Source of the DNA: a bacterium
Lineage (GTDB): Bacteria; DRYD01
Reading direction: 5' to 3'
Length of the DNA stretch: 34,587 nucleotides
Assembly (NCBI GenBank): GCA_046294045.1
Contig: JBKBIY010000001.1
Span: 1-34,587 of the forward strand
Position 1 is the stretch's first letter. Each line of letters begins with the position of its first letter. A program made the translations under genes and the position numbers. Below are positions 1-34,587 of the stretch, piece by piece. Under the pieces are notes generated by a model. It was given only the letters and a program-made list of their open reading frames with translations. It was not told where the DNA came from and did no database searches.

Positions 1-753
1 TACAAGTATAAAATCTGAATTACTAACGACTATACCATCAGATGAAAGTTTTCCAAAAGAATACTGTCTTAAGATGCTCAATTTTTTTAAGATAAATTCT
101 TCCATTTTTTTATCTTTGTATTTTCTTGCTATTTCCAATTCTTTCTTAGTTTCCTCTATTTCCAAACTTCTAATTTTCAGAATTTTTTGTCCCTTTTTTA
201 CTAATTGTCCTTCAAAGGTACCAAACGTACTTTCTATCCATACAGGTGTATTAAAATAGATGTTATATAAAAAAGCTTCGCTTAGTTCTGTATATGCAAC
301 AGCTTCATAGGTATTAGATACTTCCATATATTTCGCTTTAAAAGTAGGTATAGCAAAAGAAGTGCGTATTGATAAAAAATTTGAAGAAGTTTTGATTTGA
401 TCCTGATTGACTTTATCGTAGTTTAAGCGAGAATGTTCATGAAAATGTTCATGAGTTTTTTCAGGCGTATGTTTGTGAGAATCTTTTTCTAAATCTTTTT
501 TTGAACCCTCATCTTTTTTTGAATCATCTATAGGTACCAAATCCATTTTACAAATGGGACAGCTTCCAGGTTTATCTTGTTTTACTTGAGGATGCATAGG
601 ACAAGTATAAACCACTTTATGAGACTTTTCCGTTTTAACTTCCCTTTTTTCTACAGATTTATTTTCATAACAAGCGTTAAAATTAACCAACAAGAAAATA
701 CAAAACAAGAAAATAATAAAACTTTTAAAAACCATGTTTTTTTTGTTATTCAT
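1..753 (-). CDS. Heavy-metal/RND efflux periplasmic adaptor (membrane fusion protein, CusB/CzcB-like), N-terminal 251 codons; the gene continues past the left window edge
   Basis: Missing from the ORF track because no stop lies in the window. Hand translation of the minus strand from ATG 753-751 is open for all 251 codons: MNNKKNMVFKSFIIFLFCIFLLVNFNACYENKS..HKVVYTCPMHPQVKQDKPGSCPICKMDLVPIDD..SHKHTPEKTHEHFHEHS..WIESTFGTFEGQLVKKGQKILKI..SSDGIVVSNSDFILV. It has a signal/lipobox-like N-terminus, a YTCPMHP-x11-CPICxMDLVP heavy-metal-binding domain, a His-rich linker and then a lipoyl-type hairpin typical of MFPs. A GGAGGTG SD sits upstream, and the ATG overlaps the stop of the upstream OMP gene (ATGAATAA). 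Confidence 0.8.
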   Translation of the reverse strand, partial: MNNKKNMVFKSFIIFLFCIFLLVNFNACYENKSVEKREVKTEKSHKVVYTCPMHPQVKQDKPGSCPICKMDLVPIDDSKKDEGSKKDLEKDSHKHTPEKTHEHFHEHSRLNYDKVNQDQIKTSSNFLSIRTSFAIPTFKAKYMEVSNTYEAVAYTELSEAFLYNIYFNTPVWIESTFGTFEGQLVKKGQKILKIRSLEIEETKKELEIARKYKDKKMEEFILKKLSILRQYSFGKLSSDGIVVSNSDFILV

Positions 754-1999
754 AAATTTCACCTCCTATATTTTTCATCTCAGCGTCAATAAAAGCAATT
801 TCCTTAAAAATTTCTATCATTTTTAATTCCAAATCGTAAAGCTCTTTATAAAAAAGCACTATTTTATATAAATCATATTTACCATACTGATACTTGTTAA
901 AGCTAAGCTCTATTGATTTTTGTAATTCTTTTTGCTTAAGTATCAAAAAATTTAATTGATTCTTAAGATTAATGAATCTTTGTTTTAGATAATTTTTCCT
1001 AGCTTCTAAGGAAATTAAAAGAGAAAACTTTTGATTATCAAAATATTTAATCTTAAGATTTATATTATCGATAGAAGGTTGTAACTGTCTTTTATCAGAG
1101 AAATTAAAATAATATTTTAGGTAAACTATAGAGGGGTTACCAGGTCTTGCCATATATTCTACCATCCAACCATTATCGGGAAGATATTTATATTTTTCTA
1201 CATAAATTTCCAGCCTAGCTAATTCCTTTTCTTTTTCAATCCTCTTTAACCTAGGATTATTGTATATATTGATATTGGCAAGCTTGTAATTTTTATAAAA
1301 TCCCATTAAATCGTTTAACTTAAAATCTTGAGTATTTTGTATAGGCAAAAAAACCTTTAAAAGATTATAAATTTCGAAATTTGATAAATTTATGTTATCC
1401 TGAGTTTGTAAAATTGTGGAATTAATATCTTGTACAACGGAATTAGCGAAAGATATTTCTGACAAATCACCATAAGAATAGGAATACTTAGTATACGCTA
1501 AATCCACTGCTTTACTAATTAAATTCTTAAAATTTTCCAAAATTTTTAGTTTAATGTCGTCAAAAAATATAGTTATCAAATTTTTTCTTATATTGAAAGC
1601 TAAATCTAGTAAATAAATTTCTTTATCTATGTTAAAAATTTGAGATTTGGAATATTCCAAGTTAAAAGCATTTTCAGTTTTAATTTTGTTTAAACTTGAA
1701 AATCCGTAATTAAAGGAGTATCCCGACATCATTTCCCTTTTATAGGGGAAAAAATTGTTAAACGGTAAAGCAAAAGAGATTTCATACATTCGAGAATTTT
1801 TATACAACTCCTTAGCAGCCTGTATCTTTTGATTTAAATGGGAAACATCAAAATTTTTTAAATCCGGGTTATATAAAATAGCAATTCCAATAAGCTTGTT
1901 AATTTCATTTTTATAAACAGTGTAAAAATCGTTACTATAAGCTAAAACACATAACAAAGCTATCCAACCAAATCCTAAAAAAATCTTTTTCATCATCAA
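746..1999 (-). CDS. TolC/OEP-family outer-membrane efflux protein
   Basis: 417 aa with a signal peptide (MMMKKIFLGFGWIALLCVLAYS). Two internal halves each open with an OEP-like motif (ILYNPDLKNF..IQAAKE and NIYNNPRLKRIEKEKELARLE..LPD) followed by long helix-prone K/E/L-rich stretches. GGAGGTG SD; 8-nt overlap with the adaptor gene downstream. Confidence 0.7.
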   Translation of the reverse strand: MMMKKIFLGFGWIALLCVLAYSNDFYTVYKNEINKLIGIAILYNPDLKNFDVSHLNQKIQAAKELYKNSRMYEISFALPFNNFFPYKREMMSGYSFNYGFSSLNKIKTENAFNLEYSKSQIFNIDKEIYLLDLAFNIRKNLITIFFDDIKLKILENFKNLISKAVDLAYTKYSYSYGDLSEISFANSVVQDINSTILQTQDNINLSNFEIYNLLKVFLPIQNTQDFKLNDLMGFYKNYKLANINIYNNPRLKRIEKEKELARLEIYVEKYKYLPDNGWMVEYMARPGNPSIVYLKYYFNFSDKRQLQPSIDNINLKIKYFDNQKFSLLISLEARKNYLKQRFINLKNQLNFLILKQKELQKSIELSFNKYQYGKYDLYKIVLFYKELYDLELKMIEIFKEIAFIDAEMKNIGGEIYE

Positions 2000-2052
2000 T
2001 TCACCTCCTAAAAGCCATTAAAAAAGATAAAAATCAAAGATATAGAATACTA

Positions 2053-2100
2053 TAGAAAACTTTTAAGAAAACTAGTAAGAAAACAAGTAAGAAATTAACA
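2053..2100. repeat. Four imperfect 12-nt tandem direct repeats (TAGAAAACTTTT / AAGAAAACTAGT / AAGAAAACAAGT / AAGAAATTAACA)
   Basis: Read directly from the sequence. They lie in the spacer upstream of the efflux operon start (1999). The last unit covers the stop codon of ORF 2095-2418. They are preceded by TATAGAA twice, 10 nt apart (2041 and 2051). Confidence 0.7.
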
Positions 2101-2418
2101 CAGCAGCCTTACAGATAGGATAAAATACAACCAAAAATCATAAAAAAGGAAATTTTTAGAAAAATTCTTAATAAGCGGGAAAAATTTTAAGAAATTCGGA
2201 ACTTCAACAAAAATAGGATCCACTTCAAAATTAAAATAAAAATAATCATCTCTTTTTAAATCAAATTTGCTATGAAAACATTTACATTCGTGACAACAAC
2301 AGATTTCTTCATAATTAAATCCGAAAAAACTTAAACAATCTGACCAATAATTTTTAAAATCAAAATCCTTATACCAATAAACCCAAAAAAGCAAAAATAA
2401 AAATACAAAAACCCTCAT
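2095..2418 (-). CDS. Hypothetical small protein with hydrophobic N-terminus and a Cys/His cluster (possibly not a real gene)
   Basis: 107-aa ATG-initiated ORF, which is long for a stop-rich AT genome. N-terminal hydrophobic segment MRVFVFLFLLFWVYWY, C28, then CCCHECKCFH at residues 40-49 (nt 2272-2301). Same strand as the efflux operon and 95 nt upstream of it. No SD is visible before the ATG, and the high Phe content could come from a T-rich strand. Confidence 0.3.
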   Translation of the reverse strand: MRVFVFLFLLFWVYWYKDFDFKNYWSDCLSFFGFNYEEICCCHECKCFHSKFDLKRDDYFYFNFEVDPIFVEVPNFLKFFPLIKNFSKNFLFYDFWLYFILSVRLLC

Positions 2419-2560
2419 CGTTTTCTTAATAAATTATTTCAAAATATCTATAAAATTTCCTTTTAAAGAATATTTTTTTTAAAGAACATTTTAAAGAGGA
2501 TAAGAATTGTAAAGCAAAAATTAAGTAAAGAGAAATCAAAGAGGAAAATAACGGCGAAAA
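2419..2560. promoter_or_regulatory. Divergent intergenic region upstream of kup (presumed kup promoter/leader)
   Basis: 142-nt A-rich non-coding spacer between the minus-strand ORF at 2418 and the kup ATG at 2561. It contains several TAAAGA copies. I could not pick out a convincing -35/-10 pair or any structured RNA. Confidence 0.3.
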
Positions 2561-4399
2561 ATGATAAAAAATTCGAAATTTTTCGAAAATATCCGCCCCT
2601 TAGGTATAGTATTTGGAGATATAGGAACAAGCCCGCTTTATACAGTTAGCTTAATAGCTTTCACCATAAAAAACAAAGATCCCCTCCTAATTATGGGAGG
2701 TATATCATTAATATTTTGGCTATTAATAATAATAGTTTACATTCAGTATGTTTTCATTGTAATGAATCTAAGTATTAGAGGTGAAGGAGGACAATTAATA
2801 ATAAGAGAGTATGCTTTGTCTTTAGTAAAAAACAATCCATTTTTGAAAAGTCTTGTTTCCTTTCTAGGATTATTTGGATTTTGTGCAATAGTTAGCGAAG
2901 GAATACTAACCCCAGCAATAAGTATACTTTCATCCAGTGAAGGATTAAAAATGATAGAAACAGGTGTTAATTTCACAACATTTCATGTAATTCTAATAGC
3001 AACGTTAATAACCATCGGATTATTTAGTTTACAAAAAAAAGGTACAGACAAAGTTTCTTTTTTATTTACCCCTATAATAGCCTTATGGTTTATTTTTCTC
3101 TTTCTTACTGGCTTATTTTATATTCTTAAAGAGCCAGGAATACTTAAAGCAATAAATCCAATTTATATTGTTTACCTTTTTAAAAATGATCCTATAGACT
3201 TTCTTATAGTTTTATCTTTTGCGATGTTAGCGATAACAGGAGTTGAGGGAATGTACGCAGATATGGGACACCTAGGTAAAAAACCTATAGTATTTTCATG
3301 GAATCTTGTTTTCATAAGTTTAATAACTAATTATTTCGGGCAAGGAGCATTCTTCCTTCTAAATCATCATAAAATAACAGAATACAACTCCCTTATTTTT
3401 TACATGGTTAAAAGTATGATTCCATCTTTGTATATACCTGCTATAATTCTTACCTTACTAGCAACAGTAATAGCTTCACAAGCAATGATAAGTGCAATGT
3501 TTTCTATATTCTACCAAACCTCTAATCTTAATCTCCTACCGAGAATAAAATATATACATACTTCAAGTGAACTAAAACACCAAATTTATGTACCTTTTGT
3601 AAATTGGTTTCTAATGATACTTGTGCTCCTAACGATAATAATTTTCAAAAGTTCAAACAATATAGCAAACGCTTACGGATTGTCTGTAAATATAACAATT
3701 GTTATATCCTGCATTATTTCAGCCATAATATTTTGGCACCAACAAAAAATAATAACAGTCATTTTATTACTCCTAGTTATATTGCCCGTAGATTTGGTGG
3801 TGTTGATATCTAACTTTCATAAAATAATACACGGAGGATACTTCCCATTTATAACAGCTCTGATTTTAATATCCATCGTTATGATATACATTAATGGTAA
3901 CAAAAAGCTTGGAAAAAAACTTAAATACACATCTTACCACGAATTTTTAAATAAATACGAAGAATTTTATAACTCCGAATCAAAAATAAAAGGACAAGCA
4001 ATATTCCTGTTAAGAGATATAAACTATATCTCCCCTTATATAAGCAAAACAATTTTCGACTTCAAGATTATTTACGAAAAAAACATACTTCTATCTATCA
4101 ACATAACCGATAAACCCTATAAAATAGAATATCATCTAAAAAACCTTGAGGATAAACATAAAAGCTTGTATTATTTAGAAATAAAATCAGGCTATTTAGA
4201 AATAATTAATATTCCTGAAATTTTGGATAAACTTAATATTCAACCTACAACGGTATTCTATGGACAAGAAAATATAAACTCGAGAAATATTTTTGTTAAG
4301 TTTTATTCTTTGCTAAAGAAAATATCACCTACAATTGTGGATTTTTACAATTTTCCATTATCCAAAACAATAGGAATTACTACTAACCTAGAAATTTGA
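2561..4399 (+). CDS. kup: KUP/HAK/KT-family potassium uptake transporter
   Basis: 612 aa with the N-terminal family signature GIVFGDIGTSPLYT, about 12 hydrophobic helices and a C-terminal soluble domain of roughly 170 aa. Confidence 0.95.
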   Translation: MIKNSKFFENIRPLGIVFGDIGTSPLYTVSLIAFTIKNKDPLLIMGGISLIFWLLIIIVYIQYVFIVMNLSIRGEGGQLIIREYALSLVKNNPFLKSLVSFLGLFGFCAIVSEGILTPAISILSSSEGLKMIETGVNFTTFHVILIATLITIGLFSLQKKGTDKVSFLFTPIIALWFIFLFLTGLFYILKEPGILKAINPIYIVYLFKNDPIDFLIVLSFAMLAITGVEGMYADMGHLGKKPIVFSWNLVFISLITNYFGQGAFFLLNHHKITEYNSLIFYMVKSMIPSLYIPAIILTLLATVIASQAMISAMFSIFYQTSNLNLLPRIKYIHTSSELKHQIYVPFVNWFLMILVLLTIIIFKSSNNIANAYGLSVNITIVISCIISAIIFWHQQKIITVILLLLVILPVDLVVLISNFHKIIHGGYFPFITALILISIVMIYINGNKKLGKKLKYTSYHEFLNKYEEFYNSESKIKGQAIFLLRDINYISPYISKTIFDFKIIYEKNILLSINITDKPYKIEYHLKNLEDKHKSLYYLEIKSGYLEIINIPEILDKLNIQPTTVFYGQENINSRNIFVKFYSLLKKISPTIVDFYNFPLSKTIGITTNLEI

Positions 4400-4401
4400 G
4401 G

Positions 4402-6126
4402 TTATTTATTTTGATTTTCAATAAATGATATTATGGAAGCGGCAAGTGAGGCAGCGTATTGTCCTCCATACCCTCCCGAAGCTTCTAAACTTACAACTAT
4501 TACATATTCTGGCTTCTGATAACCAAAATATCCTACAAACCATGTATTATTTAATCCTTTAGGGTTATTAGAATTAGGGGTTACCTCTGCAGTACCAGTT
4601 TTACCTGCTACTTTAAATTTCCTAACTTTTTGCTTTATAATTGTGGCAGTACCAATATTTATAGCTTCCTCCATTCCTTTTTTTACCAATTCCAAATTCT
4701 CTGGCTTAAAAGGTAATTTATATAAAATTGCTTTCCGAGATGAATTGATAAAGGGAACAGGTTTATAGCCAGTAGCAACACTAGCTGTTACAACAGCCAT
4801 TTGAATAGGAGTTACCAACCCAAACCCCTGACCTATAGATATGTTAACATCATCACCCTTTGTCCACTGCTCATTTAAATACCTTATTTTCCAATCTTTA
4901 TCAGGAATAAAACCCGAACTTTCAAAAGGTAAATCTATACCAGTTTTGTTATTCAACCCTAGCAATTCACCATATTTTTTTATTTTTTCTATTCCTAATC
5001 TGTATCCTAAAGTGTAGTAAAAAACATCACATGAAACAGCTAAGGCGTGTACTAAATCAAGGCTACCATGACCATAAGTATTAAAACAATAAAAAGGATG
5101 AGAACCAACAAAAAAAACTCCTCCACAATAAATATGAGTATTTTTATTAATTAATTTTTCTTCCAAAGCAGCTAGGGAAGTAATTATCTTAAAAGTCGAA
5201 GCGGCAGGATATTCACCCATAATAGCTCTATTATAATAACAAGAAAAATCAGGATACTTTTCTATAATTTGATTATTATCCGGCTTTAGATCGTTTGGAT
5301 CAAAAGATGGATAAGAAGCTAAAACCAATACTTCTCCATTTGCGAGCATTACAATAACTGAACCACCTACAGGCTGCTTGTTTTTTAAACTAAGATTATC
5401 ACATAACTTCTTTAATTCGTTATAAGAAAAAATTTGTAAATCCTTATCTATTGTAGTTATTAAATCCTTTCCTTCTTCAGGAGGGAAGTCTTCCAATAAT
5501 TTTACAGGATACCCTACAGGATCCATTAAATACTTAACTTTTCCTAATTTTCCTCTTAGTAAGCTATCGTATTGTAATTCTAAACCTGCTTTTCCAACCT
5601 CAGAATAAAATTGAATAGATGAATCTTTTTGAACATCCTCTTTGTAGGGTATGTTAACAAAGCCTGTTACAAAAGCAAAAGCGCTACCTTCATAGTACCT
5701 TTTATTATCCACATAAACCTCAAGTCCATACAAATATAATAAATTCTCAGTTATAAAACATATTTCTTGAAAAGAAGGGTTTTCTTTTAATACAACTTTA
5801 TCAGTATAAATCTCTTTTAGATCTGGTAACTTTAGGTCTAACTTTCTTAAAGATTTCTCCAGATATTTTCTTTGATTCTCAGTTAAAAGGTTATGTTTAG
5901 ATTTTTGAAGAATAACTTTAATTACTTCCTTCTGAGAGGCTATAACTTTTTGATGCCTATCTAGGATTCTTCCTCTTTGGGGATTTGTATAGATTTGAAA
6001 AGTTGTATAATAATCCAGCCTATTTTTGAAAACATCATAATTTAGAATGTTTATTTTTATAAGATTATAAACTATCCATCCAAAGGATATTAAAACAATA
6101 AAAGAAACAAGTAAGCCTCTATACAT
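4402..6126 (-). CDS. mrdA: Penicillin-binding protein 2 (peptidoglycan D,D-transpeptidase)
   Basis: 574 aa with an N-terminal TM anchor and a PBP dimerisation region (RGRILDRHQKVIA). Transpeptidase motifs are STFK (YNRAIMGEYPAASTFK, a PBP2-like context), SCD (SxN-type) and KTGTA. Confidence 0.9.
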   Translation of the reverse strand: MYRGLLVSFIVLISFGWIVYNLIKINILNYDVFKNRLDYYTTFQIYTNPQRGRILDRHQKVIASQKEVIKVILQKSKHNLLTENQRKYLEKSLRKLDLKLPDLKEIYTDKVVLKENPSFQEICFITENLLYLYGLEVYVDNKRYYEGSAFAFVTGFVNIPYKEDVQKDSSIQFYSEVGKAGLELQYDSLLRGKLGKVKYLMDPVGYPVKLLEDFPPEEGKDLITTIDKDLQIFSYNELKKLCDNLSLKNKQPVGGSVIVMLANGEVLVLASYPSFDPNDLKPDNNQIIEKYPDFSCYYNRAIMGEYPAASTFKIITSLAALEEKLINKNTHIYCGGVFFVGSHPFYCFNTYGHGSLDLVHALAVSCDVFYYTLGYRLGIEKIKKYGELLGLNNKTGIDLPFESSGFIPDKDWKIRYLNEQWTKGDDVNISIGQGFGLVTPIQMAVVTASVATGYKPVPFINSSRKAILYKLPFKPENLELVKKGMEEAINIGTATIIKQKVRKFKVAGKTGTAEVTPNSNNPKGLNNTWFVGYFGYQKPEYVIVVSLEASGGYGGQYAASLAASIISFIENQNK

Positions 6127-6150
6127 CCCTAAGGTAGTTTTGTTAATTAT

Positions 6151-7020
6151 TCATTGTTTTTTGCTATTAAAAACGTATTTGTAAATAAGAAAAATTGATA
6201 TTCCAAGCAAAGCGGAAAACACTTGTAATAAGTAATAAAGAATATCAACTATGAAAATATTTTTTATATTGTTTTGTCCAAGTAAAAGTGACATACCGAT
6301 AGTTCTACCTCCAAGCCCACCAAAAGCAGATAACACAGAAGTAACACTACCTACCACAAAAGCTACAAACCATTCAAAAAAAGTTATATTCTGGTTAAAA
6401 ACAAAAACCCAAAAACCATATAAAGCTAATGAATCAATAACCTGAGAAAACACTGAAATAAAAAAAGCGAATAATAAAACACGATAAATAGAGTTCTTAC
6501 TAAAATAAAAAAAAATAAACATTCCAATAATCAATAAGAAAATAAAAAAAAATATATAACTTTTGTAAAAAAATAACAAAGCTAAAACCGCCGCAGCCAA
6601 CAAACCTATTATTCTATCTATATAGGAACTGAAAAACACCAAAAATTTACTTTTGAACCCTTCTTGGTTGAAAACCAAAACACCACTTTTAATTCCATCA
6701 CTAAAAACTAAATTAAGACCAATAGAACCTAAAATAGAAGATATTGAACTAAGATTTAAAAGGAAAAAAAAGTTGTACTTGAAAATTGAAAAAACTCTTA
6801 CAAAAAGTGACCACCTGTAAACCTTCAACATAAAAGCAAGAAAAGAAAAAAAAATACTAACCAAAAAGAGAAAAATATTATCCTTCAAAATAAACCATAT
6901 CTCCCCAAGCTTTACAGAAGTTTTGTGATATAAAAAAAAGAAAATAATTAAAGATAGCAAAAAGTAGATAATTAACAAGATAATTTTTTTAGAATCTGTA
7001 ATTTGAAAACTCTTAATCAT
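6151..7020 (-). CDS. Polytopic membrane protein, UPF0104 / lysyl-PG-synthase-TM (flippase-like) type
   Basis: 289 aa with about 8 hydrophobic helices. The LKVYRWSLF motif after the second helix resembles the RW motif of the UPF0104 family. This call is from motif memory only. Confidence 0.5.
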   Translation of the reverse strand: MIKSFQITDSKKIILLIIYFLLSLIIFFFLYHKTSVKLGEIWFILKDNIFLFLVSIFFSFLAFMLKVYRWSLFVRVFSIFKYNFFFLLNLSSISSILGSIGLNLVFSDGIKSGVLVFNQEGFKSKFLVFFSSYIDRIIGLLAAAVLALLFFYKSYIFFFIFLLIIGMFIFFYFSKNSIYRVLLFAFFISVFSQVIDSLALYGFWVFVFNQNITFFEWFVAFVVGSVTSVLSAFGGLGGRTIGMSLLLGQNNIKNIFIVDILYYLLQVFSALLGISIFLIYKYVFNSKKQ

Positions 7021-7262
7021 TATTCTTCCTCTTCTGTAGGAAAAACAACACTAACAAAATTTTTATTTACAACCATAAAGCCTACCCTATCAATTTCCAA
7101 AGAACTATCTTTATCGTATATAATACAATCGGTTAAAGGAATAAATGTTATATTCTTATTAAGTTCATCTACCAATCTAGCTCCAGGTATGAGATACATG
7201 TATCCTTCAATTCTATAATCTTCTAGCAATATTACCATTCTTCTAGCTTCTTTTTTAATCAT
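7020..7262 (-). CDS. Hypothetical 80-aa protein
   Basis: GGAGGAAAAATT SD directly before the ATG, 13 nt after the mutS stop, and a TAATG 1-nt overlap with the downstream membrane gene. The sequence has a beta-strand-like pattern and an EEEE tail. No family recognised. Confidence 0.5.
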   Translation of the reverse strand: MIKKEARRMVILLEDYRIEGYMYLIPGARLVDELNKNITFIPLTDCIIYDKDSSLEIDRVGFMVVNKNFVSVVFPTEEEE

Positions 7263-7275
7263 AATTTTTCCTCCG

Positions 7276-9669
7276 TTATTTTATTAATTTTTCTTGTACT
7301 TTTCTTATTCCCGTAATTTTTTCAAAATTTTCAAGTATTTGATTAGCGATATCTATTACTTCGGGTTTAACACCTGCTAATTTAGCTACAAATATTCCAT
7401 AACTTTTTTGAGCCGCTCCTTTTAACACTTTGTAAGTAAAAACAATTTCTTCTCCCTTTTCCAAAACTTGAACATTATAATTAGAAACTGAATGTATAAA
7501 CTTTTCAAGATTGGATAATTGATGAAAATGCGTAGCTAAAATTGATCTGCATTTAACTTTAGAGGCTAAGTATTGACAAACTGCCCAAGCTATAGCCATT
7601 CCATCATAAGTACTTGTACCTCTACCAAGCTCATCCATAATAACCAAACTTCTTTCAGTACAATTATCAAGTATATAAGCTGTTTCTAACATTTCAACCA
7701 TAAAAGTACTTCTATTTTTTATTATATCATCAGAAGCTCCTATTCTGGTAAATATTCCATCAGCGATTCCGATTATAGCTTTTGAAGCGGGAACAAAGCT
7801 TCCAAACTGAGCTAACAAAACATTTAAAGCTACACTTTTAAGAAAAGTAGACTTACCTCCCATATTGGGCCCCGTAAGAATAATAAAGAATTTTTCTTCA
7901 TCCATATAAACATCATTAGGGACAAACTTTTCAAAATATTTTTCATAAATCGGATGCCTCAAATCCTTAACATCCAATATTTTCCTATCTACTAAGATTG
8001 GTTCTGTATAATTATTAACCACTGCAGCATAAGCTAAGCTTATAATAATATCTAAAAAAGAAATGTTTTCTATTAATTCCATTAAATAAATTCTGTTTTC
8101 ATTTGCTAACGAGATGATATTTTTGATTATTTCTTGCTGGATGGAATTTATAGAGTTTACTGCATTTTCAAGCTTAGCTTCAAATTCTTTTAACTCTTTT
8201 GTAGAATATCTTTCAGCATTTACAAGTGTTTGTTTCCTTTCAAAATAAGAAGGTACAAGATTTAAGTTAGCTTTACTAACCTCTATATAATAACCAAATA
8301 CCTGATTATAAGAAATTTTTAAAGATCTTATACCTGTACTCAATCTAAGTTCGTTTTCATACCTCTTGAGCCATTCCTCATTATTCTTAAGTAAATAAAT
8401 ATACTCATCTAATTTATCGTTAAATCCCTCTTTTAATATCAGATCTACATGTTGAAAACTTTTTATTTCGTCCTCAATAGCTAGTAAAACAATATTTTTT
8501 AGTTCATTTATCTTTTCCAAATTTTTATTTACTTTTTCAAATACTTCTTTTAACAGATAAGGAGAAAAATCTATACTTGTATTAGCAAAATAATCCATGG
8601 ATATGAAAAAATTTTTAAGCATCACAAGATCTTTAAAATTATACTTAAAAAGAGAGAATCTTGATAATAATCTTTCAATATCTGGTATTTTTTTTAGTTT
8701 TTCTCTTAGTTCTATTATCAATTCAGGATTATTAACAAAAAATTTTACACATTCAAGCCTTTGATTTATTTTTTCTATATTTTTTAAAGGTTGAGTGATA
8801 AAAATTTTAAATCTTCTAGCTCCAAACGATGTAGAAGTATGATCCAATACTTCACTTAGGGAATATTTATTTCCTACTATTTCCAAATTTTTCAAAGTAG
8901 AAGCATCAAGCCATAAAATATCGTCGCTAAAACTCTTTAACCTAAATTTAACGGAGCTAGAATTTGTTATTATCATATTTTTTTCTAAGTAATTTATAAA
9001 CAATTCAAAAGTATTAACAAAATCCCCGTTTTCAAGTAAAAATAAAGTACTCTCATCAGCTACATAATTCTTCATTTGCTCATAATCATACTTTTTACTA
9101 TCTAAAACTATTGAATTAGAATATTTACTAACATAATTCTTTTCAACATTTTTAGAGAAAACAATTTCAGAAGGATTAAAATATGAGATCATATTTGACA
9201 AATTTTTAGTTACAATAGCATAACCTTCCAATACACTTATATCAACCGCAATAATGTAAAAAGAAGAATTTTTATAATCCACAACCATTAGAAAATTAAA
9301 ATCTTTTTCATTTAGATAATTATATGAGGTTATAGTTCCAGGAGTGATTATTTCTACGATATCACGTTTAACGAGATTACCTTTTGATATTTGAGCATCT
9401 TCAAGTTGTTCAGCTATAGCTACTTTATAGCCAGCATTTAAAAGATTTTTTATATAGTTATCAACGCTGTGAAAAGGTACGCCTGCCATCGGAACAGTTT
9501 TTCCATCGGGTAAAGTTCTCTTAGTTAAAACCACTGAATTTATTTGTGAAAATATATGTGCATCTTCAAAATAGGTTTCATAAAAATCTCCAACTCGAAA
9601 AAGTAAAATTGCATCTTTAGCTTTCTCCTTTAACTGTAAATATTGCTTAAAAAGAGGAGTGACATTCAT
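7276..9669 (-). CDS. mutS: DNA mismatch repair protein MutS
   Basis: 797 aa. N-terminal TPLFKQYLQLKEKAKDAILLFRVGDFYETYFEDA, Walker A TGPNMGGKST, and DELGRGTSTYDG. Confidence 0.97.
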   Translation of the reverse strand: MNVTPLFKQYLQLKEKAKDAILLFRVGDFYETYFEDAHIFSQINSVVLTKRTLPDGKTVPMAGVPFHSVDNYIKNLLNAGYKVAIAEQLEDAQISKGNLVKRDIVEIITPGTITSYNYLNEKDFNFLMVVDYKNSSFYIIAVDISVLEGYAIVTKNLSNMISYFNPSEIVFSKNVEKNYVSKYSNSIVLDSKKYDYEQMKNYVADESTLFLLENGDFVNTFELFINYLEKNMIITNSSSVKFRLKSFSDDILWLDASTLKNLEIVGNKYSLSEVLDHTSTSFGARRFKIFITQPLKNIEKINQRLECVKFFVNNPELIIELREKLKKIPDIERLLSRFSLFKYNFKDLVMLKNFFISMDYFANTSIDFSPYLLKEVFEKVNKNLEKINELKNIVLLAIEDEIKSFQHVDLILKEGFNDKLDEYIYLLKNNEEWLKRYENELRLSTGIRSLKISYNQVFGYYIEVSKANLNLVPSYFERKQTLVNAERYSTKELKEFEAKLENAVNSINSIQQEIIKNIISLANENRIYLMELIENISFLDIIISLAYAAVVNNYTEPILVDRKILDVKDLRHPIYEKYFEKFVPNDVYMDEEKFFIILTGPNMGGKSTFLKSVALNVLLAQFGSFVPASKAIIGIADGIFTRIGASDDIIKNRSTFMVEMLETAYILDNCTERSLVIMDELGRGTSTYDGMAIAWAVCQYLASKVKCRSILATHFHQLSNLEKFIHSVSNYNVQVLEKGEEIVFTYKVLKGAAQKSYGIFVAKLAGVKPEVIDIANQILENFEKITGIRKVQEKLIK

Positions 9670-10787
9670 AGATAATTTAAAGGATTAACAGGTTGACCAT
9701 TTATTTGGATTTCAAAATGCAGATGAGGACCTGTGGAATTACCGGTAGAGCCAACTCTTCCTATTACTTGCCCTTTGCTAACAACCTGACCTTTGTAAAC
9801 ACTAATAGAAGAGCAATGAGCGTATAAGGTAGAGATTCCGCTACCATGATCTATTATTATGGTATTGCCGTATCCGTAGTACCAGCCTGCAAATATAACA
9901 ACACCATCTGCAGCAGCATATATAGGAGCTCCGTAAGGAGCACCAATATCAATACCCGAATGAAAACGAGTACCACCCCAAATAGGATGAACCCTATAAC
10001 CAAAATAAGAAGTTATAACCGATGAAGTAGTGGGCCACAAAAATCTTCCCCCCCTGTAAATCCTTGTTCTACTTACATTCCTTGCAATATACCTTTGTAA
10101 TTCTTCATATTTCTCCTTTTGAATACTTTCGTAATACTCTATATTTTGCTTAGTTTTATTTATCTCTTCTTGATATTTTCTTAATAACTCTTGCCTTTTA
10201 GCTAAAAGAGAAGAATAATACTTTTTTTCGGATTCCAGTTTTTTTTCTACATTTTCTAATTCTTTAGATAAATTTATTAATTCCGCATTTTTTTTTATCA
10301 ATTCCGTTTTTTTATTATTTAAAGTGCTTATTAACTCAACATCGGTTTTTATTAGCTCTTTTAGTATATACCAGTAATCAAGAAAAAGATCAGGCGATTT
10401 AGCACTAAAAATTACAACTACAAAATTAAGATCATACTTTAGAAAAGTTATAATTTTATTTTCTAAAACATTATTGATTTCTATTATTTTTCTTTTTATT
10501 TCGTCCATTTGTGAGGATAAAAATTTCATTCTTTTTTGTATTTCATTTTTTCTTTTTTTAGTAACATATACTCTATACTCCAATTCGGTCAATTCTTGCC
10601 ATGTTTTATTAAGCTGACGCTCTATATCCTTTTTAGCTAAATTCTGATAATAAAGCTTTGTTTTATTTTCCTTCACTTTTTGTTTTAAATAAAATATCTG
10701 TTTTTTTAATTCTTCAACTTGTGTTGAATAACTAAAAGAAAAAATAGATATTATAATAAAAAAGATAAGAATTATTTTTTTATTCAT
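9666..10787 (-). CDS. M23-family peptidase with N-terminal coiled coil (EnvC-like murein hydrolase/activator)
   Basis: 373 aa: signal peptide, then about 220 aa of K/E/L/Q-rich coiled coil, then a C-terminal LytM domain with intact HxxxD (HSGIDIG) and HxH (GPHLHFEI). ATGA overlap with mutS and 8-nt overlap with ftsX. Confidence 0.9.
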   Translation of the reverse strand: MNKKIILIFFIIISIFSFSYSTQVEELKKQIFYLKQKVKENKTKLYYQNLAKKDIERQLNKTWQELTELEYRVYVTKKRKNEIQKRMKFLSSQMDEIKRKIIEINNVLENKIITFLKYDLNFVVVIFSAKSPDLFLDYWYILKELIKTDVELISTLNNKKTELIKKNAELINLSKELENVEKKLESEKKYYSSLLAKRQELLRKYQEEINKTKQNIEYYESIQKEKYEELQRYIARNVSRTRIYRGGRFLWPTTSSVITSYFGYRVHPIWGGTRFHSGIDIGAPYGAPIYAAADGVVIFAGWYYGYGNTIIIDHGSGISTLYAHCSSISVYKGQVVSKGQVIGRVGSTGNSTGPHLHFEIQINGQPVNPLNYL

Positions 10788-11667
10788 CTTCGGCCAATTT
10801 TTTAAGGTATCTTTCTATTGTAACGGAAACAAAAAATACGGAAACAATCACAGATACTACAAAAATAGTGTTTCTAATGAATATAAGATAATCCACAGGA
10901 AGCAGACTAAAAAAAGCAATTTCTGAATTGAATTTATTATATATATATCCATATCCTATTCTTAGAAAATAGTGAGAAATTAATGAAGAAATTAGTAAAA
11001 CAATGAATATTTCAAAAAACAAAGGGGACTTAATAAACCATCCAGTAGCTCCCACCAAATTCATTATTTTTATCTCATTTTTCCTCGATAAAATTGACAT
11101 TTTAACTGTATTGTTTATAATCAATATAACTCCTACTGATAGAAAAATTATTATTCCAAACAAAACCTTTTTCAAGACACCAAAAATGCTATTTATATTT
11201 CTAGCATATTCTTGCCAATATATAACATCCTTTACGATTTCTTCTTTTTTTAATTTTGAAGCGAAACTATCTATAAATTCCGGATCCTTTAGTTTTATAT
11301 ATACTATATCCCCCATAGGTAAATTAGCATATTGAATATTTAAATCATTTTTTATCCTATTTAAAAGCTCATTTTTTGAAACCAAAGTAGTACTTAAAAC
11401 CTTTTCATCTTTCTCAAGTTTATATATAAATTCTGATACCTTTTGAGGTTTCACATCCTTTTTTAAATATACATGAATGGTTATCTGAGAAATCATTTTT
11501 TGTTTAAAATTTTCCATGTTGTAGTATATTAATATTATAAATTGAAGTACGAAGAAAGAAAAAGATACCACAGTAACAGCAGTAAAAAACATTCCCCAAT
11601 TCTTGCTTATGTTATCAAGTATTTCTTTAAATAAAGAAACTATTATAGTTTCGAGATATTTAAACAT
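10780..11667 (-). CDS. ftsX: Cell-division permease-like protein FtsX
   Basis: 295 aa. One TM helix, a loop domain of about 115 aa, then three C-terminal TM helices (FtsX architecture). Translationally coupled to the M23/EnvC-like gene. Confidence 0.8.
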   Translation of the reverse strand: MFKYLETIIVSLFKEILDNISKNWGMFFTAVTVVSFSFFVLQFIILIYYNMENFKQKMISQITIHVYLKKDVKPQKVSEFIYKLEKDEKVLSTTLVSKNELLNRIKNDLNIQYANLPMGDIVYIKLKDPEFIDSFASKLKKEEIVKDVIYWQEYARNINSIFGVLKKVLFGIIIFLSVGVILIINNTVKMSILSRKNEIKIMNLVGATGWFIKSPLFFEIFIVLLISSLISHYFLRIGYGYIYNKFNSEIAFFSLLPVDYLIFIRNTIFVVSVIVSVFFVSVTIERYLKKLAEDE

Positions 11668-11681
11668 AGGCGAAAAATTTT

Positions 11682-12107
11682 TTATTTTTTCTTATCGGGA
11701 TTACGTGCGCCGTATTTAGATCTACTTTGTCTTCTTTTTTCTACACCAGCAGCATCCAATTTTCCTCTAACAACTTTATATCTTATACCCGGTAAATCTT
11801 TTACCCTTCCTCCTCTTATAAGTACCACCGAGTGCTCTTGCAAATTGTGCCCCTCACCGGGAATATAAGCAGTCACTTCCATTCCATTACTTAATCTTAC
11901 CTTAGTTACCTTTCTTAAAGCTGAGTTTGGTTTTTTAGGTGTAATAGTCTTTACTTGTATACACACTCCCCTTTTTTGAGGAGCACCTTTAGGATCCCAA
12001 TATACCCTTCCTTCAATTGAATTATAATAATAATGTAGAGCAGGTACTTTTGATTTCTTTTTCAAACTTTTTCTACCTTTTCTTATTAACTGATTTATGG
12101 TAGGCAT
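11682..12107 (-). CDS. rpsL: 30S ribosomal protein S12 (long form)
   Basis: 141 aa: [62 protein letters not shown]. It carries an 18-aa segment ([18 protein letters not shown]) between PAL and PQKRGVC. Confidence 0.97.
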
Positions 12108-12129
12108 CTTTAACCTCCTTTTGGTATTT

Positions 12130-12837
12130 TTAAACTCCTTTTGATATTATTGTCCCTAAATTCTCTCCATAAATTATTTTCCTTATGTTACCATAATCCT
12201 TTATACTAAAAACAATAATAGGAATGTTATATTCCATTGATAAAGAAATAGCCGTACTATCCATAAAACTAAGGTTTTTATCTATTACTTCTTTATAATC
12301 TATTTGGTTGTATTTAAGTGCATTTGGATTTATTTCAGGATCGCTAGAATATACACCGTCTACTTTAGTAGCTTTTAGAATAATTTGGCATTCTAGTTCA
12401 AGAGCTTTTAAAACAGCTGCAGTATCGGTAGAGAAGAAGGGGTTACCGGTACCACCTGCTATTATAACCACTCTTCCTTTTTCAAGATGCCTAAGAGCTC
12501 TTCTTCTTATAAAAGGTTCAGCTACTGACTTTACTTCCAAAGATGTCATAACCCTTGTTTGTATCCCTTGGTTCTCCAAGACTTCCTGGAAAGCCAAAGC
12601 GTTTATAACAGTAGCTAACATTCCCATATAGTCAGCAGTTGCTCTATTTATACCTGTTAAATCCCTACCTCTTACGAAATTTCCTCCACCCACCACAATT
12701 ATAAACTGAACCCCTTGTAGATAAAGATCCTTAATTTCTTCGGCGTATTTTTTAAGAATGTCAAAATCTATGCCTACCCTTTTTTCCCCTCCAAACATCT
12801 CCCCACTTAATTTTAACAAAACTCTTTTATACTTCAT
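12130..12837 (-). CDS. pyrH: UMP kinase
   Basis: 235 aa: [33 protein letters not shown]. Confidence 0.95.
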
Positions 12838-12840
12838 AAG

Positions 12841-13713
12841 CTATCTACCTATTTCAAATCTTGCAAATTTTTTAATAACTATGTTTTCTTTTAAATTTGA
12901 TGAAACAGACTTAACATAATCCTTAAATTTAGGTAGTTTTAAGGATTCATCATAGAAAGACTGCTCCATAAGTACATTATCTTCCATCATTTTTAATACT
13001 TTTCCTTCTGCTATTTTTTGAGCTACATGTTCAGGTTTTCCTTCACTTTTTGCTTGCTCAAAAGCAATTTTTTTACTTTCCTCTATTTCGTTAGAAGGTA
13101 TGGAAGATATGTCAACATAAACGGGCTTCATGGAAGCTATTTGGAAAGCTGTTTTGGTACCAAATTCCTCTTTAATTTGAGCATTTTCATTTATGGATTT
13201 TTCAAATCCAATTAAAACAATAACTCCGACTCTGTAATTGAAATGTAAGTAATCAAATATTACTTCATTTTCACCTGCTTGACACTTTTCAACTCTTGAT
13301 AACCTAATATTCTCACCAAAGATAGATATATTTTCATTTAAGTATGTTCGTAAATTTTTAGAGGGTTCATATTCCATTTCAAGAGCTTCTTCTAAGCTTG
13401 AGAAATCTTTTTTATAAAGAAAATCGGCTATATTCTGAGCAAGTTCTATAAATTTTTGGTTTCTTGCTACGAAATCGGTTTCACACGCTAATTCTATCAT
13501 AACAGCTTTAGATCTATCATTTTTTATAAATATTACGCCTTCTTTGGTCGTTCTATCCAGTTTTTTGGCTGCTTTTGCTGCTCCCTTTGCTAAAAGTATT
13601 TTTTTAGCTTTCTCTATATCCCCTTGCGATTCTATTAAAGCGCTTTTACACTCTGTTATTCCTGCTCCTGTTTCCTCTCTTAATTGCTTTATCATCTCCA
13701 TAGATACTGTCAT
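12841..13713 (-). CDS. tsf: Translation elongation factor Ts
   Basis: 290 aa. N-terminal UBA-like IKQLREETGAGITECKSALIESQGDIEKAKKILLAKG, and CETDFVARN. Confidence 0.95.
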   Translation of the reverse strand: MTVSMEMIKQLREETGAGITECKSALIESQGDIEKAKKILLAKGAAKAAKKLDRTTKEGVIFIKNDRSKAVMIELACETDFVARNQKFIELAQNIADFLYKKDFSSLEEALEMEYEPSKNLRTYLNENISIFGENIRLSRVEKCQAGENEVIFDYLHFNYRVGVIVLIGFEKSINENAQIKEEFGTKTAFQIASMKPVYVDISSIPSNEIEESKKIAFEQAKSEGKPEHVAQKIAEGKVLKMMEDNVLMEQSFYDESLKLPKFKDYVKSVSSNLKENIVIKKFARFEIGR

Positions 13714-13731
13714 AACTCTCTCCTCCTTAGT

Positions 13732-14502
13732 TTACTTATTCATAACTTCCAATACTTTTTCAAGTATTTCTTGAGGAATATAGAAATTTAGATGTGCTTT
13801 TTGGACATCATCGTGATCCTCTAAAGCTTCTGCTAATTTTAATACACTAACAGCTTTATCAACGTCATCTATTAACACAGTATTTTTGGGGATATAGGTA
13901 ATGTCTGCGTTAGTATAATTTAAATTCATTTTTTCTAGCTTATCCTTAACTTCTTCAAAATTTTCAACGTTTACTACTAATTCAACTTCGTTATCACTTA
14001 CCTTTAAATCCTCAATATAATCAAGGAGATTATTTAAAAGGGTATTTTCGAGTTCAGAAGGATTTTTAACGTCGTTAAAAATAAAAACACCTTTTCTATC
14101 GAAAATCCAGGCTACGCTTCCACTTTCCCCAAGATTTCCGTTATATTTTTGAAAGATCTTTCTTATCTCCGAGGCTGTCCTGTTTTTATTATCAGTTATT
14201 ATTTCTAATAAAACAGCTACTCCATAAGGTCCGTAACCTTCGTATAAGGTTTCGTATAATTCTTCTCCTTCCAATTTTCCTTGTAATTTTAAAAGAATTT
14301 TTTCTATATTATCAGAGGAAAATCCTGCAGCTTTTGCTTTTTTTATAGCTAAGCGAAGTTTGGAGTTAGTTTCAGGATTTGGTCCCCCTTCCCTTGCCGC
14401 TACAGTAATCTCTCTACTTATTTTACTAAACAACTTTCCTCTGATTTTGTCCATTCTTTCCTTACGATGTTTTATGTTATGCCATTTAGAATGTCCAGCC
14501 AT
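13732..14502 (-). CDS. yebC: YebC/PmpR-family transcriptional regulator
   Basis: 256 aa with the hallmark N-terminus MAGHSKWHNIKHRK and LRLAIKKAKAAGFSSDNIE. GGAGGGG SD. Confidence 0.95.
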   Translation of the reverse strand: MAGHSKWHNIKHRKERMDKIRGKLFSKISREITVAAREGGPNPETNSKLRLAIKKAKAAGFSSDNIEKILLKLQGKLEGEELYETLYEGYGPYGVAVLLEIITDNKNRTASEIRKIFQKYNGNLGESGSVAWIFDRKGVFIFNDVKNPSELENTLLNNLLDYIEDLKVSDNEVELVVNVENFEEVKDKLEKMNLNYTNADITYIPKNTVLIDDVDKAVSVLKLAEALEDHDDVQKAHLNFYIPQEILEKVLEVMNK

Positions 14503-14627
14503 TTAATAAAACCCCTCCTACTCATTTTATTCTTTACAAACCATCCTTAACCTCCCAAATAAAACCTTAAACTAAGGATTTTTTTTATTTTTGCATAATT
14601 ATTTATTAGGGGTGAAATATTTCGATT
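14503..14627. promoter_or_regulatory. Divergent intergenic region between yebC and the prepilin gene (presumed promoters for both)
   Basis: It is one of only two divergent spacers in the window, so it is a logical start point for the long minus-strand array. SDs lie on both flanks. The promoter hexamers could not be assigned with confidence. Confidence 0.3.
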
Positions 14628-15353
14628 ATGATAAACATAAGAAAAAAAGGATTAACAATTGTAGAAATAATAATATCTTTTTCTGTAGCTTTTATTCTTA
14701 TTACATCTATATACGCAATAATATACTGGGGACTAAAAGTAAACACAATAAATGAATACTATCTCGATGTTAACAACATACTTATTTTCATATCTAATGA
14801 AGTACAAAATAATCCCAGCTTGTATTTACAATATGATAGTAATCGAAATAGAATAACACTTACCCAAGACGCAGAAGCAAAACTTCTTGGAAAGCTATTT
14901 CTATACAACTACAAAATAAAAAATAAACAAGATTATAAGGTAAAATTTGAAAAAATAGAAAGACTTACAACAGAAAATCTTGATAGAATTGTAAAAGTAG
15001 ATATATCAGTTAAATGGTATTATAAAAACAAAGAACACATAACTTTAACCACAATATTTTTACCACTTTATCATATAAATGAATCTCCCCCTAATCCTTT
15101 ACCTGAAAACTCAGATATATATACAGAAAATACAAACACAACGACAAACACAACAACAAACACAAATACTACAAATTTTATAACAACAAATACTACATTT
15201 GTAACTACCACTACAACAACAAATATCGCAACTCCAACAACCTATCCAAATGTTACAATTTCAACAGTTAATAATTCAACTCAAACTTTTACAACATTTT
15301 TTACTAATGATAGGATACCAACAACTGCTTTACAACCTCCAAACTCATTTTAA
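14628..15353 (+). CDS. Prepilin-type N-terminal cleavage/methylation domain protein (type IV pilin or pseudopilin) with Thr/Asn-rich tail
   Basis: 241 aa. The class III signal is MINIRKKG|LTIVEIIISFSVAFILITSIY, with Gly at -1, Glu at +5 and a hydrophobic helix. The C-terminal part is low complexity. Confidence 0.8.
   Translation: MINIRKKGLTIVEIIISFSVAFILITSIYAIIYWGLKVNTINEYYLDVNNILIFISNEVQNNPSLYLQYDSNRNRITLTQDAEAKLLGKLFLYNYKIKNKQDYKVKFEKIERLTTENLDRIVKVDISVKWYYKNKEHITLTTIFLPLYHINESPPNPLPENSDIYTENTNTTTNTTTNTNTTNFITTNTTFVTTTTTTNIATPTTYPNVTISTVNNSTQTFTTFFTNDRIPTTALQPPNSF
15120..15312 (+). repeat. Coding low-complexity ACA/AAC-rich tract (Thr/Asn-rich tail of the pilin-like protein)
   Basis: Encodes TENTNTTTNTTTNTNTTNFITTNTTFVTTTTTTNIATPTTYPNVTISTVNNSTQTFTTFFTND. 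The nucleotide tract is visible from about 15121. Confidence 0.8.
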
Positions 15354-15382
15354 CAGATCCAAAAACATAATAAGCTGAGTAT

Positions 15383-17149
15383 TCAATAAAACACTCTATT
15401 CCTTCCTTCTTTTTTAGCGGTGTAAAGTAGTTCGTCAGCTTTTTTTATGAGTTCGTCTTTTGAAGAGCAGTCTAATGGAAAGCAGGCAACTCCTATTGAC
15501 GCAGATACCTGGATATCTCCTCTTTTCAAAACTTTATAGCTAGCTCTTATTTCTTCTGCTAAATTTACAGCATCTTCTTTATAAAAGTTTGGTAAAATAA
15601 CAGCAAACTCATCACCACCATACCTGCAAACATACCCCTTACTCCCAACATGCCCAGAAATTATCTTAGCAATACTCTTTAATAACTCGTCACCCATAGG
15701 ATGACCAAAAGTATCATTGTACTGCTTAAACTTATCAGTATCAATCATTAATAAACATACAGGATAACCGTATAATTTTGCGTTTTCTATCTCTTTTGAC
15801 AATAACTCTTGAAAATATCTGTGAGTATACAAACCAGTTAAACCATCTTTTATGGCCATTTCTTTACTTTTTGAATACTCTTGATAAAGTACATACATGA
15901 CAGCAAATTTGTCTGCTAGAATTTCAACAAATTTTACATCCTCTTCACTAAAATTTCTAGTATTTAAACTTGATAAATAAATTACCCCTATCAATTTTTT
16001 ACCTATTTTTATAGGAGAGCAAATAAAACTTCTATCATCTTTAAATAAAGCCAAAGCACTAAAAAGAGTTCCCCCAAAATAGTATACCGACTTCATACTA
16101 TTACAAGCTACCTCAACAGCAGTAGACTTAGTATAAAGATCGCTTTTCCCAATTCCTCTATTAAAAACTGGTTTTAAATTACTAACTTCACCCTCCGATA
16201 TAAAAATAATAAACCTAGAAAAATTTAAAGATTTAGAAAGCACAGCATAAATCCCACTATACAAATCTTCATAATCTGGATTATCATCCAGCTTTGAATA
16301 AAACTCTCCCAAATACCTAAGCCAATTACTTAATTTTTCACTGTTAACCTCTAAATCTTTTATTTTCTTATCCAAAAAATTAATCTCGTATTTATTTATA
16401 ACTTCGGAAATATTCACCTTTAAAAAATTTTCAGCTGTATTATAAACGATATAATTGTAAATAATCCTAAAAAAAAGCAACACAGCAAAATATATCACTT
16501 GAAAAACAACCAAGTAAGATAATATATCATCCACTTTAGCAAAGATATAATAAAAATAAAAAATTACAACAAATATACTTAGTAAAAAATATTCAAAAAA
16601 TCCAAATCTATAAGGTAAAATACCCTTATCCGTTTTCACATAAGATTGTGTAAACATCAAAACACTCTCTCTGGCATCTTCGTCTAAAAAATCTTTTTCC
16701 TTTAAAACATTATCAAAATAAGAAGAAAACCTATAAATCAAATCTTTTTCAAGTAAAGAAACTATAAAACCCATTCCTAAAAGAGTATAAAAATATCCAA
16801 AAACAAGAAAAAAGATAACAAAGATTAAAAAAGATTTGGTGTTCATTAGAGAAAGTAAGAATAAAAAACTAACAACAAAAAAAACAAATAGAAACTTTGA
16901 AAAAATATTATATAACTTTACTCTGGTATTAGCATCAAAATTAATAGTAAACTCTTTTAAAATAAATGTAATAAGCGAAGAAATCAAAATAATCAAAAAA
17001 ATAGACAAATCACTTATCCCCTTAATAAATAAATAAAAGGGGAAAAATGTAAAAAAAATGGGAATTAAATCAATTCTCTGCCTATAGTATATTAATATTA
17101 ATTCCAATACAAATCCCAAAACTAAAAATACTGCTATTGCCGCATCCAT
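15383..17149 (-). CDS. Membrane-anchored GAF-GGDEF diguanylate cyclase
   Basis: 588 aa. About 7-8 N-terminal TM helices are followed by a middle GAF-like region, then a GGDEF domain (DGLTGLYTHRYF, FKQYNDTFGHPMGD, RYGGDEFAVIL, LYTAKKEGRNRV). Confidence 0.9.
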   Translation of the reverse strand: MDAAIAVFLVLGFVLELILIYYRQRIDLIPIFFTFFPFYLFIKGISDLSIFLIILISSLITFILKEFTINFDANTRVKLYNIFSKFLFVFFVVSFLFLLSLMNTKSFLIFVIFFLVFGYFYTLLGMGFIVSLLEKDLIYRFSSYFDNVLKEKDFLDEDARESVLMFTQSYVKTDKGILPYRFGFFEYFLLSIFVVIFYFYYIFAKVDDILSYLVVFQVIYFAVLLFFRIIYNYIVYNTAENFLKVNISEVINKYEINFLDKKIKDLEVNSEKLSNWLRYLGEFYSKLDDNPDYEDLYSGIYAVLSKSLNFSRFIIFISEGEVSNLKPVFNRGIGKSDLYTKSTAVEVACNSMKSVYYFGGTLFSALALFKDDRSFICSPIKIGKKLIGVIYLSSLNTRNFSEEDVKFVEILADKFAVMYVLYQEYSKSKEMAIKDGLTGLYTHRYFQELLSKEIENAKLYGYPVCLLMIDTDKFKQYNDTFGHPMGDELLKSIAKIISGHVGSKGYVCRYGGDEFAVILPNFYKEDAVNLAEEIRASYKVLKRGDIQVSASIGVACFPLDCSSKDELIKKADELLYTAKKEGRNRVFY

Positions 17150-17173
17150 ATCAAACTAAAAATTAAAACCTTT

Positions 17174-17213
17174 TATCATTTTTTATTTTTCAATATCATT
17201 TTTTATTTTTCAA
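17174..17213. repeat. Perfect 20-nt tandem duplication (ATCATTTTTTATTTTTCAAT x2)
   Basis: Read from the sequence. It spans the stop codon of ORF 17203-18057 and part of the 53-nt spacer before the cyclase start. Coordinates may be off by 1, because my count and the ORF track disagree by 1 nt in this T-run. Confidence 0.75.
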
Positions 17214-18057
17214 TTTTGTAATAAACTGGATAATAACAAGCACCTAAAGGCTGAGTTAAAAAATCCTTTATAAATATTTCACTGCTAAAAATAACATTAT
17301 TATCATAAGGCTTAAATACACCACCACCTGTGTAAATAAAATCCCCCTGTTTACTGGAAATATAATAAATTGGTATAGATGGACCACCCCTAGCAGAAAA
17401 GCTAATACCTTTTACTTGCCTATTCAAAACAAAATGATAAAAAACCTTGTAAGTACCCTTTAAAAGCATATTTGTTTCTATCCCATCTAAAGGAATATCC
17501 CCTACTACCAAATAATCCAAATCATTAGGCAAATAAGTAACTATTCTACCCATACCAAATATGCCTTTAACATGCTTATTATCAAGCGGTAATATATACC
17601 TATAATTAACTTCACCGATCCAAGATTCAAAATCTATCCTAGTGTTTGAAAAAACCCAAAAATATCCAGAAATTAAATATTTAGAAGGAAAATTAACTTC
17701 AAAAACTTTTTCATCCTCAATATATAATTTTTGAGGATTAAAATTCTTAAAAATTTCCGCTCCTACTTCGTTACCAACCCTAAAATAATTATCACGCGAA
17801 GATGAAAAATAATAACTTATATAAGCTTCACTCTTACCACTAAACCTAATATATAACCTCTTATCTTCAAAAGTATCATTAAGATGATAAAAATATATCA
17901 AAGTTGGAGTAAATGGTGAAACGGTACCACTAATTAAATATCCATTACTCTTTACATACTCCGGAGAATTAGAAAAAAATAATAAAACAGGTTCAAAACT
18001 ATAACTCTTATAAACTAAAAAAATAAACAAAAACAACCACACAATTAATTTCCTCAT
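17203..18057 (-). CDS. Hypothetical secreted protein (signal peptide, beta-rich)
   Basis: 284 aa. Signal peptide MRKLIVWLFLFIFLVYKSYS, then an aromatic-rich sequence with alternating polarity and no further hydrophobic helices. The ATGA overlap places its start inside the holB stop. Confidence 0.6.
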   Translation of the reverse strand: MRKLIVWLFLFIFLVYKSYSFEPVLLFFSNSPEYVKSNGYLISGTVSPFTPTLIYFYHLNDTFEDKRLYIRFSGKSEAYISYYFSSSRDNYFRVGNEVGAEIFKNFNPQKLYIEDEKVFEVNFPSKYLISGYFWVFSNTRIDFESWIGEVNYRYILPLDNKHVKGIFGMGRIVTYLPNDLDYLVVGDIPLDGIETNMLLKGTYKVFYHFVLNRQVKGISFSARGGPSIPIYYISSKQGDFIYTGGGVFKPYDNNVIFSSEIFIKDFLTQPLGACYYPVYYKIEK

Positions 18058-19031
18058 ATGTCTCCTCCCAATAAAACGTATAAATTATATATCAAACTAA
18101 CATATAAAATTTTTTTGTTTACCCTCTTGTAAATATGAATGTTACCTATATTTATATCTTTTATAAAATTCAATAATTGATATAACTTATAATCCACTAT
18201 CCTAAAGCGCATAACCTTATTAAAAAATTCCTCTCTTCCGATAATTTTCAAGAAAATCAAGTTTTTTTCTAAATATTTAGCAAAATCCGGATCATATGTC
18301 TTATTAATAATTCCTAAATAATAGACATCCCTTAAAAAAGATTTTATAAGCAACATTAAAGCTCTATAAGAAATAAAAGAACCAAAGATCTTAACCCAAA
18401 AATCTTCTTCAAAAACTATTTCTATGCTAGGATTAAACAAAAAGTTTAACAATTTTTCAAATACTTTACCAGGTTTTTTCTCTTTTAAATTCCACAAGTT
18501 ATGATTAAAATAATCGATAATATCAAAATTTTGTTCCGAAAAATATACTACAAACTCTGCCCAATTCAAAGAATAACCACAAAACTTTATTAAATACTCT
18601 ACTAACTTGCCAATATCAACATTTACAAAAATTTTTATAGACCTTGATAAAATCGTGGGAATAACGTTAGTGTCAGACTTAAGTAAAATAAAAATACAAT
18701 TACTTGGTGGCTCTTCTAATGTTTTCAACATAGCATTTAAAGAATAAATATTTACATTATCAATGTCTATTACCACAATTCTTAAAGAATCCGAACTCAG
18801 TCTTACATAATTCAAAACATATTTCACCTTTTCCAATGGTATAATATCGTCATCTATTAGAAAAATATACTCTGCTTTATTTAATCCAATTTCTTGTATT
18901 AAGGAAATTTTTAGTTTCTTTGATTTCCCAAAAAGTAAAAACGTACCGCTTTTTATATTTTCAAGATAATTTTGAAATTTACTTTTTAATCCCTTTGACA
19001 AAAAAAAATCAACAGTTGTTTTTCTCTTCAA
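18054..19031 (-). CDS. holB: DNA polymerase III delta-prime subunit
   Basis: 325 aa with a TTG start. Clamp-loader box NAMLKTLEEPPSNCIFILL and sensor motif PTILSRS. The P-loop region is degenerate (LLFGKSKKLK), as expected for delta-prime. Confidence 0.8.
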   Translation of the reverse strand: MKRKTTVDFFLSKGLKSKFQNYLENIKSGTFLLFGKSKKLKISLIQEIGLNKAEYIFLIDDDIIPLEKVKYVLNYVRLSSDSLRIVVIDIDNVNIYSLNAMLKTLEEPPSNCIFILLKSDTNVIPTILSRSIKIFVNVDIGKLVEYLIKFCGYSLNWAEFVVYFSEQNFDIIDYFNHNLWNLKEKKPGKVFEKLLNFLFNPSIEIVFEEDFWVKIFGSFISYRALMLLIKSFLRDVYYLGIINKTYDPDFAKYLEKNLIFLKIIGREEFFNKVMRFRIVDYKLYQLLNFIKDINIGNIHIYKRVNKKILYVSLIYNLYVLLGGDI

Positions 19032-19086
19032 AGCTTTTATTCCCTCTTTAAAACTTTTTTTTCTAAAACCTTTTTTTTACTAATTA

Positions 19087-19956
19087 CTAAATACTTAACC
19101 TTCTTCTCAATATAAATTTGTCATAAATAAAAACGATATTTGCAATGATAATAAAGACTATAAGTAAAGTATGTATAAGTGATTGAGTAAGCATATATTT
19201 AACAGCTTCACTTACTTTATCTGGTTCGGGATTAGATTCCAATATTTCATAATCTGCTGCTCCCTTAAGACCACCAAACAAACCTATCAATTGACCACTT
19301 AAAATATAAGGATACATTTCAGCAGCCATAACAGCGGTACATCCACCTGAAACGTTAACACCATACCTACTTTTAAGTATTCTAATATAATACACCAAAG
19401 TATCCCCAGAAGCTATACAAAATACTAATTTCAAATCATTAGCTGTTCTTACGTTTTCTAAGAAAGGAGCTTTACTATCAGATATTAAAGGAATTGCATC
19501 TTTTAAATCTACTCCCATTTTTTCTATAGCTACCGCTGCCCCAACAACATAACCACCAATTACATAATCTATATTCTCAACTTTCCCATATTCTTGAGCG
19601 ATTTTACGAGTTTTTGTAGCAACTATCTGAGCACCATCCGGCCAAAGAGAAATCGCTATAACCTTTAAATCCTTCCTAAAAGACTGTCTTAAAAAATTCT
19701 CCAAAATCGGATCCGCTTCAACCCTCGTAGAAGGACCATAATCCCCAGATACCAAAACCACACCACCACTAGGAATAGATTCTATAAAATCATAAGCTTG
19801 CTTAGAAGCAGGTGTTATCGTCTTTCTTAATATCTCCAAATTCAGCTTTTTAACCCAGTAAACATCTGAAAAAATTATCCCCATAGATAAAAACATAGCT
19901 ACAAATAAAAATATCGTTCTTCTTGTTATTTTTTTAAATAACTGAATTATAATCAT
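19087..19956 (-). CDS. Uncharacterised bitopic membrane protein (gene C of the three-gene module)
   Basis: 289 aa. N- and C-terminal TM helices flank a domain of about 230 aa (GGVVLVSGDYGPS, KVIAISLWPDG, DYVIGGYVVGAAV, LVFCIASGD, VNVSGGCTAVMAAEMYPYILSGQLIGLFGGLKGAADYE). ATGA overlap with gene B. Confidence 0.6.
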   Translation of the reverse strand: MIIIQLFKKITRRTIFLFVAMFLSMGIIFSDVYWVKKLNLEILRKTITPASKQAYDFIESIPSGGVVLVSGDYGPSTRVEADPILENFLRQSFRKDLKVIAISLWPDGAQIVATKTRKIAQEYGKVENIDYVIGGYVVGAAVAIEKMGVDLKDAIPLISDSKAPFLENVRTANDLKLVFCIASGDTLVYYIRILKSRYGVNVSGGCTAVMAAEMYPYILSGQLIGLFGGLKGAADYEILESNPEPDKVSEAVKYMLTQSLIHTLLIVFIIIANIVFIYDKFILRRRLSI

Positions 19957-20678
19957 TCCGCTTTACCTATATGAGATTTTTCTATTCCAAATAATAATTT
20001 GAAAGATATTATAATTGTACCTATTCCTATAGCTATTAGGATAGCTCTCTGTGCAGCAGCATTTATTACTGCTGTAATATAATCCGAAATTATAGATATT
20101 TTTAAACCAAATATTCCAAAAATATAATCCCCAATAGGTACCCTTCCAAGAATTACTATTGCAGCAGCAATTAACAATAAAGTAGCTTCCAAATTTCTTG
20201 CCCTAAAAGCTCTATATGAGGCAGAAGCAATGAAAAACGCTAACAAAGAAAACATAGCTGCACTCAAGGGATTATATATGCTATAAAATATAACCCTCGT
20301 GAAAATATTACTATCCACAGATTTAAATTCAAAGTTAATCAGTGGCAAAACCATAGATTTATCTAGACTAAAAACTAAAAAATTATCTGTCTTAGGACTA
20401 ACACCATAAAATAAACCTATAGCAGCCGTAATAATAAGAGAAATAATGAGAATAACGTTTGCCACTCTATCATCAAGCGAAGTGATAGGTTCCACAACTT
20501 TTCTTAAACTAACTATTAACAAATTCAAAATACCAAGAATTATAGCGAATGAAGAAATAATTATAACCCAATTTCTTACCACCTGGGTTACTTTACCCGT
20601 AACTTCAGGTAAGAAATAGTTCACAATAATTATTATACCAGTTAAAGCAGTTATAAAAAGTGGTAATTCTCTTTTCAT
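19953..20678 (-). CDS. Uncharacterised polytopic membrane protein (gene B of the three-gene module)
   Basis: 241 aa with about six hydrophobic helices and no sizeable soluble domain. ATGA overlaps at both ends. Confidence 0.6.
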   Translation of the reverse strand: MKRELPLFITALTGIIIIVNYFLPEVTGKVTQVVRNWVIIISSFAIILGILNLLIVSLRKVVEPITSLDDRVANVILIISLIITAAIGLFYGVSPKTDNFLVFSLDKSMVLPLINFEFKSVDSNIFTRVIFYSIYNPLSAAMFSLLAFFIASASYRAFRARNLEATLLLIAAAIVILGRVPIGDYIFGIFGLKISIISDYITAVINAAAQRAILIAIGIGTIIISFKLLFGIEKSHIGKAE

Positions 20679-21532
20679 TTTATCACCATTCCACTAAATA
20701 TTTTATAAATAACATTTATCAAAGGTATTTTTGATACCTTTACAAAAATTTCTCCTATACTAATTAATGATCCCGTAGCGATAGAAAGCATAACAAGAGC
20801 TTTGGAAACATCCTGAGTTCTTAAAGTTATTTTATCAAGTAGATCTTTAGAAAGATAAGCGGAGGCGGCAAATAATTCCTCTCCTATTAAAACATAATCA
20901 CAAGCTGCAATAAAGAAAGGTAATTGAGTTATCATAGCTGTACCTGCTATTTGGATAGCTCCAGCAGCAAAACCTGTCTCAGCAAGTATCAAGGACTCCG
21001 CGTAAAAAGCCCCTATTAAGAAAATAGCTCCCGGTTTTTCCCTTGCTATTATCCCATCAACACCTGCAGCATAACCAAATTGGTCATCCGTTAAATAAAA
21101 AACACTATCACTTCTATAAAGATCACTCCTTCCCGCTCTAAGATAAGATTCTTTTACTACCTCTTGTGCAACAGTCATCAAAACCGATCTACTAACAGGC
21201 ATAATTAAATCTGTTTCATATTCTGCACATCTTTGTGCTACATACCCTAATATGGCTAACGAAGCTAAAGTTTGAATATTGTCAATATCCTGTATACCCG
21301 GAATATAAAGAATAGGTTTTCCCATTTCAGTAGATCTACCAATAGCTTCCTCTATAGAATTTAAAGCAGGTATTTTTCTTATATATACACTCTTTAATTT
21401 GCCTTTTTTTACTAAATACAAATAATACCAAAAAACAAAAGATATAAAAATTAAAAAGAATAGAGCATATCCTAATAAAACGTTCTCTTTATAAGGCACA
21501 ATTACCTTATACCAAAAATAACCCCAATCCAT
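20675..21532 (-). CDS. Uncharacterised membrane protein (gene A of the three-gene module)
   Basis: 285 aa. An N-terminal TM helix is followed by an alpha/beta-like region (GKPILYIPG, DLIMPVS, DDQFGYAAG, GAIFLIGAFYAES) and Gly/Ala-rich hydrophobic C-terminal segments. No family recognised. Confidence 0.6.
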   Translation of the reverse strand: MDWGYFWYKVIVPYKENVLLGYALFFLIFISFVFWYYLYLVKKGKLKSVYIRKIPALNSIEEAIGRSTEMGKPILYIPGIQDIDNIQTLASLAILGYVAQRCAEYETDLIMPVSRSVLMTVAQEVVKESYLRAGRSDLYRSDSVFYLTDDQFGYAAGVDGIIAREKPGAIFLIGAFYAESLILAETGFAAGAIQIAGTAMITQLPFFIAACDYVLIGEELFAASAYLSKDLLDKITLRTQDVSKALVMLSIATGSLISIGEIFVKVSKIPLINVIYKIFSGMVIK

Positions 21533-21595
21533 ATTATATTTACCTATTTTGCTATACTTTAAAAATCTCCTCCTTGAAGCTAATAAAGAAACTTA

Positions 21596-22270
21596 TTAAT
21601 CAATCAGAAAGGAAGGATCCAATTTCATTACCTCATGGTTATAAAAAGGTTCTGCGTATTGAGTTCTAGCAAGTAATCCCCAGTAACGAGCAATAGATTT
21701 AATATAATCTTCAACATCCCTAGAAACAAATTGACTTTCATAAGCCCTACAAGCCTCTATTTTTTTATCAATAAAATCACTAATATCCACCACAAACGAC
21801 GGAGTTATATTAATCCTTAGGTGATTAGAAAAAAATCTAATAATTTTGCGCGGATACCAACTTTCTCCTTCTAATGATATCTTAGTTAATTTAGCATAAA
21901 ACCTTGCAGCATAAGAAACATTAAAAGCCTGCCAATGATCAGGATGAGCATCTAATTCATAATGACAAAAAATCACCTCAGGTTTATACTTCCTTATAAC
22001 ATTTGCCACTTTAAACCTACTTTCAATACTATCAAAAAGGAATCTGTTTTTAAGATCAAGAGTTATTCTTTCAACAATTCCAAGTATTTCTGCGGCTTTT
22101 TTTGATTCTTTTATTCTTTTTTCAACTGTTCCATGAGGTGTAGGCTCTCCGTTAGTAAGATCCAAAATCATAACTTTATATCCTTTGTTAACTAGGTAGG
22201 CAATGGTGCCGCCCATAGCTATTTCGCAATCATCTGGGTGAGCTCCGATACACAAGAAATCAATTTTCAT
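21596..22270 (-). CDS. PIG-L/LmbE-family N-acetylglucosaminyl deacetylase (BshB-like)
   Basis: 224 aa from MKIDFLCIGAHPDDCEIAMGG (AHPDD motif), plus HPDH. I trimmed the track ORF (to 22327) because its first 19 codons read through the tRNA-Arg gene. Confidence 0.85.
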   Translation of the reverse strand: MKIDFLCIGAHPDDCEIAMGGTIAYLVNKGYKVMILDLTNGEPTPHGTVEKRIKESKKAAEILGIVERITLDLKNRFLFDSIESRFKVANVIRKYKPEVIFCHYELDAHPDHWQAFNVSYAARFYAKLTKISLEGESWYPRKIIRFFSNHLRINITPSFVVDISDFIDKKIEACRAYESQFVSRDVEDYIKSIARYWGLLARTQYAEPFYNHEVMKLDPSFLID

Positions 22271-22279
22271 ATTAAAAAT

Positions 22280-22354
22280 CGCGCCCGGCAGGACTCGAAC
22301 CTGCGACCCTGGGATTAGAAATCCCATGCTCTGATCCTACTGAGCTACGGGCGC
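22280..22354 (-). tRNA. tRNA-Arg (anticodon UCU)
   Basis: The reverse complement folds by hand into a cloverleaf: GCGCCCG/TA/GCTC-AGTAGGATCA-GAGC/A/TGGGA-TTTCTAA-TCCCA/GGGTC/GCAGG-TTCGAGT-CCTGC/CGGGCGC + G. CCA is not encoded. Confidence 0.9.
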
Positions 22355-22392
22355 TTATATTCTATACTTCTACATCCTAATAACTTCCCCTC

Positions 22393-23679
22393 CTACTCTA
22401 ATCCCTCCCCCTCAACAAAATTTAAATCCCTCCCAAAAGTCTCCTTAACAAAAATCAACGCCATAAAAGCTAAACCAAAAAACCAAAGAGTAAATATAAC
22501 AGCAGAATTAATAAACCCTATAGAAGATTTAAACATTATAAAAAGTGAGGTTATCACAAAAACTGAACCCCTTACAAAATTAGGTAAAGTATTAACAACC
22601 GTTGACCTGATATTAGTACCAAAATTTTCCGCACCAATCAATAAAAATAAAATCCAATAACCCGAAACCAATCCCAACAAAAAATTATAAAAATAAAAAG
22701 TGTAAACATTAAAATTCAAAAATAAATACATCAAAATAACCACAACAGAGAAAATATAAAATACTGCTACCGCTTTTCGTCTACTTCTAAACTTTTGAGT
22801 CAAAATACCAGCTATCACATCCCCCAAGCTTACACCTAAATAAGCTAACATTATACTATTAGCAGCAATTATTTTATCCTTAAAACCTAAAGACTGGGCA
22901 ACCTCAGGAGAAAAAGTTATCAAAATAGAAAAAACAAACCAAATAGGTAACCCTAACAGAAAAACCAAAAAATACCTCATAAACCTTTCAAAATTACCAA
23001 ACAAAATGAAAATATTTCCTTTAGATACTTTCTTTTCTTGCAAAATGAAAATATTGCTTTCGACTGTTTTTGATATAAAAAATAAAAGTATCAAACCCAA
23101 AATCCCGCCGATTATATACATCGTACGCCAGTGGAAAAGATGAGATATCAAAGAAGCTACAACGGCACCAAGTAAACCAAACCCTGCCATCAAAGCATTA
23201 GCAAATCCTCTTTTTTCCTTATCAACTCTCTCAGAAATCAAAGTTACAGCAGCACCTATCTCCCCAGCTAACCCCATCCCCACAAAAAACCTCAAAACAC
23301 CATACCAAAAAATATCATAAACAAAAGCGTTCAAAATATTACCCACAGAAAACATAAAAATTGAAGCAAATAAAATAAACTTTCTACCTACCTTGTCACC
23401 TAATACCCCCCAAAATATCCCCCCCACCATCATACCTATCATCTGTAAGTTAAGTAACAAAGCACCCATAGACATAAAATCATAAAATCCTAAACTTCTT
23501 AACAAATCCCCTAACAAACCTAAACTACTAAGAAAATTATTTATCTTAGCAGGATCATTATAACCCAAATCAGTTAAACTCTGAACTCTAAGAATACCAA
23601 AAAGAGATAAGTCAAATATATCCACAAAATAACCAAAAGCAGCAACAAAGATGGTAAAATTTACTAATCTCTTATCCAT
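22393..23679 (-). CDS. MFS transporter
   Basis: About 12 TM helices and the MFS motif-A-like GVLGDKVGRKFILF between TM2 and TM3. I prefer the ATG at 23679 (MDKRLV) over the TTG at 23715 used by the track, which abuts the ssb stop. The start remains uncertain. Confidence 0.85.
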   Translation of the reverse strand: MDKRLVNFTIFVAAFGYFVDIFDLSLFGILRVQSLTDLGYNDPAKINNFLSSLGLLGDLLRSLGFYDFMSMGALLLNLQMIGMMVGGIFWGVLGDKVGRKFILFASIFMFSVGNILNAFVYDIFWYGVLRFFVGMGLAGEIGAAVTLISERVDKEKRGFANALMAGFGLLGAVVASLISHLFHWRTMYIIGGILGLILLFFISKTVESNIFILQEKKVSKGNIFILFGNFERFMRYFLVFLLGLPIWFVFSILITFSPEVAQSLGFKDKIIAANSIMLAYLGVSLGDVIAGILTQKFRSRRKAVAVFYIFSVVVILMYLFLNFNVYTFYFYNFLLGLVSGYWILFLLIGAENFGTNIRSTVVNTLPNFVRGSVFVITSLFIMFKSSIGFINSAVIFTLWFFGLAFMALIFVKETFGRDLNFVEGEGLE

Positions 23680-23715
23680 AAATAAAAAAATTAACCAATT
23701 TTCATCAAAAATCAA

Positions 23716-24273
23716 TTAATTTTCATCGAAGAAAAAGTCTTCGAAATCATCCTCCTGTATTCTTTTTGATTTTGATTTATATGATTTAGATTCAAATTCT
23801 TCATCTATATCGAATTCGTCAAAATCTCTATATGGTTTTTGATAGGTTTTTTCGGGCTTTCTTTCAACTCTTTCAGGTTTTTCATATTTTTCCGATTTTT
23901 CATATTTTTCAGGTTTTTCGTATTCCATTTTCTTGGTAGCTTTAGTTTCTTCAAGCCTTTTATCTTGATCAGGACGCTTGTCAAGCATCCTGAAATTATC
24001 TACAATTATCTCGTATATTTTTCTTTTAGATCCATCTTGAGATTCATAAGTCCTTGTTTGTATCCTTCCTTCGATCATTACCAATCTACCTTTTGTAAGA
24101 TATTTGGAAGCTATTTCAGCTTGTTTATCAAAGGATACAATATCAAAATAATCGGTTTCTTCGTTAGTTCTATCAACAGCAATGGAAAATGTGGAAACCG
24201 CTTTCCCTTGTTGACTATACTTTAAAGTAGGTTCATTAACAATCCTCCCTATTAAAAAAACTTTGTTATACAT
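23716..24273 (-). CDS. ssb: Single-stranded DNA-binding protein
   Basis: 185 aa. OB fold N-terminus MYNKVFLIGRIVNEPTLKYSQQGKAVSTFSIAVDR..RLVMIEGRIQTRTYE, a repetitive charged linker, and an acidic/aromatic C-terminus EDDFEDFFFDEN. Confidence 0.9.
   Translation of the reverse strand: MYNKVFLIGRIVNEPTLKYSQQGKAVSTFSIAVDRTNEETDYFDIVSFDKQAEIASKYLTKGRLVMIEGRIQTRTYESQDGSKRKIYEIIVDNFRMLDKRPDQDKRLEETKATKKMEYEKPEKYEKSEKYEKPERVERKPEKTYQKPYRDFDEFDIDEEFESKSYKSKSKRIQEDDFEDFFFDEN
23833..23925 (-). repeat. Coding tandem repeats in the SSB linker (EKPEKYEKSEKYEKPERVERKPEK)
   Basis: Reiterated ttttcatatttttc / ggtttttc units are visible on the plus strand at about 23875-23925. Confidence 0.7.
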
Positions 24274-24336
24274 AAAACGCTCCTTTGTTGTGGGATTTTA
24301 TATACCGCCCAACCCACAAAGCGGTAATTTTATACC

Positions 24337-25845
24337 TCACCTACGGCTAAATAAAAAATTTTCGATTAATTTTTCAAATAATTTTCCTCTTTCTTCAGCG
24401 GAGTTAAACAAATCAAAACTAGCTCCCCCTGGAGCCAAAAGTATACCTATCCTTTCATAATTTGGACTTTCAACACAAGCTAAGGATACAGCCTTATCAA
24501 AAGCATTCTCCAAACTATCAAAAGCATACATATACTTCAAAGAAAACTTCATAAACGGAGTAATAAAAGTATCCGCATATTTACCAAAACTAATAACACC
24601 TAATAAATTATCCTTTATACGATAAGCAAGTTTTTCCAATTCTTGTACAAATTCCTCCTTAGAAGAATACTTATAAACCCCTCCCATTAAAAGAATCACA
24701 GCAAAATTTTTAAAATTAGAAAACGAATTTTTTACAGTTTCTATACTCCACCTAGTAGCCTCCAAATTAGTAGCCTTACTGTCATTAAAGAATTCTATAT
24801 TCCCCCATTTACCACAACTATTTAACCTATAATCCAACGGTACAAAATTATTCAAAACCTCAACAATTTTACTAAGATCCATCTTTTTCTTATTACTTTT
24901 ATAATATAGATACACTGCAAGCAAAGATGGAAGAAGATTATTTAAATATATTCCTTCCTTTTTAAAAACTGAGTTTTCTATCAAATCTAAACTAATCTCA
25001 ATGTTATTGCTTTTTTTCTTCAAATTCTCAATAATAATTTTACCATTTTTGTAAAAAATACAACTTCCATATTTCAAATCTCCTTTAACTTTGCTGCTTT
25101 GTGGATAAAATAGATTTATTGAGGACTTTAAAGTTTTATAATCTAAGTTTTCAACAATATTTTTCTCAAAAGGATCAAAAATAGCGAAATCTTTTTTAAA
25201 TTGAAAGTAAAACAACTTTAATTTAGAATTAATGTAATCCTGCATAGTGATATGCCTATCTAAATGATCAGGAGAGATATTGGTAATTACAGCTATATGT
25301 GCTCTAAAATTATTAGTCATTTTTAATTGAAAAGAGCTTAATTCCAAAACAATTATAGGATTATCTATATCTTTACAACGATAAACCACCTCTGAAAAAG
25401 GTTCACCAATATTTCCACCTATATAAACATTGTTTTCAGTTTCTTTCAAAAATTTATATATTAAAGTGGTTACAGTACTTTTACCATTAGTACCGGTTAC
25501 ACCAATGATAGTTTTGTTTTTATCAAGTATTCTATAAGCAGCTTCTATTTCGGAGATTACAGGAACATTAACAGATTGAGCATACTGTATTATTGGGTGA
25601 TCAAAAGGAACGCCTGGGCTTACTATCAAAAATTTATAGTTTTTTATCTCATTTATTACATATTGAGGTTGCTTACCTAGATAGACTTCGGTAAAATATC
25701 CTGAGTATTGTGAAGGTATAATCAAATTATAATTATCATCAAACCCTTTTACCTTAAATCCGATGGTATTATATAATTTTGCGGCTGCTAAACCGCTTTT
25801 GGAAAGCCCAACTATTCCAACACAATCCTTCTTCACCCTAACCAT
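24337..25845 (-). CDS. murD: UDP-N-acetylmuramoyl-L-alanine--D-glutamate ligase
   Basis: 502 aa. N-terminal Rossmann VGIVGLSKSGLAAAK, Mur ligase P-loop GVTGTNGKSTV, and NISPDHLDRH. Confidence 0.9.
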   Translation of the reverse strand: MVRVKKDCVGIVGLSKSGLAAAKLYNTIGFKVKGFDDNYNLIIPSQYSGYFTEVYLGKQPQYVINEIKNYKFLIVSPGVPFDHPIIQYAQSVNVPVISEIEAAYRILDKNKTIIGVTGTNGKSTVTTLIYKFLKETENNVYIGGNIGEPFSEVVYRCKDIDNPIIVLELSSFQLKMTNNFRAHIAVITNISPDHLDRHITMQDYINSKLKLFYFQFKKDFAIFDPFEKNIVENLDYKTLKSSINLFYPQSSKVKGDLKYGSCIFYKNGKIIIENLKKKSNNIEISLDLIENSVFKKEGIYLNNLLPSLLAVYLYYKSNKKKMDLSKIVEVLNNFVPLDYRLNSCGKWGNIEFFNDSKATNLEATRWSIETVKNSFSNFKNFAVILLMGGVYKYSSKEEFVQELEKLAYRIKDNLLGVISFGKYADTFITPFMKFSLKYMYAFDSLENAFDKAVSLACVESPNYERIGILLAPGGASFDLFNSAEERGKLFEKLIENFLFSRR

Positions 25846-26555
25846 TATATCCTCCTTGTAAACATTAGTATTATAAATTTCAAAATTTTTATAAACCTTG
25901 GAATCCTTCTTATATCACTAAGAATTCTGTACATCCATTCCAATTTCATTTTTCTGAGAACAAAAGGAGCTCTTTTGTAAACCCCTGCCCACACATCAAT
26001 GCTTCCACCAATACCTATCGCCACATTAAAATTTAATCTATCGATATTTTTATATATCCATTTTTCTTGCTTAGGGCTTCCCATACCTACAAGCAAAACC
26101 TCAGGACTGCTTAAATTTATTTCCTCTATTACTCTTTCCTCATCCGCAAAATAACCATCATTATAACCTACAATGTTACAATTTTCATATAATTTCCTAA
26201 GATTTTCAACAGCTCTTCTAACTATACTCTCTTTTGTTCCTAAAATAAAAACTCTATAACCAGATTTAACAATTTCTTGAGCAATATCTATACCATTAAC
26301 AGGTTCAACTTTTATTCCCATTTTCTTCGAGTATAAAAGACAGATTCCAACAGATTCCAACACAACCACGCTATTATCAATTATCTTCTTAAACTCCAAA
26401 TCTTCCATAGAATCGATAAACATTTCAGTATTAAGAGTAACAATCATTTCTTTCCTATTTTGCTTTATAGCTTGATCTATATAATCTTTTACATTTTCAA
26501 AATAAAACAAAATTTTTTTAGGATTTAGATGAGAGATATTTAAATTTTCCTGCAT
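25845..26555 (-). CDS. WecG/TagA/CpsF-family glycosyltransferase
   Basis: Family signature LLVGMGSPKQEKWIY and VAIGIGGSIDVWAG. The ATG at 26555 is preferred over the track TTG at 26567. Either start overlaps the cysS 3' end. TAATG overlap with murD. Confidence 0.9.
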   Translation of the reverse strand: MQENLNISHLNPKKILFYFENVKDYIDQAIKQNRKEMIVTLNTEMFIDSMEDLEFKKIIDNSVVVLESVGICLLYSKKMGIKVEPVNGIDIAQEIVKSGYRVFILGTKESIVRRAVENLRKLYENCNIVGYNDGYFADEERVIEEINLSSPEVLLVGMGSPKQEKWIYKNIDRLNFNVAIGIGGSIDVWAGVYKRAPFVLRKMKLEWMYRILSDIRRIPRFIKILKFIILMFTRRI

Positions 26556-27949
26556 CTTGTTCCCCAAGGAGTATCCTCAACAATATATCCCATTTGCCTA
26601 ATTTTATTTCTAATTTCATCAGCTAAGGAGTAATTTTTATTTTCTTTAGCTTTTTTGCGTTCCTCGATTAAGACAGAGATTTCTGAAGGTATTTCGGGTA
26701 TATTTAACAAATTCAATCCCAGTACGCTATCGGCTTTATTAATGAGATTTATCAAATATTGACTTTCTTTTTTACCAACACTTTTAGGATACTTATTAAG
26801 AAAAACAAAAAATTGATTAGAAAGTTCAAATAAAGAAGCTGCGGCTTTAGGAGTATTTACGTCCTCTTTTAAAGCCTCTTCAAATTCCTTAATAAAAACC
26901 TCCCCAATCTTAATAATATCCTCATTTACATCTTCATTACCGTTTTTCAAATTACTAAAATTTCTTATATCAAATAAAGTAGCAGTAAAAGAATATAAGG
27001 AATTAAGAGCACTTTCAGCACCTTTTAAATTTTCAAAAGTAAAATTTAGTTTATTTCTATAGTGAGTTTGTAAATATAACAACCTCAAAGCTAAAGGATT
27101 TGGAATATCATTAATTGTAATTATGTTATTAAGGGATTTACTCATTTTTTGACCTTCAACGATAAGATGGTTAACATGGAACCAATATTTAGCGAGCGTG
27201 CAACCAAAAGCTCCTTCGGATTGAGCAATCTCGTTTTCATGATGCGGAAAAATTAAATCTATACCACCAGCATGAATATCAAAAGGCTGATTTAAATATT
27301 TTCTGTTCATTGCACTACATTCTATATGCCAACCTGGCCTACCTTTACCTAGCTCAGTTTCCCAGAATATTTCCCCATCCTCTGGATCATAAGCTTTCCA
27401 TAAAGCAAAATCCGCCGGAGTTTCCTTATCATATTGATCTGTATCTATCCTAACACCCTTCTTTAAACCTGACAAATCAATTTTGCTTAACTTACCATAT
27501 TCTTTAAAATCAGAAACTCTGTAATAAACGCTTCCATCTTCAGCTTTATAAGCTAACCCTTTTTCCAATAATTTTTTTATTATGTGTACCATTTCAGAAA
27601 TATGTTCAGTAGCCCTGGGATAAAAAGTAGCCGGTTTTATATTTAATTTACCTATACTTTCAAAAAAATATTTTTCATACTTTAAAGTATATTCTCTTAA
27701 AGGCACTTTATATTGGTTTACAGCTTTTATTATTTTGTCATCAACATCGGTTATATTTATAACTAAGATCACTTCATAAGAAAAATATTCCAAAGTTCTT
27801 CTTAGGAAATCAACGCAACAAAAAGTTCTTAGATTACCTATATGAGGGTAATCATATACCGTAGGTCCGCAAGCGTATATCCCAACTTTAGGGAAATTTA
27901 AAGGTACAAATTCCTCTATTTTTCCTGATAAAGTATTATATATTTTCAT
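26540..27949 (-). CDS. cysS: Cysteine--tRNA ligase
   Basis: 469 aa: class I HIGN (YDYPHIGNLRT), KMSKS, GWHIECS. Confidence 0.97.
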   Translation of the reverse strand: MKIYNTLSGKIEEFVPLNFPKVGIYACGPTVYDYPHIGNLRTFCCVDFLRRTLEYFSYEVILVINITDVDDKIIKAVNQYKVPLREYTLKYEKYFFESIGKLNIKPATFYPRATEHISEMVHIIKKLLEKGLAYKAEDGSVYYRVSDFKEYGKLSKIDLSGLKKGVRIDTDQYDKETPADFALWKAYDPEDGEIFWETELGKGRPGWHIECSAMNRKYLNQPFDIHAGGIDLIFPHHENEIAQSEGAFGCTLAKYWFHVNHLIVEGQKMSKSLNNIITINDIPNPLALRLLYLQTHYRNKLNFTFENLKGAESALNSLYSFTATLFDIRNFSNLKNGNEDVNEDIIKIGEVFIKEFEEALKEDVNTPKAAASLFELSNQFFVFLNKYPKSVGKKESQYLINLINKADSVLGLNLLNIPEIPSEISVLIEERKKAKENKNYSLADEIRNKIRQMGYIVEDTPWGTRCRKI

Positions 27950-28545
27950 ACACTTTGAAGAAGTTCATCTAGTACTAAAATTTCCACTCCTTTACTTATC
28001 ATAGTTTTAATAGCTTCTTCACTGTCATTAGGTTTTAAATCAACACCTTTAATAGCGTCAATTAAGAGGTATACTTTATATCCTAATTCCACAGCTGATA
28101 AGACAGTATTAAGTACACAATAATCAGTAGCAACTCCACAAACATAGACATTTTTTATATTTCTATTTTGTAATTCTTGATGTAAATTTGTATTTTCAAA
28201 TCCTGAATAAGCTTCAATGTTAGGTTCATAAGCTTTAGAAATAATTATACTTTCCTTTGGGATATATATATCAGGGTGAAACTCTGCTCCTTTGGTATTT
28301 TGTACACAATGTTTAGGCCAAATTCCTCCGTTTTCCTTGAAAGATACGTGATTTTCTGGATGCCAATCCCTTGTAAATACTATAACTTTACCTTTCCTTT
28401 CAAAAAACTTTATGTACTCATTAATAATAGGTATTATGGTGTCAGAATTAGGTACTTCTAGTGAACCACCTGGTAAAAAATCATTTTGCATGTCAACTAC
28501 AATCAAAGCTGAGTCGTCTAAATTTATGTTTTTCATTTTCAACAC
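27946..28545 (-). CDS. pncA: Nicotinamidase/pyrazinamidase (isochorismatase superfamily)
   Basis: 199 aa: ALIVVDMQNDFLPGGSLEV, metal site DWHPENHVSF, catalytic Cys in GVATDYCV. Confidence 0.9.
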   Translation of the reverse strand: MLKMKNINLDDSALIVVDMQNDFLPGGSLEVPNSDTIIPIINEYIKFFERKGKVIVFTRDWHPENHVSFKENGGIWPKHCVQNTKGAEFHPDIYIPKESIIISKAYEPNIEAYSGFENTNLHQELQNRNIKNVYVCGVATDYCVLNTVLSAVELGYKVYLLIDAIKGVDLKPNDSEEAIKTMISKGVEILVLDELLQSV

Positions 28546-28585
28546 CCCCCGTTTCCTGTCTAAAATATTTTCCCCTCTAGAATAT

Positions 28586-29032
28586 TTACCAATCTAGAAT
28601 AAAGGTTACAGGTCCATCATTTATTATTCCTACTTCCATATGTTCACCAAAAGCTCCTATCTTTACTTTATTCCATTTTTTTCTAAACTCCTTTTCCAAA
28701 TTATCAAATAAAAAGCTTGCTTTATCAAAATCCAAAGATTTATCAAAAGAAGGTCTCCTACCTCTTGAAAGATCCCCATACAAAGTAAATTGTGAAACTA
28801 ATAAAATTTCCCCATCAATATCAATTAAAGAAAGATTCATCTTACCTTTTTCATCCTCAAAAATCCTTAAATTAATAACTTTTTCTACTAATTTTCCATA
28901 AGAATCAATAACCGAAGGATAATCTTCCTTACAAAAACCTACCAAAATATTTATCCCTCTTGATATCCTACTTATCTCAGTATTTCCAACCCTTACATAA
29001 GAAAGCTTTACTCTTTGAATTACTAATCTCAT
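28586..29032 (-). CDS. dtd: D-aminoacyl-tRNA deacylase
   Basis: 148 aa: MRLVIQRV, SQFTLYGD, NDGPVTF. Confidence 0.95.
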   Translation of the reverse strand: MRLVIQRVKLSYVRVGNTEISRISRGINILVGFCKEDYPSVIDSYGKLVEKVINLRIFEDEKGKMNLSLIDIDGEILLVSQFTLYGDLSRGRRPSFDKSLDFDKASFLFDNLEKEFRKKWNKVKIGAFGEHMEVGIINDGPVTFILDW

Positions 29033-29045
29033 AAATCATTACTGA

Positions 29046-30620
29046 CTATTCATTACTAATAAAATTTAAGGATTCTTTAAAGTACTCCAAAAATTCTCTA
29101 TTATAGCTAACCTTTTGAATATCTATTTTAGAAATTAATTTTTTAGCTTCTTCTTTATTGCCGTTTAAAAATAACAAATTAGCTAAAGAAATTTTATATA
29201 GCCAAACCGGTTCCACATCAAAAATCAATGTTTTCTTCCTGTAAGGAAAAATAGGTATAACAACACTAAAAAATCTCTTTGTATCAAGCGAATTAATTCT
29301 TTGTGAAATTATCTCCAAAGCTTTCTTGTAATCACCATTTAACCAATATAACACTGCTAAATTGTAGTTTACAAGTAAATCTTTTTCGTCAACTTTTAAA
29401 TATTTTTCAAAATTTTCTTTAGATTCTTCAAATTTTTCCAATAACATCAAAATAAAACCTTTATCGTTGTAATATTCATAATCGTAAGCTAACAAGGGAA
29501 GAGAAATAATCTTGTATCCTACTTGCGGATTACTCTTTAAAGAGGAAATTATCAATTTTACAAAATTGGAATAAATTTCCTGAGAAGTATAGTGAATCAA
29601 ATCAGCCGAGAAAATCTCTAAACCATGCTTACCAAGAAAATCTTTGATGTTAACGTTAAGATTTTTAGCTTCCTTTATCTCAAATAAATAGTATTTATTT
29701 TGAAATCCCAATATTAAAACCTTTTTATCAAGTAAACAAAATATTAGTGAAAAAGGATAAATTGTTAGCAAATCGTCCAATTCTATATTTCCAACCAAAT
29801 CAGAACCCCAATTAGGATATAAATCTAATACACTCAAATAAGAAAAACTTCCTAACTTAGATAAAACATCCAAAAACCTATATATTTCCTTATCTTGATC
29901 ACTTATGACCAAGTTTTCAAGCTTTTTAGAAGATAAGTCAGACAAAATTTTATATTTATAATAGATCCTTCCAACCAGATCCACATCTAACAAAAACTTA
30001 TAAGGATTTTCTTCATATTGAGGATTCAAAAGAAAATACAAAAACCTATTTTTTTCTTTTTCACCAGGATACATTCCCATATCATTTCCGATAGAAAAAT
30101 TATCTTCAATATAACTTAAAATCGCATACATCAAAAATTTATTTAAATTTATCTTCTCACTTTCTTGAGAAAGATCAAAAATTTTTTCTTGCATTTTACC
30201 TATAACTTTATACAAAAAGTATATTTCAAAGAAATTATTTGAAAGCAATTTTAAACAATTTATCCAGAAATTAGAAGAAAAACCTTTTCTTAAATTTTTA
30301 TTTTCGAAAACCAAAAATGATATAAGGACAACTTTTAGCCAGGTAGGTAAATTATCTAAATCAATACTTTCTAAAGAGGGATTTATCTCCTTCCAAAGGG
30401 AAATTTCAACGGTAGATATTATTATGGTGTCATCTTTAGGAGTTACGTTTCGAATAGAATTGTAATTAAAACAATTAATAACGGTTTTATTTTCTATCTT
30501 ATCTTCGGAATAGGTATAGCCTAGGTTTTGGATAATTTCATGAGTTAAAAATTTTGCTAATGTTTGGCTTGAGGTGTATAGTAGGGTGGGTTTATTTTTT
30601 TTAGTTATTAGGTGGAGCAT
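29046..30620 (-). CDS. Hypothetical 524-aa cytoplasmic protein with C-terminal TPR-like repeats
   Basis: Long uninterrupted ORF with no TM helices or nucleotide-binding motifs that I can see. The C-terminal part has TPR-like helices (LVNYNLAVLYWLNGDYKKALEIISQ; LANLLFLNGNKEEAKKLISK). The start ATG lies 8 nt after the tRNA-Gly 3' end. Confidence 0.6.
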   Translation of the reverse strand: MLHLITKKNKPTLLYTSSQTLAKFLTHEIIQNLGYTYSEDKIENKTVINCFNYNSIRNVTPKDDTIIISTVEISLWKEINPSLESIDLDNLPTWLKVVLISFLVFENKNLRKGFSSNFWINCLKLLSNNFFEIYFLYKVIGKMQEKIFDLSQESEKINLNKFLMYAILSYIEDNFSIGNDMGMYPGEKEKNRFLYFLLNPQYEENPYKFLLDVDLVGRIYYKYKILSDLSSKKLENLVISDQDKEIYRFLDVLSKLGSFSYLSVLDLYPNWGSDLVGNIELDDLLTIYPFSLIFCLLDKKVLILGFQNKYYLFEIKEAKNLNVNIKDFLGKHGLEIFSADLIHYTSQEIYSNFVKLIISSLKSNPQVGYKIISLPLLAYDYEYYNDKGFILMLLEKFEESKENFEKYLKVDEKDLLVNYNLAVLYWLNGDYKKALEIISQRINSLDTKRFFSVVIPIFPYRKKTLIFDVEPVWLYKISLANLLFLNGNKEEAKKLISKIDIQKVSYNREFLEYFKESLNFISNE

Positions 30621-30628
30621 TTAGGGAA

Positions 30629-30700
30629 AGCGGTAGACGGGACTCGAACCCGCGACCTCCTGCTTGGAAGGCAGGAGCTCTACCACTGAGCTACTACCGC
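30629..30700 (-). tRNA. tRNA-Gly (anticodon UCC)
   Basis: Hand-folded cloverleaf of the reverse complement: GCGGTAG/TA/GCTC-AGTGGTA-GAGC/T/CCTGC-CTTCCAA-GCAGG/AGGTC/GCGGG-TTCGAGT-CCCGT/CTACCGC + T. CCA is not encoded. Confidence 0.9.
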
Positions 30701-30715
30701 CCATATTTATTTATT

Positions 30716-31687
30716 CTATACCAAACTAAAGCCCTCCTCCTTCAAAATCCTTGCAAAATCCTTTGCAAAATAAGTAATAATAACATCAGCTCCAGCCCTC
30801 TTTATAGCATATAAAACCTCTATCATTAATTTCTCCCAATTCTCAGAATTCCTTATCATATAATATTCTCCGCTAACATTATAAGCAGCCAAAGGTACCA
30901 AAATTCTTTCCTTTATCTTTGTAATCACATCAAGATAAGCCAAAGCTGGTTTTACCATAACTATGTCTGCACCTTCTTCCGCATCTTTAACACTTTCCAA
31001 AATCGCAATTTCAACATTTCTGTAATCCAATTGATAAGAGCTTCTGTCTCCCGCTTTAGGAGCTGAATCCGCAGCTTCTCTAAAAGGTCCATAAAAAGCA
31101 CTGTTAAACTTCGTAGAATAACTCATTATTCCAACCCAATTAAAACCATTCTCATCTAAAACCTTCCTTATGCTTTTTACTTGATAATCCATCATAGCAC
31201 TGGGGGCAACAAAATCCGCTCCACTTTCCGCATAAACTAATGAAATTCTATTCAAAATCTCCAAAGTTTTATCATTATCCACATACCCATTGACAATTAC
31301 TCCGCACTGTCCCGTGTTAGTATAAGAGCAAACGCATACATCCGCAAAAATAACAACCTCATCCCCAAAAATTTCCCTTATCTTCCTTATAGCTTTGGGT
31401 ACTATACCATCCTTTTCGTAAGCCCATCTAGCATTTTCATCCTTCCTACTTTCCACCCCAAATAACAAAAAATTTCTTATACCTAACCTTAAACACTCTT
31501 CCATCTCCCTTATTAAATTATCAATAGAAAATCTATAAATCCCCTTCATTGTTTTTATTTCTTCTTTTACATTCTCTCCTTCAACCGCAAACAAAGGATA
31601 TATAAAATTTCTTAAATCCAGTTTAACATTGGATGTCAAATCTATTAAGTGTTTATTTTTTCTTAATCTTCTTAGCATAAATTCCAC
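30716..31687 (-). CDS. hemB: Porphobilinogen synthase (delta-aminolevulinate dehydratase), Zn-type
   Basis: 323 aa. Cys-rich metal site DVCVCSYTNTGQCG (C-x-C-x7-C), Schiff-base lysine context VMVKPA, and AYNVSGEY. Confidence 0.95.
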   Translation of the reverse strand: MEFMLRRLRKNKHLIDLTSNVKLDLRNFIYPLFAVEGENVKEEIKTMKGIYRFSIDNLIREMEECLRLGIRNFLLFGVESRKDENARWAYEKDGIVPKAIRKIREIFGDEVVIFADVCVCSYTNTGQCGVIVNGYVDNDKTLEILNRISLVYAESGADFVAPSAMMDYQVKSIRKVLDENGFNWVGIMSYSTKFNSAFYGPFREAADSAPKAGDRSSYQLDYRNVEIAILESVKDAEEGADIVMVKPALAYLDVITKIKERILVPLAAYNVSGEYYMIRNSENWEKLMIEVLYAIKRAGADVIITYFAKDFARILKEEGFSLV

Positions 31688-31706
31688 CTTCCCCTAATTT
31701 ATTTAA

Positions 31707-32540
31707 TCATATTTTGGAGAAAATAATCGTTACTTTAGCTATAATCCAAGCGCCGGGATATAAAACAAAATGAGCTAAAATCGTACCCAAAACCGAAGTA
31801 ACCATTATAACCCAAATAACATTATACAAATATTCTATCCTTTCCTGTTTATTGTAAACTTTATCAGTAATATTAGCAACAATGGGGTCTAAAAAGATGG
31901 TAAATAGAACGGTAGCAACTCCGTTAACTATTCCAGAAAGAATGGTAGCAGTCCTAGCAAACTCTGGGGCTAATACACTAGCGTACATAGCAGACAAAAC
32001 CCCAGTGGTCCAAAAAGCTCCTATCAAAGTAGAAGACCAAAAAACAACAGAAGGTACCCTCTTTAACTCCTTATAACTTAAATAAAATACAGGCTTACTA
32101 ATATTCCTTACAAAAAAAAACCAACTCCTAGGATTAAAAAAATATAGAAATGTTTTAACCAAATTTCTATCCTTATCAAATAAAACTATCCATTTTTCAA
32201 AAATTTTTTCAAAAGTGGTAAAGAAAAAAAATCCAACCAAATACCCCAATGTCCCAGCAAATATTATCATATGTAACTTTATTTTTAACTCTTCTAAACT
32301 GTTGTTTTTGTAAGCCAGGTCAACCATTGAACCTAAAAAAGGAGTTTGAATTAAATTTGACAATCTGCTAATTAATGAGATAACATTTAAAAGGGAAAAC
32401 GAAGTGGTTATTAATTCAGTTTTTATACCTGCAAATCTCAAAGCTCCAGAAACCATCCCCAAAAAATAAATAAAAAAAGTAATAAAAAAAACTACCACAA
32501 ACTTCTTATCCCCAAAAACATAAAACCAATTTTCAAACAT
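31707..32540 (-). CDS. Polytopic membrane protein, Amj (DUF2837)-like putative lipid II flippase
   Basis: 277 aa. The N-terminal segment GALRFAGIKTELITTSFSLLNVISLISRLSNLIQTPFLGSMVD resembles my memory of the Amj/YdaH consensus (..RLAGVRT..A.SLFN...L.SR..N..Q.P..). The call is from memory, with moderate confidence only. Confidence 0.5.
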   Translation of the reverse strand: MFENWFYVFGDKKFVVVFFITFFIYFLGMVSGALRFAGIKTELITTSFSLLNVISLISRLSNLIQTPFLGSMVDLAYKNNSLEELKIKLHMIIFAGTLGYLVGFFFFTTFEKIFEKWIVLFDKDRNLVKTFLYFFNPRSWFFFVRNISKPVFYLSYKELKRVPSVVFWSSTLIGAFWTTGVLSAMYASVLAPEFARTATILSGIVNGVATVLFTIFLDPIVANITDKVYNKQERIEYLYNVIWVIMVTSVLGTILAHFVLYPGAWIIAKVTIIFSKI

Positions 32541-32550
32541 TTTTAATTAA

Positions 32551-32570
32551 ATTTAGTTAAATTTAGTTAA
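32551..32570. repeat. 10-nt tandem duplication ATTTAGTTAA x2 (third degenerate copy TTTTAATTAA upstream)
   Basis: Read from the sequence. It spans the stop codon (32563-32565) of the GspF-like gene and the 22-nt spacer before the Amj-like start. Confidence 0.6.
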
Positions 32571-33576
32571 AATCCTGAAGCAAGGGTAAATAAATACTTA
32601 TAAAACTAATAACTATCAATCCACCAACCAAAATCATTCCTAATACCACTAGAAAAATTAAAATTCCAAAAATTTTCTTTTTTAAGTCCTTAGATGATTT
32701 TTCAAAAATCCTTTCAGATACTTTTATTAATTCCTTATCTAAAACTCCTGTTTCAAACGAACTTTTTAACATTAATTGATAATCCCTAGGAAAAGCCTTA
32801 ACAATTTTTTCCATAATTTCCTTATCTACCACAGTATAATTATTTGTCACTCTAGAAAAGTAAGAAATAAAAGATGACTTTATATAGTTATTTTGTAAAG
32901 TTAAAGTGGAAATATACAAAGCGGTTGCCAGAGGTAATCCAGCATTTATTAAATTCCCCCAAATATTCATCAAACCTGAAAAGGTAATTTCCCTATAAGG
33001 TCCGCCTAAAACATAGTACTCAAACAAATCTAAAACAGGATTTCTAAAACTTAAGAAAATTCCTATTAAAACCATAAAAAATATAAATATCAAAACATTA
33101 ACTGGGCTTAGTAAATTATCAACAAACTCTATAATTTTCCATACTTGACCACTTTTATCCTCTGTAAATTTACTTATCACGTTATTGAAGATAAAATAAA
33201 ATATGCCAACCCCAAAAATTAATAAAAAATTAAGCATAAATAAGTAGCCTTTATATACTTTTAATTCGTTATCAATCTTTTCCAAATACTCTAGAACTTT
33301 TAGATAGCTTTCAAGTACCTGCGTAAACTGCCCACTTTTTTCAGCGGCTTCTAAAACATAACTAAATTCTAAAGGCACTACACCACTTTTTCTTAAAGCT
33401 AAATAAAGAGGAACTTTATTCACTAATACATCTTTTTCTATTAATTTTCCAATCCTAACATAAGCGGGAGAATCAATCAAAAATTTAACAATATTTGCAG
33501 TAGTAGACCCACTTTCATATGAGTTAATTAAAAAATCAATGAAATTAATTAATTTCCTTCTATTCATAACTATCAA
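32563..33576 (-). CDS. Type II secretion / type IV pilus platform protein family (GspF/PilC-like), short form
   Basis: 337 aa with two T2SSF-like repeats (VPLYLALRKSGVVPLEFSYVLEAAEKSGQFTQVLESYLKVLE and GLPLATALYISTL..FPRDYQLMLKSSFETGVLDKELIKVSERIFE) and three hydrophobic helices. Confidence 0.6.
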   Translation of the reverse strand: MIVMNRRKLINFIDFLINSYESGSTTANIVKFLIDSPAYVRIGKLIEKDVLVNKVPLYLALRKSGVVPLEFSYVLEAAEKSGQFTQVLESYLKVLEYLEKIDNELKVYKGYLFMLNFLLIFGVGIFYFIFNNVISKFTEDKSGQVWKIIEFVDNLLSPVNVLIFIFFMVLIGIFLSFRNPVLDLFEYYVLGGPYREITFSGLMNIWGNLINAGLPLATALYISTLTLQNNYIKSSFISYFSRVTNNYTVVDKEIMEKIVKAFPRDYQLMLKSSFETGVLDKELIKVSERIFEKSSKDLKKKIFGILIFLVVLGMILVGGLIVISFISIYLPLLQDFN

Positions 33577-33582
33577 TAAATC

Positions 33583-34122
33583 CTAACTTCCAATAAATAT
33601 ACTATCAATTTTATGATACACAGAACCCAAGGGATTGAGTAAACTCTTAAATAGGGTTATCTCCTTTGCTACAAAACTAACAGGCTCAATTCTGTATTTT
33701 TTAAGTATATCCTGAGAAGAAGGTGATATAACCTTTTTTACTCTACCAATGGTAATATGAGGACTAAACCTATCTTCACCAAAAATTTTGGATATTTTTT
33801 TATAAATTTCATAAAGCACATCCAAAGGCTCAACTTTTAAAAAAATAACCTTTATTCTTGATTGATTATAAAAAAAACCTAATTCCTCCAAAATACTAAT
33901 TTTAAACTCTTTAAAATCCCTAAATTCCTCTTTTAATTTTTGAAAATTATTCTTAGCATAATCTTGATCAATATTTTCAAAAAACCTAAAAGTTAGATGG
34001 TAATTATGGGTACTTACCCACTTTATATCGTGGTAATCAAAATGTTTTTTTAAGTCAAAAATTTGTACTGTTATAAAGTTTTTTATCTCATAGGGTAAGT
34101 CCAAAGCGATAAAAGCTCTCAT
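33583..34122 (-). CDS. thpR: RNA 2',3'-cyclic phosphodiesterase (2H family, ThpR/LigT)
   Basis: 179 aa. MRAFIAL N-terminus and two HxT motifs (HLTFRF and HITIGR). Confidence 0.85.
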   Translation of the reverse strand: MRAFIALDLPYEIKNFITVQIFDLKKHFDYHDIKWVSTHNYHLTFRFFENIDQDYAKNNFQKLKEEFRDFKEFKISILEELGFFYNQSRIKVIFLKVEPLDVLYEIYKKISKIFGEDRFSPHITIGRVKKVISPSSQDILKKYRIEPVSFVAKEITLFKSLLNPLGSVYHKIDSIFIGS

Positions 34123-34160
34123 TTATCCATTAATTTAGCAAAAATTTATTTAGCCCAAAA

Positions 34161-34587
34161 TTAATTTAGTAAAGTTTGTTTTATTTTGGATTCCAATTCA
34201 ACTACTAAAGAAGGATTATTTTCAAGGTATTCCGTAAGTTTTTCCTTACCTTGTCCTATTTTTTCGTCGCCGTAAGAATACCAGCTTCCACTTTTATTTA
34301 TTAAGTTAAGCTCCGTTGCTAAATCAGCTATTTCACCGATTTTATCTATACCTTTTCCAAATATTATGTTAAATTGTGCTTCTCTAAAGGGAGGAGATAC
34401 TTTATTTTTAACAACTTTAGCTTTAACCCTTGCCCCTATGTTTAATTCTCCTTTTTTTATGTTATCTACTTTTCTTAATTCAACTCTTACGCTTGAGTAA
34501 AACTTTAAGGCTCTTCCACCGGGAGTAGTTTCCGGATTACCAAACATCACTCCCACTTTTTCTCTTATTTGATTAATAAATATCACT
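34161..34587 (-). CDS. recA: Recombinase RecA, C-terminal part; the gene continues past the right window edge
   Basis: (V)[38 protein letters not shown] is the conserved RecA L2/core region. The M in the track is an internal GTG (Val), and the frame is open to the window end. Confidence 0.95.

Follow-up and report, generated by a model that had tools for sequence, protein, structure and literature searches.

Three consecutive minus-strand genes (A, B and C) in the DNA studied here, a stretch of 34,587 nucleotides referred to below as the window, tentatively encode the core subunits of an uncharacterised inner-membrane complex, perhaps an envelope translocase or transducer, which in most phyla would also include a fourth protein, D. 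None of the components matched a characterised transporter, motor or enzyme system, and the module is therefore probably a new cell-envelope machine. The unit is kept in hundreds of species from about ten phyla with A ~55-60% identical, which indicates selection comparable to that on core machines.

Gene order, spread and genomic setting

The three ORFs encode proteins of 285, 241 and 289 aa, and are joined by ATGA sequences in which the stop codon of one gene overlaps the start codon of the next. A sequence-only reading of the same DNA had described these overlaps, and its coordinates and lengths match ours exactly:

20675..21532, minus strand: gene A, 285 aa, Pfam DUF6754 (ORF call)
19953..20678, minus strand: gene B, 241 aa, polytopic membrane core (ORF call)
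19087..19956, minus strand: gene C, 289 aa, two TM helices around a predicted periplasmic Rossmann-like domain (ORF call)
20675..20678, minus strand: ATGA overlap of the A stop codon and the B start codon, sequence context aaaATGAaaag
19953..19956, minus strand: ATGA overlap of the B stop codon and the C start codon, sequence context ggaATGAtta

No terminator-like site was found within the module in the window sequence. The module is chromosomal and has a GC content of 0.31 (window range 0.24-0.34). It lies among housekeeping genes, is followed by a holB-like gene, and its neighbours in the window include a PIG-L deacetylase, a WecG/TagA glycosyltransferase and a Mur ligase. In a tblastn search of 72,556 plasmid and 50,697 phage records, the module had no matches. 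Together with the ordinary GC content and the housekeeping neighbours, this led us to reject mobile or defence cargo, and it bears out the earlier description of a housekeeping setting free of mobile-element signs. The window version, which belongs to Calescibacterium, contains an A protein without ectodomain and no gene D, and no NTPase partner, D or TonB genes adjoin the module in the window.

Relatives of A are encoded in at least 585 species-representative genomes. We examined 80 loci, almost all from MAGs, which cover Calescibacterota, Cloacimonadota, Fermentibacterota, WOR-3, Zixibacteria, Ignavibacteria, Latescibacterota, Armatimonadota, Vulcanimicrobiota and Riflebacteria. It turned out that wherever the contig reaches far enough downstream of A (79 of 79 genes), B comes next and then C, that B and C overlap in 49 of 69 loci, and that C and D overlap in 32 of 49. 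The three genes are thus translationally coupled and kept together as a unit, and the survey of co-occurrence that the sequence-only reading had proposed finds the A-B-C order kept across about ten phyla. Outside Calescibacterota, a polytopic gene D usually comes after C. In its usual form the system has the four genes A-B-C-D, along with cytoplasmic NTPase partners that differ by lineage. D showed a match to CrcB of 19 bits against a cut-off of 143, which was judged to be noise. In Zixibacteria and Ignavibacteria, two or three A-B-C(-D) modules stand in tandem. Tandem copies are also seen in substrate-diversified transport systems.

Features of the three proteins

A matches DUF6754 (PF20539) with 339.5 bits (E = 1.3e-101; gathering score 27 bits) at residues 25-261, spanning 235 of the 257 profile positions. 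This Pfam entry has no assigned function and describes A alone, leaving the partners B, C and D and the operon outside it; the literature library searched contained no papers on DUF6754, PF20539 or PF13941. The earlier statement that none of the proteins could be assigned to a known family thus stands for B and C, which are without match in Pfam, NCBIfam and PDB, but not for A. At least 7985 homologues of A were found, and the family forms 749 clusters at 50% identity when E <= 1e-30 is applied, the cluster range at this identity being 749 to 2030. The following features were located in A:

21413..21481, minus strand: N-terminal TM helix, residues 18-40 (hydropathy)
20801..21406, minus strand: predicted cytoplasmic alpha/beta domain, residues 43-244 (alignment and AF2 secondary structure)
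20849..21022, minus strand: near-invariant block, residues 171-228, FLIGAFYAESLILAETG..GAIQIAGTAM..QLPFF.AACDY.LIGEELFAASAYLS
20741..20800, minus strand: C-terminal TM helix, residues 245-264 (hydropathy)

The predicted topology of A is N-out, TM helix, cytoplasmic alpha/beta domain, TM helix and C-out. The N-terminal helix, the alpha/beta region and the Gly/Ala-rich segment had been recognised before, while the C-terminal TM helix had been overlooked. We place the alpha/beta domain in the cytoplasm because of the positive-inside rule and the ectodomains of A: the K/R-rich KKGKLKSVYIRK directly after the N-terminal TM helix marks the cytoplasmic side, and in other phyla a signal peptide and an FN3 or beta-propeller ectodomain precede this helix. 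The ectodomain is variable (none, FN3 or BamB-like beta-propeller; 0 to ~1000 aa), most lineages having an FN3 or beta-propeller domain outside the membrane, and two homologues, P0318 and P0368, contain soluble beta-rich tails of ~150 aa beyond the C-terminal TM helix.

The cytoplasmic domain is near-invariant, with ~55-60% identity between phyla in the alignment. Its invariant residues include D82 and D84 in the loop after modelled strand 1 (74-76), S116 after strand 2 (109-113) and T148-D149-D150 after strand 3 (144-146), while the invariant E179 sits where the AF2 pLDDT is below 50. The Gly/Ala-rich block 171-228 is hydrophobic (maximum 1.56 vs the TM threshold of 1.6, 19-residue Kyte-Doolittle window) and is probably a buried core or an interface with B. 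AF2 monomer confidence is below 50 across this block, and the model of A is poor as a whole (pLDDT 62), being least reliable exactly where conservation peaks. Foldseek against PDB with this poor model gave generic Rossmann-like matches only. A regular-expression scan found no Walker A, ABC signature or GxGxxG in A, nor GxxxxGK[ST] or GxGxxG/A nucleotide-binding loops in A and C; a Walker-A-like string occurs in 1 of 121 A-family sequences. In a comparison with HAD proteins, D82-I-D84, S116 and T148-D149-D150 follow successive strands of the poor AF2 model, but DxDx[TV] is absent and there is no HAD Pfam match.

B, with more than 4667 homologues, shows about six hydrophobic spans by hydropathy, in agreement with the roughly six TM helices proposed earlier, and is predicted to have both termini inside. 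Its identity between phyla is ~42-48% in the alignment, and conservation is highest in one segment:

20130..20270, minus strand: most conserved segment of B, residues 137-183, PLS..MFS.LAFF.ASASYRAFRARN.EA...GRVP.GD (invariant columns of the alignment)

This segment, which consists of TM4, a basic cytoplasmic loop and TM5, is a candidate docking site for the cytoplasmic domain of A. One B homologue (P0074) reached 27.6 bits with Pfam TMD0_ABC, whose cut-off is 27. TMD0_ABC was found in 2 of the 120 listed B homologues and is absent at E <= 1 from B of the window. These matches, which are probably compositional, and those of B homologues to 7TMR-DISM are weak and were judged to be noise.

C is predicted to consist of a TM helix, a periplasmic Rossmann-like domain and a second TM helix, in line with the anchors at both ends described before:

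19852..19920, minus strand: TM1, residues 13-35 (hydropathy, alignment)
19204..19851, minus strand: predicted extracytoplasmic alpha/beta/alpha domain, residues 36-251, 216 aa (alignment and AF2)
19117..19182, minus strand: TM2, residues 259-280 (hydropathy, alignment)

The invariant R12-R13 precedes TM1 on the cytoplasmic side. In TM2 the polar residues Q258, S259, H262 and N273 are invariant or near-invariant, and a basic tail (RRR) comes after. AF2 models the domain as a six-stranded alpha/beta sandwich (pLDDT 95.5, pTM 0.90), with conserved motifs after strand 1 (D-Y-x-P-x4-E-x2-P), strand 5 (TAV.AP..YP) and strand 6 (SGQLIG..GG.KGAAEYE). The identity of C between phyla is ~31-38% in the alignment. 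A match between C and TorT (E = 0.2) was judged to be noise, and some small proteins that clustered with C by BLAST ('c1s') turned out to be a TM-composition artefact.

Foldseek against PDB found no specific structural relative of C (TM-score normalised to query <= 0.34, E > 1e-3). Its best matches, like the weak ones of A, are generic Rossmann-like domains such as USP, LabA/NYN-like, LOG/Moco-carrier and GT-B half-domains, and the USP structure 5ahw is in both lists. These families differ from our proteins in that the query-normalised TM-score is at most 0.34, identity is at most 16%, E is above 1e-3 and the family motifs are absent; besides, the C domain has a tether at each end and a predicted location in the periplasm.

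The sequence-only reading had also seen a colinear series of motifs in A and C and suggested distant paralogy, which our comparisons do not bear out. BLASTP gave E = 0.59 on a non-colinear stretch, not above chance, and hhalign probabilities were 0.7%, ~1% and 4% in three set-ups, the ~1% run using domain-trimmed profiles of 121 and 114 sequences. According to the positive-inside rule, the alpha/beta domains of A and C lie on opposite sides of the membrane. The two may still share a generic Rossmann-like fold, the model of A being poor. Paralogy of B and D and other relations between the components were rejected (all hhalign probabilities < 5%).

Known systems and partner genes

In a scan of Pfam and NCBIfam at E <= 1, DUF6754 was the sole family to match any of A, B and C. 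Profiles (E <= 1) and regular expressions found no ABC_tran, Walker A, Walker B or LSGGQ in the three proteins, and in Pfam and NCBIfam there was no ABC permease family or ABC_transp_aux (GldG-like) in B or C and no match of A, B or C to DctP/Q/M, TctA/B/C, ACR_tran, MFS_1 or SecY/SecD/SecF. The same scan picked up an MFS protein elsewhere in the window. MotA_ExbB, ExbD and TonB_C were also not found in A, B or C, whereas the same tool finds these families in neighbouring genes, with both MotA_ExbB and ExbD next to the module at two loci (L057 and L061). With no characterised family or PDB fold matched, the earlier impression that the layout does not fit ABC, TRAP, TTT, RND or Sec-type systems holds.

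As facultative partners, the module may be joined in other phyla by a cassette with a GlmL/MutL-like ASKHA ATPase, by a gene for a MobB-like GTPase, or by genes for TonB-ExbBD and TonB-dependent receptors. The cassette, made up of the ASKHA ATPase, U1 and X9, is linked to the module in 24-25 of 83 loci, and its GlmL-like ASKHA protein in at least five phyla. The position of the cassette varies (upstream, downstream or divergent), so the linkage survives rearrangement. Sequence and profile searches found no solved-structure relatives for A, B, C, U1 or the MutL-like protein. In Cloacimonadota, a MobB-like gene overlaps the end of D, and the operon contains an APH/choline-kinase-like gene. Second-messenger (GGDEF) genes lie near the module in Calescibacterota and Cloacimonadota. 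In WOR-3, a PATAN-domain (DUF4388) gene comes directly after D; regulators of this kind act on the motors of type IV pili (bioRxiv 10.1101/2021.06.11.447907).

ExbB-ExbD-ExbD-TonB genes stand directly downstream of the module in Fermentibacteria and WOR-3, and in Fermentibacteria a TonB-dependent receptor adjoins it. The module resembles the TonB-ExbB-ExbD and Tol-Pal systems, multi-subunit inner-membrane complexes which reach into the periplasm, and some A proteins contain a beta-propeller ectodomain. It differs from them in that A, B and C have no stator-family matches and that the window has no TonB neighbours. The neighbour themes vary by phylum and could partly mirror how common envelope genes are in general.

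ABC ATPase genes upstream of A were considered as a missing engine and rejected, for three separate systems, each complete in itself, account for them (LolD/MacB with an FtsX-like permease, OppDF with OppA, and ECF CbiO/CbiQ). A Moco riboswitch at one Cloacimonadota locus (L043), a BtuB-like receptor, and MobB and FdhD neighbours had raised the idea of cofactor (Mo/W or B12) uptake. It was rejected, since neither the riboswitch nor the ECF genes recur at other Cloacimonadota loci; no riboswitch was found in 25 loci other than L043.

Possible functions of the module

For the complex favoured here, the cytoplasmic domain of A would act as a common 'engine' or docking platform, which in some phyla would be served by an adjacent nucleotide-binding protein, either the GlmL-like ASKHA ATPase with U1 and X9 or the MobB-like GTPase. 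B and D would form the membrane path, and C and the ectodomain of A would handle a ligand or partner at the periplasmic and outer-membrane side. The graded conservation (A > B > C), as seen in the alignments, would suit a shared engine paired with a periplasmic part that is freer to adapt. The Calescibacterium version, with no A ectodomain and no D, is then the minimal form of the complex. On the other side, no component resembles a known transporter, stator or translocase in sequence or fold, A has no recognisable NTP-binding motif, and the window has no NTPase, D or TonB.

With slightly less assurance, A-B-C(-D) could be regarded as a new class of trans-envelope machine in a large set of mostly uncultivated diderm phyla, in which interchangeable ASKHA- or MobB-type NTPases would couple to the near-invariant DUF6754 engine and drive transport or force transmission to the periplasm and outer membrane. 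Such a class would be unrelated to ABC, TonB/Tol, Sec, Lol, Lpt and Mla, and would have a core function in FCB-related candidate phyla, Calescibacterota, Armatimonadota and Vulcanimicrobiota. If the module is a translocase or energy transducer, it would supply a missing piece of the cell envelope in lineages such as Cloacimonadota, Fermentibacterota, WOR-3, Zixibacteria and Calescibacterota, which are known almost solely from metagenomes. A Pfam DUF, together with three protein families that have no model, would become an annotated system. The thermophilic Calescibacterium version, which consists of three small proteins without ectodomain, is a tractable target.

Alternatively, though this is rather unlikely, the module might be a membrane-bound enzyme complex which modifies an envelope polymer or lipid. 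The cytoplasmic Rossmann-type domain of A would be an Mg2+-dependent phosphoryl or glycosyl transferase acting via D82-x-D84, S116 and T148-D149-D150, the binding or flipping of a lipid-linked substrate would fall to B and D, and C, in the periplasm, would act on the product. The invariant acidic and polar cluster of A lies just after modelled strands 1-3, the site of Rossmann-type active sites, and the 55-60% identity of A is typical of catalytic cores; GT-B glycosyltransferase half-domains appear in the Foldseek lists of A and C with non-significant scores. The deacetylase, glycosyltransferase and Mur ligase near the module and the APH/choline-kinase-like gene of Cloacimonadota would suit this idea too, but the envelope-synthesis genes that neighbour the module in the window are not kept in other phyla. 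Moreover, there is no glycosyltransferase, HAD or phosphatase family at E <= 1 and no DxDx[TV], GxGxxG or Walker motif, and the structural matches are generic (query-normalised TM-score <= 0.34).

It is less probable still that A-B-C-D anchors a surface adhesion or motility apparatus, driven or organised by the actin-like (ASKHA) ATPase, touching the cell surface through FN3 or propeller domains and regulated by c-di-GMP. The ASKHA linkage in at least five phyla, the PATAN gene after D, the adjoining GGDEF genes and the FN3-repeat and beta-propeller ectodomains are all consistent with it. Nevertheless, A of Calescibacterium retains the conserved core without any ectodomain, the ASKHA cassette is missing from 58 of 83 loci and from the window, and members of the GlmL family carry the annotation of mutase accessory proteins rather than filament formers.

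An ABC-2/GldFG-like exporter with an unconventional energising subunit appears similarly improbable. GldA/GldF/GldG combine a cytoplasmic domain, a six-TM protein of ~240 aa and a periplasmic alpha/beta domain between two TM helices. By this analogy, B (241 aa, six TM) would correspond in size and topology to the GldF permease and C to GldG, A would replace the ATPase, and three genes in fixed stoichiometry would fit, as would the bare passing of the TMD0_ABC cut-off by P0074. However, A, B and C have no ABC_tran, ABC2_membrane or ABC_transp_aux match and no Walker A or LSGGQ motif, A is anchored in the membrane at both ends, TMD0_ABC occurs in only two of the 120 homologues listed and, at E <= 1, not in B of the window, and the ABC ATPase genes near A elsewhere form complete unrelated systems.

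Finally, chance adjacency of three unrelated membrane proteins with no joint function is highly improbable: although no natural fusion of A with B, C or D was found among 447 proteins, the A-B-C order recurs in every testable case in about ten phyla, the start/stop overlaps are conserved, and the entire module is duplicated in tandem as a unit.

Organisation of the module and its spread

The three genes lie on the minus strand of the window as follows.

Gene A: 20675-21532, minus strand, ORF of 285 aa
Gene B: 19953-20678, minus strand, ORF of 241 aa
Gene C: 19087-19956, minus strand, ORF of 289 aa

Read directly in the sequence, the A-B and B-C junctions are both ATGA overlaps, as the sequence-only reading had described them. 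A scan of the region found no terminator-like site inside the module, the sole site in the scanned region being the T-arm of a tRNA, and the base composition of the module is ordinary relative to the window. The proposed housekeeping setting free of mobile-element signs was also found: the rest of the window encodes Kup, PBP2/FtsI, MutS, M23 peptidase, FtsX, EF-Ts, YebC, CysS and a Mur ligase, together with WecG/TagA, SSB, an MFS protein, a PIG-L deacetylase, two tRNAs, a holB-like gene and a GAF-GGDEF protein, while the plasmid and phage collections searched with A gave no match. Among the matches listed, the homologues closest to the window proteins come from Candidatus Calescibacterium and hot-spring MAGs.

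With one genome scanned per GTDB species, relatives of A turned up in at least 585 stretches. The best 80 of these loci, almost all labelled MAGs, belong to Calescibacterota, Cloacimonadota, Fermentibacterota (including Aegiribacteria and Sabulitectum), WOR-3/Stahlbacteria, Armatimonadota, Vulcanimicrobiota/Xenobia, Zixibacteria, Latescibacterota, Ignavibacteria and Riflebacteria. Exhaustive phmmer over 1.84 billion cluster representatives gave 2030, 1479 and 749 clusters for A at E <= 1e-3, 1e-10 and 1e-30, respectively. HMMs were built for A, B and C and run on the six-frame ORFs of the best 80 loci. It turned out that the triad, whose co-occurrence elsewhere had been left to a survey, is kept wherever 1.7 kb or more of sequence lies downstream of A (79 of 79 A genes), B and then C following on the same strand; ten apparent exceptions are artefacts of the overlap filter, and the HMM search lists B in each. 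The A-B gap has a median of 9 nt across loci, and overlapping junctions occur between B and C (49 of 69 loci) and between C and the fourth gene D (32 of 49). Two or three complete A-B-C(-D) modules stand in tandem in Zixibacteria and Ignavibacteria (loci L001, L002, L058, L059, L073, L076 and L079). The third A of these tandems is sometimes much larger (550-750 aa). The module is translationally coupled, strictly co-inherited, chromosomal and membrane-located.

Families and anatomy of A, B and C

A matches Pfam DUF6754 (PF20539; E = 1.3e-101) over its full length and belongs to this family, which is catalogued as a DUF only and has no assigned function; a literature search for DUF6754 found no paper. 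B and C matched nothing in Pfam and NCBIfam at E <= 1, so the claim that the proteins have no recognisable family held for these two and failed for A. Single-sequence and profile searches returned no relative of A, B or C among solved structures, and no structure and no paper were found for the system. The module shows no detectable relation to any characterised system, and on present evidence it fits no kind of system described so far.

Of the parts, A evolves most slowly, with 52-60% identity to homologues of other phyla and a near-invariant block, FYAESLILAETG..GAIQIAGTAM..QLPFF.AACDY.LIGEELFAASAYLS. A Kyte-Doolittle scan gave the N-terminal span already proposed (18-40) and a further C-terminal one (245-264); the Gly/Ala-rich invariant block peaks at 1.56, just under the threshold of 1.6. 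In most phyla the N-terminus of A is a signal peptide, followed by an ectodomain (about 100 aa) that has the motif DxPNDxG..W (weak FN3-like PDB match in a profile search, E = 0.048); elsewhere the ectodomain consists of FN3 repeats or of beta-propellers of the BamB/PQQ type, reaching about 1000 aa, and the A of the window has none. Three features, namely the ectodomain, a K/R-rich segment that follows TM1 and, in two homologues, soluble beta-rich tails behind the C-terminal helix, predict the order N-out, TM helix, cytoplasmic domain, TM helix, C-out. The invariant polar residues D82 and D84, then S116, then T148-D149-D150 lie just past modelled strands and would sit at Rossmann-type ligand-binding positions, in an AF2 model that is poor (pLDDT 62, and <50 over residues 153-217).

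B has about six hydrophobic spans on the same scan, in line with the six helices expected. Its most conserved part comprises TM4, the basic loop ASASYRAFRARN.EA and TM5 with GRVP, and its periplasmic TM3-TM4 loop ranges from 7 to about 110 residues across homologues. C is anchored at both ends, as had been suggested, by spans 13-35 and 259-280 (Kyte-Doolittle) around a loop of 216 residues. Invariant R12-R13 precede TM1 and a basic tail follows TM2, so the C domain is predicted to face the periplasm; TM2 also carries the conserved polar residues Q258, S259, H262 and N273. The AF2 model of C is confident (pLDDT 95.5, pTM 0.90) and forms a six-stranded alpha/beta/alpha sandwich, for which Foldseek against PDB gave only generic Rossmann-like matches (USP, LabA-like, LOG/Moco-carrier, GT-B halves) with query-normalised TM-scores <= 0.34 and E > 1e-3.

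The idea that A and C are distant paralogues is not supported, because BLASTP aligned a non-colinear stretch at E = 0.59, hhalign of the family profiles gave a probability of 0.7%, of domain-trimmed profiles (121 and 114 sequences) about 1% in local and 0.07% in global mode, and in a third set-up 4% with the match within TM segments, and the two domains are predicted on opposite membrane sides. The first three beta-alpha units are similarly spaced in the two models, that of A being the poor one, as is expected of any two Rossmann-like domains of this size. A and C may share an ancient fold.

Gene neighbourhood and proposed role

Outside Calescibacterota, C is usually followed by D, a polytopic protein of about 216 aa with 4-5 TM helices and no family. 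D lies directly 3' of C in 55 of the 57 loci having it and is found in 49 of the 62 modules that leave space for one; in the window and the Calescibacterium clade it is missing, and a holB-like gene stands 3' of C instead. Besides, a cassette of X9 (a small 2-TM protein, about 150 aa), a GlmL/MutL-like ASKHA ATPase (PF13941, about 620 aa) and U1 (about 375 aa) adjoins the module in 24-25 of 83 loci, from Fermentibacteria, Latescibacterota, Ignavibacteria, Zixibacteria, Riflebacteria and unclassified MAGs. Its placement varies (upstream, downstream or divergent), so it stays linked to the module despite rearrangement. Searches gave U1 neither a family nor a PDB relative, and B, C, D and U1 are without a Pfam or NCBIfam model among the models searched. 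In Cloacimonadota, D runs into, or directly up to, a MobB-like P-loop gene, after which comes a small APH/choline-kinase-like gene. A-B-C-D is followed in Fermentibacteria by a TonB-dependent receptor and exbB-exbD-exbD-tonB, and in WOR-3 by a gene for a PATAN (DUF4388) protein, four genes of no assigned family and exbB-exbD-exbD-tonB.

We infer that the A, B and C proteins form one complex. In it, the cytoplasmic domain of A would serve as the shared engine or docking platform, B (plus D where present) would provide the membrane path, and C with the A ectodomain would act on the periplasmic and outer-membrane side. This model is supported by conservation that is graded (A, then B, then C), by interchangeable ectodomains, by tandem duplication of whole modules, by TonB, TonB-dependent receptor, GGDEF and PATAN genes next to the module, and by cytoplasmic nucleotide-binding partners of two kinds, which differ between phyla. 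Taken together, these features suggest, and do not prove, that the module is a translocase or transducer of the envelope and not a metabolic enzyme. A transferase bound to the membrane and acting on envelope polymers seems unlikely, and a surface or motility apparatus more doubtful still. An ABC-2/GldFG-like layout, considered by analogy, would require an unconventional engine and is equally improbable; a motif scan found no Walker A, ABC signature or GxGxxG in A, B or C.

Further observations around the module

X9 and U1 are uncharacterised families in their own right, and their cassette stands alongside A-B-C-D in loci L009, L044, L054, L057, L061, L064, L070, L075 and others. ABC ATPases found upstream of A in some phyla were rejected as a constant partner; they are parts of three different complete ABC systems. 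In three WOR-3 loci (L046, L063, L065), the four conserved genes after PATAN encode about 215, 200-220, 116-123 and 116-124 aa with no significant family match. Three WOR-3 loci have fragmentary matches to 16S rRNA (L051:801-2020, L063:1-564, L065:1599-1967), located a few kb upstream of the module; the one in L051 is broken in two, perhaps through an insertion or an assembly problem.

One Cloacimonadota locus carries a Moco (molybdenum/tungsten cofactor) riboswitch (L043:231-356, RF01055, 63 bits), and 3' of it on the same strand follow five small genes, two ECF CbiO ATPases, a BtuB-like TonB-dependent receptor and CbiQ, the array terminating in A-B-C-D. The arrangement did not recur in the other loci; related loci have MobB-like and FdhD genes downstream of the module.

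In the Calescibacterium clade, the holB-like gene (DNA polymerase III delta-prime), a 284-aa protein that begins with a hydrophobic, signal-like segment and matched no family, and a GAF-GGDEF diguanylate cyclase keep their order 3' of C (window 17203-19031; L003, L004, L005, L084). The holB-like start overlaps the C stop codon in L003, L004 and L005, so the module may be co-transcribed with this replication gene there. The PIG-L/BshB-like deacetylase ORF was called at 21596-22327 and overlaps tRNA-Arg(TCT) (22280-22354) with its first ~16 codons; translation probably begins at the second Met instead (MKIDFLC..., near 22270). All 1-kb bins of window 1-34587 have a negative GC skew (cumulative -8.7) and the minus strand holds nearly all genes, as would fit a contig that lies wholly on one replichore.
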